Notes: generated by a model from the letters alone, not told the origin. Positions 1-64,000 are shown, numbered from the stretch's first letter. The stretch: 64,000 bases of DNA from an uncultured Gemmatimonadales bacterium (GCA_963825055.1 CAWGSK010000002.1:1-64000); one strand, 5' to 3'. A program made the numbers and translations.

Positions 1-1398
1 GCTGACGCCGCAGAGACTGCGCATTCCGACGCCAGCTTCCACGCTGCGCACCGGGATGGTGTCGGCGTTGGCAACGATGGTACGGGCGTCGGGGAGGGTC
101 CAGAGATGGCGGACCAGGTCCGCGTACCCCTCGACGGTCCAGTCACGCCAGGCGCCGGCGTCGGCCCGGGCGGCCGGTGCGCGCGTGCCGAAGTCGGCGA
201 GGTGGGCCGTCTCATGGGCGCTGGTGGCAAGGAGCGCCGCCTGCTGGGCCCGCGAGGAGTGGAACAGGGCGCGACCGTCCATCCAGATCAGGCTCAAGCG
301 CCCCGCCTCCCCGGCGCAGCGGGAGCCGACGGTCCAGCTCGGATAGGCATAGCCCCTGGCACGCACGGCGCTCGTATCGGTGACCAGGAGCGGGATACGT
401 CCGTTGGGTTCCCACCCCGGGAGCAGGTCATGGAAGAACGGGGCGACCAGCGTGTCATAGCGGACCAGGAAGTCCTGGAGCCGTGCCTCGACCGAAGGAT
501 TGCCCCGGGCGCGGGCGAGCGTCGCGCGGTCGAACAGGACGAGCAGGCGGGACGACACGGCCACCACGCGCCAGGGCTCGCGCACCGCGGAGTCGCCATG
601 GAGGCCGTGGAAGAGGCCCCAGCGATCCCGCTCGACGGCGACCATCAGCGTGTCGCCCAGGCCGAGGGAATGGACGCAGGCATTCGGCTGCTCCACGCTC
701 GTGGAGAGCGTCCGGAAACTCAACGGGCCGGTTGTCGTTCCGTGCGTGGCCATGTCGCCTGCGACGCGCCCCGAAGAGGCGGCAAGCCAGAGGTCGGACA
801 GTTCGCTGGCCTCCGGCTGAATGGGCAGCGCGTGGCTGGTGTCGGCGGGCGCGATCCGGCTGACTGAGAGGCGCCCCAGTACCGGCTGCACCTCCGCCGC
901 GCGGACGTCGCCTGCATGGTCCCAGGTGAAAGGCATTGCGATGTACTGGCCCGAGTCCGGCAACTCGACGGTGCAGCCGCGTTCAACGGCATTCGACAGG
1001 ATGACGTGGTCGCCCGGGGAGAGTTCGGCTCGCAGCGGGACTTCGACGGACGGCAGGGTGAGCGTCCGGCGAGCGCGGCCCCGCCGGAGGTTCACGGCCC
1101 AGGGAACGCCGGCCGGCGTACATGGGGCGAAGAGGTCAGCGGGAACGGTGACCTCCGCCGACGAATCCGAGGTGAGCCGTACACGCAGCCGGCGCGTCCC
1201 GATGGAGGCGGTCAGGCCGCGGAGGCTGGAGCCCTGCACCCGGAGGGGAACGTCGGGGGCGAGCTGCGCGTCCGGGGTTGCGATGGCGAGCACCACGGGT
1301 TGCACCAGCTTCTCGTCGGCCCGGCACGCGAGCGCCACGAGCGCCGCCAGCGCGATGGGCGCGATGGCGAGGGCCTGCTGGCGCAGCGTACGTGTCAT
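1..1398 (-). CDS. Putative zinc metallopeptidase lipoprotein (gluzincin-like), 3' end runs off the window
   Basis: Hand-translated, absent from the ORF track. ATG at 1398, lipobox LAALVALAC, HETAH (HExxH) at 202-216 followed by WTVEGYAD. Plus-strand ORFs 106..867 and 916..1440 are its in-frame antisense shadows. Confidence 0.75.
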   Translation of the reverse strand, partial: MTRTLRQQALAIAPIALAALVALACRADEKLVQPVVLAIATPDAQLAPDVPLRVQGSSLRGLTASIGTRRLRVRLTSDSSAEVTVPADLFAPCTPAGVPWAVNLRRGRARRTLTLPSVEVPLRAELSPGDHVILSNAVERGCTVELPDSGQYIAMPFTWDHAGDVRAAEVQPVLGRLSVSRIAPADTSHALPIQPEASELSDLWLAASSGRVAGDMATHGTTTGPLSFRTLSTSVEQPNACVHSLGLGDTLMVAVERDRWGLFHGLHGDSAVREPWRVVAVSSRLLVLFDRATLARARGNPSVEARLQDFLVRYDTLVAPFFHDLLPGWEPNGRIPLLVTDTSAVRARGYAYPSWTVGSRCAGEAGRLSLIWMDGRALFHSSRAQQAALLATSAHETAHLADFGTRAPAARADAGAWRDWTVEGYADLVRHLWTLPDARTIVANADTIPVRSVEAGVGMRSLCGVS

Positions 1399-1676
1399 GC
1401 CGGTCACGGGCGTTCTCGTGGTGAGGATCCGTCCATTTAGCGTGCAATTCTGATACCGGAACCGGCCAGGTTGCCCTGTGCCAGTCACTTACGTGCCGCC
1501 TGGCCCGGCAGGCCGTGTCAGGGCGGGGTTCCTGCCCTGCGGAGCGCCGCTCGGACTGCAAACTGAGGTACCAGCATGTGCTGGGTGTTTGATGCCCCGG
1601 AATCACGGACCGTTGCCCGGGGTGGCCGGTGCTCTCACCGGGGGACGATGTTATCTCCCCGGCGGACACCGCCGGG

Positions 1677-2099
1677 TCAGCCCCAGCCTTCCGGGAAACT
1701 GGTTTCGATCTCGCCGGCCGCGTCGATCAGCTCCCGGGCAGCACTGGCGAACGGCAGGAGTGCCGTGAGGGTCCCCCGGACCAGCCGGAGCTTTCCTCCG
1801 AGCAGGGCGGTAACGGGTGGGAGGGAGCCCCCGAACAGGTCGCGCCACACCCCCGCGCCGGCCTCGAAGGCGATTGGCGCGGACGCGAGGTCCGCCGCGG
1901 TGGCCGTTCGAGCCTCATGACACGTTCCACCCGCAAGGCGGACGTATACTGCCCTGGTTTCCGATCCGGGGCCGTTCCTGGTCATGGCAAGGACGACCGG
2001 GGAGTCCCATGCCCGGGCGGCCTCGCGGAACGCGGGTCGGGACATGAGGTGGGAGCACCAGGCATGGGCCCATGCCTCGGAAAATGCCTCCGGGATCAT
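1677..2099 (-). CDS. SCP2 sterol/lipid-binding domain protein
   Basis: FSEAWAHAW...AFREAARAW...GGSLPPVTALLGGKLRL pattern typical of SCP2; start set at MIPEAF. Confidence 0.7.
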   Translation of the reverse strand: MIPEAFSEAWAHAWCSHLMSRPAFREAARAWDSPVVLAMTRNGPGSETRAVYVRLAGGTCHEARTATAADLASAPIAFEAGAGVWRDLFGGSLPPVTALLGGKLRLVRGTLTALLPFASAARELIDAAGEIETSFPEGWG

Positions 2100-2348
2100 G
2101 CGGAACGGCTCCGGCGGGAAGGGGAAAATGGCCGCCCAAAGGTTAGGGGAGAAGGGCGCGCGGGACAAGACGCCCCCGGGGGCCGGGCGTGACCCACATC
2201 ACCAACGGCGCCCCCGCCGGCGGGATATATTGTCCGCGTTGGCAGGGGTGCACCCACCCCTGCGAGGCAGAGCCCACCGGCTCACCCGGGACCGGGTGGA
2301 CGGCGGGCCGATATATTCAGCCGGATTACATACGAGGAGGTTCCCAGG

Positions 2349-3017
2349 ATGTCATCGATCACCGTTCGTTTTGGCAAGGCCGCCTTGCTTGGCGTCGTGT
2401 CGCTCGCCGGGCTGGCCGGCTGCTCGCGGGTGACCCCCGACCAGCTCCAGACAGAGTTGACGGCCGTGCGGACCGAAATGGCGGAGGGCGACAGCGCGCT
2501 GTCGCGCCGGATCGCCGCGAACGACCAGCGCATCACCGAAATGTCCACCCGGCTCGACAGCCTCGAGCGGGACCTGCAGGCACTTCGCACGGAATTCAAT
2601 GCCAGCGTGCAGCGGATGGAGACGGCGCTCCGGTTCAATGTTCCGGTCCACTTCGCCTTCAATGATGCGACGGTTCGCGAGACCGACCAGGCGCTGCTCG
2701 ACCGCTTCGCCAAGGTCGTCGGCAGCAGCTACAGCAACGCTCACGTCACCATCGAGGGCTTTGCGGATCCCGCCGGGAGCGCCGCATACAATCAGGAACT
2801 CGGCCTGAACCGCGCCGAGGCCGTGCGCGACTATCTCGTCAACAGCGGCGGGCTGAACGCCGGCATGCTGCACACGGTGAGTTACGGCGAGGCGCGGAAC
2901 CGCCAGGTGGTGCCGGGTGCCTACGGTCCTGGTGACCGGGGCCAGGAGAACCGGCGTGTGGCGTTCGTCATCGACTTCGCGGGCGAGAGCAACATGCAGA
3001 ACACCGCCAGCCGCTGA
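2349..3017 (+). CDS. OmpA/Pal-family peptidoglycan-binding lipoprotein with N-terminal coiled coil
   Basis: SD GAGGAGG; lipobox LAGC; VHFAFND, IEGFADPAGSAAYNQELGLNRAEAV, SYGE, NRRV motifs. Confidence 0.92.
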   Translation: MSSITVRFGKAALLGVVSLAGLAGCSRVTPDQLQTELTAVRTEMAEGDSALSRRIAANDQRITEMSTRLDSLERDLQALRTEFNASVQRMETALRFNVPVHFAFNDATVRETDQALLDRFAKVVGSSYSNAHVTIEGFADPAGSAAYNQELGLNRAEAVRDYLVNSGGLNAGMLHTVSYGEARNRQVVPGAYGPGDRGQENRRVAFVIDFAGESNMQNTASR

Positions 3018-3036
3018 TTGTCTGGCTGGTATGGAG

Positions 3037-3072
3037 ACGACGGGCCCCGTCCATCCGGACGGGGCCCGTCGT
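3037..3072. terminator. GC-rich hairpin between convergent genes, probable terminator
   Basis: Perfect 16-bp inverted repeat ACGACGGGCCCCGTCC/GGACGGGGCCCGTCGT with 4-nt loop, 20 nt after the OmpA-family stop; no strong U-tract. Confidence 0.65.
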
Positions 3073-3140
3073 GTGTCGCACCTGGATGCAGAACGGCCCG
3101 CCGTCTGGCGGGCCGCATCGTCATGGGCAACAGGCTGGAG

Positions 3141-3359
3141 CTATGGTTGGGGCTTGCGGCTCCCCTGCCTCGGGGAGACACTCCCGGGCAGCCGGACCGG
3201 CCGCGCGACGGCCGGGGCCAGGACCGTGCCCTCACCGGCGCGGACGAAGCCCGCCACCTGCGCGCACGGCACGCAGATCCCATGAGAGACCACGGCACCC
3301 GGCGGTGCCGGTTCGAGTATCGCGCCACACCATGCGCAGCGCAGAAGCAACGACTTCAC
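3141..3359 (-). CDS. Small CxxC...HGICxxC putative Zn-binding protein
   Basis: RCAWCG...SHGICVPC; GTG start preceded by GGAG. Confidence 0.55.
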   Translation of the reverse strand: MKSLLLRCAWCGAILEPAPPGAVVSHGICVPCAQVAGFVRAGEGTVLAPAVARPVRLPGSVSPRQGSRKPQP

Positions 3360-3466
3360 CCTGTTCTCCACCTCTCAGAGGCCCAAGGTCCCAATAATTG
3401 CCCGTAAACGGAGCCATCCCGGCGCCCGGCAACGGTTCGGACCTTTCAAGGGGCATGGAGCATGCC

Positions 3467-3865
3467 ATGACCCGAGTGGTGCCACCCGCCGTCTCGCCCC
3501 GCCCCCGGGGCTGGCGCCCGGTCGCCCTCCTGGCACTCGTGGTTGCCGTGGGTACCGCGCTGCTGGCGTGGTGGATTGTTCCGCTGGTCGCGGCGGTCCA
3601 CGGATGGCGAACAGGGAAGCGCGCGTGGCGGGGGGCAGCTTTGGCCGTCCCGGCCGGCTGGGCCGGCTGGCTGGTCGTGCGGTCCTTCGTGGAGCCCGTT
3701 GCCATGGTTGCCGGCATCGCGAGTTCGGTGACCGGACTGCCGCTGGTGCTCTTCCTTTTCCTCGTGCTGGCGTTCGGGAGCGCGATGGGGGCGGGGGCCG
3801 CGTGGATTGCTGGTACCTTTCGCGAGGTCTGGACCCGCCGGCAGGGTGGCCACCCCGTGACATGA
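3467..3865 (+). CDS. Hypothetical membrane protein
   Basis: GGAG before ATG; three to four hydrophobic segments. Confidence 0.6.
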   Translation: MTRVVPPAVSPRPRGWRPVALLALVVAVGTALLAWWIVPLVAAVHGWRTGKRAWRGAALAVPAGWAGWLVVRSFVEPVAMVAGIASSVTGLPLVLFLFLVLAFGSAMGAGAAWIAGTFREVWTRRQGGHPVT

Positions 3866-3917
3866 CGAGGCCCCGGTTTGCACCGGGGCCACGCCAGTCC
3901 GACCTTTCCCACCCTCC

Positions 3918-5135
3918 CTACTGCATGACGGCTACCCCGGACAGGTCGGCTGCGAGCGCCTTGGCGGCGACCTTTCGTCCCAGCGCGATGCCGGCTTCCA
4001 TGTCGAAGCGGTAGTGAATCCCCGCGTAGAGCCGTGACAGGCTGGCGTCCTGTGACATTGCCTCCAGATCCCCGGCAGCCTTCGGGAAGAAAGCCATCAG
4101 GACCCCGCTCATCGATCCCGACACGCACGAATGGGCGGACGGGTAGGAGGGGTGAGGAGGGAGGCCCACAGGAAGCGTGATCAGGGGATCGGCCTGCGGC
4201 GGCCGGATGAACCAGTAGGCGTACTTCGCGTCGAAGCACCCCACCTGGGCGTCGAACATGGCGCCATTCATCAGGAACATGATCCGGGCAGCACGGGCAT
4301 CGGGGATGCGGTAGGTGCGGATCAGCGCCACCGCCTTGTTGTTGAACGGAGCATTCCGGCGTCCCGACTGCTGGAGATTCCAGTAAGTCGCGCTCGCCAG
4401 TTGTTCCGGGGTCCGGGTGTCGGAGATCTGCCGGACTTCGGCGAGTGCGGCAAGATAGGCCGCCGACCCGAACTCCGGGGGCGGTGGTGGCCGGAACTCG
4501 TCGTCCGATGCCAGGAAGAACGGGCGCGCGCGATAATTGGCCCGGACGATCGGCCCGCCGTTCCACTGCCAGTAGCCGGCCCCGATGGGCGGGGTGCCCG
4601 GGTCCGCAAGGCCGACCCGGTCGCTCGCCGCGTACGCCAGCACGGCATCGCCCACCTCCATGCCAAGGCTGACGGATTCGGCGAATTCCTCACCCTTCTT
4701 GCCGGTACCTGCGGCGGCCTGTGCGGCCAGCGCCGCGTCGATCTCGGCGACGTCGTTCGGGAAGAACGCCTTCAGGACCACGACCGATGCGCCGCCAATC
4801 GCCGCCGAGGCGCCCAGGCGCTCGCGGTAGTTACTCTTGAACGCGGGAAAGGCTCGGCGTTCTCCCCGCTCGTTGAGGGCCAGCTCGGCTGCCCGGAACT
4901 GGGCCAGCGACAGGTAGGCGTACAGCCTGCCCTGGTCGATCGCCGTCCGGTCCGCCAGGGAGGTGGCCAGCTCGTTCCAGCTGGCGGTGGCACCGGTGTC
5001 CCGTAACTTCACACTTGACGCCGTCACACCGGCGCTGGTGGATGGCGCCCCTGTGGGTGCCGTGGCCTGGTCGCCGCATCCCGCGGCGAGCATGGCGCTG
5101 GTCAGTACGACCAGCACCCTGGTCTGGAATGACAT
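3918..5135 (-). CDS. Vanadium-dependent haloperoxidase / PAP2-superfamily lipoprotein
   Basis: Lipobox LAAGC; KYAYWFIRP, HPSYPSAH and SRLYAGIHYRFD motifs. Confidence 0.85.
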   Translation of the reverse strand: MSFQTRVLVVLTSAMLAAGCGDQATAPTGAPSTSAGVTASSVKLRDTGATASWNELATSLADRTAIDQGRLYAYLSLAQFRAAELALNERGERRAFPAFKSNYRERLGASAAIGGASVVVLKAFFPNDVAEIDAALAAQAAAGTGKKGEEFAESVSLGMEVGDAVLAYAASDRVGLADPGTPPIGAGYWQWNGGPIVRANYRARPFFLASDDEFRPPPPPEFGSAAYLAALAEVRQISDTRTPEQLASATYWNLQQSGRRNAPFNNKAVALIRTYRIPDARAARIMFLMNGAMFDAQVGCFDAKYAYWFIRPPQADPLITLPVGLPPHPSYPSAHSCVSGSMSGVLMAFFPKAAGDLEAMSQDASLSRLYAGIHYRFDMEAGIALGRKVAAKALAADLSGVAVMQ

Positions 5136-5320
5136 GGATTCCCCCCGGTGAAAAATCGTGGCTCCGGGCGGCCGGAAGGGGTCCGACCGACCCGCGAGCC
5201 GCTGGCAACGCCTCAGATGCGGCGTACATTGGAGGAGTTAGTGCGTGGGCATTCGTCCAGCGTTATCGCGCCGTTACTTGCCGGACGTTCAGGCGGTCCT
5301 CGGCCGGAAGGGGTGTTCGA

Positions 5321-8221
5321 GTGATTGAACTGCGGACCCTGGGCCGTCTGGAGCTGATGCGATCCGCAGACGCCCCTGCCGACGCCATCCCATTACAGGC
5401 CAAGCGCTTGGCGCTGGTGGCCTACCTCGGGGCCTCCCGGAACGACGTGCGCCGCCGTGACACGGTGCTGGCCCTGTTCTGGCCTGAACTGGACCAGGAG
5501 CACGCGCGCGGGGCACTCCGGCAGGCCCTTCACTCCATCAGGAAAGCCCTGGGCGAGGGGGCGATCATCGCCCGGGGCGAGGACGAGATCGGGCTCGATC
5601 CCGCGGTGGTCGCGACGGACGCCTCCCGGCTCGAGGCCGCCATCCGCGATGGCCGGCCCGGGGACGCCCTGGCGCTGTTCCGGGGTGACTTCCTCGAGGG
5701 CGTGTTCGTGGCCGAGACTGGCCAGGCACTCGAGGACTGGGTCGCCGCCGAGCGTGCCCGGCTGCGGGCCCTGGCCGCGAGGGCCGCCTGGATGGCATCA
5801 GAGCGCCCCAGTCGCGATGCCGACGTCGGCGAGCTCGTGCGCCGCGCGGTTCTGCTCAGTGGGGATGACGAGAGCGCCCTCCGCCGGGGGATTACCCGCC
5901 TGGAGGAACGGGGCGATCGCGCGGGCGCCGCGGCGCTGTACGAGGAGGTCTCGCGACGGGTCGCACGGGACCTGGACGTCGACCTTTCACCTGAAACACA
6001 GGACGCGATGCGCGCCGTTCGGACCCGGCAGGAACCGCTCCTGTCCATTCCACACCGGCCGGTATCGCGTCCCGCCGGGGACCCCGCTCGCGATCGCGCT
6101 CCGGCCACACGTTCGGAGCCCGGGGGAAGGCGAACCCTCCTCGCCGTGGCGTCGGGAGTGGTGCTGACCCTGGCGTTCGCCGCCTACTTCCGATCTGATC
6201 GGGCGGTAGCGCCGGGAGCGTCCGCGGACCGCATCGCGATCATGCCATTCCGGGTTACCGAGGCGGATTCGTCACTCGCCTGGCTGCACGAGGGGATCGT
6301 CGAGTTGCTGACGATTCGCATCGCGCGCGACGGCGGGCCGGACCTGGCGGATCCCGCCCGCGTCGTTAGCGAATGGCGACGGGTGACCTCCGCGGGCGGG
6401 CAGGAGGACGCCTTACCCGATGCGATCAGTGCGGTGGCCGCCCGGCTCGGCGCCGGGCGGGTCATCGAAGGGAGCCTCGCGGGGAACGCCGATCGCGTGA
6501 CCCTGACGGCACGCCTCCTGAGACTGCCGGGGGCGGGCCGCGTCGCCAGGGCGTCGGTCGAGGGTCCTCCGGATCGCCTCCCCGCGCTCCTCGATCAGCT
6601 TGCAGCACAACTCCTCGGGCTGAGCGCGGGTGTGGAGGAGGTGCGGTTGGCGTCGCTGACCAGTGCCTCCCTCCCCGCGATTCAGGCGTACCTGCGGGGG
6701 CAGGAGGCGTTCCGCGTCGGCAACATGTCGCGCGCGGTGGAGTCGCTCCGGGAAGCCACGATGCTCGATTCGACCTTCGCCCTGGCCGGACTCGGATTGG
6801 CCAGGGCCACGATGTGGGGAGGGACAAGCGCGGAGGGGGAGCGCGGAATCCGGATTGCTTTGGCGGGCCAGGACCGCTTGAGCCCGGCCGACCGTGTGCT
6901 GCTCCATGCGATGGCGGCCCCGGGCGGCGGGACGTCCGCGTTGTTCGCCGACTGGAACGCCGCAGTCACCGCGCTCCCGGAGAGTCCCGAACTGTGGTAC
7001 ATGCTCGGCGACCATCATTTCCATTGGGGCCGACTCGCGGGAGAGGAGGACGCCGCCGAGCGCGCCGCCGTTGCCTTCCGACGGGGGTGGCGCCTGGACT
7101 CGCTGACCGCACCGTCCACGGGACGGGCGTGGATTCCCGAGCCGACGCAGCACATGCTTTCCCTGGCGCTCCTGGTCCACGATACGACAGGCATCCTCAA
7201 GCTGGCGACCGCGGTGTTGAGTGCCGACTCCACGAGTGACCTGGCGCACCTGGCGATGTGGTTCCGGGCGGTCGTGACGAGTCCGCCGGCGCGGCTTGCC
7301 TACCGGGAGAACATCTCCTCGGCGGGCGACTGGGTGCTCAAGACCATCCATCTCTTCATCCTGTGGAGCGGGATGGAGACGGAGGATCTCGAGTGGATCG
7401 CACGAGAAGAAGCGAGGCGCCTCAAGGCGCACGACCCGGGCTGGACCACCGGCGCGTTGACTATCATGGCGCTTAATGCCGGACGCCCGGCCGACGCGCC
7501 ACGGGTGAGTCGCGCGCCGGGCTACGCGGGGCACCGGACGCTCCGCAATCAATTGCGTCGTGCCATGTGGTGGGACGCCGATACCACCGCGGCCCTCGCG
7601 GCCGAGGCCCTGGTCGCGCCGCTGGCCGATTCGGCCCCGGTGCCGGGGGAGGGCGCGCTCCCGCAGCTCTACGACATCTGCGCGCTCGGGACCTGGCGCG
7701 CCGCGCGAGGTGATCACCAGTACGCTGCCGCGGCGGGCCGACGGCTGCGTACTGCACGGCCCGCGGTCGGGACCCCCGAGGACTCGGCGACGTTCAGCCG
7801 GTATGCCGACCTCTGCGCCACGCTCCTCGAGGCGATGCACGCATCCGGGCGTCAGGCTCGAAATGCACGGGCCCTTCTGGCCGAGGCCGATTCCCTCGCT
7901 CGCGAAAATATCTTCGAGGTGTGCTGCGGCGAGGCGGTGACGGACGCCAACCTGCAGTTGATGCGCCTGTGGGAGCGGGAAGGGGACCTCCCGCGCGCAT
8001 TGGCAGCCGTGCGCCGGGGAGCGGGGGGCTTCGAGATGGCGCCGCTCTACCTCTCCACATTCCTCCGCGAAGAGGGGCGCCTGGCCCTGCTGACGGGCGA
8101 CACGACCGCCGCGATCCGCGCCTACCGGCGCTACCTCGCGCTCCGCCCGCATCCTGAACCCCGGCTCGCACCCGCCGTGGACCAGGTGCGCCGGGCACTG
8201 GCCGAACTCGCACCGCCCTGA
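5321..8221 (+). CDS. SARP/AfsR-like regulator: winged HTH + BTAD, TM helix, TolB-N-like and TPR region
   Basis: GTG start IELRTLGRLEL; RRDTVLALFWPE...ARGALRQALHSIRKALG; FRGDFLEG; one hydrophobic helix; IAIMPF; TPR-like C-terminus. Confidence 0.85.
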   Translation: MIELRTLGRLELMRSADAPADAIPLQAKRLALVAYLGASRNDVRRRDTVLALFWPELDQEHARGALRQALHSIRKALGEGAIIARGEDEIGLDPAVVATDASRLEAAIRDGRPGDALALFRGDFLEGVFVAETGQALEDWVAAERARLRALAARAAWMASERPSRDADVGELVRRAVLLSGDDESALRRGITRLEERGDRAGAAALYEEVSRRVARDLDVDLSPETQDAMRAVRTRQEPLLSIPHRPVSRPAGDPARDRAPATRSEPGGRRTLLAVASGVVLTLAFAAYFRSDRAVAPGASADRIAIMPFRVTEADSSLAWLHEGIVELLTIRIARDGGPDLADPARVVSEWRRVTSAGGQEDALPDAISAVAARLGAGRVIEGSLAGNADRVTLTARLLRLPGAGRVARASVEGPPDRLPALLDQLAAQLLGLSAGVEEVRLASLTSASLPAIQAYLRGQEAFRVGNMSRAVESLREATMLDSTFALAGLGLARATMWGGTSAEGERGIRIALAGQDRLSPADRVLLHAMAAPGGGTSALFADWNAAVTALPESPELWYMLGDHHFHWGRLAGEEDAAERAAVAFRRGWRLDSLTAPSTGRAWIPEPTQHMLSLALLVHDTTGILKLATAVLSADSTSDLAHLAMWFRAVVTSPPARLAYRENISSAGDWVLKTIHLFILWSGMETEDLEWIAREEARRLKAHDPGWTTGALTIMALNAGRPADAPRVSRAPGYAGHRTLRNQLRRAMWWDADTTAALAAEALVAPLADSAPVPGEGALPQLYDICALGTWRAARGDHQYAAAAGRRLRTARPAVGTPEDSATFSRYADLCATLLEAMHASGRQARNARALLAEADSLARENIFEVCCGEAVTDANLQLMRLWEREGDLPRALAAVRRGAGGFEMAPLYLSTFLREEGRLALLTGDTTAAIRAYRRYLALRPHPEPRLAPAVDQVRRALAELAPP

Positions 8222-8335
8222 AAACGGGGCGACGGCTCCGACGGGCAGCGCATCACGGAACCAAGGCCCGTGACTGCAGGCAGCTAAGGCGGCGGCAGGG
8301 TGGCGCGAGGGTCGATGCGGGGTGAACATTCGGGC

Positions 8336-8539
8336 ATGGAACGCCGGATCACCGGGTATCACCGTGATGAGGAAGGCCACTGGGTGGCCGAACTGGAGTG
8401 CGGGCACACCCAGCACGTGCGGCACGACCCGCCGTGGCAGGTGCGTGACTGGGTAACCACGATGGAAGGCCGGGAAGGCCGGCTTGGCATGCTGCTCGAC
8501 TGCCGGGCCTGCGACGGGCCCGCGCAGACGCGATCGTGA
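8336..8539 (+). CDS. DUF3565-family small protein
   Basis: ITGYHRDEEGHWVAELECGHTQHVRHDPPW...CRAC signature. Confidence 0.85.
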   Translation: MERRITGYHRDEEGHWVAELECGHTQHVRHDPPWQVRDWVTTMEGREGRLGMLLDCRACDGPAQTRS

Positions 8540-8570
8540 TGACGGACAAATTCAACGGGAGGAACGGGCG

Positions 8571-8789
8571 ATGCGGATTCTGATACTGGTTGGGGTATTG
8601 CTGGCGGGGTTTGGCGCCTTCGTGCTGGTCCGGGGGTTCAGCTATACGAAGAATCGGAGTGAGCTCAAGGTCGGCGACTTCTCCGCCACTGTGCAGGAGA
8701 AAGCCAGCATCCCGCCCTGGGTGGGTGGTGTGGCGGTCGCGGCCGGGATCGTGCTGATCGTGGCGGGAGCAGGGAAGCGGCGCACCTAG
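8571..8789 (+). CDS. Small two-TM membrane protein
   Basis: GGAGG SD; TM-GFSYTK...KVGD...IPPWVGG-TM. Confidence 0.75.
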   Translation: MRILILVGVLLAGFGAFVLVRGFSYTKNRSELKVGDFSATVQEKASIPPWVGGVAVAAGIVLIVAGAGKRRT

Positions 8790-8793
8790 AAGG

Positions 8794-9255
8794 CTACCCG
8801 CATAACATGCTCGTCTCCCGCCACGGGGCCGCAAACCGCCCCCGTACGGCGGGGAGGCCCGGGAAGGTGAGATCCATCCATCCCCGCACCGTGTCGTGCG
8901 GCATCGGGGCGTTGAACTCGACCTGCGCCTTGTCCGCGGGTACGCAGTCACGCTCTCCGCGACACCAGAAGGCGCTTCCCCTGTCGCTTCCGTCGAGCGT
9001 AATGACCTGTCCGGGGAGGCCCTGCGGGGCCGCATAGACGGTCACCTGCACCCTCGGGTATGCACTCCCCAGGGTGTCTGACGCCTCGCGAGAGAGGTAG
9101 ATGGATGTTGCCGGACCATCTGCCGGTCCGCACTCGAGCTGGGCGAGGGCCCCCGGGAAGCCGGCGATGTCCCCGGTGGGAGGCGCGGGATGGTCACTGC
9201 AGGCGCCCAGACAGCAGGCCAGAATGGCAACCGCCTCCCGCGAGACGGCGCTCAT
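8794..9255 (-). CDS. Hypothetical lipoprotein, paralog of 10730..11179
   Basis: Lipobox LGAC; ATGA overlap with the upstream amidohydrolase stop; ends LCG. Confidence 0.7.
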   Translation of the reverse strand: MSAVSREAVAILACCLGACSDHPAPPTGDIAGFPGALAQLECGPADGPATSIYLSREASDTLGSAYPRVQVTVYAAPQGLPGQVITLDGSDRGSAFWCRGERDCVPADKAQVEFNAPMPHDTVRGWMDLTFPGLPAVRGRFAAPWRETSMLCG

Positions 9256-10598
9256 CGATCAGGCTCCACCAGCGCAGAACCCACCGGCTTCCCGTCCCGC
9301 TTGTAGACCACACCATCCTTCATCACGAATACAGGTGTTTCGAGCCGGGTGACATCGCGGAGTGGATCGCCAGGTACCGCGACGACGTCCGCCAGCTTGC
9401 CTGGTGCGAGGGTGCCCACCCGGTCCTCCCAGCCGAACAGGCGCGCCGCGCTGCCCGTTCCCGCCACGATCGACTCCATGGGCGTCAGTCCGCCCCACTG
9501 CACCATGAGCGTGAACTCGTGGCCATTGGTGCCGTGCTTTCCCACGCCCGCATCGGTGCCGAGGGCGATCGGGACGCCCGCCCGCTTTGCGATGTGGACG
9601 GCGTTCTTCATCGCGTTGCCCGCGGCCGTCGCCTTCTCCGCACGGTGCCCGGTCAGGACGCCCTGGTCCACCAGGCGGAGCACCGTTTCGCCGGCGCTCA
9701 GGGTCGGGACGAGAAACGTGCCGTGTTCCGCCATCAGCTTGGCGCCCTCCTCGTCCAGGAAGGACCCGTGCTCGATCGAGGCGACCCCCGCCCGGGTGGC
9801 GATCTTGATCCCCTCGGTACCGTGGGCGTGCGCCGCGACCTTCCGCTCCAGCTTGGTTGCTTCCGCGACCATCGCCTGCAGCTCCTCCAGCGTGTACTGG
9901 GGCACACCCACGGCGTCACCCTCGCTCAGCACACCGCCGGTGGCGCAGGTCTTGATCACCTGCGCGCCATGCTTGGCCTGATACCGCACTGCCGCGCGGA
10001 CCTGGTCCGGGCCATCGGCAATGCCGGTCTGGACGGTGCCTTCCACGATGCCCGGCTTGAACCCGTTTTCATCGCAATGGCCACCCGTGATCCCGAGGGC
10101 CCAGCCGGCCGGCAGGATACGCGGGCCGGCGACGTAGCCGCCGTCGATCGCTTCCTGCAACGCGACGTCCCCGAAGTCCCGGCTGCCGACGACCCGTACG
10201 CTGGTGAAGCCCGCGAGCAGTGTGCGCATGGCGTGCTGGACGCCGAGGGCGGACTCGAAGCCCGCCAGGTCCCGCACCGCCGCGTTGTCCCACCCCGGTT
10301 CGCCCAGCTCCCGGCCGAGCAGGTGGACATGGGCGTCGAGGAACCCTGGCAGCAACGTGGCGTCGCCCAGGTCGATTGTCGTGGCGCCGGCGGGAATGGA
10401 CACCCCGGAGGCAGGCCCGACCGCCACGATCCGGTTCCCGCGCACCACAACCACGCCGTTTGCCACCGGCGCGGAGCCGGTACCGTCGATCAGCCGGGCC
10501 GCGCGGAGAACTACTGTCGAGTCTGCGGAGGCTGGCTGCTGGGCGGGAAGGGAAGGCGCAAGGGTGGAGAGGAACAGGAGCAGGGGCAGGAGGCGCAC
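9252..10598 (-). CDS. Secreted metal-dependent amidohydrolase (Xaa-Pro dipeptidase-like)
   Basis: Signal peptide; LLPGFLDAHVH, IKTCATGG, AHAHG, SIEHG, GTD, GKLAD motifs. Confidence 0.9.
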   Translation of the reverse strand: MRLLPLLLFLSTLAPSLPAQQPASADSTVVLRAARLIDGTGSAPVANGVVVVRGNRIVAVGPASGVSIPAGATTIDLGDATLLPGFLDAHVHLLGRELGEPGWDNAAVRDLAGFESALGVQHAMRTLLAGFTSVRVVGSRDFGDVALQEAIDGGYVAGPRILPAGWALGITGGHCDENGFKPGIVEGTVQTGIADGPDQVRAAVRYQAKHGAQVIKTCATGGVLSEGDAVGVPQYTLEELQAMVAEATKLERKVAAHAHGTEGIKIATRAGVASIEHGSFLDEEGAKLMAEHGTFLVPTLSAGETVLRLVDQGVLTGHRAEKATAAGNAMKNAVHIAKRAGVPIALGTDAGVGKHGTNGHEFTLMVQWGGLTPMESIVAGTGSAARLFGWEDRVGTLAPGKLADVVAVPGDPLRDVTRLETPVFVMKDGVVYKRDGKPVGSALVEPDR

Positions 10599-10700
10599 GG
10601 AGTCTCCTTACGGGATGGGGAGGCCTGACACGGGAGCGGATATGAGGGGGAATGATGGCAGTGGTGTACCGATCGGTCAAACGAACCGGCGTCCCCTGCC

Positions 10701-10722
10701 GACCTTCGACCTTCGACCTTCG
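10701..10722. repeat. Heptamer tandem repeat (GACCTTC)x3
   Basis: Read directly, just downstream of the 10730 stop. Confidence 0.8.
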
Positions 10723-10729
10723 TCTTGCT

Positions 10730-11179
10730 CTACCCGCAGAGAATGACTTCGTGCAGCCAGACCGCCCGGAAGCCACCGTTGACCGTCGTACCATCCCCGA
10801 AGCGCAAAGTCGCCTCGCCGACCACCGTGCTGTCCGCTTCGATGCGGCGGATCGTAACACGGGAAATAACTCCCGGGACGCAGTTGCTCGCGTCATAACA
10901 GCGGTACGCCGAGCCGATGTCGCCGTCCCCGCCGAAGACCCAGGTCTGGCCGGCCACCTCGTCAATGGGCCGGTAGATGGCGATGTCCACCCGGGGCAGG
11001 ACGGACCGCGGCTCGTCGGTGGCCGTCCCCGTCAGGGACAGCCAGAGCGCGGACCCGTCAACCGGCGTGCAGCCCTGCTCGGCATAGGCGAACGCAAACC
11101 CTTCCGGCGGTTCCAGGGGGTCCGAACTGCAGGCGCTGGCGGCCGCCAGGAGGGCAGCACAGAAGATGATGCGGCGCAC
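10730..11179 (-). CDS. Hypothetical lipoprotein, paralog of 8794..9255
   Basis: GGAG then GTG; lipobox ASAC; ends LCG. Confidence 0.7.
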   Translation of the reverse strand: MRRIIFCAALLAAASACSSDPLEPPEGFAFAYAEQGCTPVDGSALWLSLTGTATDEPRSVLPRVDIAIYRPIDEVAGQTWVFGGDGDIGSAYRCYDASNCVPGVISRVTIRRIEADSTVVGEATLRFGDGTTVNGGFRAVWLHEVILCG

Positions 11180-11288
11180 GAGAGTCTCCGGAATGACTGG
11201 TGAAATCGGGATGCCTGTCCGAGTGACCCTCGCGGCGGCTTCCCGGTCACCGTAAATGTCTACTCCGTGGGCGTCCCTCTGCCTCGTC

Positions 11289-12359
11289 TCATGATCGAGA
11301 GGCCGGCCATTGCTGTGTGACGCAGTGGAACGCGCCGAGGCCCCACACGAGGTCCACCGCATCGACGGGCACCACCCGCCGGGCGGGGAAGAGGTCCTGG
11401 AGAATCCCGCGCGCCTGCTCGTCGCGCGGCGGGTCGTAGGCGGGCAGCAGGACGACGTCGTTGCCGATGTAGAAGTTCGCGTAGCTGGCCGGGAGTCGCT
11501 GGCCATCCTGGTACATCGGGCGCGGCATGGGCAGGTCCACGATCCGGAACGGCCGCCCCGCCTGGTCCCGCATCGACTCGAGGCGCTTCCGGTTCTCCCG
11601 AAGCGGGGCGTAGTTCGCGTCTGCCGGGTCGTCTTCCGTCACGGTCACCAGGGTGGCGGGATCGGTGAACCGCGTCAGGTCATCCACATGGCCGTCGGTA
11701 TCGTCACCCTCGATGCCGTCGCCCAGCCAGAGAATGTGGGTGACGCCGAGGTAGTCACGGAGATACTGCTCGATGTCCGCCCGGGTGAGCGACGGGTTCC
11801 GGTTCGGATTGAGCAGGCACGCCTCGGTGGTGAGCAGGGTGCCCTCGCCGTTGACGTCGATCGACCCGCCCTCCATCACGATGCCGGGGTGGAACACCCG
11901 GAGTCCGTACTCCTCCCCGATCCGGGTCGGAATGACGTCGTCCTGGTCCCAGGGCGGGTACTTCCCGCCCCAGGCGTTGTAGCGCCAGTCCACGATGGCC
12001 TGCTCCCGAGTCCCATGCATCTCGCGGTTGATGAAGATGGGCCCGTGGTCGCGGCACCAGGCGTCATCGGTGGGATTGTGATGGAAGAACACCCGGTCCA
12101 TCACCGCCCCACGGTTCACGAGGAGGCGACGGACACCGTCCTCCATGTCCGGCCCGTTCACGTTGATGTGGACTTCCTCGCCGGGGGAGAGCAGGCTGAC
12201 CATCTCGGCAAAGATCCCCGGCACCGGCGCGAACTTGTCGGGCCAGGAGGCTGCCTTGTGTGGCCAGCTGAGCCACGTGCCGCGGTGGGGGGCCCACTCG
12301 GCCGGCATGCGGAAACCGAGTCGGGCCGGGGGAACGTCGGTGGGAAGGGCGTCGGCCAC
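11289..12359 (-). CDS. aguA: Agmatine deiminase
   Basis: RMPAEW, DAWCRDHGP, MEGGSID, DDTDGHVD, ASYANF, GAFHCVTQQ. Confidence 0.93.
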   Translation of the reverse strand: MADALPTDVPPARLGFRMPAEWAPHRGTWLSWPHKAASWPDKFAPVPGIFAEMVSLLSPGEEVHINVNGPDMEDGVRRLLVNRGAVMDRVFFHHNPTDDAWCRDHGPIFINREMHGTREQAIVDWRYNAWGGKYPPWDQDDVIPTRIGEEYGLRVFHPGIVMEGGSIDVNGEGTLLTTEACLLNPNRNPSLTRADIEQYLRDYLGVTHILWLGDGIEGDDTDGHVDDLTRFTDPATLVTVTEDDPADANYAPLRENRKRLESMRDQAGRPFRIVDLPMPRPMYQDGQRLPASYANFYIGNDVVLLPAYDPPRDEQARGILQDLFPARRVVPVDAVDLVWGLGAFHCVTQQWPASRS

Positions 12360-12361
12360 GG

Positions 12362-13252
12362 TCAGTCGACGTAGCGCCGGGTCAGGTCCTGGTAGGCTTC
12401 GATGCGCCGGTCCCGCAGGAAAGGCCAGTGCGTGCGTGCCGTATCGATCAGGCCCAGGTCGCATGGCACCACCAGTACCTCCTCGTCCTCGCCCGCGCGA
12501 GCGAGGACGTTGCCGTACGGGTCCGCGACGAAGCTGTTCCCCCAGAATTCGATCCCGCCGCCGGCCGCGCCCTCATGGCCGACCCGGTTCACGGCGACCA
12601 CGAACACGCCGTTGGCGATGGCGTGACTGCGCTGCATGGTCTCCCAGGCATTGCGCTGCGCGGCGCCATACTCGGCTTTCTCCGCGGGAAGCCAGCCGAT
12701 GGCGGTCGGGTAGAAGAGGATCCTGGCCCCGTGGAGGGTCGTAAGCCGGGCAGCTTCGGGGTACCACTGGTCCCAGCAGACGAGGGTGCCGATGTCGGCG
12801 TGCCGGGTCTTCCAGCTGCGGAAGCCGAGGTCGCCCGGGGTGAAGTAGAACTTCTCGTAGAAGAGCGGGTCGTCCGGGATGTGCATCTTCCGGTACTTGC
12901 CGAGCAGGCCACCGTCCGCGTCGATCATTGCCGCCGTGTTGTGATACAGGCCCTCGGTGCGCTTCTCAAAGAGGGAGGCCACGATCACCACGCCGAGGTC
13001 ACGGGCGACAGCGCCCAGCGCCTCGGTGCTCGGGCCGGGAATCGGCTCCGCCAGCTTGAAGTACTCGTGGTCCTCCGACTGGCAGAAGTACCGGGTGCGG
13101 AAGAGCTCCTGAAGGCAGATGACCTGTGCCCCGCGCCCGGCGGCGGTCCGGATGCCCTCGACCGCACGGGTGAAGTTGTCCACCGGATCCTGGTCGCAAC
13201 GCATCTGGACCAGGCCGACGTTGACCGTGCGGTCCGCGGGTGTGTTCGCCAT
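12362..13252 (-). CDS. aguB: N-carbamoylputrescine amidase (carbon-nitrogen hydrolase)
   Basis: Nitrilase triad motifs LQELF, YRKMHIPDD, VCWDQWYPE; adjacent to aguA. Confidence 0.9.
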   Translation of the reverse strand: MANTPADRTVNVGLVQMRCDQDPVDNFTRAVEGIRTAAGRGAQVICLQELFRTRYFCQSEDHEYFKLAEPIPGPSTEALGAVARDLGVVIVASLFEKRTEGLYHNTAAMIDADGGLLGKYRKMHIPDDPLFYEKFYFTPGDLGFRSWKTRHADIGTLVCWDQWYPEAARLTTLHGARILFYPTAIGWLPAEKAEYGAAQRNAWETMQRSHAIANGVFVVAVNRVGHEGAAGGGIEFWGNSFVADPYGNVLARAGEDEEVLVVPCDLGLIDTARTHWPFLRDRRIEAYQDLTRRYVD

Positions 13253-13355
13253 GCCACAAGATAACATCCAGCGGACCGGCTCTGGCCAGCGGAATGGCGG
13301 GCCCGTACCTTTCCCGCGGCGCACGCCGGGTTCCGGCGTCCCTCACCCCGACCGG

Positions 13356-14441
13356 ATGACCGTACCGATGATTCCTTCCCGGCCCGCCGCCGGTACCCTC
13401 GCCCTGTGTCTCCTTCTTGCCGCCCCTGCGGCCGCGCAGGATGTGACCTGGCGCAACCAGGCCACCTTCTACGGGGACAACACGGAGTTCTTCACGCCCT
13501 ACCGTGTGGGAGAGACCATCCTAGGCGCGTGGCTCAAGACCTGGCTCGATGTCCGGCCCGGTCCGAAGACGCAGGTGCTCGCCGGGGTGTTCGGCGACTA
13601 CCGCTATGGCAGCGACGAGTTTGCGGACGACGTCAAGCCGATCATCAGTTTCCGGTACCGCACACCGTCATTCCTCGGCGTACTGGGGACGCTCGAGAAC
13701 CCCAACCGCCATGGATACCTCGAGCCGCTCGAGGTCACGACACTCGAACTGACCCGGCCTGTCGAATACGGGCTCCAGATGCAGGTGGGCTACCCGCGCT
13801 GGGACCTCGAGGCGTACATCAACTGGCAGGCGCTCAACACCAGCAGCAGCCGGGAGATCTTCGACTACGGCCTGCTGCTCAACGTACGTCCGACGGATTT
13901 CCTCGAACTGCGGTGGCAGAACCACGGGCTGCACCACGGGGGGCAGTTGTTCCAGGCCGGTGTCCCCGTCACGAACAACTTCGTGACGGCGGTGGGAGCC
14001 CGGCTTCACGGCGACCTCGGCCGGGTCCTGGGCGAGGGATCGGTGCAGGGGTTCTACATGGCGAGCAGCGGCAACATTGATCCTGCTCCCCCGCCTGGCC
14101 GGCCCGACCGGGGTCACGGCATGTATCTCCGGGGTGCCGTGCATCCGTGGGGGTATCTCGAGCTGTTCGGGATCTTCTGGGCGGGGCGTGACTTCCTGAG
14201 CGACGAGGGAGACCCGAACTACAACTCGGTCGGGCACGATGACGCATTCTACCGCTCGCGGCGGCGGTACGGCGAGATCGGAGCCAGCCGCCGCACCCGC
14301 ATCGACGGAACGGTGGACCTCACGGCAGAATTCCGCCTGCACCGGATCGACAACGAACAGAGCGAGGCGCTGTTCAGCTCGAAGTGGGAATACTCGTACC
14401 GCCTCGTCGTGGCGGTGCCGCTGGACGTTGTGCTGCGGTGA
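13356..14441 (+). CDS. Hypothetical secreted / outer-membrane beta-barrel protein
   Basis: Signal peptide ending AAA-Q; alternating aromatic beta-strand pattern; start uncertain (13356 or 13368). Confidence 0.7.
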   Translation: MTVPMIPSRPAAGTLALCLLLAAPAAAQDVTWRNQATFYGDNTEFFTPYRVGETILGAWLKTWLDVRPGPKTQVLAGVFGDYRYGSDEFADDVKPIISFRYRTPSFLGVLGTLENPNRHGYLEPLEVTTLELTRPVEYGLQMQVGYPRWDLEAYINWQALNTSSSREIFDYGLLLNVRPTDFLELRWQNHGLHHGGQLFQAGVPVTNNFVTAVGARLHGDLGRVLGEGSVQGFYMASSGNIDPAPPPGRPDRGHGMYLRGAVHPWGYLELFGIFWAGRDFLSDEGDPNYNSVGHDDAFYRSRRRYGEIGASRRTRIDGTVDLTAEFRLHRIDNEQSEALFSSKWEYSYRLVVAVPLDVVLR

Positions 14442-14473
14442 GAAGCGATCAGTGAGAGGTGCGCGCCTACTCC

Positions 14474-16363
14474 CTACTGCCTACTTCCTACCGACATCAT
14501 GGCCTGGCCGCCTGCCGCGTCCCAAGCCGCCACGATCTCCTCGCCCTGAACGGTGTGGTCGAAGCCGCGTTCCGACATGGAAACCGTGGTGATGTTCGAG
14601 CGGCGCACGGCCGCTTCCGGCCGGCAGGTGACCTCGACCGGGTGACCCACCGAGGTTTCCGGCGCAAACACCGCCCCGGCTGGGAGGGCATCGGGGTTCC
14701 ACCGCCAGGTGACCGTCAGGTGGCCATCGTCCTCGAACCGGTAACGCTTGACCAGCCCGACCGGGTCCTCGGCCGGGGTTGAGAGCACCACGACCAGGGC
14801 TCCGCCTTCCTCCACCATCAGCGCCGAGCGCGGGATGCCTGCGCCGGCCCACAGGATCTCCCCGTCGGCTCCGCGGAAGACATCCACCAGCATGGCGCGT
14901 GGCCAGGGGTCAACCGGCGGCAGCTCGGTGAGCGCCGCCGCGTTCTCGATGTCGTGGATGCTGGCCGCGCCGCCCTCTGTGTTCCCTCCCTCCGCCGCCA
15001 CCCGGTGGTACGCCTCGCGGCGCCGGGTCAGGGTGTCGGCCAGGTTCAGGCCGCGGTCGAAGAGAGTCAGTTCCTCGATTGCGCCGCCGCGACGGGGACT
15101 GATGGTCGCCGCAAACCGGGCCGCGTGGACCAGGATCTCCGCGTGGCCGTCTCCATCTGCGTCCACGCTCTCCGACGCCATCGCCTCGCCGGCGCGGAGC
15201 GCCTGCTCGGCAGCCGCCAGTTCACGCCAGATCGCATGCCGCAGGTGCGGGAGGTACAGCCCGCCGAATACCCCGTGCCAGTACGCGTCGTTGCACTGCG
15301 CCCGCCCGATGGCCCGGCGCGGTGCAGCCGGGTTCCCCCGTGCGCGACAGAGCCGGGAGAGGGCGGAGGCCTTCTTCTGCATCCGGTTGGATTCGGGATA
15401 CTTCACCAGAAAGTTGCGCCAGTGCCCGCCACGGACGAACGCCGTGTCTTCTTCCAGGCGCTTCTCGCCCAGGTCGTCCTCGAGCGCCTTCAGCCGGAGC
15501 GCGGCCCGGGCAGGGAGGGACCATCCTTCCATCTCCCGGTAGGACGCCGTCGGCAGGTAGGCCAGGCCCGCACTCGGCACCTCGGCGAGGGCCTGTGCGA
15601 ACGTCACCAGCCGCACTTCCTCCTCGCTGACCAGCCGCTCCATCGTGCCCAGGAAATCGCGCAGCCATCCCTGTCCGTACACCCAGTCGTGGGTGCCCGG
15701 CCAGCCGCCGAACTTCTCGCCGTCGTCGGCCAGGACCGCGAGTGGATGCCCCGCCGCGCCCAGCTCGCGCAGGTACGTGACGGCCTCAGCCGGGGGCCGG
15801 AAGGGGATCAGGTACCGCAGCTGCTCGTCGATGGCGAACAGCGCCAGACTCCTGCCGTCGCTCTCGGTATGCCACGGGCGGTGCAACTGCTCCCGCTCGA
15901 AGCCCGCGGCCAGGAAGTGCCGGTCGTCCACCAGCGCGTACCGGACACCCGCATCGGCCAGGTCGCTGGCGAGCTCGGGCTCCCACACGCGCTCGGTGAG
16001 CCAGAGGCCGGTGGCGAGAAATCCGAAGCGCCGCTCCAGCGCCTCCTGCATCCAGCCGATTTGTTCCCGGCGGTCCTCCCGCGGCAGGGCCGCCAGGATC
16101 GGCTCGTAAAACCCGGCCAGGAGAAGTTCGAGCTTTCCGTCACTCACCAGGCGTCCGATCCGGTCCAGGTAGGGCCGGCTGTGCTGTTCCATCCACTCCA
16201 GCAGCGGCCCGGAGATGTGCAGCACGAGCGGAAAGAACTCCCGCTCCTCTACCAGGTCGAGAAAGGGTGTGTATACCTCGGCAACGTGTTGCTGGAACAC
16301 GTGGTCGAAGTTGCCGACGGGCTGGTGCAGGTGAAGGCCCAACGGGAAGCGGACAGGTGCCAT
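14474..16363 (-). CDS. GH57 alpha-amylase / 4-alpha-glucanotransferase
   Basis: HLHQP, WLTERVW (nucleophile E), DDGEKFGGW (acid/base D), QCNDAYWHGVFGGLY. Confidence 0.9.
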   Translation of the reverse strand: MAPVRFPLGLHLHQPVGNFDHVFQQHVAEVYTPFLDLVEEREFFPLVLHISGPLLEWMEQHSRPYLDRIGRLVSDGKLELLLAGFYEPILAALPREDRREQIGWMQEALERRFGFLATGLWLTERVWEPELASDLADAGVRYALVDDRHFLAAGFEREQLHRPWHTESDGRSLALFAIDEQLRYLIPFRPPAEAVTYLRELGAAGHPLAVLADDGEKFGGWPGTHDWVYGQGWLRDFLGTMERLVSEEEVRLVTFAQALAEVPSAGLAYLPTASYREMEGWSLPARAALRLKALEDDLGEKRLEEDTAFVRGGHWRNFLVKYPESNRMQKKASALSRLCRARGNPAAPRRAIGRAQCNDAYWHGVFGGLYLPHLRHAIWRELAAAEQALRAGEAMASESVDADGDGHAEILVHAARFAATISPRRGGAIEELTLFDRGLNLADTLTRRREAYHRVAAEGGNTEGGAASIHDIENAAALTELPPVDPWPRAMLVDVFRGADGEILWAGAGIPRSALMVEEGGALVVVLSTPAEDPVGLVKRYRFEDDGHLTVTWRWNPDALPAGAVFAPETSVGHPVEVTCRPEAAVRRSNITTVSMSERGFDHTVQGEEIVAAWDAAGGQAMMSVGSRQ

Positions 16364-16374
16364 GAAGCTGCCGG

Positions 16375-18015
16375 TCAGAGGTGCATGGCCCGGGAGCCCG
16401 CCAGCGCGGCGTGGATCGCGGGGAGGATATCGGGAAAGATATCGTCCCTCCGACGGAGATTCTCCGCGAACCGGCTGGCGCCTTCCGGATCGCGCGTTCC
16501 GGGACGGAGGGCGGCTGTCAGGATACGTGCGTTGGTCGCGTGCTCACTGAACCGTCGTTCCGCGTAGTCGGTCGCCGTTCCGCCGGTCAGGTGGAAGGGC
16601 CAGTCCGAGGCCTGGGCGAGAAGCATCTCGCGCGCGGCCTGGGCCAGCAGTTCATGCCGTCCCGGATCGGCGATCGCGATCGGAGCGGCGTCCCAGAACG
16701 CCTGTTCCAGCGCCCAGATCTGGTGCCAGAGCCACGCCGTCCCGTCATGGAGCCAGTAGCGGAAGTCCCCGCCGGCACCCCACGTGCCCGGCTCGAGACG
16801 GATGCGCTCCGGCGTGCCGATGCGCGCAAGGTGCCGCTCGGGAGTATCGGCCACCAGCGCCCCGTCATCCCGAAGTCCGTCCCACAGCCGGTCGAGGAAG
16901 GTGACGCCTTCGGCCCACCAGTGGCCGAAGAGTTCCGTATCGAACGGCAGGACGATGGCGTCGACGTTGCTTCCCCCCGCCACCCGCTCGAGGGTGCCCA
17001 GCAGGTGCGAGGCCTGCGCTCCCGCCCGCGCAGCCGCGGCGGCGGGAGCGTACCAGTCCCGGATGCCCAGTGGAGCTCCCCGCGGCCCGATCGACCAGTA
17101 GCGGAGGCCATCCACATCGCTCTGGCGATGGAATTCGAGGTAGGCGGGATCCCCCGGGTACCCGGTCTGCCGGTCCCAGACCAGGCGGCTGCCGAGAGGG
17201 TCGCGGATGAACACGGCCACCTCAGGTGCTCCGCGCGCCGTCGCCACCGAGCGCACGCGGCTGGCCCCGACGGCGGTCGGCATCGGCATCGCCTCCGGCG
17301 GCCCGCTCCAGGCGCCGGGAGCGGGGCCCGCTCCCGCAAGGTGCGCCTCGGTCACGAACCAGCGAAATCCGGCGTCCGCCAGATGCTCGTCGATCCCGCG
17401 GCGCACGCCGGCCGGGGCATCGAAGCCGGGCGCCCAGCGGCCGCGCGGGCGATAGCCGCACTCGGGAAGCCAGCACCCGGCCGCGTCGCGCCCGAAGTGC
17501 CGGCGGTGCTCCAGGCGGGCCACGGCGAGGTGGAGCCTGATGCTCTCGTCGCGGGCCAGCAGCGGCAGGAGCGCGTGCGTGGCGCTGGAGGTCATGAGTT
17601 CGACGCTCCCGTCGTTCGCCAGCGCGCGCAGCCGCCCGGTGATGTCGCCGTCCGCGTCGTCGAACTGCATGCGTGCACGGAGGATCCGTTCGCGCCACCA
17701 CTCCCGGAGTGGACCGGGCTCGGAGGCGGGAAGGGCCAGTCGTTCCAGGCGGGCCCCGCACCAGCGCCGGAAGAGCGCTGCGAAGCCCGGGGCCGCGAGC
17801 TGGGCCAGGAGGACCGGGGTCAGCCCCACGGTGGCGAGGGGGCCATGCCCGCGATGTCGTTCGAGCGAGGCGAGGAGCGGGAGGTAGGACTCGAGAACGG
17901 CCTCGCAGAGCCAGTCGCTGCCGTGCGGCCACTGCCCGTGTTCCAGTACCCAGGGAATGTGGCTGTGCAGGATGAGCATCAGCCGGGGCCGGGGGCGGGG
18001 GCGGGGGCTGGTCAC
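16375..18015 (-). CDS. GH57 1,4-alpha-glucan branching enzyme
   Basis: LHSHIPW, WLPECGY, PFDTELFGHWWAEG, AQASDWPF; GTGA overlap with the glgA stop. Confidence 0.88.
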   Translation of the reverse strand: MTSPRPRPRPRLMLILHSHIPWVLEHGQWPHGSDWLCEAVLESYLPLLASLERHRGHGPLATVGLTPVLLAQLAAPGFAALFRRWCGARLERLALPASEPGPLREWWRERILRARMQFDDADGDITGRLRALANDGSVELMTSSATHALLPLLARDESIRLHLAVARLEHRRHFGRDAAGCWLPECGYRPRGRWAPGFDAPAGVRRGIDEHLADAGFRWFVTEAHLAGAGPAPGAWSGPPEAMPMPTAVGASRVRSVATARGAPEVAVFIRDPLGSRLVWDRQTGYPGDPAYLEFHRQSDVDGLRYWSIGPRGAPLGIRDWYAPAAAAARAGAQASHLLGTLERVAGGSNVDAIVLPFDTELFGHWWAEGVTFLDRLWDGLRDDGALVADTPERHLARIGTPERIRLEPGTWGAGGDFRYWLHDGTAWLWHQIWALEQAFWDAAPIAIADPGRHELLAQAAREMLLAQASDWPFHLTGGTATDYAERRFSEHATNARILTAALRPGTRDPEGASRFAENLRRRDDIFPDILPAIHAALAGSRAMHL

Positions 18016-19499
18016 TGGACCGGGGGTGCCGAGAGGATGTACCGGTAGACCTTGTCGTATCGCGCGGCGGAGCGCCTCCAGCCGAAGTCGCGGCGCATCC
18101 CCTCCCGCATGATGGTCCGCCACAGGCTCCGGTCGTAGTAGTAATCCATCACCTGCCGCGCGACCCTGAGGAGGTCCTCCGAGCTGTATTCGTCGAACAG
18201 GAACCCCGTGACGCCGTCCTCGATGGTGTCGGTCAGGCCCCCCACGCGCCGGGCCAGCGGCACGGTGCCGTAGCGCAGCGCGCGGATCTGTGCGAGGCCG
18301 CACGGCTCGTACAGGCTCGGCATGAGGTAGATGTCGGCGCCGGCCATGAGACGGTGCTCGAGCTTCCCGGAGAAATCCAGGTGCACGTGCACCCGATCGG
18401 GCCAGCGGGCCTCGTATTCCTTGAGCGCGGCCTCGTAGCGGGGCTCGCCGGTGCCGATGAAGATGAACTGCGCCTCGAGCATGAAGAGCGTGTAGTCGCC
18501 CGTGATCAGCTCCATGCCCTTCTGTCCGGTCATGCGGGCGGCGCTCACGAAGAGCGGTATCCGCCGGCGCTGGGGGAGGCCGAAGCTCCGCTGGAGCGCG
18601 GCCTTGCACCGCGTCTTGCCTTCCAGGTGGTCAGGGTCGTACGTCGCCGCGATGTTCTCGTCCCTGGACGGGTCCCACTCCTGGGTATCCAGGCCGTTGA
18701 TGATGCCGGTGAAACGGTCGCCGCGGGCGATGAATACGTCCTGCAGTCCAAAGCCGCCCACCACGGTGCGCAGTTCGTGCGCGTGCGTGGGACTCACCGT
18801 CGTGACGGCGTCCGCGAACACCAGCCCGCCCTTCAGCAGGTTGACCTGGCCATGCCACTCGAGGAACTGCCAGGTGTAGAGTTCCCACGGGAGCCCGATC
18901 TCCGGTATGACGTCGGCCGGGAAGTGCCCCTGGAAGCCGGCGTTATGGACCGACAGGACGGTACGGATCTGTCGCGCGAACGGCTGGTCGCGATAGACCG
19001 TGCGGAGGTACACGGGGGCCAGCGCGGCATGCCAGTCATGCGCATGAAGGATCGCGGGTGCGCGCGTGACGCGGTGGAGGATGTCCAGGGCCGCGTGACA
19101 GAAGAAGGCGAAACGCCAGGCGTTGTCATCGTAGTCGCGGCCCTGCTCGCCATACAGCGAGGGCCGGTCGAAGCAGGGGTGGTCAATGCAGTAGACCCGC
19201 GGCTGGCCCGGGACGACCGGCAGCCGGAAGAGCCGTGCTTCCTCCGTGCGTGACCCGACCACCACCGGGAATGGCTGTCCCACGCGCTCGAGCTGGGGCG
19301 CGGCGCCGCGAACCGAACGGTGGAGGGGGATGATGACGGCAACGTTGCGGCCGGCAGCGGCCTGGTGCGCGGCGAGTCCCGCCACCGCCTCGGCCAGGCC
19401 GCCGGTCCTGGCGAGCGTACCATACTCCGCCGCAAGATGGACCACGCCGAATTCCTCGGGATGCTGGTCCTGCACGGGCCCGGCGGGAAGGGTTGGCAT
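18012..19499 (-). CDS. glgA: Glycogen synthase (GT5)
   Basis: RTGGL, HAHDWH, HNAGFQG, MPSLYEPCGL, VGGLTDT. Confidence 0.92.
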   Translation of the reverse strand: MPTLPAGPVQDQHPEEFGVVHLAAEYGTLARTGGLAEAVAGLAAHQAAAGRNVAVIIPLHRSVRGAAPQLERVGQPFPVVVGSRTEEARLFRLPVVPGQPRVYCIDHPCFDRPSLYGEQGRDYDDNAWRFAFFCHAALDILHRVTRAPAILHAHDWHAALAPVYLRTVYRDQPFARQIRTVLSVHNAGFQGHFPADVIPEIGLPWELYTWQFLEWHGQVNLLKGGLVFADAVTTVSPTHAHELRTVVGGFGLQDVFIARGDRFTGIINGLDTQEWDPSRDENIAATYDPDHLEGKTRCKAALQRSFGLPQRRRIPLFVSAARMTGQKGMELITGDYTLFMLEAQFIFIGTGEPRYEAALKEYEARWPDRVHVHLDFSGKLEHRLMAGADIYLMPSLYEPCGLAQIRALRYGTVPLARRVGGLTDTIEDGVTGFLFDEYSSEDLLRVARQVMDYYYDRSLWRTIMREGMRRDFGWRRSAARYDKVYRYILSAPPVQ

Positions 19500-19544
19500 G
19501 CGGTTTCCGTGGCGGGGGGCAGGCGACCGTCGGCCGTGCAGGGC

Positions 19545-21737
19545 TCAGCCCTGCGCGGGACCGTCCTCGGCCGCCGGCGAGGCGTCGAGTGGCGGATCAT
19601 CCGCGCCCGCGTGGCCGCGCATGGCCGGAATGTAGTAATCCCGGACGTAGTCCTGCACCATGCGGCGGGCGGTAAACCGCTCATGCGCGACCCGCATCGC
19701 CTGGCGCATGCGGTCCACCCACAGGGTCGGAATGCCGCGATCATCGTGGTCGTAGTAGGCGGGGATGATCTCCCCCTCGAGCAGGCGGTAGAAGTGCTCG
19801 ACGTCCGCGGTGTCCGCGTCTTCGTCCTCTCCCGGCAGCGGGATGGCCCAGCCGTTACTGCCCTCGAAACCCTCGTGCCACCAGCCGTCAAGCGTGCCGA
19901 TCTGGGGCACACCGTTCAGCGCGGCCTTCATCCCGCTCGTCCCGCAGGCTTCCATCGGTACCCGCGGCAGGTTGAGCCACATGTCCACCCCCTGGACGAG
20001 CAGGTGGGCGACGTGCATGTCGTAGTCCTCGAGGAACGCCACGCGGCCCTGGAAGTCGGGATCCCGGGTGAAGCCGTAGACCTCCTGCAGGACCTCCTTG
20101 CCCGGCTGGTCGGCGGGATGCGCCTTCCCCGCGAAGATGACCTGCACGGGGCGGCGCTCGTTGACCAGCAGCCGCCGCAGCCGCTCGCGGTCATGGAACA
20201 TGAGGTTGGCGCGCTTATAGGTTGCGAACCGCCGCGCGAAGCCGATGGTGAGCACGCCGGGGTCGAGCAGGGTACCGGCTCCCACCACGTGCGTGGCCTC
20301 CTTCCACTGCGTGGCCCAGCGGTGGCGGGCTTCCTCCCGGATCGTGGTGAGCAGCACGCTCTTGAGGCGCTGGTGCACCGCCCACAGCTCCACGTCCGGG
20401 ATCTCGAGGATCCGGCGGATCAGCTCCGGCTCCGGCGTGTCGTCGCGCCATCCCCGTCCCAGGTGGCGGTCCAGCAGATCCGCGATGGCATGCGAGATCC
20501 AGGTGCCCACATGTACGCCGTTGGTAATGTGGCCGATGGGGACCGACCCGGGGTCACGGTTGCCCCACAGGTCCGCCCAGATCCGTCGGGACGCGTGTCC
20601 ATGCAGGCTGGCCACACCGTTGACCGAGCGCGAGAGCCGCATGGCCACCACCGTCATGTGGAACCGCGCTTCTTCCTCCGCGGGGTGCTGGCCCAGGCGC
20701 AGGAACGCTTCGCGCGACAGGCCCATGTCTTCCCAGTACGGCCCGACACACGCCTCGACCTGGTCCGGGGAGAAGGTGTCGTGTCCCGCGGGGACGGGGG
20801 TGTGGGTCGTGAAGATGCTCCGGTCACGGACCTGGCGTACCGCCTCGGCGTGGTCGACTCCGGCCAGCGCCAGTTCGCGCAGGCGCTCCACCAGCATGAA
20901 CGCCGCGTGTCCCTCGTTGCTGTGCCACGCGCCCGGCTGGTACCCGAGCGCGCGAAGCACGCGCACGCCGCCGATACCGAGGATCCATTCCTGGCGCAGC
21001 CGGAGATCCACCCCGCCGGCGTACAGCTTGGTGACCAGCTCGCGATCGTCGGGGTGGTTCTCCTCGAAGTTCGTATCGAGCAGGTAGAGCGGGACCCGTC
21101 CAACCATGGTCTTCCAGGCGCCCACGCAGACGTCCCGGCCGAACGTCCGCACGCTGGCCAGGCAGGGAGAACCGTCGGGCGCGTGCACCGGCACCAGTGG
21201 CGTCAGGTTGACGTCGAAGGCCTCGTCCTGGTCCTGCTGCCAGCCGTCCAGCTCGATGCGCTGGTCGAAATATCCCTTCCGGTACATGAGGCCGACCCCG
21301 ACCAGCGGAACGCCGAGGTCCGAGGCGGACTTGCAATGGTCGCCGGCGAGCACACCGAGGCCGCCGCTGTAGATCGGCACGGAGGCGTGCAGGCCGAACT
21401 CGGCGCAGAAATAGGCGACCGGCGTGCCGGCCTCCGTGGGGAATTCCCGGGGGTACCAGCCGACACTGGGGTCGTCCGTCCGGGTCCACTCGGCCATGAG
21501 CGCGTCGTACTGCTCCAGGAACGCCGGGTCCGCGGCACACGCCGCGAGCCGGGCCGGTTCGATCCGGCGCAGCAGGGCCACCGGGTTGTGCCGCGTGCTG
21601 TGCCAGAGTTGTTCATCGATGCTGCGGAAGAGCGAGCGGGCCGGCAGGCTCCAGCACCAGGAGAGGTTGGTCGCAATGCGGTCAAGCCCCTCGATGCGGG
21701 CCGGGAGGAACGGAATCTTGCTGTTCGGTGTGTTCAT
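19545..21737 (-). CDS. glgP: Alpha-glucan phosphorylase
   Basis: YSGGLGVLAGDHCKSASD, ARRFATYKR, EACGTSGMKA (PLP lysine). Confidence 0.95.
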   Translation of the reverse strand: MNTPNSKIPFLPARIEGLDRIATNLSWCWSLPARSLFRSIDEQLWHSTRHNPVALLRRIEPARLAACAADPAFLEQYDALMAEWTRTDDPSVGWYPREFPTEAGTPVAYFCAEFGLHASVPIYSGGLGVLAGDHCKSASDLGVPLVGVGLMYRKGYFDQRIELDGWQQDQDEAFDVNLTPLVPVHAPDGSPCLASVRTFGRDVCVGAWKTMVGRVPLYLLDTNFEENHPDDRELVTKLYAGGVDLRLRQEWILGIGGVRVLRALGYQPGAWHSNEGHAAFMLVERLRELALAGVDHAEAVRQVRDRSIFTTHTPVPAGHDTFSPDQVEACVGPYWEDMGLSREAFLRLGQHPAEEEARFHMTVVAMRLSRSVNGVASLHGHASRRIWADLWGNRDPGSVPIGHITNGVHVGTWISHAIADLLDRHLGRGWRDDTPEPELIRRILEIPDVELWAVHQRLKSVLLTTIREEARHRWATQWKEATHVVGAGTLLDPGVLTIGFARRFATYKRANLMFHDRERLRRLLVNERRPVQVIFAGKAHPADQPGKEVLQEVYGFTRDPDFQGRVAFLEDYDMHVAHLLVQGVDMWLNLPRVPMEACGTSGMKAALNGVPQIGTLDGWWHEGFEGSNGWAIPLPGEDEDADTADVEHFYRLLEGEIIPAYYDHDDRGIPTLWVDRMRQAMRVAHERFTARRMVQDYVRDYYIPAMRGHAGADDPPLDASPAAEDGPAQG

Positions 21738-21815
21738 CAGCCTGTCAGGCAATGGGCAGCGTGGTAGGGCGACGCAGGGCTGCATCGCCACGACGTCCGG
21801 CCGGCGGCCGGCCGG

Positions 21816-23495
<1,680 letters not shown>

Positions 23496-23605
23496 GGGGC
23501 GGGAAGATAAGGGGGCGATTGGACGGGCGGCAATCGTCAGGGTCGGAACGCCAAAGGGGCACGCCAGCGGGCGTGCCCCTTGATGGCCCTGCAAGTTGCG
23601 CAGTA

Positions 23606-23977
23606 CTACCTGAGGTGCTTGTTCACCAGCTTGGTCATGTCGAACATCGAGACCTGGCTCCGGCCGTTGAACACCGGCTTCAGGTTCTCGTCCGCATTGA
23701 TCATGCGGCGATTCTTGGAATCCTGGAGCCCCTTCCGCTTGATATAGCCCCAGAGCTTCTTGGTGACCTCGGTCCGCGGCATCGGCTGGCTGCCGACTAC
23801 CTTCGCCAGCTGCGGGCTCGGGGTCATGGGCTTCATGAACGCCGGATTGGGCTTGCGCTTCGTGGCCTTCTTCTTTGTGGCCTTCTTCTTTGCTGCCTTC
23901 TTGGTGGCCTTCTTGGCTGTCTTCTTCTTGGCAGCTTTCTTCGCCGACTTCTTGGCGGCTTTCTTCTTCACGGCCAT
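23606..23977 (-). CDS. SWIB/MDM2-domain protein with Lys/Ala-rich histone H1-like N-terminus
   Basis: KKAAKK repeats then NPAFMKP...PRTEVTKKLWGYIK...INAD...VSMF; GGAG SD. Confidence 0.9.
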   Translation of the reverse strand: MAVKKKAAKKSAKKAAKKKTAKKATKKAAKKKATKKKATKRKPNPAFMKPMTPSPQLAKVVGSQPMPRTEVTKKLWGYIKRKGLQDSKNRRMINADENLKPVFNGRSQVSMFDMTKLVNKHLR

Positions 23978-24033
23978 CGCAGGTCTCCTACAGAGGGTGA
24001 AAAATTCACAGACCCCGGGGAACCACGCGCACC

Positions 24034-24062
24034 AAGGTACAACGCGGTACGGGGGACAGCAA
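24034..24062 (-). promoter_or_regulatory. Putative sigma-70 promoter of the SWIB gene
   Basis: TTGCTG-17 bp-TACCTT on the minus strand. Confidence 0.45.
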
Positions 24063-24187
24063 TAGTCCGGGAGCCCGATTTCCCCTATGAAAACGGGTCC
24101 GGCGCGGTCCGACGGCACCCCCGTGGTTCCCGCCGGACCGTGTATCTTCCGTTATTCGAGACCCACCCCGGCAGCCATCGAGACCCC

Positions 24188-25414
24188 ATGCGCGCTCATC
24201 GTCTGGTCCTCATCCTCCCCCTGCTGCTCGCCACTGCGACGTCCGTACCGTCCAGTCCCATGCCGCCCTGTGCGCCCGATGACGGGGGACTCGCGCTCCC
24301 GGAAGGCTTCTGCGCCGTGGTAGTCGGCTCCGACCTCGGCCGCGTTCGCCACCTGGCGGTTGCCCCGAACGGCGACGTGCTTGCCGCCCTCAGCGGGCCG
24401 GCAGGCGGCGTGCTCGTCCTCCGCGACACGAACGGAGACGGGCAGGCCGACATTCGCCGGCGGGTGGCGGCCCCGGGCGGCTCGGGAATCGCGCTCGCGG
24501 GCAACGTCCTCTACTTTGCGCCGAACGACCGCGTGCTCCGGTGGAACTGGCCGGCCGGCACACTCGCCCCCGCCGGAGAACCGGAGGTGGTGGTCCAGGG
24601 CCTGCCCGCTGGTGGGCATGGCGCGACCGGCATTGCCGTGGTCGGCAGCCGGCTCTTCGCCAGCGTCGGCTCCCGGACCAACAGCTGCCAGCGCGAGGAC
24701 CGCGAGGCGCGCTCGCCGGGCATTGATCCCTGTCCCGAGCTCCCGACACGCGCGGGCGTCTGGCGGTTCGACGCGAAGGGCACGGGCCAGTCGCAGTCGG
24801 ACGGCGTGCACTTTGCCACGGGATTGCGGAACCCGATGGCCCTCGCGATCCAGCCGGGCACCGGCAACCTCTTCGCCATGGTCCATGGCCGCGATCAGCT
24901 GGGGCAGGACTGGGGGTACTCCGACCAGGACAACGCCGAGAAACCGGCTGAGGAATTTGTCGCCCTTCACGACGGCTCCAACCTCGGATGGCCGTACTGT
25001 TACTACGACCCCGAGGTCCGGAGGAAGGTCCTGGCACCGGAATACGGAGGGGATGGCCGTGAAGTGGGCCGATGCGCGGACATGCAGGATCCGCTGATCG
25101 GATTCCCCGCGCACTGGGCCCCGAACGCGCTGGTGTTCTATGATGCCGACGCGTTCCCGGCGAAATACCACGGGGGGGCCTTCATCGCCTTCCACGGCAG
25201 CTGGAATCGCGCGCCACTGCCGCAGGCCGGCTACCGGGTGGTTTTCGTCCCGTTCCAGGACGGGAGGCCCGCTGGTCGATACGAGACCTTCGCCATGGGC
25301 GCGAAAGGTCCGACCGCGATCCGCCCGAGCGGCCTGGCCGTCGGGCCTGACGGGTCGCTGTACATCGCCGCGGACGCGAGCGGGACAATCTGGCGCGTCA
25401 TGCCGCGCCACTGA
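24188..25414 (+). CDS. PQQ-dependent glucose/sorbosone dehydrogenase family protein
   Basis: Signal peptide; ATGLRNP, GWPYCY, AFHGSWNR, RPSGLAVGPDGSLYI. Confidence 0.88.
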   Translation: MRAHRLVLILPLLLATATSVPSSPMPPCAPDDGGLALPEGFCAVVVGSDLGRVRHLAVAPNGDVLAALSGPAGGVLVLRDTNGDGQADIRRRVAAPGGSGIALAGNVLYFAPNDRVLRWNWPAGTLAPAGEPEVVVQGLPAGGHGATGIAVVGSRLFASVGSRTNSCQREDREARSPGIDPCPELPTRAGVWRFDAKGTGQSQSDGVHFATGLRNPMALAIQPGTGNLFAMVHGRDQLGQDWGYSDQDNAEKPAEEFVALHDGSNLGWPYCYYDPEVRRKVLAPEYGGDGREVGRCADMQDPLIGFPAHWAPNALVFYDADAFPAKYHGGAFIAFHGSWNRAPLPQAGYRVVFVPFQDGRPAGRYETFAMGAKGPTAIRPSGLAVGPDGSLYIAADASGTIWRVMPRH

Positions 25415-25433
25415 CCTTCAATCGGGAGATCCG

Positions 25434-25997
25434 GTGCAACAGATCAAGGGGAGTGTGCTCAAGACCCGGCTCGCCTTCGTCGAAGGCATCGCGGGAGCCG
25501 AGGGCGTGGAAAAGGTGCTGGCCGCGCTGCCGGAGGCCGACCGCGCCGAGCTCCAGCGGATCCTGACGGTCAAGTGGTATCCATTCGAGGTCGGCAAGCG
25601 GCTCGACGATGCCATCGTCTCGGCCCTCGGCCATGGGCGCCCGGAGTTCTTCGAGCGCCTCGGCGCCGCAAGCGCGGAACAGAACCTCGGCAGCATTCAC
25701 AGCGGATTCATGGCGCCGGGCAGGCCGCATGAATTCCTCGCCAAGGCCCCTACCGTCTACGCCCTCTACTACGAAACCGGGAGCCGGGAATACCAGCAGA
25801 CCGGGGAGCGAGAGGGCGTGCTGACCACCAGGGACGCCGGGACGTTCAGTGCTCCCGACTGCCTCACGGTGGTTGGGTGGTATCGCAAGGCCCTGCAGCT
25901 GTGCGGCGCGCGGGGCGTGGAGATCACCGAGGAGGAATGCCGGGCGAAGGGCGGGGAGGTGTGCCGGTACCGGGTGAAATGGCGGAGTGTGGAGTAA
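25434..25997 (+). CDS. TIGR02265/DUF2378-like protein with V4R-type C-terminus
   Basis: GGAG then GTG; IKGSVL...WYP...LG...A; ECRAKGGEVCRYRVKW. Confidence 0.7.
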   Translation: MQQIKGSVLKTRLAFVEGIAGAEGVEKVLAALPEADRAELQRILTVKWYPFEVGKRLDDAIVSALGHGRPEFFERLGAASAEQNLGSIHSGFMAPGRPHEFLAKAPTVYALYYETGSREYQQTGEREGVLTTRDAGTFSAPDCLTVVGWYRKALQLCGARGVEITEEECRAKGGEVCRYRVKWRSVE

Positions 25998-26002
25998 ACC
26001 CC

Positions 26003-26123
26003 GGGGATCGGGGATCGGGTGTCTCGTGTCGGACGTTGAGTCGTTGAGTCGTTGAGTCGTGTAAACTGGTCCGCCCTGTCCGCCCTGTCCGCCCTGTCCG
26101 CCCTGTCCTCCTGTCCGTCCTGT
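26003..26123. repeat. Compound tandem-repeat tract: (GGGGATC)x2, (GTTGAGTC)x3, (GTCCGCCCT)x4 plus degenerate copies
   Basis: Read directly in the gap between two convergent genes. Confidence 0.9.
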
Positions 26124-27371
26124 CTACGACCGCCCTTCCGTCACCTTCGCCAGTGCCTCCAGCGTGGCGGCGATGGGAGGGGTGGCGACAATGCCGGAGT
26201 CTCCCGGATCCTTCAGCAGGTGACCGGTCAACACTGCCACCACCGATTGATCCTTCCCGATCATCCCCTCCGCCACCAGGCGGCGTACGCCCGCGATGCT
26301 CGCGGCACTCGCCGGCTCGCATCCCACCCCGCAATGATCTACCTCGCGCTTGGCGGCCATGATCTCCTCATCCGTCACTGAGGCGACCGCGCCCTGCGTG
26401 GTGCGGATGGAGTCCACCGCCCGGTCCCACGAGGCCGGGTTTCCGATCCGGATGGCGGTGGCCACGGTGGTCGCCCGCACCGCGTGCCGGCGCGTGAACC
26501 CCTCCCGGAATCCGCGGGCAAATGGTCCGGCGCCCTCGGCCTGGATGGCGGCGAGCCGGGGCAGGCGGCCGATCAGTCCGGCCGCGCGCGCGGCGACGAG
26601 TGCCTGTCCGAAGGCAGACGTGTTCCCGAGGTTCCCCGCGGGAAGCGCGATCCAGTCGGGCGGATTCCAGTCCAGCTGGTCCAGAAGCTCGAAAACGATC
26701 GCCTGCTGTCCCGCGATGCGGAACGGATTGATGGAATTGAGCAGGTAAATGCCGAGCGGCCCCGCCGCCTCGCGCAGAAGCCGGAGGCAGTCATCGAAGT
26801 CACCCTCCACGGCCACCACGCGGGCGCCGTACGCCGCGGCCTGGCGCACCTTGCCGGGCGCGATGCCCTCCGCGGGCACCAGGACGAGCGCCGTGAGGCC
26901 GGCCTGCGCCGCATAGGCCGCCAGTGAGGCCGCGGTGTTACCGGTCGAGGCGCAGGCCACGGCGCGCGCCCCGGTCCGCACGGCCTGGGTCATGGCCACC
27001 GTCATCCCACGGTCCTTGAATGACCCGGTGGGGTTGTGCCCTTCGTGTTTCATCACCAGGGAACCCGCGCCGGCCCATGCAGCCACGGAGCCTCGCCGCA
27101 GGAGGGGAGTGTTCCCCTCGGGATGGGTGATCACCACCGGACCCGGTTCCGGCAGGATCAGCTCCCGGTAGCGCCAGACGCCGGAGGCATCCCGCGGATC
27201 GGCCGAGGTGCGTCGCGCGGTGAAGCGCTGCCGCAGCTCCGCCGCATCGACCGCTACCGGCGCGGTTTCGAGGCGCAGCAGGCCGCCGCAGTCGCACGTG
27301 ACGGCGGGGTCCAGTTCGCCAAGCCGGTCGCCACAGGCGATACAGCTCTGCCACGCGCTGCGCCCGGTCAT
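26124..27371 (-). CDS. thrC: Threonine synthase
   Basis: EGNTPL, NPTGSFKDRG, CASTGNT, PAGNLGN, EPASAA; ATGA overlap with thrB. Confidence 0.93.
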   Translation of the reverse strand: MTGRSAWQSCIACGDRLGELDPAVTCDCGGLLRLETAPVAVDAAELRQRFTARRTSADPRDASGVWRYRELILPEPGPVVITHPEGNTPLLRRGSVAAWAGAGSLVMKHEGHNPTGSFKDRGMTVAMTQAVRTGARAVACASTGNTAASLAAYAAQAGLTALVLVPAEGIAPGKVRQAAAYGARVVAVEGDFDDCLRLLREAAGPLGIYLLNSINPFRIAGQQAIVFELLDQLDWNPPDWIALPAGNLGNTSAFGQALVAARAAGLIGRLPRLAAIQAEGAGPFARGFREGFTRRHAVRATTVATAIRIGNPASWDRAVDSIRTTQGAVASVTDEEIMAAKREVDHCGVGCEPASAASIAGVRRLVAEGMIGKDQSVVAVLTGHLLKDPGDSGIVATPPIAATLEALAKVTEGRS

Positions 27372-28324
27372 CCTTCCACCACCCGCGCGCCGTCCAGGTC
27401 GACCTCTGCCACCCTGGTCCGGCACCGGACGCCGATGGCTGCGTACGCCTCCAACATGGCCACGGCCACCGCGCGGGCCGTCGCCGGGTCGTCGCACAGT
27501 GCGAAGGCGGTGGGTCCGGCACCGGAGATCGAGGCACCAAGAGCGCCGGCACCGATGGCGGCCTCGCGGGCCTCGCGGAATCCCGGAAGCAGGTGGGCAC
27601 GGACCGGCTCGGCGATCCTGTCGTCGATCGCGCGGCCGAGCAGCGCGAGGTCGCCTGACGCCAGCGCGGCGACAATGGCGCCCACCTGGGCCGACTGGTG
27701 GATTGCCGTCTGCAGGGGCACCTGCGCGGGGAGGACCTGCCGCGCGTTCGCGGTAGTCAGGGACTGTCCGGGCTGGGCCAGCACCACGAGGAGGCCCGCC
27801 GGCACCGGAAGCCGGATCACGTCCAGCGGGTCGAGGCTTCGCACGAGTACGATGCCTCCCAGGAGCGACGGGGCGACATTATCCGCGTGCCGGCCGGCCA
27901 CCGCCTCCTCCGCATCCAGGGCGGATGCGAGCAGCCCGGCCACGTCGAGTGGCGAACCGAGCAGCGCGTTCACCGCCACGGCGCCCGCCACCGCCGAGGC
28001 GGCGCTGCCTCCCTGGCCGCCGGCGAGGGGAAGACCCTTGGTGACGGCGAGGGTGATACCGGTGTCTGCCAGGCCGGCGCGCGTGAGGACCTGGCGCGCG
28101 GCCAGCGCGGCGCTGTGCCGGGTGGGATCGTCGGGGAGGTCCGGATGGCCGGTTGCCGTCACCGTGATGCCGGGTCTGGGCGCGCGGGTGGCCGTCACGC
28201 TGTCGCCCGGGCCCGACAGGGCGAGTCCGAGCACGTCAAGGCCGGGGCCGAGGTTGCCGACGGAACCGGGGGCCAGAGCGGTCACCGGGCCGGGTGCGGG
28301 GCGGGGTACTGGAGAGGGGATCAT
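27368..28324 (-). CDS. thrB: Homoserine kinase
   Basis: NLGPGLDVLG, PLAGGQGGSAAS, HADNVAP, ISGAGPT. Confidence 0.92.
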   Translation of the reverse strand: MIPSPVPRPAPGPVTALAPGSVGNLGPGLDVLGLALSGPGDSVTATRAPRPGITVTATGHPDLPDDPTRHSAALAARQVLTRAGLADTGITLAVTKGLPLAGGQGGSAASAVAGAVAVNALLGSPLDVAGLLASALDAEEAVAGRHADNVAPSLLGGIVLVRSLDPLDVIRLPVPAGLLVVLAQPGQSLTTANARQVLPAQVPLQTAIHQSAQVGAIVAALASGDLALLGRAIDDRIAEPVRAHLLPGFREAREAAIGAGALGASISGAGPTAFALCDDPATARAVAVAMLEAYAAIGVRCRTRVAEVDLDGARVVEG

Positions 28325-28486
28325 CGTGAACGGGTGACGATACCCGCGGGGGCCGTTAATGTCCATCCGAGGGTGGCGTGGCGGTGTTCTTCCGTCCTTC
28401 TTCCTGTTTCCTTCATACTTTTCCCTCTATTCTCCGGCGGCCTCAGGCCGGTGCAGGTCAAACGATAACCAAGGCGGGGAGGGTCG

Positions 28487-29599
28487 ATGCAGATCGGCGT
28501 GATCAGGGAGACCGTCCCGGGCGAGCGTCGCGTGGCGCTGGTGCCGGACATCGCGGGCCGGCTGGTGAAGGCGGGCCACGCGGTCATGGTCGAGCGCGGT
28601 GCGGGTGCGGAAGCGGGCGCCACCGACGCGATGTACGAGGCGGCTGGTGCGACGCTGGCGGCGGACGCGGGCGCAGTGCTCGCTGCCGCGGAGGTGCTGC
28701 TCAAGGTGCAGCGGCCCGGTGTCGAGGAGGCCGGCCGCCTTCGCGAGGGCTCGGTGCTGGTGAGCTTCATGAATCCGGCGACGGCCGGCGACGTGCTGCC
28801 CATCCTGGCCAAACGGCGCGTGACCACCTTCGCCATGGAACTGGTTCCGCGGACCACACGCGCGCAGTCGATGGACGCCCTCTCCTCGCAGGCCACGGTG
28901 GCCGGCTACAAGGCCGTGCTGGTAGGTGCCGCGACGCTGAACAAGCTGCTGCCGATGCTGACCACGGCGGCCGGTACCCTGGCGCCGGCGAAGGCCTTCA
29001 TCCTTGGCGCCGGCGTGGCCGGCCTGCAGGCCATCGCGACCGCGCGCCGCCTCGGCGCCGTGGTCTCCGCGTTCGACGTGCGCCCCGTGGTGAAGGAGCA
29101 GGTCGAGAGCCTCGGGGCCATGTTCGTCGCCAGCGAGGTGGCCGCGGTTGGCGAAGGCGGGTACGCGAAGGAACTCACCGAGGAGGACAAGGCACGGACC
29201 CGCGACCTCGTGCACCAGACCATCCGGGGGATGGACCTGGTCATCACCACCGCGCAGATCCCCGGACGCCCCGCGCCCCGGATGATCGATGAGGCCATGG
29301 TGCGGGACATGATCCCGGGTGCGGTCATCGTGGACCTCGCGGCCGAGAGCGGGGGCAACTGCGAACTGACCCGGGCGGGAGAGACGGTCACCGCGCACGG
29401 CGTGCGGATCGTGGGGGCCACGAACCTGCCCGCCACCGTCCCGCTGCATGCCAGCCAGATGTACAGCAAGAACCTCCAGACCTTCGTCGAGTACATCGTC
29501 CAGGACGGCGCGCTCACCGTGGACCTGGAAGACCCGATCACCGGGCCGATGTGCCTCACTCACGACGGCGCCGTCCGCGCCGAAAGGACAGGCGGATGA
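28487..29599 (+). CDS. pntA: NAD(P) transhydrogenase subunit alpha, part 1
   Basis: ERRVALVP, RAQSMDALSS, GAGVAGLQA, DLAAESGGNC. Confidence 0.95.
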   Translation: MQIGVIRETVPGERRVALVPDIAGRLVKAGHAVMVERGAGAEAGATDAMYEAAGATLAADAGAVLAAAEVLLKVQRPGVEEAGRLREGSVLVSFMNPATAGDVLPILAKRRVTTFAMELVPRTTRAQSMDALSSQATVAGYKAVLVGAATLNKLLPMLTTAAGTLAPAKAFILGAGVAGLQAIATARRLGAVVSAFDVRPVVKEQVESLGAMFVASEVAAVGEGGYAKELTEEDKARTRDLVHQTIRGMDLVITTAQIPGRPAPRMIDEAMVRDMIPGAVIVDLAAESGGNCELTRAGETVTAHGVRIVGATNLPATVPLHASQMYSKNLQTFVEYIVQDGALTVDLEDPITGPMCLTHDGAVRAERTGG

Positions 29600-29889
29600 C
29601 CGAGTCTCTGATCATGGGCATCGTGGTCTTCACCCTCGCCACCTTCCTCGGCGTGGCGCTGATCCACCGTGTCCCCGCGACCCTCCACACGCCGCTCATG
29701 TCGGGCGCCAACGCCATCAGCGGCATCACGATCGTCGGCGCGCTGATCGTGGCCGGCGGCGGGTTTGGCTGGATCTCCACCTTCATCGGTTTCGGGGCGG
29801 TGGTGTTCGCGATGCTGAATGTCGTCGGCGGGTACGCCGTGACCGACCGGATGCTCCAGATGTTCCGCCGCAAGCCGGAGGACCAATGA
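29596..29889 (+). CDS. pntA: NAD(P) transhydrogenase subunit alpha, part 2
   Basis: LHTPLMSGANAISG, NVVGGYAVTDRML; ATGA overlap. Confidence 0.93.
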   Translation: MTESLIMGIVVFTLATFLGVALIHRVPATLHTPLMSGANAISGITIVGALIVAGGGFGWISTFIGFGAVVFAMLNVVGGYAVTDRMLQMFRRKPEDQ

Positions 29890-31280
29890 TCCCCCAGGCC
29901 CTGGTCGAACTGCTCTATCTCCTCGCCGCCGTCCTGTTCATCGTCGGCCTGCGCCGCCTGTCCAGTCCGGCCACGGCCCGGCAGGGCAATATCTACAGCG
30001 GGCTTGGCATGCTGCTGGCCATCGTCGTCACCCTTTTCGACCAGCAGATCGTCTCGTTCACGGTGATCGCGGCCGGCCTGCTGGTCGGCACGGTGGTGGG
30101 CTTCTGGATGGCGCGCACCGTCAAGATGACCGCGATGCCGCAGATGGTGGCGATGTTCAACGGCTTCGGCGGCGCGGCGTCCCTGCTGGTCGGCGGGGCA
30201 GAGTTCCTGAAGTCCGATGTGGCGCGTACCGCCCTGCCACTGGACACCAACCTGACCATCCAGCTGAGCGTGCTGATCGGCGCCGTGACGTTCACCGGCA
30301 GCCTCGTGGCCTTCGCGAAGCTTCAGGAGCTGATGACGGGCCGCCCGATCACCTTCCCCATGCAGCGCGCGGTCAATGGGCTCCTGTTCCTGGGGCTGAT
30401 CGCGCTGGCGGTCATCCAGGTGATATCGGCCGAGCCGAACCTGGCGGTGTTCTACGCGCTGGCCGGCCTCGCGCTCCTGCTCGGGGTCATGGTAGTGATC
30501 CCGATTGGCGGGGCGGACATGCCGGTCGTGATCTCCCTGCTCAATTCCTATTCCGGTATCGCCGCCGCGATGACCGGCTTCGTGATCAATAATCACGTCC
30601 TGATCATTGCCGGCGCGCTGGTCGGATCGTCGGGCATCATCCTGAGCCAGATCATGTGCCAGGCCATGAACCGCTCGCTGGCCAACGTGCTGTTCGGGGC
30701 CTTCGGTGGCGGGACGGCCGTGGCGTCGGGCCGAAGCACCGAGGGCCTGACCGTCCGGCAGGTGACGGCGGAGGATGCGGCCATCCAGCTCGCCTACGCA
30801 CGCCTGGTCATCGTCGTCCCGGGCTACGGCCTGGCGGTGGCCCAGGCGCAGCACCAGGTGCGCGAGATGGCGGACCTGATCGAGGCCCGCGGCGGGACGG
30901 TCAAGTATGCCATCCACCCGGTGGCGGGCCGGATGCCCGGGCACATGAACGTTCTGCTGGCCGAAGCCAACGTCCCGTACGACAAACTGTACGACATGGA
31001 CGACATCAACGGGGAGTTTGAGCAGGCGGATGTTGCCCTGGTGATCGGGGCGAACGACGTGGTCAATCCGGCCGCGCGGAACGACCCCTCCAGCCCCATC
31101 TACGGCATGCCGATCCTCAACGTGGACCATGCGAAGCACATCATCGTGATGAAGCGCAGCATGAACCCCGGATTCGCGGGCATCGAAAACGAGCTATTTT
31201 ACGATCCGAAGACCTCCATGCTGTTCGGCGATGCCAAAAAATCGCTCACGACGCTGCTGTCGGAGATCAAGAGCGCTTGA
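29886..31280 (+). CDS. pntB: NAD(P) transhydrogenase subunit beta
   Basis: MTAMPQMVA, GGADMPVVISLLNSYSG, HPVAGRMPGHMNV. Confidence 0.95.
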   Translation: MIPQALVELLYLLAAVLFIVGLRRLSSPATARQGNIYSGLGMLLAIVVTLFDQQIVSFTVIAAGLLVGTVVGFWMARTVKMTAMPQMVAMFNGFGGAASLLVGGAEFLKSDVARTALPLDTNLTIQLSVLIGAVTFTGSLVAFAKLQELMTGRPITFPMQRAVNGLLFLGLIALAVIQVISAEPNLAVFYALAGLALLLGVMVVIPIGGADMPVVISLLNSYSGIAAAMTGFVINNHVLIIAGALVGSSGIILSQIMCQAMNRSLANVLFGAFGGGTAVASGRSTEGLTVRQVTAEDAAIQLAYARLVIVVPGYGLAVAQAQHQVREMADLIEARGGTVKYAIHPVAGRMPGHMNVLLAEANVPYDKLYDMDDINGEFEQADVALVIGANDVVNPAARNDPSSPIYGMPILNVDHAKHIIVMKRSMNPGFAGIENELFYDPKTSMLFGDAKKSLTTLLSEIKSA

Positions 31281-31311
31281 GGCCGCCGGCGATTCCGGGA
31301 AGGAGTTCCAG

Positions 31312-31947
31312 ATGAACGGACTGCGATATGGCGGCGCCCTGCTGGCGACCGTGCTGCTGACCGCCCCGCTGGCGGGCCAGGCGAAGTGCGCCGAGGCCAT
31401 GAAGGCGCCCTCCGTCGGGGGCTGGGCCGAGTACCAGATGAAGCAGGGCAACATGCGGATGGCCGTGTTGGGTGAGGAGGAACACGACGGCCACAAAATG
31501 CACCGGCTCGAGATGGCGATGAGCGGGAAGAATACGGCCATCATGCAGGTCGTCGTGCCCGGCTGGCCCTACCAGCCCGACGGGATCTACGAGATGGTCT
31601 TCAAGGCGGAAGGACAGCCCGCGATGAAGGTCTCAGGGCAGATGATGAACATGATGCGGCAGAACGTGAAAATGCCCTCAACCGAGGTCAGCGAGGCCTG
31701 TGAGCGGATGCAGGATCTCGGCGCGGAAACCGTCACCGTCCCGGCCGGCACATTCCAGACCACGCACTACCGTGACCCGCAGAAGAAGATTGACGCCTGG
31801 GTGGACTCGAGCCTTCCGTTCGGCCTCGTGAAGGCCACCACGAAGGACGGGGACATGGTGCTGGTCGGCACCGGTACCGGGGCAAAGTCCCAGATCACCG
31901 AGACGCCGGTGGAGATGCCTGGCATGGGCGGGATGCCGAAGAAGTAG
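31312..31947 (+). CDS. Hypothetical secreted protein
   Basis: AAGGAG SD; signal peptide; ETVTVPAGTF motif. Confidence 0.75.
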   Translation: MNGLRYGGALLATVLLTAPLAGQAKCAEAMKAPSVGGWAEYQMKQGNMRMAVLGEEEHDGHKMHRLEMAMSGKNTAIMQVVVPGWPYQPDGIYEMVFKAEGQPAMKVSGQMMNMMRQNVKMPSTEVSEACERMQDLGAETVTVPAGTFQTTHYRDPQKKIDAWVDSSLPFGLVKATTKDGDMVLVGTGTGAKSQITETPVEMPGMGGMPKK

Positions 31948-32097
31948 TGAGTAGTGAGTAGTGAGTAGTGCTTGGCCGTCCAGATCAGGTGGGACATGGC
32001 GAACAACGGTGGGCCGGGTCCTCATGGCCCACCGTTGCCTGCCTTCGGACTCGTGACCGGCCGTGGGAGCACTACTCACTAGTCACTACTCACTGCT
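31943..32097. repeat. Inverted pair of AGTAGTG heptamer arrays enclosing a 12-bp hairpin
   Basis: (AGTAGTG)x4 at 31943-31970; CACTACT/CACTAGT/CACTACT/CACTGCT at 32070-32097; CAACGGTGGGCC/GGCCCACCGTTG at 32004-32037. Confidence 0.85.
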
Positions 32098-32667
32098 TTC
32101 CGGCCACCGCGGGTCGGTGATCGCGCTGTGCCGGGCGATCTGCTCCTGGGCCTCCCGGTAGTTCCTGGCGAATTCCTCGCGCCATTCGAGCGGCAGGTTG
32201 GCCCGGAAGTACTCCGCGGTCATGATATCGGCGCCAGGTCCCCGCCGGGTATTGAAGACGTCGCCCAGGAAGCAGGTGCTGGCGCCGGCGTCCATGGTGT
32301 TCACGACCCGGCACTCGAAGGCCGCATAGCAGTCCCTCAGAACCGGCACTCCCCCCTCGCCGGGCTCGATTTCCAGCCCTCCCAGCTTGTCCCCATCCCT
32401 CCCGCTGGCGAAGCCGAGGCGGTGAATGAGATCAAACTGCCCCCGGTGGAGCAGGTGGACGGTGAACCGGCGGCTTCCGGCCACCAGTTCGTGGCTCAGG
32501 TGCCATTTGTGGATGTAGACCGCGAGGCGGGGAACCCGGGGTGAGATACTGGCCCGGATGGCGCTGTCCAGGATCATCCCGTTGCGGCATCCCCCTTGGG
32601 AGGAGGTGACGGCCACCACGGGTGAGGCGAAGAGCCGGAGGAGCTCGTAAGCGGAATCGGTGAGCAT
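32086..32667 (-). CDS. Flavin reductase family protein
   Basis: PVVAVT...NGM, GFASGRDGDKL, PVLRDCYAAFECRV...DAG. Confidence 0.85.
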   Translation of the reverse strand: MLTDSAYELLRLFASPVVAVTSSQGGCRNGMILDSAIRASISPRVPRLAVYIHKWHLSHELVAGSRRFTVHLLHRGQFDLIHRLGFASGRDGDKLGGLEIEPGEGGVPVLRDCYAAFECRVVNTMDAGASTCFLGDVFNTRRGPGADIMTAEYFRANLPLEWREEFARNYREAQEQIARHSAITDPRWPESSE

Positions 32668-32885
32668 GGGTCAAATCTAGCCGGGAACCTTTGTTTGTTC
32701 TGTCAGTGCAGTAGTTCGGCCGGGAGCGAACCCGGGGGTGCGTTCCACAGCGAAACGCAACGAGGGCCGCCGGAGGGGCATCTCAATGGGTGCCCGAAGG
32801 TTCCGGGCGGCTACCGAACAGGTACCGAAATCGTTCGGCGTGAGCCCTCAAAATCGCGCAAGTGGTCCCGGAGCCACAAGTTACG

Positions 32886-32898
32886 TAACATGTTGATT
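32886..32898 (-). promoter_or_regulatory. IHF-consensus site upstream of the sigma factor gene
   Basis: Minus-strand AATCAACATGTTA matches WATCAANNNNTTR, in an AT-rich patch overlapping the palindrome GTTACGTAAC. Confidence 0.45.
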
Positions 32899-32994
32899 TT
32901 AGCGAGTTTATCTGTTAGATTGTCCGACTAGTTTTTTGGCAGTCCCCCAATCGGGGATCCGGGGTCGGTGGGGAATGCGCAAGGAGGCGGTGGA

Positions 32995-33891
32995 GTGAAA
33001 GTTGTCAAGACACGCCCGAAGCGTCGCCCGGTTCGTCCGGCGCAGATCGCCAAGGCAATAGATGAGGGGCGGGAAAGTCTCGACCTGTACCTCGACGAAA
33101 TCTCCCGCGTGCCCCTGCTCAATCGCGAAGAGGAGATGGCCCTCGCCCACAAGGCGTTCAAGGGCAACGTCGCGGCCCAGGAGAAGCTGGCGCGCCATAA
33201 CGTCCGTTTCGTGGTGTCGGTCGCGAAGAAGTTCCAGAATCGCGGCGTGCCGCTGGTGGACCTGATCGGCGAGGGCAACCTCGGCCTGATGACGGCTGCG
33301 CGGAAGTTCGACCCGAACCGTGGCGTGAAGTTCATCAGCTATGCCGTGTGGTGGATCCGACAGGCCGTCCAGGCCGCGATCGCCCGGCACGGCCGGCCCG
33401 TCCGCGTGCCGCTCAACCGGACGGCGGACCTGAACCGGCTGTCCCGAACGGTCACCCTGCTCAAGGACCGGTTCGGCCGCATGCCGACCACCGAGGAGCT
33501 GGCCCGGGCAACCGGCCTGACTCTCGAGGCGGTCCGGAGCCTGTCCGCCCTCAATTCCGAGGCGGTCCGGCTGGACCACCCGGTGCGGGACGGCGAGGGC
33601 AGTGAGCGGATCGAGCGGTTCGCCACCAACGAGCAGGAGGGGACGGACTCCTCGGCCATCGCCAACAGCCAGACCAGCTACATCGAAGCGGCCCTGGCCT
33701 CGCTCCCTCCCCGGGACGCGAAGGTCCTCCGGCTCTACTTCGGGCTGGATGACGGCAACAGCCGGACGCTGGAGGAAATCGGCCGGATGATGGGGGTCAC
33801 GCGTGAGCGGATCCGCCAGCTTCGCGACCGTGCGCTGCTGCGCCTGCGCGAGGGCGAGCAGAGCAACCGGCTGCGCGACCTGGTCGCCTGA
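32995..33891 (+). CDS. RNA polymerase sigma-70 factor, RpoD/SigA family, lacking region 1.1
   Basis: LDLYLDEI, DLIGEGNLGL, KFISYAVWWIRQ, TLEEIG...VTRERIRQ. Confidence 0.93.
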   Translation: MKVVKTRPKRRPVRPAQIAKAIDEGRESLDLYLDEISRVPLLNREEEMALAHKAFKGNVAAQEKLARHNVRFVVSVAKKFQNRGVPLVDLIGEGNLGLMTAARKFDPNRGVKFISYAVWWIRQAVQAAIARHGRPVRVPLNRTADLNRLSRTVTLLKDRFGRMPTTEELARATGLTLEAVRSLSALNSEAVRLDHPVRDGEGSERIERFATNEQEGTDSSAIANSQTSYIEAALASLPPRDAKVLRLYFGLDDGNSRTLEEIGRMMGVTRERIRQLRDRALLRLREGEQSNRLRDLVA

Positions 33892-33909
33892 CGCAGCCGG
33901 CGTGACGAG

Positions 33910-33945
33910 AACGCCCCCGGAACCTGATGGTTCCGGGGGCGTTTT
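33910..33945. terminator. Intrinsic terminator between the sigma gene and acnA, probably bidirectional
   Basis: 15-bp perfect stem AACGCCCCCGGAACC/GGTTCCGGGGGCGTT ending in TTTT. Confidence 0.85.
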
Positions 33946-33962
33946 GCGTGGGGGATCCGCGG

Positions 33963-36746
<2,784 letters not shown>

Positions 36747-36836
36747 GGGTTGCGTGACCTGGAGTCAGAGGAAAAGTTTCCCCAGAACATAACACCCCCG
36801 CGCCCGGCCTCAGCCGCGCCTTCCCCCGACCTTCGG

Positions 36837-37175
36837 ATGCTCATGGCTTCCTCCGCACCCCAGTCAATCACCCGGCGCGACGACGGCCTGCTCGTTCTCT
36901 GGGAGGAGGGGCACGAAGCCCTGCTTCCCGCGCGGACGCTCCGCCTGGCATGCCCCTGCGCCGGATGCGTCGAGGAGATGACGGGGCGGCCGCTGCTGGA
37001 CCCGGCCTCGGTCCCGGACACGATCAGGCCGGTGGCCCTTTCACTGGTCGGGGGGTACGGCCTCAAGATCACCTGGAGTGACCGGCACGACACGGGGATC
37101 TACACCTTTGCGCATCTGCGGCGGACCTGCCCGTGCCCGCGTTGCCATCCGGAGCGGGCGGTGTCGGGAACCTGA
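36837..37175 (+). CDS. DUF971 / GBBH-like N-terminal domain protein
   Basis: LRLACPCAGC, VGGYG, WSDRHDTGIY, CPCPRC. Confidence 0.85.
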   Translation: MLMASSAPQSITRRDDGLLVLWEEGHEALLPARTLRLACPCAGCVEEMTGRPLLDPASVPDTIRPVALSLVGGYGLKITWSDRHDTGIYTFAHLRRTCPCPRCHPERAVSGT

Positions 37176-37284
37176 CCCGCAGGACAAGGGGGTTGCGCCT
37201 TCCGGAAAAAACTGAATACTCCATCCCGGCGCCGCGCACGCCGGGTCTCGCCGCTGCGGCCCTTCCCACATCGCGGGCTTCTGC

Positions 37285-37572
37285 ATGCTCTTTGGCCGGA
37301 CGGTCTGGATCGTCATCTGGTGTGGCATCCTTCTCCTCGGGGTGGTGGGGCTGTTCGCCTCCCTCTACTGGGGCAGGCAGACCCATTACCGGAACCTGGA
37401 CGAGATCATCCGCGCATGCGGGACCATACTCGTCTCGACGGGGTTCATCTTCCTCATCCTGTCCTTCTGGACCCTCCTTGCCCAGGGGCTTCTCGTCGTG
37501 GCCCTTGGTTGTTTCGTGGCCGCATTCATCCTCGGCCGACGGACTGCCGAACCCCACCCGCCCGTGGAGTGA
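37285..37572 (+). CDS. Small membrane protein
   Basis: Three hydrophobic segments; plausible codon usage. Confidence 0.65.
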   Translation: MLFGRTVWIVIWCGILLLGVVGLFASLYWGRQTHYRNLDEIIRACGTILVSTGFIFLILSFWTLLAQGLLVVALGCFVAAFILGRRTAEPHPPVE

Positions 37573-37724
37573 ACGGGAACCTCCCGCCGCGTCGCGCTGT
37601 TGTACCCCCCAGGCGGCTCTTGCGCCGTCCAGTGGCCGTCTTATCTATTCGACGGGCCGACGTCGTGCGCGTCCCCCGCTCCGCGCAGCAGCAGTGACCT
37701 CCGCCTCCCGAACCGAGGACCGTC

Positions 37725-38222
37725 ATGGCTGATGACCAGCAGTCCCTGTCCCGCGAAGGTGCCGAGGCCGGCGTCCTGGGCGCCCTGGCCGTGGCGCTCT
37801 GGTTCCTGCTGCTCGATGCCCTGCATGGGCAACCGTTCCTTACGCCTTCGTTGCTGGGGCAGGTGGTGCTGTTCGGCCGGGACACGCCCGCGATGGCCGC
37901 GGTCCCCGAGGCTATCGCGGCCTATACCGGCGTGCATTTCCTCGCCTTCGTGATTCTGGGCGTGGCGGTGGCGCGCATCGTGGACCTGGCAACGCACGAG
38001 CCGGTCTTCCGCTTCCTATTGTTCATGCTGTTCGTCGTGTTCGAGGTATTCTTCCTCGGCGTGACCTACATCTTCTTCGCCCAGACGGCCGGCGTGTTTC
38101 CGTGGTGGTCGATCCTGGTGGCAAATACCCTGGCCGCCGTCGCGATGACGGTCTACTTCCGCTACCGGCATCCCACGCTGGCGCAGGCGCGAGGCGAGCC
38201 ACTGGGTGCGGAGACCACCTGA
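37725..38222 (+). CDS. Hypothetical membrane protein
   Basis: GAGGA SD; about four TM helices. Confidence 0.75.
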   Translation: MADDQQSLSREGAEAGVLGALAVALWFLLLDALHGQPFLTPSLLGQVVLFGRDTPAMAAVPEAIAAYTGVHFLAFVILGVAVARIVDLATHEPVFRFLLFMLFVVFEVFFLGVTYIFFAQTAGVFPWWSILVANTLAAVAMTVYFRYRHPTLAQARGEPLGAETT

Positions 38223-38248
38223 GCGCCTGGCTGGCGTCCTCGAACACC

Positions 38249-38279
38249 CAAAGGGCTCGATGACGCATCGAGCCCTTTG
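38249..38279 (+). terminator. Perfect 14-bp hairpin, terminator or translational control element
   Basis: CAAAGGGCTCGATG-ACG-CATCGAGCCCTTTG. Confidence 0.6.
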
Positions 38280-38280
38280 C

Positions 38281-40806
38281 GTGCGCATTCTCGGGTGGGC
38301 CACTGCCCTGTGCCTTGGCGCGGCTGCCGTCGCTCCGCCTCTCGCCGCACAGCTCGGGCCGCCGGGAACCGGTGGCCTCGTCACGATCGACCAGGCGCTC
38401 CGGCGCCTGGGGCCGGTGCGCCGGGTCCTCATGATCGGGGCCCATCCCGACGATGAGGACACCGAACTCCTCACCATCCTGACCCGGGGCATCGGGGCCG
38501 AGGCCGCCTACCTCTCGCTGAATCGGGGAGAGGGCGGCCAGAACCTCATTGGCAATGAACTGGGCGAGGACCTGGGACTCCTCCGGACGGAGGAGCTGAT
38601 GGGGGCGCGCACGGTGGACGGCGCGCGGCAGTTCTTTACGCGGGCATATGATTTCGGGTTTACCAAGACCCTGGACGAGACGTGGCGGTTCTGGCCGCGT
38701 GACTCCTTGCTGAAGGACGTGGTCCGCGTGATCCGGGCCTTTCGGCCGCAGGTGATCGTGTCGGTCTTCAGCGGTACACCGCGCGACGGGCACGGCCAGC
38801 ACCAGGCGGCGGGATGGCTGGCCCGTCGCGCGTTCGACGCCGCGGCAGACCCGGCCCTCTTCCCCGATGCCGGGGCTCCCTGGACACCAGCCCGACTGTA
38901 CCGCAGCACACGCTTCGACACCGCCGCGACGACCCTGAGGCTCGCCGGCGGGAGGCTCGACCCGGCGCTGGGCTCGTCATTCCACCAGCTCGCCATGGAA
39001 GGCCGCAGCCTCCACCGCTCGCAGGACATGGGACAGCTGCAGGAGATCGGGCCCTCCACCGTCCGGCTCGCCCTGCTCGAGGACCGCGCGCCGGGCGGAG
39101 GCGGGAATGACGGGATTTTCGACGGCATCGAGACCCGGCTCGACGGCAACCGCGCGGAAGCGGATCGGTACCGCGCCAGGATCGATTCCGCCCGCGCCCT
39201 GGTGAACCCGGAAACGCTGCCGGCCCTGGCCGCCATGCTGGACCGGGCGCGGCAGGACCTCGCGGCCCTGTCGGACGGCCCCCATCCGGTTGCGGTCGCC
39301 GACCAGCTGGGCCATCTCGACCAGGCGATCTTTGCCGCCCGCGGCCTCGTGGTCGATGCGCTTGCGCCGGACGCGGGGCTGGTCGCGGGTCAGGCGGTCG
39401 ATATCACCGTCTCGGTCTGGAATACGGGGGACTCCGCCGCCACCGTCCGGATGGAGCTCCAGTCGCGGGTGGCCGACAATCCTCCGGCCTGGTCCCGCGG
39501 CGCGGCGGGATGCGCGACCATCGCCGCCGGGACGGTACGGCGCGAATCATTCCACGTGGTGATCCCGCCCACCGCCCGGCCCACTTCCCCCTCGTGGCTC
39601 GACCAGCCCCGGAACGGCGCGCTGTACCCCACGGCCAGGGCGCAGTTCCCCCGTGATCCCCCGCTGCTCGAGGCACATGTCACGCGGTGTGGCGCCGTGC
39701 CTGCCTCCGCGGTGCGTGAGGTGGTCTACCGGACCAGGGACCAGTCACGCGGGGAGGTCCGGACACCACTCCGGGTAGTGCCGCGGGTCGAGGTGGCACT
39801 CGACCCTGCGGTGGAGATCTGGTCCAGCACGCGCCCTGTCACGCACACCTTCACCGTGACGCTGACCCGTCGCGCACCCGACCCCGTCCGCGGTACGGTG
39901 GGGCTGGAACTGCCCGCCGGCTGGCCCGCGGTCGAGCCGCGGCCCTTCTCCCTGACGGAGCCTGGGGAGCGCGAGAGCTGGGCCTTCCAGGTGACGCAGC
40001 CCCCGGGGGTGAGCGAGGCGGACGTCACCGTGCGCGCCTGGGCGCGGGACACGGCGGGACGCCGGTACGACCTGGGTATCCGCACGGTGGACTACCCTCA
40101 TATCCGTTCGAGGGCGCACGCCGTGCCCGCAGCGGCGGAGATCCATGTCGCCCCGATCGCGTTCCCGCGACTGTCACGGGTCGGCTACGTCCGGGGAGCG
40201 GCCGATCGTGTGCCCGAGGCGCTGCGGAGCGTCGGCCTGCCCGTTGAAATGCTGGATCGCGAGGCACTCGAGCGGGGAGACCTGTCGCGCTATGACGCCA
40301 TCATCGTGGGAAGCCGGGCGTACGAAACCGACACGGCCCTGGTCGAGAACAATCCCCGCCTGCTCGGGTATGTGCGGGCCGGCGGACTCCTGATCGTGCA
40401 GTACCAGCAGTACCCCTTCTTCGACGGCCACTACGCGCCGTATCCGATGACGCTCGCGAGTCCGCACGACCGCGTGACGGACGAAACCGCCCGGGTGGAA
40501 GTCCTCCCGGGTGGACGGCGACTCCTGGCCGCCCCCAACCGCATAGGGGACGCCGACTGGGACGGATGGGTCCAGGAACGGGGCCTCTACTTCGCCCATT
40601 CCTGGGACGACGCGTATACGCCCGCCCTGGAATTGCATGATCCGGGCGAGCCTCCCCTCAGGGGTGGCCTGCTCGTTGCGCCCGTGGGGAAGGGTACGTG
40701 GGTCTACACCGGCCTCAGTTTCTTCCGGGAGCTGCCCGCCGGCGTGACCGGTGCCATGCGGCTCTTCGCCAACCTCCTCGGCCTCGGCTCGGCGCCGGTG
40801 CCGTGA
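38281..40806 (+). CDS. Secreted PIG-L/LmbE-family deacetylase with NEW3-like and GATase-like C-terminal domains
   Basis: Signal peptide; GAHPDDED, RGEGGQN, HGQHQAAG, GWVQERG; start 38260 or 38281. Confidence 0.88.
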   Translation: MRILGWATALCLGAAAVAPPLAAQLGPPGTGGLVTIDQALRRLGPVRRVLMIGAHPDDEDTELLTILTRGIGAEAAYLSLNRGEGGQNLIGNELGEDLGLLRTEELMGARTVDGARQFFTRAYDFGFTKTLDETWRFWPRDSLLKDVVRVIRAFRPQVIVSVFSGTPRDGHGQHQAAGWLARRAFDAAADPALFPDAGAPWTPARLYRSTRFDTAATTLRLAGGRLDPALGSSFHQLAMEGRSLHRSQDMGQLQEIGPSTVRLALLEDRAPGGGGNDGIFDGIETRLDGNRAEADRYRARIDSARALVNPETLPALAAMLDRARQDLAALSDGPHPVAVADQLGHLDQAIFAARGLVVDALAPDAGLVAGQAVDITVSVWNTGDSAATVRMELQSRVADNPPAWSRGAAGCATIAAGTVRRESFHVVIPPTARPTSPSWLDQPRNGALYPTARAQFPRDPPLLEAHVTRCGAVPASAVREVVYRTRDQSRGEVRTPLRVVPRVEVALDPAVEIWSSTRPVTHTFTVTLTRRAPDPVRGTVGLELPAGWPAVEPRPFSLTEPGERESWAFQVTQPPGVSEADVTVRAWARDTAGRRYDLGIRTVDYPHIRSRAHAVPAAAEIHVAPIAFPRLSRVGYVRGAADRVPEALRSVGLPVEMLDREALERGDLSRYDAIIVGSRAYETDTALVENNPRLLGYVRAGGLLIVQYQQYPFFDGHYAPYPMTLASPHDRVTDETARVEVLPGGRRLLAAPNRIGDADWDGWVQERGLYFAHSWDDAYTPALELHDPGEPPLRGGLLVAPVGKGTWVYTGLSFFRELPAGVTGAMRLFANLLGLGSAPVP

Positions 40807-41864
40807 CCGCCCGCCGCGCCGGGGCCGTCGCCGCTCTGCTGCTCCTCCTGGTCACGGCATGCGGGAACGACGGCCGTACCACGGTCACGGTCTACAGCCC
40901 GCACGGGCGCGACCAGCTCCTCCTCCTGGAACATGCGTTCGAGCGCGAGCATCCGGATATCGACATGCGCTGGCTGTACATGGGCAGCCAGGAAATCCTC
41001 GACCGGATCCGGTTCGAGCGGGTCAACCCGCAGGCCGACGTGTGGTTTGGCGGCCCGGCAACGATCTTCGATCGGGCGGTGGCGGAATCGCTCCTGACCC
41101 CGTACCGGCCGGATTGGGCCGGTGCCGTGGATCCCGACGCCATCGGGCCACGCGATTTCTACTTTCCGGTTTATCGCACGCCGGCCGTGATCGCGTTCAA
41201 CAGCGACGCGCTCACCCGGGAGGAGGCCCCGCAGGACTGGGACGACGTCCTGGAACCGCGGTGGAAGGGCAAGGTGCTGATCCGCGACCCGGTTGCCAGC
41301 GGCACCATGCGGGCCATCTGGGGATTGATCATCGAGCGGTCGATGCGCTGGCCCGGAGACACCGCGCCCGGCATGGCCTGGCTCCGCCGCCTCGACGCGC
41401 AGACGGCGGCGTACACCCTGAACCCTGCCGTCCTTGACGAAAAGCTGGCGCGGCAGGAGGGGCTGGTGACCCTCTGGGACCTGCCGGACATCCTGATCAG
41501 CCGTTCCAAGGGGATGCCGTTCGACTATCTCTTCCCCGCCAGCGGCACCGTCGTGATCAACGACGCGATCGCCCTGGTCAGGGGAACGGAACATCCCGGG
41601 GCGGCCCAGACGTTCATCGACTTCGTCGGCAGCCCCGAGGCGCAGATTCTCACCGCGCGTGAGGTCTTCCGCCTTCCGGCGCGGCTCGACCTGCCTCCCG
41701 ATTCCGTGCCGGAGTGGGTGGCGGAGGTTGGCCGCGCCATGACCATCGTGCCGCTCGACTGGGAGCGGCTCTCCGAGGAGGGCCCCGTGTGGATGGGGTA
41801 CTGGGACCAGCACGTGCGGGGCTCGGGAGCCTCGGCGCGGCGGGCAGGGAAGGACTCGACGTGA
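40803..41864 (+). CDS. ABC transporter substrate-binding lipoprotein (AfuA/FbpA-like)
   Basis: Lipobox VTAC; NPQADVWFGG, APQDWDD, DPVASGT; GTGA overlap. Confidence 0.88.
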   Translation: MTARRAGAVAALLLLLVTACGNDGRTTVTVYSPHGRDQLLLLEHAFEREHPDIDMRWLYMGSQEILDRIRFERVNPQADVWFGGPATIFDRAVAESLLTPYRPDWAGAVDPDAIGPRDFYFPVYRTPAVIAFNSDALTREEAPQDWDDVLEPRWKGKVLIRDPVASGTMRAIWGLIIERSMRWPGDTAPGMAWLRRLDAQTAAYTLNPAVLDEKLARQEGLVTLWDLPDILISRSKGMPFDYLFPASGTVVINDAIALVRGTEHPGAAQTFIDFVGSPEAQILTAREVFRLPARLDLPPDSVPEWVAEVGRAMTIVPLDWERLSEEGPVWMGYWDQHVRGSGASARRAGKDST

Positions 41865-42925
41865 GCGCCTACCTCGAGCTTGACCATCTCGTGAAGGATT
41901 TCGCGGGACACCGCGCGGTCGACGACGTGACCCTGTCCATCCGGCGGGGGGAAATCCTGGCGCTGCTGGGCCCGAGCGGCAGCGGCAAGACCACGACCCT
42001 GCGCCTGCTCGCCGGGTTCGAGTCACCCGACAGCGGGCGGGTCCTTCTCGAGGGGAAGGACGTCACCGCCGTGGCGCCGGTGGAGCGCCATTTCGGTATG
42101 GTCTTCCAGCATTACGCCCTGTTTCCCCACCTCACCGTTGGCCGGAACGTCGCGTTCGGCCTCGAGTCGCGCGGCGTGGAAGGCGCGGAACTCGAGCGCC
42201 GCGTCGCGGAGTCGCTGTCGCTGGTTGACCTCGCAGGCTTCGAGGCCCGGCGGATCCAGCAACTCTCCGGCGGCCAGCAGCAGCGTGTCGCGCTGGCCCG
42301 CGCGCTGGCCCCCGAGCCGCTCGTGCTCCTGCTGGATGAACCCCTCTCGAATCTCGACCCGGCGCTCCGGGAACGAACCCGGCGGGAGATCCGGGAGGTG
42401 ATCGGGCGAGTGGGAATCACTACCGTCCTCGTCACGCATGAGCAGGAGGAGGCCTTCGATCTTGGCGATCGCATCGCACTGCTCCGGGATGGCCGGGTGG
42501 AGCAGGTCGGAACCGCGGATGACCTCTACGCCCGGCCGTCGAGCATCTTCGTGGCCGGATTCATCGGCCGAGCGAGCCGACTGCCGGTGACGCTGTCGCC
42601 CGGCGAGGATGGCGCCATGCGGGCACGGATCGAGGGTGTCGAGTGGACCGTGCCATCCGCGCCCCAGCCGCTGGCGGCGGGAGACGGGGCGGTCCTGATG
42701 GCCCGGCCCGAGGGGCTCCGCTTCACGGATCGGGACGGCGCGCTCCGGGGCAGGGTGACTGCGCGGCGGTTCACCGGGGCAAGCGCGCTCTTCACCGTCC
42801 GCACGGCCGGGGGCAACGTGCTGGAGGTCCTGGCAGCGCCCGGGGCCTCCGCCGTGGGCGACGAGGTGGGCATCGAACCACGCGAGGGCGGACTGCATCT
42901 GTACGCCGACGGAGCGGCACATTGA
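41861..42925 (+). CDS. ABC transporter ATP-binding protein (PotA/FbpC-like)
   Basis: GPSGSGKTT, LSGGQQQR, LLLDEPLSNLD, TOBE-like tail. Confidence 0.92.
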   Translation: MSAYLELDHLVKDFAGHRAVDDVTLSIRRGEILALLGPSGSGKTTTLRLLAGFESPDSGRVLLEGKDVTAVAPVERHFGMVFQHYALFPHLTVGRNVAFGLESRGVEGAELERRVAESLSLVDLAGFEARRIQQLSGGQQQRVALARALAPEPLVLLLDEPLSNLDPALRERTRREIREVIGRVGITTVLVTHEQEEAFDLGDRIALLRDGRVEQVGTADDLYARPSSIFVAGFIGRASRLPVTLSPGEDGAMRARIEGVEWTVPSAPQPLAAGDGAVLMARPEGLRFTDRDGALRGRVTARRFTGASALFTVRTAGGNVLEVLAAPGASAVGDEVGIEPREGGLHLYADGAAH

Positions 42926-44577
42926 CCCGGCCCGGGCTCCGCGCCGCCGGCGTCCTCCTGCTTCTCGTGCTCCTCTGGCTGGTGGCGTACCCCCTGGTGC
43001 TCGTGGCATTCGAGAGTTTCCGCGGGATTGAGGGCTGGACCCTCGAGTTCTACCGGCGGTTCATCGCCCGGCCCAACGAGTGGAAGGCGCTCTGGGGATC
43101 GATCTGGATCTCCGTCGCCACCGTCGGCCTCTCGGCCATGATCGGCATTCCGCTGGCCTGGCTGATGAGCCGCTTCGAGTTTCCCGGGCGCCGGCTGCTG
43201 GGCGTGCTGGTGGCCCTGCCGGTCGTGCTGCCGCCACTCGTGGGCGTGATCGCCTTCCTGTTTCTCTTCGGGGAATCCGGCTTCATCGCGCGGGCGCTGA
43301 CCCACCTCTCGGGTGCGAGCGAGCCGCCGTGGCGCCTTCAGGGCGCGGGCGCGATCCTGCTGGTGCATGCCTACTCGATGTACGTGTACTTCTACCTCTT
43401 CACCCGCGCCGGACTTGCCAGCCTGGACCCGTCCCTGCTGGAGGCGGCCTCCGCCCTGGGCGCGGGGCGGATGCGCACCGTGCGACGGGTCGTGCTGCCG
43501 ATGCTCCGGCCCAGCCTGGCGGGCGCGGCCATCCTTACGTTCATGACCTCCCTCGCCTCCTTCAGTGCACCGTACATCTTCGGGGGCGGTTTCCGGGTCA
43601 TGACGACCCAGATCATCTCTACACGGCTCAACGGTGACACCACGATGGCCATGGTGGAGACCATGTCCCTCACGATGGTCGCCCTGCTCGGGCTGTGGCT
43701 GCTGCGGAAAACCGAGGGACGCGAGTCGCTTGCGGGAAGCCGGCAGGGGAGTGGGCGCTTCCTCCGCCCGGTCCGCTCTCCCGGGCGCCGGACCCTCCTG
43801 ACTGCCGGGGCCTGGCTCGTGGGCCTGGGCCTTCTCCTGCCGCATGTCACGCTCATCGTGCTCTCGTTCGTTCCCATCGGGACCTGGACGACGCAGGTCA
43901 TTCCCCCGGAGTACACCCTGGGCAACTACGGGGCCCTGATGGGAGAACCCGAGCGTTTCCGTCCGCTGGCGAACAGCCTCTGGATGGCGACGTTCGCCAC
44001 CGTTGGTGCGGTCGGCCTGGCGGTGGCCGCCGGGCTCGTGTGCGTCCGGAGGCGGGTGACGGGCGCCGGTGCGATCGAGAGCCTTCTCGCGCTGCCATGG
44101 GCGGTACCGGGAACGGTGTTTGCCATCGCGCTGGCGACGATGTTCAGCGTCTCCGCCCCGTGGAGCGGGCGCGTGATCCTGATCGGCACCCTGTGGATCC
44201 TCCCGCTCGCCTACCTGATCCGGAACCTTCCGCTGGCCAGCCGTCCGGTGCTCGCAGGCTTCCGCGCGCTCGATCCCTCGCTCGAAGAGGCCGCCGCGAG
44301 CCTCGGTGCAGGACGCTGGCGCACGCTCCGGCGGGTGACCCTGCCGCTGCTCCGCCCGGCTATTGCCGCCGGAGCAACGCTCGCGTTCGCCACCGCGCTC
44401 GGCGATTTCGTGACCTCCGTGATGCTGTACACCTATGACACCCGGCCGATCTCGCTCGAGATCCTCGGCAGCCTGCGCCAGTCGGACGTCGGCGTCGCCG
44501 CAGCCTACGGGGTCCTGCTCATGGCGGTCAGCACGCTGGTGTTCGCGCTTGGCTCCGAGCGCCAGGTTGCCGGCTGA
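42922..44577 (+). CDS. ABC transporter permease (fused, FbpB-like)
   Basis: Two EAA motifs (LLEAASALGA, LEEAAASLGA); TTG start overlapping the upstream stop. Confidence 0.9.
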   Translation: MTRPGLRAAGVLLLLVLLWLVAYPLVLVAFESFRGIEGWTLEFYRRFIARPNEWKALWGSIWISVATVGLSAMIGIPLAWLMSRFEFPGRRLLGVLVALPVVLPPLVGVIAFLFLFGESGFIARALTHLSGASEPPWRLQGAGAILLVHAYSMYVYFYLFTRAGLASLDPSLLEAASALGAGRMRTVRRVVLPMLRPSLAGAAILTFMTSLASFSAPYIFGGGFRVMTTQIISTRLNGDTTMAMVETMSLTMVALLGLWLLRKTEGRESLAGSRQGSGRFLRPVRSPGRRTLLTAGAWLVGLGLLLPHVTLIVLSFVPIGTWTTQVIPPEYTLGNYGALMGEPERFRPLANSLWMATFATVGAVGLAVAAGLVCVRRRVTGAGAIESLLALPWAVPGTVFAIALATMFSVSAPWSGRVILIGTLWILPLAYLIRNLPLASRPVLAGFRALDPSLEEAAASLGAGRWRTLRRVTLPLLRPAIAAGATLAFATALGDFVTSVMLYTYDTRPISLEILGSLRQSDVGVAAAYGVLLMAVSTLVFALGSERQVAG

Positions 44578-45815
44578 TGGCCACGCGCCACGAGCGCAAT
44601 CGCGAGCAGTTCCGCCGGCTGGCGGTGCTTATCGCCGTGAACTGCGTGGACATGATCGGCTTTGCAATCGTGCTCCCGCTGTTGCCGTTCTACGCGCTCC
44701 GGTTCGGCGCGTCGGCCCAGATGGTGGGGCTCCTGATTGCGAGCTTCTCCGTGGCGCAGTTGCTCGCCGCGCCGTTGTGGGGCCGGATCAGCGACCGGGT
44801 CGGCCGTCGCTTCGTGCTCCTGATCGGTCTGTCGGCCTCGGCCATCGCCTACCTGGTGTTCGGCTTCGCCACCAGCCTGTGGCTCCTCTTCCTGAGCCGG
44901 GTGATCCAGGGCGCGGGCGGCGGCACGACCGGCGTCGCGCAGGCGTATGTCGCCGACACCATCTCCGCGTCCGACCGTGCCCGGGCCCTGGGCTGGCTCT
45001 CGGCCGCCACCTCGGCGGGTGTCGCCATCGGGCCGGTCATCGGGTCGCTGGCCTCGCACCTTGGCCCGGAAGCGCCCGGGCTGGTTGCCGCAGGACTGTG
45101 CCTCGTCAACGTCTTCTTCGCGTGGAAGTGGCTCCCGGAATCGAAGGGCGATCACGAGGCCCCGCCCCGTCGGCCGATCTGGCACGCGGGCTGGCAGATC
45201 ATCCGGCACCCACGGTCGCCGGTGTCCCGCCTGATCTGGATCTACGCGGTGGGCATGCTTGCATTCACCTGCATGACATCGGTGGTCGCGCTCTACCTGA
45301 ACGCCGAGTTCCAGATCACCGAGGCGACCATCGGATACTTCTTCCTGTACATCGGCGTGCTGTCGTTCGTGATGCGGTCGATCGTGCTCGGCCCGGTGGT
45401 GGACCGGATCGGGGAGACCTGGGCCGTGCGGATGGGGGCGTTCCTGCTGGCGGCGGGCCTGGTGTCCTATCCCCTGGCACCGACGGTGTGGACCCTGCTG
45501 CTCGTCATTCCGCTGGTGCCGATCGGCACGGCACTTCTCTTTCCCAGTACGACCTCACTCATGTCGCAGGCCTCCGAACGCGCCGTGGTGGGTACCACCA
45601 TGGGGACTGCCCAGTCGTTCGCCGGGGTATCGCGCGTGGTGGCCCCGCTCCTCGCTACGCGGGCGTTCCAGGACCTGGGGCACGGGTCGCCGTTCTACAT
45701 CGCCGGGGGGTTCGTGGCGCTCGTGAGCCTGCTCTCGTTCCGGATTCGCCACCACCGCGCCGAGCCGACGCCGATTCCTCCAGAGCCGGTGGAGAGCCGG
45801 GCGGGCTCAGGCTGA
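44577..45815 (+). CDS. MFS transporter (TetA/DHA1-like)
   Basis: GRISDRVGRR motif A; about 12 TM helices. Confidence 0.9.
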   Translation: MATRHERNREQFRRLAVLIAVNCVDMIGFAIVLPLLPFYALRFGASAQMVGLLIASFSVAQLLAAPLWGRISDRVGRRFVLLIGLSASAIAYLVFGFATSLWLLFLSRVIQGAGGGTTGVAQAYVADTISASDRARALGWLSAATSAGVAIGPVIGSLASHLGPEAPGLVAAGLCLVNVFFAWKWLPESKGDHEAPPRRPIWHAGWQIIRHPRSPVSRLIWIYAVGMLAFTCMTSVVALYLNAEFQITEATIGYFFLYIGVLSFVMRSIVLGPVVDRIGETWAVRMGAFLLAAGLVSYPLAPTVWTLLLVIPLVPIGTALLFPSTTSLMSQASERAVVGTTMGTAQSFAGVSRVVAPLLATRAFQDLGHGSPFYIAGGFVALVSLLSFRIRHHRAEPTPIPPEPVESRAGSG

Positions 45816-45819
45816 GAGG

Positions 45820-47124
45820 TCAGTCGAGCGGGATCCGCTCGACCACCGGCGGGTGCAGCGTGACTCCCGCCCGCGGCAGTCCTGCCGCGTCAAATGATCC
45901 CCACTGGCTGTTGGACACGTAGAACAGCGTATCCCCGGCGACTACGCCGAGGGTGGGTTCGTCCCACGTGGGTTGGGCTGCGGCGAGGATGCTCCAGGCG
46001 GCGATGCGCCGGCCCGGAGGATCAAGGTCCAGGCGGAGGATGCGCGCCGGGCTGGTCCCGTTCTGGATCGCGATGAGCGTGCTGCCGTGCCGGGCCAGCC
46101 CGTCCATCCCGAGTACCACGAGATCCTCTGGCGCGGGCAGCATGGAAGCAGTGAGGGTCTCCAGGTCGATCCGAACGATGCCGCGGGTGTAGTCGGCCAG
46201 ATAGAGCGCGTTCCCGTCGCCGGACACGACGATGCCCTCCGGCGAACCGAGCCAGCCTGCCGGCAGCAGGGGACGGAGGTGGTCGCTGTCGCGCATGAGC
46301 TGGTAGATCATTGGCGTGCCATGGTCGGTTACATAAACGTCACCCGAGGGCGTGAGGGCGATGTCGTTGAAACCATGCGGACCGGGCCCCTCCGCTTCGT
46401 ACCGGTGACGGAGCGTGCCGTCATCCAGGGCGTATGCGAGCAGCGCCGACCGGCCCCGCCCCGCGCTGTCCACGCCGGTATGGGCGAGGGTGGCCGTGGT
46501 GACCCAGAGGAGCCCGCGCCTCGCATCTGCCACCATGCCGAAGACACTGCCCCGCGCAGTGTCGGGCGCGAAGATGGACGGGCGACCCTCGTGGAAACGG
46601 AGTATCTGCCTGGAACGCACGCCGCCGACAAACAAGTCTCCCGTCACCGGATCGCGGGCGATACCCTCGGCCAGCATCGCCCGGGCGCTGTTCGGCAGCC
46701 TGAGGGCAACGGTCGGGGTCCCGCGCGGCGTATCATTGGCCGAGAGCCGTGCCAGGGCCGCGGTGAACCCGGAATCCCCGGCCAGCGAGTCGAAGTCACT
46801 GTCACGGTCAGGATGCGCGGTGAGGCCGAGCGCGACGAGGCGCTCCAGCCGCGCCAGGGCCTCCGACCGCTGGCCGCGGAGCGCCGCTGCACTCGCGCGG
46901 TTGTACAGGATGGCAGGATGATTCGGCCGGAGGGAGTCGGCCCGGGCGAGGAAGTGCGCGTAGCCATCATAGTCACCTGCCTGCCATGCGAGCCGGGCGC
47001 TGTCCGCCATCTCCCTCCCGGCCGCCACCGCCTGTTGCTCGGCGGCAAAGCGATCAGAATGGGGCGGTCCGCCTGCGCAGGCCGTGAAGAGCGGGAGCAT
47101 GAGGAGTCGGGGGAGGCTGAGCAT
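45820..47124 (-). CDS. TPR + beta-propeller (SMP-30/gluconolactonase-like) lipoprotein
   Basis: Lipobox FTAC; YNRA TPR; EGIARD, FNDIAL, PEGI, MDGL propeller motifs. Confidence 0.75.
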   Translation of the reverse strand: MLSLPRLLMLPLFTACAGGPPHSDRFAAEQQAVAAGREMADSARLAWQAGDYDGYAHFLARADSLRPNHPAILYNRASAAALRGQRSEALARLERLVALGLTAHPDRDSDFDSLAGDSGFTAALARLSANDTPRGTPTVALRLPNSARAMLAEGIARDPVTGDLFVGGVRSRQILRFHEGRPSIFAPDTARGSVFGMVADARRGLLWVTTATLAHTGVDSAGRGRSALLAYALDDGTLRHRYEAEGPGPHGFNDIALTPSGDVYVTDHGTPMIYQLMRDSDHLRPLLPAGWLGSPEGIVVSGDGNALYLADYTRGIVRIDLETLTASMLPAPEDLVVLGMDGLARHGSTLIAIQNGTSPARILRLDLDPPGRRIAAWSILAAAQPTWDEPTLGVVAGDTLFYVSNSQWGSFDAAGLPRAGVTLHPPVVERIPLD

Positions 47125-47192
47125 GGCTGCCTTACGCCAGGTGCGGGACTCCGGGTTTCAGGAAGGGCCCGGAGGAGGCCGTTATATTGGAC

Positions 47193-47262
47193 GCCGTAGG
47201 CCGTAGGCCGTCGGCCGTCGGCAGTCGGCAGTCGGCAATCGGCAGCAGGCAGCAGGCAGCAG
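47193..47262. repeat. Ten-unit heptamer array with drifting sequence
   Basis: GCCGTAG x2, GCCGTCG x2, GCAGTCG x2, GCAATCG, GCAGCAG x3. Confidence 0.9.
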
Positions 47263-47307
47263 GATTCAGTTGACCACAGCCCGTCCGTCCGTGCGTGAGG
47301 AGCGTGT

Positions 47308-49041
47308 GTGAATACGATCTTCAAACTTCCTGAGTCCCCCTCGGAGTTTGCCGGGGCGACCTGGGACGACATCCAGCCTTACTACGACCTGCTGGCGGAC
47401 CGGCCACTCGATGCCGGTTCCGTGGAGCGCTGGCTGGCGGACTGGTCCCGCCTCGACGCGCTGGTGACCGAGGCCGCCGCGGAGGCCATGATCGCGTACA
47501 CCGTGCAGACGGACGCCCCGGGTCGGGAAGAGGCGCACCTGAGGTTCTCCGCGGAGATCCTGCCACAGGTCGAGGAGCAGGAGGTCCGGCTGGCCCGCCG
47601 GCTGGTGGCCCTCAGCTGGACCGGTCCGGATTTCGAGGTACCGCTCGCCAGGTTCCGCGAGCAGATCGCCCTGTTCAGCGAGGCCAACGTCCCCCTGTTC
47701 ACCGAGCTCGAGGAGCTCTCGACACGGTACCAGCGCGTGACCGGCGGCATGACGGCCGCGTGGGAAGGGGAGCAAGTCCCCCTGCCGGCGCTGCAACCGC
47801 GTCTCCGCGACCCCGACCGCGCGGTTCGGGAGCGGGCCTACCTGGCCGGCACGCGGCCGTACCTCGAGGCCCAGCCGAAGCTGGCATCGTTGTTCGACAG
47901 GATGTACACGATTCGCCAGAAGGTCGCGCGCCAGGCGGGGTGCGCCGAGTTCCGCGAGTACAGTTTCCGGAGCAAGTGCCGGTTCGACTATACCCCAGCG
48001 GACGTCGAGCGTTTCCACGAGGCCGTGGAGGCGGTGGTGACGCCGGCGGTGGAGCGCATCTATGCCCGGCGGCGCACGCAACTCGGGGTGGATCGGCTGC
48101 GGCCCTGGGACGTGACGGTTGACCCCGAGGGTCGGGCTGCGCTCAAGCCTTTCGCAGACGCCGGTGAGCTCATCGGTGGCATGCGCCAGGTGTTCGGGGG
48201 GCTCGATCCGGTACTTGGTCATGAGTTCGGCGTTCTGGCGGACGAGGGGCTGCTCGACCTCGAGACGCGCCGGGGCAAGGCGCCGGGCGGCTACTGCGAG
48301 ACCCTGCATGCGCGGGGGCGGCCGTTCATCTTCATGAACGCCGCCGGGACCCTCGATGACATTATGACCCTCACCCATGAGGCCGGGCACGCATTTCACG
48401 CCTTCGCCTCCCACCCGCTTCCCCTCATCTGGCAGCGCCATCCCGGAATGGAGGCCGCCGAGCTCGCCTCGATGAGCATGGAGCTGCTGGCGTCGGCGCG
48501 GTTCCGGGAGGACCAGGGTGGCTTCTTCGACGAGGACGCCTGGGCCCGGGCGCGGATCGAGCACCTCGAGGACATCCTCCAGAGCCTGGCGCACATCGCG
48601 GCGGTTGATGCGTTCCAGAGCTGGATCTATGTGAGCGGGGAAGGGGCCGATGCGGCAGCCCGGGACGCGGCGTGGATCCGGCTCCGTTCGCGATTCGAGC
48701 GGGGTGTGGACTGGTCCGGCCTGGAGCGCGAGCGGGTGGCCCGCTGGTACCGGCAGCTCCACATTTTCCTCTATCCCTTCTACTACATCGAATACGGCAT
48801 CGCCCAGCTCGGAGCGCTGCAGGTGTGGCGGAACAGCCTGTCCGATCCGGCGGCAGCCCTGCGCAGGTACCGGGAGGCGCTTGCGCTCGGGACGACCCGG
48901 AGCCTGCCGGAGATCTATGCCACCGCCGGGGCCAGGCTTGTCTTCGACCGCGAGGGGATGGCCGAACTGGTCGGGCTCGTCGAGGCGCAGCTCGAGGAGC
49001 TCTCGGCCGCCCGGAGCGCAGGCACTGCCGGTAGCCCCTGA
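47308..49041 (+). CDS. M3-family oligoendopeptidase F
   Basis: GAGGAG then [31 protein letters not shown]. Confidence 0.92.
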
Positions 49042-49115
49042 ACTGCGTTCGGCCTAGATTGCAGCAGCCGCCGGCGCCCGAACGGCTGCCGGCATCTCCC
49101 TCTGGAGGTTCGTGG

Positions 49116-49334
49116 ATGGCGAAAGAAGAAGGTATTGAGATGGAAGGGGTGGTGACCGAGGTCCTGCCCGACCGCAACTACCGCGTGCTGCTGGAGAACG
49201 GCCATTCCGTCCTGGCCTACGCGGCGGGCAAGATGAGCAAGCACAAGATCCGGGTGCTCGAGGGTGACCGGGTCAGCGTGGTCCTCTCCCCCTATGACCT
49301 CACCCGCGGGCGCGTGATCTACCGGCACAAGTAG
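49116..49334 (+). CDS. infA: Translation initiation factor IF-1
   Basis: [13 protein letters not shown]...LENGH...GKM...IRVLEGDRV...[20 protein letters not shown]. Confidence 0.97.
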
Positions 49335-49355
49335 GACGCCCCGCCTCCACGAACG

Positions 49356-49390
49356 AAAAGCGGGCCGCTCCCTCGGGAGCGGCCCGTTCT
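49356..49390. terminator. Terminator between convergent infA and csp
   Basis: Stem GCGGGCCGCTCC/GGAGCGGCCCGT; AAAA on the left gives a U-tract on the minus strand. Confidence 0.8.
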
Positions 49391-49413
49391 CCATGCCGAC
49401 GGACGGCGGGTTG

Positions 49414-49626
49414 TTACGGTGCGCGCGTGACGTTCTCGGCGGCCGGACCCTTCGCGCCCTCAACGATGTCGAACTCGACCTTGTCGCCCTCGGCGAGGCT
49501 GCGGAATCCGTCCATCTTGATGGCCGAATGATGAACGAAGCAGTCCTTCGTGCCGTTCTCGGGCGTGATGAAGCCGAAGCCCTTCGCGTCGTTGAACCAC
49601 TTCACAGTACCTGTGGTGCGTGCCAT
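49414..49626 (-). CDS. cspA: Cold-shock protein
   Basis: [39 protein letters not shown]. Confidence 0.95.
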
Positions 49627-49817
49627 ACTTGCCTAACTCCTGTGATGGTAACGTGGTCGGGGTGGGTCCAGCCGCACGGCCGACCTGACATAAGACGGGC
49701 CTTTCCCGCCTCATGAGCTGAAAATACGAAATGAACCTGAGGTTCTTGTCGTGAGCCTTGTCGGTTTGCCCTGCTTGAGTCGCGCGGTAGGAAAATCCCC
49801 TCGCTCAGCCAGACAAC

Positions 49818-49846
49818 AAATTTCCACCCCGTACCCGTTTCGTCAA
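49818..49846 (-). promoter_or_regulatory. Putative csp promoter, implying a ~185-nt 5' UTR
   Basis: TTGACG-17 bp-AAATTT on the minus strand; the -35 box contains the kinase TGA stop. Confidence 0.5.
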
Positions 49847-51660
49847 GGTTTGGGGTTTTCGGGATCTGTTCCCCGGTCCCCCGGTTCCTGGAAGAGGGAG
49901 CGCGCGGCGGCGAGCCAGGCGGCGCCGCGCGAAGGCAGGCTGGGCCCCGTCCCTTCCTGCACGGCCTGCAGGAACTCGGCTGCCGTGGTGAAACGCTCAC
50001 TGACCACGGCCCGGATCGCCCGCTCGAGGGCTGCCGCCAGCGCCTCGGGGACGTCTGGGCGCTCCCGGCGGAGGTCAGGGACGCGGTTCGTCGCCTGTCG
50101 GGCGAGTACCTGCTCGGGGGTGTGGCCGGGGAAAGGCGAATGGCCGAGCAGAAGGAAGTACGCGACCGCCGCGACGCTGTAGAGGTCCGACCGCTGGTCC
50201 ACCCGCTCCCCCAGCAACTGCTCGGGGCTTGCATACTGCGGCGTCCCGCTCTGGCTGGTGGCCCCGCCGAAGCGTCCCTGGCCGCGGAGTGCCAGGGCGA
50301 GTCCGAAGTCGGTGATCCGGAGCCCGCCGTCCGGGGCGATCAGCATATTCTCGGGCTTGATATCGCGGTGGACCAGCCCGGCCGCGTGGGCGGATATCAG
50401 CGCGCTCAGGGCCTCCTTGAGGAGGTCGACGACCCGCGGTAGAGGCTGGGCACCCTCCCGCTCCACCACCTGTGCGAGGTTCGGGCCCGAGATGAGCTCC
50501 ATCGTGTACCAGATCAGGCCGGACCGACCGCCGATGTCGTAGATGTCCACGATGTTCGGGTGGGTCAGCCGGGCGGCGAGCTGGGCTTCGCGACGGAACC
50601 GCTCGACAACCGCGGGGTCGGTCGTCAGCAGGGGATGGAGCACCTTGAGGGCGACTTCGCGCTCGAGGTGGAGGTCGCGCACGCGATACACCCGGCCGAA
50701 GCCGCCCGCGCCCAGCTGGGCGAGAAGCTCGTAATCGTCCCCCAGCGCGCGCCGCAGCCGCTTCTCCCAGTTGCGCCCATCCTCGACCTCGCGCGGCCGC
50801 TCAGTGCTCACGGTCAGGATCGGCGGGTTCTCCACCAGGCCGGCCTCGCTGGAGAAGTCCTCCAGCATTTCCGCTGCAGTCATGTAGCGGTCTTCCGGGT
50901 CGGCCTGCAGAGCCCGGAGGATGATCCGCTCCACCGCGCCGGGGCAGTTTGGGCGGAGTTCGCGGGGCGGGATGATGGCGCCGGGGTCGGCCGGGGGCTC
51001 CACCGCGGTCACCGCGTAGTAGATAATGGCGCCGGCGGCGTAGAGATCGCTCGCAGGATCGCCCACGGCGCCGCCGCGGATCTCGGGGGCCATGAATGTC
51101 GCTCCCACCGGCTGTACGCCCTCCGGTATGGCGGACAGGGTCCAGCTCGCGTAGCGCAGGTCGGTGACGGTGCCGTGACCGCTTCCGTTGACGATGAGGG
51201 AGTTGGGCACCACCCGCCGGATGATGAGCCCGTTGGCGTGCGCATGCTCCATCGCGCTCAGCACGTCCCGCGCGAGGATGTGGACGCTGGGCAGTGGTCG
51301 TGGGCTCCGCCGGACCGCCTCCTCCAGGCTCTCACCCTCGATCCAGTTGCCGACCCGGAACGCCACCTTGTCGATTATGCCCGTGTCATACACGTGCCGG
51401 ACCGCGGGATGGTCGAGCCGGGCGAGCGCCTCGGCTTCCCGCATGAACCACGCCCGTACCGGCGGGTCCCCGTGGAAGTGCGCGCGCAGGCTCACGTGCC
51501 TCTGCAGGGTGAGGTCATAGGCACGGAACAGGGCCCGCTCGCGCGAAACGGCGACGAGGTTGCGCACCCGGTAACGGTGGCCGAAAATCTCTTCCGCCCG
51601 CTTGAAGTACACGGGTGGCGGGAGGGTGTGGCCGCCGGTCTGGTGCCCCGGGGTAGTCAT
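49843..51660 (-). CDS. Ser/Thr protein kinase with N-terminal pseudokinase and C-terminal intact kinase domain
   Basis: Domain 2 has GAGGFG, VALK, HRDIKPEN, DFG, GTPQYASPE; domain 1 has VSLR, IRRVVPNS, DLR, FMAPE; ATGA overlap with the upstream gene. Confidence 0.92.
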   Translation of the reverse strand: MTTPGHQTGGHTLPPPVYFKRAEEIFGHRYRVRNLVAVSRERALFRAYDLTLQRHVSLRAHFHGDPPVRAWFMREAEALARLDHPAVRHVYDTGIIDKVAFRVGNWIEGESLEEAVRRSPRPLPSVHILARDVLSAMEHAHANGLIIRRVVPNSLIVNGSGHGTVTDLRYASWTLSAIPEGVQPVGATFMAPEIRGGAVGDPASDLYAAGAIIYYAVTAVEPPADPGAIIPPRELRPNCPGAVERIILRALQADPEDRYMTAAEMLEDFSSEAGLVENPPILTVSTERPREVEDGRNWEKRLRRALGDDYELLAQLGAGGFGRVYRVRDLHLEREVALKVLHPLLTTDPAVVERFRREAQLAARLTHPNIVDIYDIGGRSGLIWYTMELISGPNLAQVVEREGAQPLPRVVDLLKEALSALISAHAAGLVHRDIKPENMLIAPDGGLRITDFGLALALRGQGRFGGATSQSGTPQYASPEQLLGERVDQRSDLYSVAAVAYFLLLGHSPFPGHTPEQVLARQATNRVPDLRRERPDVPEALAAALERAIRAVVSERFTTAAEFLQAVQEGTGPSLPSRGAAWLAAARSLFQEPGDRGTDPENPKP

Positions 51661-52199
51661 CGGCTCGTGCGACGCCGCTCGATGCGCAGGCCAGCGCCGC
51701 AGGTGGCGGGTCGGCAGCAGACGCGGGTCTGCTCGGGAGTCGTGTCGACCAGAAAGAGGGTGCAGTCCTCGCCCAGGCAACGCCGCACGATGGCCGATGG
51801 GTCGGCGAGGGTGTGGGCGGCCGAGCGGGCGATGGCGTCGAGGGCCGTTGGCGACTGGGCCGGCGTGAACTGCTGCCGCCACTGGCCGCCGGTCCGCACC
51901 AGCTGATGGCAGCCGGGCGTGGCCGCCAGCACCGAATTAATGGCGGTGATTGAGGCGGTGGGGACCGGCTTCTTCTCGTTGAGTGCAGTGGCGAGGCGGG
52001 TCAGGTGGTCGCGGAACTCGAGGACGTCGGCCAGGCGCACCAGGTCGGCGTCGGAGGTGAGCTTTTCGGCCTTCACCCAGCGGTGGTAGGCCGCGACGTC
52101 AGTCAGTCGCTCCCGCGCCTCGTCTCCCGTACCGCGTGGCGTGTTGATGAAGTCCGTCCAGATGGCATCGCCGAGGAGGACGAACTCAGGATCCGGCAT
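51657..52199 (-). CDS. ABATE / CGNR zinc-finger domain protein
   Basis: DFINT, FRDHL; C-terminal RRCLGEDC..FLVD...RVCC...CGAG. Confidence 0.82.
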   Translation of the reverse strand: MPDPEFVLLGDAIWTDFINTPRGTGDEARERLTDVAAYHRWVKAEKLTSDADLVRLADVLEFRDHLTRLATALNEKKPVPTASITAINSVLAATPGCHQLVRTGGQWRQQFTPAQSPTALDAIARSAAHTLADPSAIVRRCLGEDCTLFLVDTTPEQTRVCCRPATCGAGLRIERRRTSR

Positions 52200-52202
52200 G
52201 GT

Positions 52203-53543
52203 TCAGTGATCCTCCGCAATCTCCACCGAGTTGCGTCCGCCGCGCTTTGCGGCGTAGAGCGCTTCGTCGGCGGCGGCCAGGACTTCGTCCACGGTCGTCC
52301 CGTGGCGCGGGGCCGAGGCAAGCCCGAGGCTGACCGTGCGCCGGCCGAACTCGGGGTGGTTCGCCTCCATCTCGGCGATGTCCTTGAGAGCGCGTGCCAC
52401 GTAGACCATCGCCTCCTGCGGCGTGGTCATCGGCAGGATCACGAGGAACTCGTCCCCGCCGAGGCGCCCCACGACGTCCAGGGCGCGGCCCTGCTGTCGA
52501 AGGATCCGGCCGATCAGGATGAGGAGACGGTCACCCGCGGCGTGCCCCAGCGTGTCGTTCACCTGCTTGAACCGGTCCACGTCGAGCAGGACGATGGTCG
52601 TGTGCAGCTGGTGCCGCTGGGCGCGGGAGATCTCCGCGCCCAGCCGCTGCTCGATGGCGCGACGATTGTAGAGGCCCGTGAGCTCGTCGGTCGTGGCGGC
52701 ACTGTGCAGTTGCTCGACGAGGTGCGCATTCTTGAGCGCGATCGCGGCGGCGAATGCCAGGGTTCCCGCCAGCTCGAACTCCGGGGCGCCGTAATCCTTC
52801 CCCGAAATCCGGGTCCCCAGAGCCAGCACCGCCAGGCGTTCCGGGCCGGAATCAAGCGAGATCGTCACGCGGGTCCGGGGGTCTGCCAGCCTGGCGAGGC
52901 CGACCTCTTCAGCGTGGACCGGCGAGGACCCCACCGGGAACGCCGCGTCCAGCTTCTCCACCACGATCGGCTGGGGACGACCCTCCTCGCCGACGGCGCG
53001 GTAGACATGCGGGACATACATCCCCTTCTCCGGCCGGTACAGGCAGGCCCACCAGGCGAAGAACACCTCAGCCATGAAATCCATGATCAGCTGTTCGGTC
53101 TCGCCGATCGAGTGGACCGACGACAGGAGCCGGGCCACCTGGCGCAGGGCGCGGAGCTGGAAGGCCGCGTCGTCCAGGGCTGCCTGGCGGTCCAGCAGGA
53201 CCCCGCGGAGCTCGATCACGACCGAGAGCCCCAGGGCCATCGGCATGACCACGGCCTGAAGCTCCGACGCGATGTCCTTGGCGGCGTAAACGCTGACGGT
53301 GGCCTCGCCACTGCCGATCCGGCAGATCTGGACGGCGTCTGCCGGACGGCTGGACGGGCCGATCGCAATGACCGGCCCGGTCGGGCTCGAGACGTTCAGC
53401 CAGACACCGTCGTGCCGGAAGCGCCGCGCCAGCGCGTCCCGGCACCGTTCGAACAGTTCACGTTCGGAACGGGCGTCGCGGCAGGCCGCCACAAAGGCGC
53501 TGGAGAGGTGCTCCACCGAGGGCACAAGCGGCGGGTGATCCAT
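52203..53543 (-). CDS. GAF-like sensor + GGDEF diguanylate cyclase
   Basis: TDELTGLYNRR, DVDRFKQVNDTLGHAAGD, RALD I-site, RLGGDEF, AADEALYAAK. Confidence 0.93.
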   Translation of the reverse strand: MDHPPLVPSVEHLSSAFVAACRDARSERELFERCRDALARRFRHDGVWLNVSSPTGPVIAIGPSSRPADAVQICRIGSGEATVSVYAAKDIASELQAVVMPMALGLSVVIELRGVLLDRQAALDDAAFQLRALRQVARLLSSVHSIGETEQLIMDFMAEVFFAWWACLYRPEKGMYVPHVYRAVGEEGRPQPIVVEKLDAAFPVGSSPVHAEEVGLARLADPRTRVTISLDSGPERLAVLALGTRISGKDYGAPEFELAGTLAFAAAIALKNAHLVEQLHSAATTDELTGLYNRRAIEQRLGAEISRAQRHQLHTTIVLLDVDRFKQVNDTLGHAAGDRLLILIGRILRQQGRALDVVGRLGGDEFLVILPMTTPQEAMVYVARALKDIAEMEANHPEFGRRTVSLGLASAPRHGTTVDEVLAAADEALYAAKRGGRNSVEIAEDH

Positions 53544-53610
53544 GGGCGCCAATATAGCCCCGCCCGTAGCCGTAAGGGAGGCATGGATTTAGGCGATTGT
53601 GCCCGGGGGG

Positions 53611-53639
53611 TTGTGATCCGGGACCGACCAGGGTACATT
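53611..53639 (+). promoter_or_regulatory. Sigma-70 promoter of the candidate sRNA
   Basis: TTGTGA-17 bp-TACATT. Confidence 0.6.
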
Positions 53640-53646
53640 CCACTCC

Positions 53647-53759
53647 GGAATACGACATAGCCCCTCGGGGCCCCAGGGATAGGCCAACAGCCTGGGTGAT
53701 GAATTCTGCAAGGCCAGATGCTCCCGGTCGCGATAACTCGCGAACCGGGATTTTTCTTT
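53647..53759 (+). ncRNA. Candidate small non-coding RNA (~110 nt)
   Basis: Promoter upstream, internal hairpins, terminator stem with TTTTTCTTT; both flanking genes are on the minus strand. Confidence 0.5.
53722..53759 (+). terminator. Intrinsic terminator, plus-strand polarity
   Basis: TCCCGGT-CGCGA-TAAC-TCGCG-A-ACCGGGA followed by TTTTTCTTT. Confidence 0.8.
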
Positions 53760-53764
53760 CCCGC

Positions 53765-54376
53765 CTACCTGCCCCCGTCCAGCGCCCGGCGCAGCGTCGC
53801 CACGAGGCCCCGCAGTTCGGCCAGCATTTCCCGGCGGTCCCAGGTGGTACGTGCCTGCAGCGCCTCGAGCAGGAGGCCGTGCCACCAGAGCAGTTCTTCG
53901 GCGCTCGCCTCGGAGATCGAGGGGAGGTACTCGGGCCCGAGCCTCCGGACGTCCGCCACGAGGGACCCGCACAGGTGGATCTCGCTCGCCACGCAGACAT
54001 CAAGGGCGCGGGCGCAGGAAGTTGCCAGCTGGGCCAGGTACTCCATCTTCCACGCCCCCCAGGGACGCGTCCCGCCCCGGTGATCGGTGCGCGGCTCGCA
54101 TGCATCCGCCAGCGTGGTGATCACGACGGAGCCGAACTTGTCCGCAATCTTGTGCCGGATCATCACCTGGTCGTCGCGGGCCGTGGCCGCAAGGACGGGG
54201 TGGAGGATCCCGCTCACGATGGTGGGATCGTCGCAGTCGTACCGTGCCAGGATGACGGCGAGGTGTGACGGATGCGTGCGGTAGGACAGCCCCGTGGCAG
54301 TGCGGCCGGGCAGGGCGTAGTACTTGGCCGCGAACGCCAGGGCGTGATTAATGGTGTCGCTGTACCCGCTTCTCAT
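53765..54376 (-). CDS. RelA/SpoT-type HD-domain (Mesh1/SAH-like) protein with degenerate active site
   Basis: ALAFAAK...R...Y.THP..LAVIL...D...GILHP...KFG..V; HD replaced by HP. Confidence 0.75.
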   Translation of the reverse strand: MRSGYSDTINHALAFAAKYYALPGRTATGLSYRTHPSHLAVILARYDCDDPTIVSGILHPVLAATARDDQVMIRHKIADKFGSVVITTLADACEPRTDHRGGTRPWGAWKMEYLAQLATSCARALDVCVASEIHLCGSLVADVRRLGPEYLPSISEASAEELLWWHGLLLEALQARTTWDRREMLAELRGLVATLRRALDGGR

Positions 54377-54394
54377 GCGTGCCGCCGGCGCGTG

Positions 54395-55027
54395 TCAGGG
54401 GATGCCGAGGAACTTGTGGGTCTGGAGGCTCAGGCGCCAGCGCGGATGCGCAAGGCAATAGGCCACCGCCGCCCTCGTGTTCCGCTCGAGGTCGGGGCCG
54501 TCCATCGGCTGGAGAAAGAAGTGCTCGAATGCCATTCCGGTGAAGCGCTCCGGCTCCGCGCCGGCCTGGGGGTACACCAGCTTGAGCTCCTGGCCGCCGG
54601 TGACGACCAGGGGCGCCCCGGCCTTCGGGCTGACGCAGAGCCAGTCGATGCCCGGGGGCGGCGTCCGGGTGCCGTTGCTCTCTACCGCGACCGTGAGTCC
54701 TTCCGCGTGGAACGCCTCGACCAGGGACCGGTCAAGCTGGAGCAGGGGCTCGCCACCGGTGCAGACCACGAGCGGACGGCCGTCGCCGCCGGGCCATCGT
54801 TCCCGCGCCGCCCGGGCGAGCGCTGTGGGAGTGTCGAACCGCCCGCCGCCGGGGCCGTCCAGTCCTACGAAGTCCGTATCGCAGAACCGGCAGACGGCGC
54901 TCTGTCGGTCTTCCTCCCGGCCCGTCCAGAGGTTACACCCCGCGAAGCGGCAGAACACCGCCGGATGACCGGTGTTCGCCCCTTCCCCCTGGAGGGTGTA
55001 GAAGAGTTCCTTGACCGCGTAGGACAT
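54395..55027 (-). CDS. queE: 7-carboxy-7-deazaguanine synthase (Cx14CxxC radical SAM variant)
   Basis: FYTLQGEG, RFAGCNLW...CRFCDTDF, TGGEP, ESNG, VSPK, LSLQTHK. Confidence 0.95.
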   Translation of the reverse strand: MSYAVKELFYTLQGEGANTGHPAVFCRFAGCNLWTGREEDRQSAVCRFCDTDFVGLDGPGGGRFDTPTALARAARERWPGGDGRPLVVCTGGEPLLQLDRSLVEAFHAEGLTVAVESNGTRTPPPGIDWLCVSPKAGAPLVVTGGQELKLVYPQAGAEPERFTGMAFEHFFLQPMDGPDLERNTRAAVAYCLAHPRWRLSLQTHKFLGIP

Positions 55028-55124
55028 GGGACGAAAGTAACCATGGCCGGTCGGCGGTCGGCAGTTGGGACGGGAACAGGGACGGGGGAGCAGGATGAAT
55101 GACGGCTCCGGCGTTAACTTCCCG

Positions 55125-55223
55125 AACGACTCAACGACTCAACGACTCAACGACTCAACGACTCAACGACTCAACGACTCAACGACTCAACGACTCAACG
55201 ACTCAACGACTCAACGACTCAAC
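55125..55223 (+). repeat. Perfect octamer array (AACGACTC)x12
   Basis: Counted directly: 96 bp at 55125-55220 plus AAC. Confidence 0.97.
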
Positions 55224-55230
55224 CACCCCA

Positions 55231-55953
55231 ATGCCCCCCTCCCTCCCTCCCGCCGTCATCCTCCTCAGCGGCGGTCTCGATTCCGCAACGGTGCTGGCGA
55301 TCACCAGGGCCGAGGGATACGCGCCGTATGCCCTCAGCTTCCGATATGGGCAACGCCACGGCGCGGAGCTCGAGGCCGCGTCCCGTGTCGCGGCGCACGG
55401 AGGTGCCGTCCGCCACCTGGTGCTGGACCTGGACCTCGGGGCCATCGGGGGGTCGGCCCTGACGACGGACGTTCCGGTCCCGAAGCCTGGCCGCGTCGAG
55501 GCGATCGGAAAGGAAATTCCCGTCACCTACGTGCCGGCCCGCAATACCATCTTCCTTTCCATCGCGCTCGGCTGGGCCGAGGTCCTGGGCGCGGCGGACA
55601 TCTTCATCGGGGTCAACGCGCTCGACTACAGTGGCTATCCGGATTGTCGCCCTGAATTCATCGCGGCGTTCGAGACCGTGGCGAACCTGGCCACGCGAGC
55701 CGGCGTCGAGGGAACGAGGCTCACGATCCACACGCCGCTCCTCCGGCTCACGAAGGCGGAGATCATCGGCCGGGGCCTGGCCCTTGGGGTGGACTACGGG
55801 ATGACGCGCACCTGTTACGATCCCGACACGGAAGGCCGGGCATGCGGAGCCTGCGACGCCTGCGTGCTTCGCCTGAGGGGGTTCGCGGCCCACGGCCTCG
55901 CGGACCCTGCCCCCTATCAGTCCGCGACCGGCTCCCAGCGCCCGAGGACGTGA
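55231..55953 (+). CDS. queC: 7-cyano-7-deazaguanine synthase
   Basis: [29 protein letters not shown]...CGACDAC; alternative in-frame ATG at 55099. Confidence 0.95.
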
Positions 55954-57299
55954 CGCAGGGCGGTCTCGAGGTCGGGATGGCGGAAGCGGTAGCCTGAACG
56001 AAGCAGGGCATCGGGCCGGACCCGGGCGCTGGCGAGCAGCAGCGGGTCAGCCATTTCGCCCAGCGCGATCCGCAGCGCGGCCGCCGGCACGGGGAGGAGT
56101 GCCGGCCGGCCCAGGACGTGGGCGAGGGTTCGGGTGAACCCGGCATTCGTGACGGGCTCCGGCGCGGCAGCGTTCGCGGCGCCGGTCAGGGCCGGCGTCG
56201 CGATGGCGTGATAGATGGCCCCAACGAGGTCATCGATCGAGATCCAGCTCATGTACTGCCGGCCGTTGCCGAGGCGGCCGCCCGCTCCCAGCCGGAACGG
56301 CAGCAGGAGCCGCTCCAGCGCTCCGCCTGCCGGCGTCAGCACCGTCGCGGTGCGTGGATGAACCACGCGGATGCCCGCGGCCCGGGCCGGTTCCGCCGAG
56401 CGTTCCCACGCGACCGCGACGCCGGGCAGGAAGCCCTCGCCCGGCAGGGACCCCTCATCCAGTAACTCGTCGCCCCGGTCGCCATAATACCCCACGGCGC
56501 TGGAGGAGACGAGCACGCGGGGTGGGTTATCCAGCTGTGCCAGGGTCTCGGCGATCAGCTCGGTCCCCTCACGGCGGCTCTCCAGGATACGCTGCTTCGT
56601 TTCCGTGTCCCACCGGCTTCCGGCAATGTTTTCCCCCGCCAGGTGGACTACCGCGTCAAACCCCTCCAGCCGGGACGCTTCGATCGCACCTTCCCGCGGA
56701 TCCCAGTGAATCGCCGCGGGGCCGGTCTCGCCGCGCGTGATGGCGACCACTTCGTGTCCACCCGTGGTGAGGAACGCGCGGAGCGTGGTTCCGATCAGGC
56801 CGCTGGCGCCGGAGATAGCGACCCGGAGCGGCGGGCGTGGCCCGGCTGCGTGGGCGGCGAGGTCAGCCTCGAGCGTGTCGTGCCGGTACCGCAGCATCCG
56901 CGCGATCCGTTCCCGGACCATCCCTTCGGCGAGTTCTCCGAGGCCACCCAGCGGGAGCCGGAACTCCACGCGATCAGTCATCCGGCATCCGCCGCCAGGC
57001 AGCGGCTCGAACAGGTGAATGTGATGCCAGGTCTCGAAGGGACCCTCCACCTGCCGGTCGCGGAACTCCCGCCCGGGGATCCCATCGTGGTGCTCGGCGA
57101 TCCAGGTCGTGCGGAGCGGCCCGATGGGGACGTGCAGGGTGACGCGCCCTTCCTCGATCGTGCCGTGTCGCTCGACCACGGTGACGGGCTCCCACGGCGG
57201 GGCGAGCCGCTCGAAGGCCCCCGCACGGGTGTGCCAGGCGTAGACGGCCTCGGCTGGGTGGGGCAGGTCCGTGGTACGTTCGACGATCGCGAGGGTCAC
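55917..57299 (-). CDS. SRPBCC domain fused to TIGR01777-family NAD-dependent epimerase
   Basis: AFERLAPPW...[46 protein letters not shown]. Confidence 0.9.
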
Positions 57300-58396
57300 A
57301 GCTCGCCGCGCGCTTTCCGGAGCCGGATGATTTCGGCGATATTCTCCAGGCTGAGCAGCCCGACCAGCGCGCCGGCGGCGTCCACCACCGGCAGCGCCGG
57401 CATCCGGCTGGCGCGCAGGTGCGCGAGCGCGACGGGGAAGGGAACCTCGGGCCCGAGCTGTGGTACGTGCGCCGTCATGGATTCCGCGACCGTGGAGTCC
57501 TGCCCCCGCAGCTCGATGCCCCGCATCAGCTGGTCGCGGGTGAGGAGCCCTTCCACCCGTCCGAGGTTGTCCACCACCGGGAACTCCTTCTGGTCGCCCT
57601 CGAGGAGCAGGCGCGCGGCGTCGGTCAGGCGGGCGTGCACCGGAATCGACTGGAACCGCGTCATCATCATGCCATCGACCGTGAGCCCTGCCCCCGCAAA
57701 CCGGGTCTCGACCGCCGCGGCCTCGGCGCCGGCCCCGGTGAAGATGAACAGCGCGATCAGCACGAGGATGATGTTGCCGTCCAGCCCCGGGATGATCCCG
57801 AGCCCCGCCACGACGAACCCGATCGCGAGCACCTGCCCGACGCGGGCGGCGATGCGCGTGGCCCGGACCAGCCCGAGACGGCTGGCCAGGAGCGCGCGAA
57901 GGACGCGCCCGCCGTCCATGGGGAACGCCGGGATGAGGTTGAACAGGAGAAGGATGACATTCAGGAAGAACAGCGTCGGGACCAGCGGGATGGTGAGCGG
58001 CGTGGCCTCGTCCACCAGGAACGGCTGCCCCAGGAGCAGGCCCAGCCCGAGGAAGAGCACCGCGAGGCCCAGGGTCACGAGGGGGCCCGCGATGGCGATG
58101 AGGAACTCCTGCCTGGGCTCGTCCGGCATCCGTTCCAGCCGGGCCATGCCGCCGATGGGAAGCAGGATCACGTCCGGCGTGCGCACGCCGAAGCGTCGTG
58201 CCATCAGAATGTGGCCGAACTCATGCAGGAGCACGCACGCGAAAATGGCGAGGAGGGTGGTGGTCGTGGCAATGGCGGCCGCGGTGCCGCCCTGCTGCCA
58301 GTCGGCCCAGGCGAACCAGGCCAGGAGCAGCAGAAACGTCACGTGGACCTTGATGTCCGTGCCCATGACCCGGGCCAGACGGAACGACCAGCGCAT
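57296..58396 (-). CDS. Site-2 protease (M50) with CBS domains
   Basis: HEFGH, AGP, FNLIPAFPMDGGR; C-terminal PVVD..G.L.G CBS pair. Confidence 0.93.
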   Translation of the reverse strand: MRWSFRLARVMGTDIKVHVTFLLLLAWFAWADWQQGGTAAAIATTTTLLAIFACVLLHEFGHILMARRFGVRTPDVILLPIGGMARLERMPDEPRQEFLIAIAGPLVTLGLAVLFLGLGLLLGQPFLVDEATPLTIPLVPTLFFLNVILLLFNLIPAFPMDGGRVLRALLASRLGLVRATRIAARVGQVLAIGFVVAGLGIIPGLDGNIILVLIALFIFTGAGAEAAAVETRFAGAGLTVDGMMMTRFQSIPVHARLTDAARLLLEGDQKEFPVVDNLGRVEGLLTRDQLMRGIELRGQDSTVAESMTAHVPQLGPEVPFPVALAHLRASRMPALPVVDAAGALVGLLSLENIAEIIRLRKARGEL

Positions 58397-58575
58397 TGCG
58401 GGACCACCTTCCGGGGTTTCCCCGAAAGGTAACCGCAGAATGGCTGGAAACCCGGCTCGGCCAGGCCTGCACGGCGGACAACGAAAACACGGAATACACG
58501 GAGCTGGCCGGCGGTGGATGCGATCGCGATCCCGTTCCGCCTGTCTCCTGGTTCACCAGGCGGGGCGTGGCGGTA

Positions 58576-59421
58576 TCACGTGAGCCAGTCGCGCAGCGCG
58601 CCCATGGGCCCCCCGATCTCGCGGACGGGCAGCCGGAAGATCCGCGCGGCGTTTTCCGCCATGATCTTCCGCTTATCCTCGCGGGGGATCTTCAGGGTCT
58701 CCATGAACTCGAGATAGGTCTCCATGGATGAAATTGGCCAGTCCGTCCCGAAGAGCACATTCTCCGCCTCCACGCCGTAGAGCAGCATCTCCTCGAGCTG
58801 GCGGCGCATGTACCGCTCGAACCGGTCCGTGAAGTTGCCGAGAACGAGGCCGGAGATGTCCGTGAAGACGTTGGCGTTCTTGTAGACGATCTCCATGCAG
58901 TCACGAATCCAGGGGTTGCCGATGTGGCAGATCACGAAATTGATGTCGGGGTGGTCCACCGCCACCTCGTCCACGTGCAGCGGATGCGAGTATTTCACCT
59001 TGCCGCTCGGGGAATACGTGTCACCGGAGTGGATCATCACCGGGACGCGGAACTCCTTCGCCAGCGCGTAGACGGGCTCGAGACCCGGGTCGTGGGGATA
59101 GAACGGCTGGTAGCCGGGGTACAGCTTGAGGCCGCGAACGGTGCCGTCCTGCAGGTGCTCGCGGATCGGCCCCAGGAAGCCGTCGTCCAGGCGGGCGCGG
59201 TCGATACCCGCGACCACGTAGACGTCGGTGAGCCCGCTGGTGGCCTCGAGCACCGCCCGGGTCGACGGCCGGCCGGGATTTTCCTTGTAGGAAGTGAGAA
59301 TGAGGGCGACGTCGACCCGGTTGCGCCGCATGGTCCGTCGCAGGGTCTCCAGGTTCTGGAGCAGTCCGTCGGCTTCTTCGTCGTGATAGTTGTTCAGGTG
59401 GACATGGGAGTCGATGATCAT
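58576..59421 (-). CDS. Amidohydrolase_2 family metal-dependent hydrolase
   Basis: IIDSHVH, GLKLYPGY, PVMIHSG, CHIGNPW, FGTDWP; ATGA overlap. Confidence 0.9.
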   Translation of the reverse strand: MIIDSHVHLNNYHDEEADGLLQNLETLRRTMRRNRVDVALILTSYKENPGRPSTRAVLEATSGLTDVYVVAGIDRARLDDGFLGPIREHLQDGTVRGLKLYPGYQPFYPHDPGLEPVYALAKEFRVPVMIHSGDTYSPSGKVKYSHPLHVDEVAVDHPDINFVICHIGNPWIRDCMEIVYKNANVFTDISGLVLGNFTDRFERYMRRQLEEMLLYGVEAENVLFGTDWPISSMETYLEFMETLKIPREDKRKIMAENAARIFRLPVREIGGPMGALRDWLT

Positions 59422-60092
59422 GCCCGCCCGCCCGATTCGAAGGTCCGGTCGAGAATCCGCGCCGCCCATTCGCGGCCGCCGAGGCCGAAGGCCAGTGCAA
59501 GCGCGAGACAGAGGCCCCCGAAGGCGAACTGGAACGCGGAGACCAGCACCTGGCTCTGCACGGCGAGCTGCTCGAGCGCGAGCGACAGGACGAAGAGCAG
59601 GACGGCCCACTGCGCCAGGGTGGCAATCAGCCGCGCGCCCGCGATACCCACGTTGTTCAGGTATGTATACGCGGCCCCGCGGACGAACCGGGAGAAGAGG
59701 GTGCCGAACATGAGAACGACCACGGCGGCAAAGACCCGGGGGAGATACAGGACGACCTCGTCCAGCAGGTGGCGCGCGGCCATCATGCCGAGGCTGTTCA
59801 GGATCGCGAGCAGGATGCCGAAGACGACGATCCAGTAGAGCAGGTTGGCGATCAGGGTCACGGCCGTCTGCCGTACCCCTCCTTCCACCAGGAAGTCATC
59901 GATGCCGGAGCGCTCGGCGAGCGCATCCACCCGGAGGAGGCGCAGGCCCCGGATGGCGAGCCGCCGTACCAGCCGGGCGAGCGCCCAGCCGACAATGAGG
60001 AGGAGGGTCGCCAGCAGGAGGCGGGGCAGGACGTGAACGGTGTCAGCCCACAGGCTCTGCCATGAGGCTGCGAATTCTTCGAGGGGGGTCAT
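59418..60092 (-). CDS. CmpX / MscS N-terminal TM-helix membrane protein
   Basis: Repeated LPR..A..L..G TM unit; ALAFGLGGRE. Confidence 0.85.
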   Translation of the reverse strand: MTPLEEFAASWQSLWADTVHVLPRLLLATLLLIVGWALARLVRRLAIRGLRLLRVDALAERSGIDDFLVEGGVRQTAVTLIANLLYWIVVFGILLAILNSLGMMAARHLLDEVVLYLPRVFAAVVVLMFGTLFSRFVRGAAYTYLNNVGIAGARLIATLAQWAVLLFVLSLALEQLAVQSQVLVSAFQFAFGGLCLALALAFGLGGREWAARILDRTFESGGRA

Positions 60093-60222
60093 GCCGGCTC
60101 CGGGTTCGGGACCTCGGAGTGTGGCACCATCCCGGGCCCGCGGGCAAGCCGCGGGCATACCGTCAGGGCCCCGTGGGCATTATCATTGTGCCCCTTACGC
60201 CGTCCGGAGGAGTGCCATCGCC

Positions 60223-62145
60223 ATGACGCCCTGGTCCATCAAGGACTCGGAAAAGCTGTACAATCTCCAGCGCTGGGGGCTCGGCTACTTCCGCATCAAT
60301 GAGGCGGGACATGTCGCCGTCCATCCGGACGCCGACCCCGACCGCGGCCTCGACCTCTACCAGCTCGCGCTCGACCTGAACGACCAGGGCGTGCAGCTGC
60401 CCGTACTGCTCCGGTTCTCCGACATCCTCAAGTCCCGGATCGAGATGCTCGCCCGGGAATTCCGCCAGGCCATCGAGGAGTTCGGCTACGAGGGCAGCTA
60501 CACGACCGTCTATCCCATCAAGGTCAACCAGCAGCGCCACGTGGTCGAGGAAATCGTGGAGTTCGGGACGCCCTTCGGGGTGGGCCTCGAGTGCGGCAGC
60601 AAGGGCGAGCTCCAGGCGATCCTCGGCCTGAGCGAGAGTCCCGACCACATCATCGTCTGCAACGGGTACAAGGACGAGGAATTCCACCGGCTCGCGCTCA
60701 TGGGCCAGAAGCTGGGCCATACGGTGGTCGTCGTGCTGGAGCAGCTGAACGAACTCGAGCCGCTGCTGCGCACCGCCGACGAGATGGGCGTGCAGCCCAC
60801 CCTGGGCGTGCGGATCAAGCTGTCGAGCGAGGGCGCGGGCCGCTGGGCCAAGAGCGCCGGCGAGAAGTCCAAGTTCGGCCTCAGCTCCGTCGAGCTGATG
60901 AAGCTGCTCACCCGGCTCCGCCAGGCCGGCCGGCAGGACACCCTCAAGCTGGTGCACTTCCACCTCGGCAGCCAGATCACCGACATCCGCCAGATCAAGA
61001 CGGCGCTGGAGGAGATCTCGCGCTACTACGCCGAACTCCGGCAGATGGGGTTCGACATCCGGTGGGTGGACGTCGGTGGCGGGCTCGGGGTGGACTATGA
61101 CGGGTCGCGTTCCACCCGCTCGGCCAGCATGAACTACAGTGTCCGTGAGTACGCGAGCGACATCGTGTACACCCTCGGCAATGCCTGTCGCGAGGCCGGC
61201 CTGCCGATGCCGGACCTGATCTCCGAATCGGGCCGGGCCATCACCGCGCACCACTCGCTCCTGCTCGTGAACGTGATTGACGTCGAGTCCCAGGTCGAGC
61301 CGATCCCGCCGGTGGTGGGGGAGGACGCCCACCCGCTGCTTCGTGAGATGGCCAACGAGCTGGCGGACATGCACCTGGACCGGGTGCGGGAGATCGTCCA
61401 TGACGCGACGTTCGCCAAACAGCGCGCGCAGGAGATGTACATCAGCGGCGTTCTATCCCTCGAGGAGCGGGCCGACGCGGAACTCCTGTACCTCTGCCTG
61501 ATGAACGGGGTGGCGGGGCTGATCGGCGAGGACCGGGGGAGCTACCCCGAAATCTCGTCCGAACTGGAGACGCTCCTGGTCGACCGGTTCTTCTGCAACT
61601 TTTCCCTCTTCCAGTCATTGCCCGATAAATGGGCGATCGACCAGCTCTTCCCGATCATGCCCATCCACCGGCTGGACGAGGCCCCGTCTCGGCGGGGGAC
61701 CCTGCATGACATCACCTGCGACTCCGACGGCGTGATCGACCGGTTTACCGGCGGCCGGAAGGGCAAGCCCTACCTCGAGCTGCACCCCTTCGAGGACGGC
61801 CGGCCCTACATCCTCGGCATCTTCCTGACCGGGGCGTACCAGGAGATCCTGGGCGACCTGCACAACCTGTTTGGAGATACGAACGCGGTGCACATCCAGC
61901 TCATGCCGGGTGGGTACGAGATTACGGACCTGGTGCATGGTGATACGGTGACCGAGGTGCTCAACTACGTGCAGTTCGGCGCGGCGGACCTGCTCGCCAC
62001 CTTCCGGCGCAAGGTCAGCAACACGAAGTCGCTCACGCGGCAGGAGGCCAACGGCTTCATCGCCGATTACGTTGCCGGGCTCGAGGGGTACACCTACCTC
62101 GAAGGGGACATCCCGGTGGAAGGCGCCGACGGCCGGTCCCGATGA
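60223..62145 (+). CDS. speA: Biosynthetic arginine decarboxylase
   Basis: YPIKVNQ, CNGYKD, HFHLGSQI, DVGGGLGVDYDG, DITCDSDG, GAYQEILGDLHNLFG. Confidence 0.96.
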   Translation: MTPWSIKDSEKLYNLQRWGLGYFRINEAGHVAVHPDADPDRGLDLYQLALDLNDQGVQLPVLLRFSDILKSRIEMLAREFRQAIEEFGYEGSYTTVYPIKVNQQRHVVEEIVEFGTPFGVGLECGSKGELQAILGLSESPDHIIVCNGYKDEEFHRLALMGQKLGHTVVVVLEQLNELEPLLRTADEMGVQPTLGVRIKLSSEGAGRWAKSAGEKSKFGLSSVELMKLLTRLRQAGRQDTLKLVHFHLGSQITDIRQIKTALEEISRYYAELRQMGFDIRWVDVGGGLGVDYDGSRSTRSASMNYSVREYASDIVYTLGNACREAGLPMPDLISESGRAITAHHSLLLVNVIDVESQVEPIPPVVGEDAHPLLREMANELADMHLDRVREIVHDATFAKQRAQEMYISGVLSLEERADAELLYLCLMNGVAGLIGEDRGSYPEISSELETLLVDRFFCNFSLFQSLPDKWAIDQLFPIMPIHRLDEAPSRRGTLHDITCDSDGVIDRFTGGRKGKPYLELHPFEDGRPYILGIFLTGAYQEILGDLHNLFGDTNAVHIQLMPGGYEITDLVHGDTVTEVLNYVQFGAADLLATFRRKVSNTKSLTRQEANGFIADYVAGLEGYTYLEGDIPVEGADGRSR

Positions 62146-62151
62146 CACGAA

Positions 62152-62176
62152 GGGGCGGCGCCACCGGCACCGCCCC
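62152..62176 (-). terminator. Hairpin between convergent speA and gltA
   Basis: Minus strand GGGGCGGTGCC-GGT-GGCGCCGCCCC (one G-U pair), short T tail. Confidence 0.55.
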
Positions 62177-62228
62177 CCGCTGACTTCCTGTTTCTCCCCT
62201 CGTCCTTCTCACCGCCTGCCCCTACTCC

Positions 62229-63545
<1,317 letters not shown>

Positions 63546-63609
63546 GGTGAGCAGTAACGAACGGTCGCAAGATAGCCGGTCCTCCGGCCAACCTGAATAG
63601 GCCCTGCCC

Positions 63610-64000
63610 ATGTCTCCCGACACCCCCTCGCGCCAGGATCGTGGCCGCGGCTGCCTCATGGGCCTGGCCGCCGGCAATGCGCTCGGCCTCCCCACGGAAC
63701 TGCTGGAAACCCCGGACGCGATCCGGGCGGTGTTTCCCGATGGCCTGACGGACATCCTGCGGCAGGATACCGCGGAAAGTCCCTGGGACGACGATACCGC
63801 CCTGGCCGTCATCACCGCCGAGGCGCTGGCGAGCGGGCAGGTGGACATGAGGGCGATGGCCCACCGTGCCGTCGTCTGGCGGCAGCAGGATGGTCGCGGC
63901 ATCGGCGACTGGACCCGCCGCGCCCTGGACCACATCGCCACGCACGATGCCCCACCCTCCGACACTGGTGGCCGGGCCTCCAATGGCAGCCTGGCCCGCT
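63610..64000 (+). CDS. ADP-ribosylglycohydrolase family protein, runs off the window
   Basis: Hand-translated: RGCLMGLAAGNALG, WDDDT, GRGIG, ASNGSLAR. Confidence 0.85.
   Translation, partial: MSPDTPSRQDRGRGCLMGLAAGNALGLPTELLETPDAIRAVFPDGLTDILRQDTAESPWDDDTALAVITAEALASGQVDMRAMAHRAVVWRQQDGRGIGDWTRRALDHIATHDAPPSDTGGRASNGSLAR

Follow-up and report, generated by a model that had tools for sequence, protein, structure and literature searches.

A lineage-restricted Gemmatimonadales operon combining genes for a diguanylate cyclase, a diverged ABATE/CGNR zinc-finger protein and a pseudokinase-kinase

In the SiaABCD system of Pseudomonas aeruginosa, the small protein SiaC binds and activates the diguanylate cyclase SiaD and is itself phosphorylated by SiaB (PMC7278518; PMC8457831). 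For the ABATE/CGNR proteins, a family founded on Jann_2411 of Jannaschia sp. CCS1 (PDB 3H0N), a ligand-binding N-terminal domain and a DNA-binding zinc finger have been put forward, a function that is itself only proposed (PMC2954205). The main texts of two surveys covering Ser/Thr kinases and pseudokinases in bacteria make no mention of tandem kinases, Gemmatimonadota or GGDEF. Here we analyse a locus in a 64,000-nucleotide stretch of DNA, hereafter the window, from an uncultured Gemmatimonadales bacterium (GCA_963825055.1 CAWGSK010000002.1:1-64000), in which a cyclase, an ABATE/CGNR protein and a pseudokinase-kinase are encoded side by side. The original prediction, made from the sequence of the window, had regarded such a combination as not known to be described, and we likewise found no published description of it; what is new is the combination, the constituent signalling parts being already known.

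The three genes and their products

The genes lie on the minus strand, as do all features located below, in open reading frames at 49843-51882 (with an in-frame ATG at 51660), 51657-52199 and 52203-53552 (ATG at 53543). The junction between the cyclase and zinc-finger genes reads ...GGAGGATCAC TGA ACC ATG..., leaving a gap of 3 bp (52200-52202), and a GGAGG Shine-Dalgarno sequence sits within the 3' end of the cyclase gene. At the second junction (...GCCG ATGA CT...), the kinase ATG overlaps the zinc-finger stop in an ATGA at 51660-51657. Across 20 loci, the gap from cyclase to zinc-finger gene is −8 to +23 nt and that from zinc-finger gene to kinase mostly −4 to +34 nt, several bigger overlaps at the latter junction and one frameshifted kinase being artefacts of start-codon calling. 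Where the zinc-finger gene is missing, cyclase and kinase are separated by −14 to +14 nt in five of six loci. The packing originally described, with three minus-strand genes, the 3-bp gap and the ATGA overlap, was recovered in every detail, and, judged from their sequence, the three genes form one real, tightly packed operon.

A promoter-like element (TCCCTT, 17 nt, TATATT; 53551..53579) precedes the operon, and a TAT[AT][AT]T −10 box is found 6-10 nt 5' of the start codon in most of 26 upstream regions, both with and without the zinc-finger gene. These features suggest a conserved operon promoter and, because the element ends only 7 nt before the cyclase ATG, a leaderless mRNA. A consensus promoter scan of the region did not have the TCCCTT/TATATT element among its listed sites. 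At the other end, a weak terminator-like hairpin with a 5-pair stem and a T-rich tail (49733..49745) lies about 100 nt past the kinase stop; it is a candidate only, because the region contains no excess of such sites over shuffled sequence (2 compared with a mean of 1.9).

The first gene (52203..53543; 446 aa, stop included) encodes a predicted tandem-GAF diguanylate cyclase. Its GGDEF catalytic domain (residues 286-441; 52221..52688 by the Pfam match, 52230-52697 by the match in its own genome) is recognised by PF00990 (3.9e-45, 154 bits, cut-off 23.8), and the protein scores 167.6 bits on TIGR00254 (cut-off 37.4). All 25 cyclase orthologs compared share, without exception, the active-site residues (G362-G363-D364-E365-F366, D321, D323, N329, D330 and K433) and R353 and D356 of the RxxD I-site five residues before the GGDEF motif (RALD-VVGRL-GGDEF). 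Domain model, active-site motif and I-site together identify a GGDEF cyclase that is predicted to synthesise c-di-GMP. The sensor region (residues 1-280; 52704..53543) has no Pfam match in the window protein, and cyclase relatives in another family match Pfam GAF_3/GAF. Its AlphaFold2 model (pLDDT 83.3) comprises a small GAF-like domain, a 50-residue helix and a second GAF domain, and its Foldseek matches are the tandem-GAF regions of PDE2A, PDE5 and PDE6 and phytochromes (E 1e-7 to 1e-5).

The third gene (49843..51660; 605 aa) encodes a soluble fusion with two Pkinase stretches, 48-68% identical among orthologs. The C-terminal domain (residues 310-558; 49987..50733; PF00069 at 2.6e-44) carries GAGGFG, VALK, HRDIKPEN, DFG and SPE motifs, with G317/G319/G322, K339, E358, H431-R432-D433, N438, D451-F452-G453, T473 and P479-E480 invariant in 29 of 29 orthologs. 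The N-terminal domain (about residues 27-290; 50791..51582) matches Pkinase at profile positions 45-197 only (1.9e-10, 41.1 bits, cut-off 31.7); it lacks the glycine loop, and the motifs VAIK, HRDxKxxN and DFG have given way to VSLR, IRRVVPNS and DLR. The lysine is thereby replaced by arginine (R59) and HRD by [IV]RR (R148, R149), the DFG aspartate being retained as D167, and these degenerate motifs are themselves conserved among orthologs (R59, R148, R149, P152, D167-L168-R169 and A191-P192-E193). By its motifs, therefore, the protein joins a conserved pseudokinase to a canonical Hanks-type Ser/Thr kinase. Among NCBIfam models, the C-terminal domain matches the Stk1/PknB kinase domain best, and the protein falls below every NCBIfam equivalog cut-off. 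An identity as an anti-phage kinase was rejected (233 bits vs 460 for MADS MAD6, 98.5 vs 990 for BREX PglW), the PADLOC matches to PD-T4-6 and mad6 spanning the generic kinase domain only (residues 304-570); a defence-island reading was likewise discarded, the gene being a conserved core gene with housekeeping neighbours (cspA, infA, QueC).

The second gene (51657..52199; 180 aa) encodes an ABATE protein with a CGNR-type zinc finger. It scores well on Pfam ABATE (PF07336; 2.7e-19, 70.5 bits, cut-off 24.4) and passes zf-CGNR marginally (PF11706; 3.5e-6, 27.1 bits, cut-off 24). The ortholog profile matches 3H0N at E 1.1e-6, which is also the sole Foldseek match at E≤0.001 of the predicted model (pLDDT 83.7; E 3.9e-5, TM 0.57, 169 columns). 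The zinc ligands C141, C146, C162 and C167 align with Cys147, 152, 168 and 172 of 3H0N, as numbered in PMC2954205; the fourth cysteine is absent in 3 of 21 orthologs, all of one genus. The CGNR motif reads CGAG in the window protein and CGxxxR[VI]ERRR in the ortholog consensus, the founding member itself reading CQNR (PMC2954205), and the conserved arginine of the motif (Arg175 in 3H0N) is not kept in the alignment; we therefore file the protein as a diverged subfamily, not as a canonical member. All orthologs keep R159 and the arginine-rich tail R[IV]ERRR unchanged, which fits a predicted retention of nucleic-acid binding. No fused form of the protein was found, a weak piece of evidence against the signalling node proposed below.

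The gene identities of the original prediction have fared well: the cyclase has its intact GGDEF motif and RxxD site, and the first kinase domain is a conserved pseudokinase followed by a canonical kinase. The ABATE/CGNR assignment stands by both Pfam models, the fold and the four cysteines, but is qualified by the CGAG motif and by the zf-CGNR score of 27 bits, compared with 65-72 for canonical paralogs. The statement that no product has an obvious transmembrane segment was nearly right, except for one hydrophobic stretch, cyclase residues 97-117, the only one in the three proteins to exceed 1.6 on the Kyte-Doolittle scale (1.85; 19-residue window), which contains E and R and is modelled inside the 50-residue helix joining the two GAF-like domains.

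Conservation and history of the locus

Gene order and strand are the same in 29 of 29 loci and in 20 of 20 larger loci, together 33 different genomes, and tblastn placed the zinc-finger ortholog between cyclase and kinase in all 33 related genomes examined, an arrangement far beyond chance. The order expected by the original prediction is thus kept in every relative bearing the zinc-finger ortholog (33/33), but as evidence of function it is weaker than had been assumed: because these genomes also share synteny over the whole surrounding ~14 kb (M50 protease, SRPBCC/epimerase, QueC and HD_4 through to cspA, infA and M3 peptidase), order alone may partly reflect simple descent. This regional synteny across the family would be expected if three unrelated signalling genes had merely stayed together by descent, with no functional link and with tight spacing as a product of genome compaction; the kinase moreover has different neighbours in other genera, and all the genomes come from one bacterial family and hence are not independent. 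However, in many relatives insertions of unrelated genes (an HtrA-like protease, a 5'-nucleotidase, Omp85 and MFS transporters) separate the cyclase from the HD_4 gene upstream of it, and despite these repeated insertions the trio is never split; the start/stop overlaps are conserved; no cyclase ortholog lies away from the kinase among 26 cyclase-bearing loci of 12-20 kb, with which 13 further loci concur; and, in the kinase tree, cyclase and zinc-finger gene were lost jointly in two separate lineages. The unsplit trio and the conserved promoter are stronger evidence than order alone, and we consider the absence of any functional link very unlikely.

Among 166 genomes of the same family, occurrence is nested, which marks the kinase as the old core. 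A kinase match at E≤1e-20 is found in all 166, and about 158 have its N-terminal domain at E≤1e-54. The cyclase sensor region is present in 83 genomes, and 61, each of which also has the cyclase, contain the zinc-finger ortholog (E≤1.9e-29); the zinc-finger gene never occurs without both cyclase and kinase, again contrary to mere co-residence. Around half of the family has the kinase without either partner, in other contexts (YdjM upstream; downstream, an ABC transporter or cupredoxin), and at least six loci have the cyclase-kinase pair but no zinc-finger gene. Accordingly, the three-part system of the original prediction survives as one packed unit but is divisible, since the kinase alone and the cyclase-kinase pair both occur. 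Cyclase relatives in family f8 have phosphofructokinase and S9 peptidase genes as neighbours and no kinase.

In a quick kinase tree, one clade (SH-aLRT 99) contains all 30 loci of this genomic context, and 10 kinases of other contexts fall outside it. The operon zinc-finger proteins form a single clade (95) on a long branch apart from the canonical paralogs, with sub-clades that match the kinase tree. Rough dN/dS values from 7 pairs, with dS near saturation, are 0.18-0.46 for the zinc-finger gene, 0.08-0.27 for the cyclase and 0.10-0.20 for the kinase, and no zinc-finger match in the family genomes contains an internal stop. The lack of stops, the low dN/dS and the conserved motifs indicate that all three genes are functional. 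The double kinase is an ancient family-wide core, which the cyclase gene came to adjoin in one clade. A single insertion then placed the zinc-finger gene between cyclase and kinase; since that event it has been inherited vertically under purifying selection, with losses in some lineages. The operon is real and lineage-restricted, the zinc-finger gene being an optional element added later.

A proposed cyclase-kinase node and its zinc-finger protein

The best overall explanation, to which we give an even chance, is a co-transcribed, probably leaderless operon that encodes a cyclase-kinase node with an accessory zinc-finger protein and would be restricted to a clade within one Gemmatimonadales family. 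Under this model, the cytoplasmic cyclase would sense a small ligand through its tandem GAF domains and be subject to product inhibition via the RxxD site, the N-terminal pseudokinase would regulate or scaffold its own Ser/Thr kinase, and cyclase and kinase would act as a coupled signalling node. The zinc-finger protein would serve as an accessory output or adaptor of the node, not as an indispensable third component; it may be a nucleic-acid-binding regulator set by kinase phosphorylation, by c-di-GMP from the neighbouring cyclase, or by both. The original prediction, which is borne out in part, had likewise proposed a cytoplasmic module that may connect c-di-GMP, phosphorylation and transcription, with the zinc-finger protein as a possible kinase substrate.

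The zinc-finger protein could instead be an ordinary local DNA or RNA regulator, merely co-expressed with its neighbours and responding to an ABATE ligand of its own, with no phosphorylation or c-di-GMP input. Its family membership by sequence and fold, the invariant basic tail, the functions proposed for the two domains in the founding paper (PMC2954205) and the self-sufficiency of the cyclase-kinase pair in loci devoid of the gene are all compatible with such a role. However, its gene neighbourhood differs from those of the canonical paralogs examined, which, in three of the five paralog loci with a called neighbour, lie divergent beside a small enzyme gene (glyoxalase, or ABM/DinB). In all 33 genomes, moreover, its gene lies precisely at the junction of two translationally coupled genes and nowhere else, and inspection of the upstream regions by eye revealed no operator-like motif specific to the loci that bear it. 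We therefore regard this alternative as unlikely.

The ABATE/CGNR protein of the operon might also be a new c-di-GMP receptor, or a partner controlled by the Hanks kinase that gates the cyclase. The genome of the window (87% completeness) has 12 GGDEF matches and no PilZ match, and PilZ is found in 15 of 61 family genomes; most family genomes thus have GGDEF domains and no recognisable PilZ, which fits this proposal, although we rate it as quite improbable. If true, it would give the widespread ABATE/CGNR family its first function and would be the first case of a Hanks kinase wired directly to c-di-GMP synthesis.

A partner switch of the Sia kind, in which the zinc-finger protein binds and switches the cyclase, kinase phosphorylation sets that binding and the finger serves protein contacts instead of DNA binding, has the same logic of parts within one operon. 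The invariable presence of the cyclase with the zinc-finger ortholog (61 of 61 genomes) is in its favour, and the degenerate CGNR motif and the cysteine lost in one genus would be expected if DNA binding no longer constrained the finger. SiaD is, in addition, the best named NCBIfam equivalog of the cyclase, though below cut-off. Nevertheless, no component is homologous to a Sia protein, the kinase being Hanks-type and not SiaB-like and the small protein ABATE and not SiaC-like; the operon has no phosphatase gene, and the three PP2C matches of the genome are on other contigs. The invariant arginine-rich C-terminus suits nucleic-acid binding, and no residue of either the cyclase or the kinase was found to vary with whether the zinc-finger gene is present. 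On this evidence we hold a partner switch to be quite unlikely, and retain the cyclase-kinase node with an accessory zinc-finger protein as the preferred reading.

Comparison with known systems

With GAF-GGDEF cyclases that have an RxxD site and a PleD/WspR-type catalytic domain, the present cyclase shares the GGDEF motif, the metal-binding aspartates and RxxD. Its tandem-GAF sensor is alike but escapes the Pfam GAF models, and here the next gene is always that of the Hanks kinase, or of the zinc-finger protein and then the Hanks kinase. The C-terminal kinase domain has every Hanks motif in common with PknB-type kinases, whereas the protein lacks a membrane segment and any PASTA, FHA or TPR domain. 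JAK is a pseudokinase-kinase tandem, and the dead-then-live order of its domains is that of the third gene.

The zinc-finger protein has the two-domain build of Jann_2411, with the four cysteine ligands and an aspartate equivalent to Asp158. In contrast to Jann_2411, it has one additional residue between the last two cysteines and no equivalent of Arg175, and its gene is co-directional inside a cyclase-kinase operon instead of divergent from a small enzyme gene.

Membership of SiaABCD itself was rejected, the cyclase reaching 166.3 bits vs 290 for SiaD and the contig having a Hanks kinase, an ABATE protein and no PP2C. In the P. aeruginosa system, the cyclase is switched according to whether the small protein is phosphorylated (PMC7278518). 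Both that system and the present operon unite a GGDEF cyclase with a protein kinase and a small protein that is not an enzyme, a likeness of logic only.

Gene organization and conservation of order

Three minus-strand open reading frames were confirmed by ORF calls at the positions claimed in the original prediction: a diguanylate cyclase (gene 1, 52203-53543, 446 amino acids, start ATG at 53543), a zinc-finger protein (gene 2, 51657-52199, 180 amino acids) and a double kinase (gene 3, 49843-51660, 605 amino acids, start ATG at 51660). The claimed 3-bp gap and ATGA overlap can both be read in the junction sequences: genes 1 and 2 meet in GGAGGATCAC-TGA-ACC-ATG, with the Shine-Dalgarno sequence within gene 1, and the stop of gene 2 overlaps the start of gene 3 in GCCG-ATGA-CT. 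The trio forms an operon-like unit. Its sole stretch over the usual hydrophobicity threshold, residues 97-117 of the cyclase, contains Glu and Arg and is modelled inside a 50-residue linker helix, so that all three proteins look cytoplasmic; the proposed lack of obvious transmembrane segments needs to be qualified for this one stretch.

When the zinc-finger protein was searched against 401 genomes of the phylum, ortholog-grade matches (E<=1.9e-29) were found in 61 of 166 same-family genomes; all remaining matches (E>=3.1e-13) are of paralog grade by our own split of the match table. A gene-neighbourhood check within this one family bore out the predicted three-gene order in 33 genomes. Cyclase, zinc-finger gene and kinase share order and strand in 29/29 returned loci, and the same order recurs in 20/20 loci of 12-20 kb, these 33 genomes being the two sets together; in the remaining 28, the trio genes are adjacent unless a contig end intervenes (coordinates, by eye).

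Because the whole region is syntenic in the same genomes (M50 protease, SRPBCC/epimerase, QueC, an unnamed gene, HD_4, the trio, cspA, infA, M3 peptidase), conserved order by itself is weak evidence of function. Further weight comes from the uninterrupted state of the trio, its tiny gaps and a recurrent upstream box. In many relatives, HD_4 is separated from the cyclase by 1-7 kb of unrelated genes (HtrA-like protease, 5'-nucleotidase, Omp85, MFS transporters); no insertion inside the trio was ever seen in the relatives' loci examined, and the intergenic gaps within it remain tiny. A TAT[AT][AT]T box recurs 6-10 nt ahead of the cyclase ATG, as do TCCCTT-like bases 17 nt before the box. This recurrence suggests a dedicated, putatively leaderless start, predicted at 53543 in the window; a consensus scan did not list the box. 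No operator-like motif specific to zinc-finger-bearing loci was seen by eye in the upstream regions.

Several flanking elements were also characterized. Upstream of the operon, on the same strand, lies a gene for an HD_4-domain protein (RelA/SpoT-type hydrolase; 53765-54376, minus strand, 203 amino acids, Pfam 1.3e-7), possibly a small alarmone hydrolase neighbouring a c-di-GMP gene. It is kept beside the operon in most relatives examined, though inserted genes often lie between the two. Divergent from the cyclase is a candidate small RNA gene (53611-53760, plus strand, RNA body ~53647-53758), with TTGTGA, 17 nt and TACATT ahead of a conserved body of ~110 nt, ACATAGCCCCTCGGGGCCCCAGGG...CCTGGGTGATGAA, ending in a hairpin and TTTTTCTTTC. 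It is single-copy in the genome and matches no Rfam family at E<0.7; the body is conserved in 9/21 full-trio loci and one kinase-only locus, with compensatory changes in five terminator pairs. On the other side of the operon, cspA (49414-49626, minus strand, 70 amino acids, CSD 6.9e-32) has a strong terminator (49361-49386, minus strand) and a long 5' leader whose weak, 44-bit similarity to the Rfam cspA thermoregulator falls short of the gathering score; it is convergent with infA (49116-49334, plus strand, 72 amino acids, IF-1 3.7e-23). Conserved small ORFs 3' of the kinase (182, 107 and 84 amino acids) were rejected as frame shadows of cspA and infA, outside the operon.

Predicted properties of the three proteins

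The identity of gene 1 as a diguanylate cyclase is upheld by its GGDEF domain (Pfam, E 3.9e-45), with motif and I-site intact. GGDEF, metal-binding and substrate residues are invariant in 25/25 orthologs, and so is an RxxD five residues ahead of GGDEF; from these residues an active, product-inhibited cyclase is predicted, equipped with a GAF sensor. Residues 1-280 have no Pfam match. A model of this sensor region from 25 orthologs (pLDDT 83.3) consists of two alpha/beta domains, the first of them small, with a long helix between them, and it matches the tandem GAF-A/GAF-B of PDE2A, PDE5 and PDE6, as well as phytochrome sensory modules (both E 1e-7 to 1e-5, Foldseek).

Gene 3 was rightly described as a pseudokinase-kinase. 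Pfam detects two protein-kinase stretches; scanned apart, the C-terminal half scores 2.6e-44 and the N-terminal half 1.9e-10, over profile positions 45-197 only. Every Hanks motif is present in the C-terminal domain and invariant in 29/29 sequences. The N-terminal domain lacks the glycine loop and has Arg for the VAIK Lys, [IV]RR for HRD and DLR for DFG. Since these degenerate residues (R59, R148, R149, P152, R169) and the APE motif are themselves conserved, the N-terminal domain is, on sequence grounds, a maintained pseudokinase rather than a decaying copy. The alignment behind these counts comprises the kinase of the window and 28 of the 34 others that passed its filter; loci L035, L040, L046, L048, L049, L058, L063 and L065 were omitted for length, frameshift or stop in the called coordinates, and L042, L044, L052 and L054 passed yet were not included. 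In two relatives, a gene aligns as two pieces in different frames, the kinase of L040 (genome G138, 8376-10059) and the cyclase of L048 (genome G388, 11813-11982), both possible frameshifts or assembly errors. A defence role of the kinase was rejected: the NCBIfam MAD6/PglW and PADLOC hits are generic kinase-domain matches below cut-offs, and the gene belongs to the conserved core.

For gene 2, the proposed ABATE/CGNR identity holds at the level of domain models, fold and cysteines, with the loss of the CGNR motif itself. Pfam matches are ABATE (2.7e-19) and zf-CGNR (3.5e-6, just 3 bits above the cut-off). A profile of 21 orthologs has 3H0N, the founding structure of the family, as its sole match among solved structures (E 1.1e-6), and 3H0N is the only significant fold match (TM 0.57) of a model with pLDDT 83.7. 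The four zinc ligands that the 3H0N paper (PMC2954205) identifies are matched in the alignment by C141, C146, C162 and C167; the fourth Cys is absent from three orthologs, all of one genus. The family-naming motif is altered to CGAG in the window and CGxxxR[VI]ERRR in orthologs, all of which share R159 and the RRR tail. S126 and T130, also conserved, are candidate phosphorylation sites of the protein. Fused forms were not found among longer proteins, which is weak evidence. Members of the subfamily abound in metagenomes (393 clusters at E<=1e-10); all source names given are Gemmatimonadales.

The ABATE/CGNR family is large. In the literature searched, it is represented by a 2009 structure paper and passing mentions, with no tested function. 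Canonical paralogs of the phylum score 65-72 bits for zf-CGNR and are divergent from small enzyme genes (glyoxalase, or ABM/DinB) in 3/5 loci with a neighbour called, a count that excludes a sixth locus whose ABATE ORF was unscanned; thus, the operon-embedded subfamily has changed both sequence and context. The genome of the window carries a second, canonical gene (contig C23, locus L074:4314-8174; zf-CGNR 5.3e-20), divergent from ABM and DinB genes and tail-to-tail with a 1079-aa Ser/Thr kinase that bears TPR repeats. ABATE and kinase genes are thus neighbours at a second place, which may be coincidental.

Nested occurrence and evolutionary history

The three components differ in their spread. 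The pseudokinase domain was matched in 166/166 same-family genomes (158 at E<=1e-54) and in 5/5 sister-family genomes (E 1e-70 to 1e-85). The cyclase sensor region occurs in 83/166, including all 61 with a zinc-finger ortholog; its sole matches outside the family are three weak ones, from family f8. The tallies for all three include the unpublished genomes G057, G157, G182 and G097, from which no fetched locus derives. Among twenty further loci picked from genera without a zinc-finger ortholog, the cyclase directly precedes the kinase in six (gaps of -14 to +14 nt in five), HD_4 does so in four, and the kinase has other surroundings in ten, of which three have a YdjM-family gene upstream. Every locus with the zinc-finger gene also carries the cyclase.

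In a quick maximum-likelihood tree of 40 kinases, which left out the frameshifted L040, all 30 syntenic-context loci fall in one clade (SH-aLRT 99) and the ten others lie outside it. The full trio is common across this clade; explaining the cyclase-kinase state takes 1-3 changes, and the kinase-only state 2. A single clade (95) unites the embedded zinc-finger proteins; a long branch separates it from the canonical paralogs, and its sub-clades mirror the kinase tree. By rough estimates, with dS near saturation, all three genes have dN/dS values under 1, the zinc-finger gene having the largest. The simplest history suggested by these data is that the double kinase is old, that the cyclase was added to it at the root of one clade, and that a single insertion brought in the zinc-finger gene, which was later lost, alone or along with the cyclase. 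This gene belongs to a diverged ABATE subfamily and is under selection, yet dispensable. The predicted three-gene unit stands as operon-like and constant in order, with an optional zinc-finger gene and with cyclase-kinase and kinase-only loci beside it. As judged from evidence within a single bacterial family, the trio is a real, conserved, lineage-restricted operon.

A putative cyclase-kinase node and known systems

Judged by its conserved residues, the trio combines an intact cyclase bearing an I-site with an intact kinase and a conserved pseudokinase. We infer that cyclase and kinase would act as a coupled node, of which the zinc-finger protein would be an accessory output or adaptor. Its embedded position suggests concrete hypotheses for the subfamily, whose members may be substrates of the kinase, receptors of c-di-GMP or partners of the cyclase. 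The last of these resembles a system of Pseudomonas, in which SiaC, a phosphorylation target of SiaB, binds the cyclase SiaD and activates it (PMC7278518). A Sia-like partner switch of the cyclase by the zinc-finger protein seems improbable here. No kinase or cyclase residues are conserved only with the zinc-finger gene when compared with the combined loci lacking it; against the small cyclase-kinase group alone, there are two in each protein, and the comparison is uninformative. Three PP2C matches in the genome of the window all lie on contigs other than that of the trio. The zinc-finger protein may, alternatively, be a new c-di-GMP receptor: the same genome (87% complete) has 12 GGDEF-domain matches and 0 PilZ matches, and PilZ occurs in only 15/61 family genomes, sampled one per genus. 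In keeping with such a receptor, GGDEF genes without a recognisable PilZ protein are the usual state in this family's genomes.

Each domain family in the putative cyclase-kinase node and its accessory is already known; their combination is new. In agreement with the original prediction, no described system with this combination was found in the literature searched on Gemmatimonad, cyclase, kinase, c-di-GMP and pseudokinase, and nothing related to the operon was found among publications searched for Hanks-type Ser/Thr kinases together with diguanylate cyclases and c-di-GMP. The main texts of two bacterial kinase/pseudokinase surveys make no mention of tandem kinases, Gemmatimonadota or GGDEF. 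If merely co-expressed, the trio would be an ordinary lineage-specific operon. The host phylum is a poorly studied soil phylum. Within it, the cyclase-kinase pair would link Hanks-type phosphorylation to c-di-GMP signalling, as a defined example of cross-talk. The order of pseudokinase followed by kinase is best known from eukaryotes, and the fusion in this operon is a bacterial counterpart of that chiefly eukaryotic arrangement.
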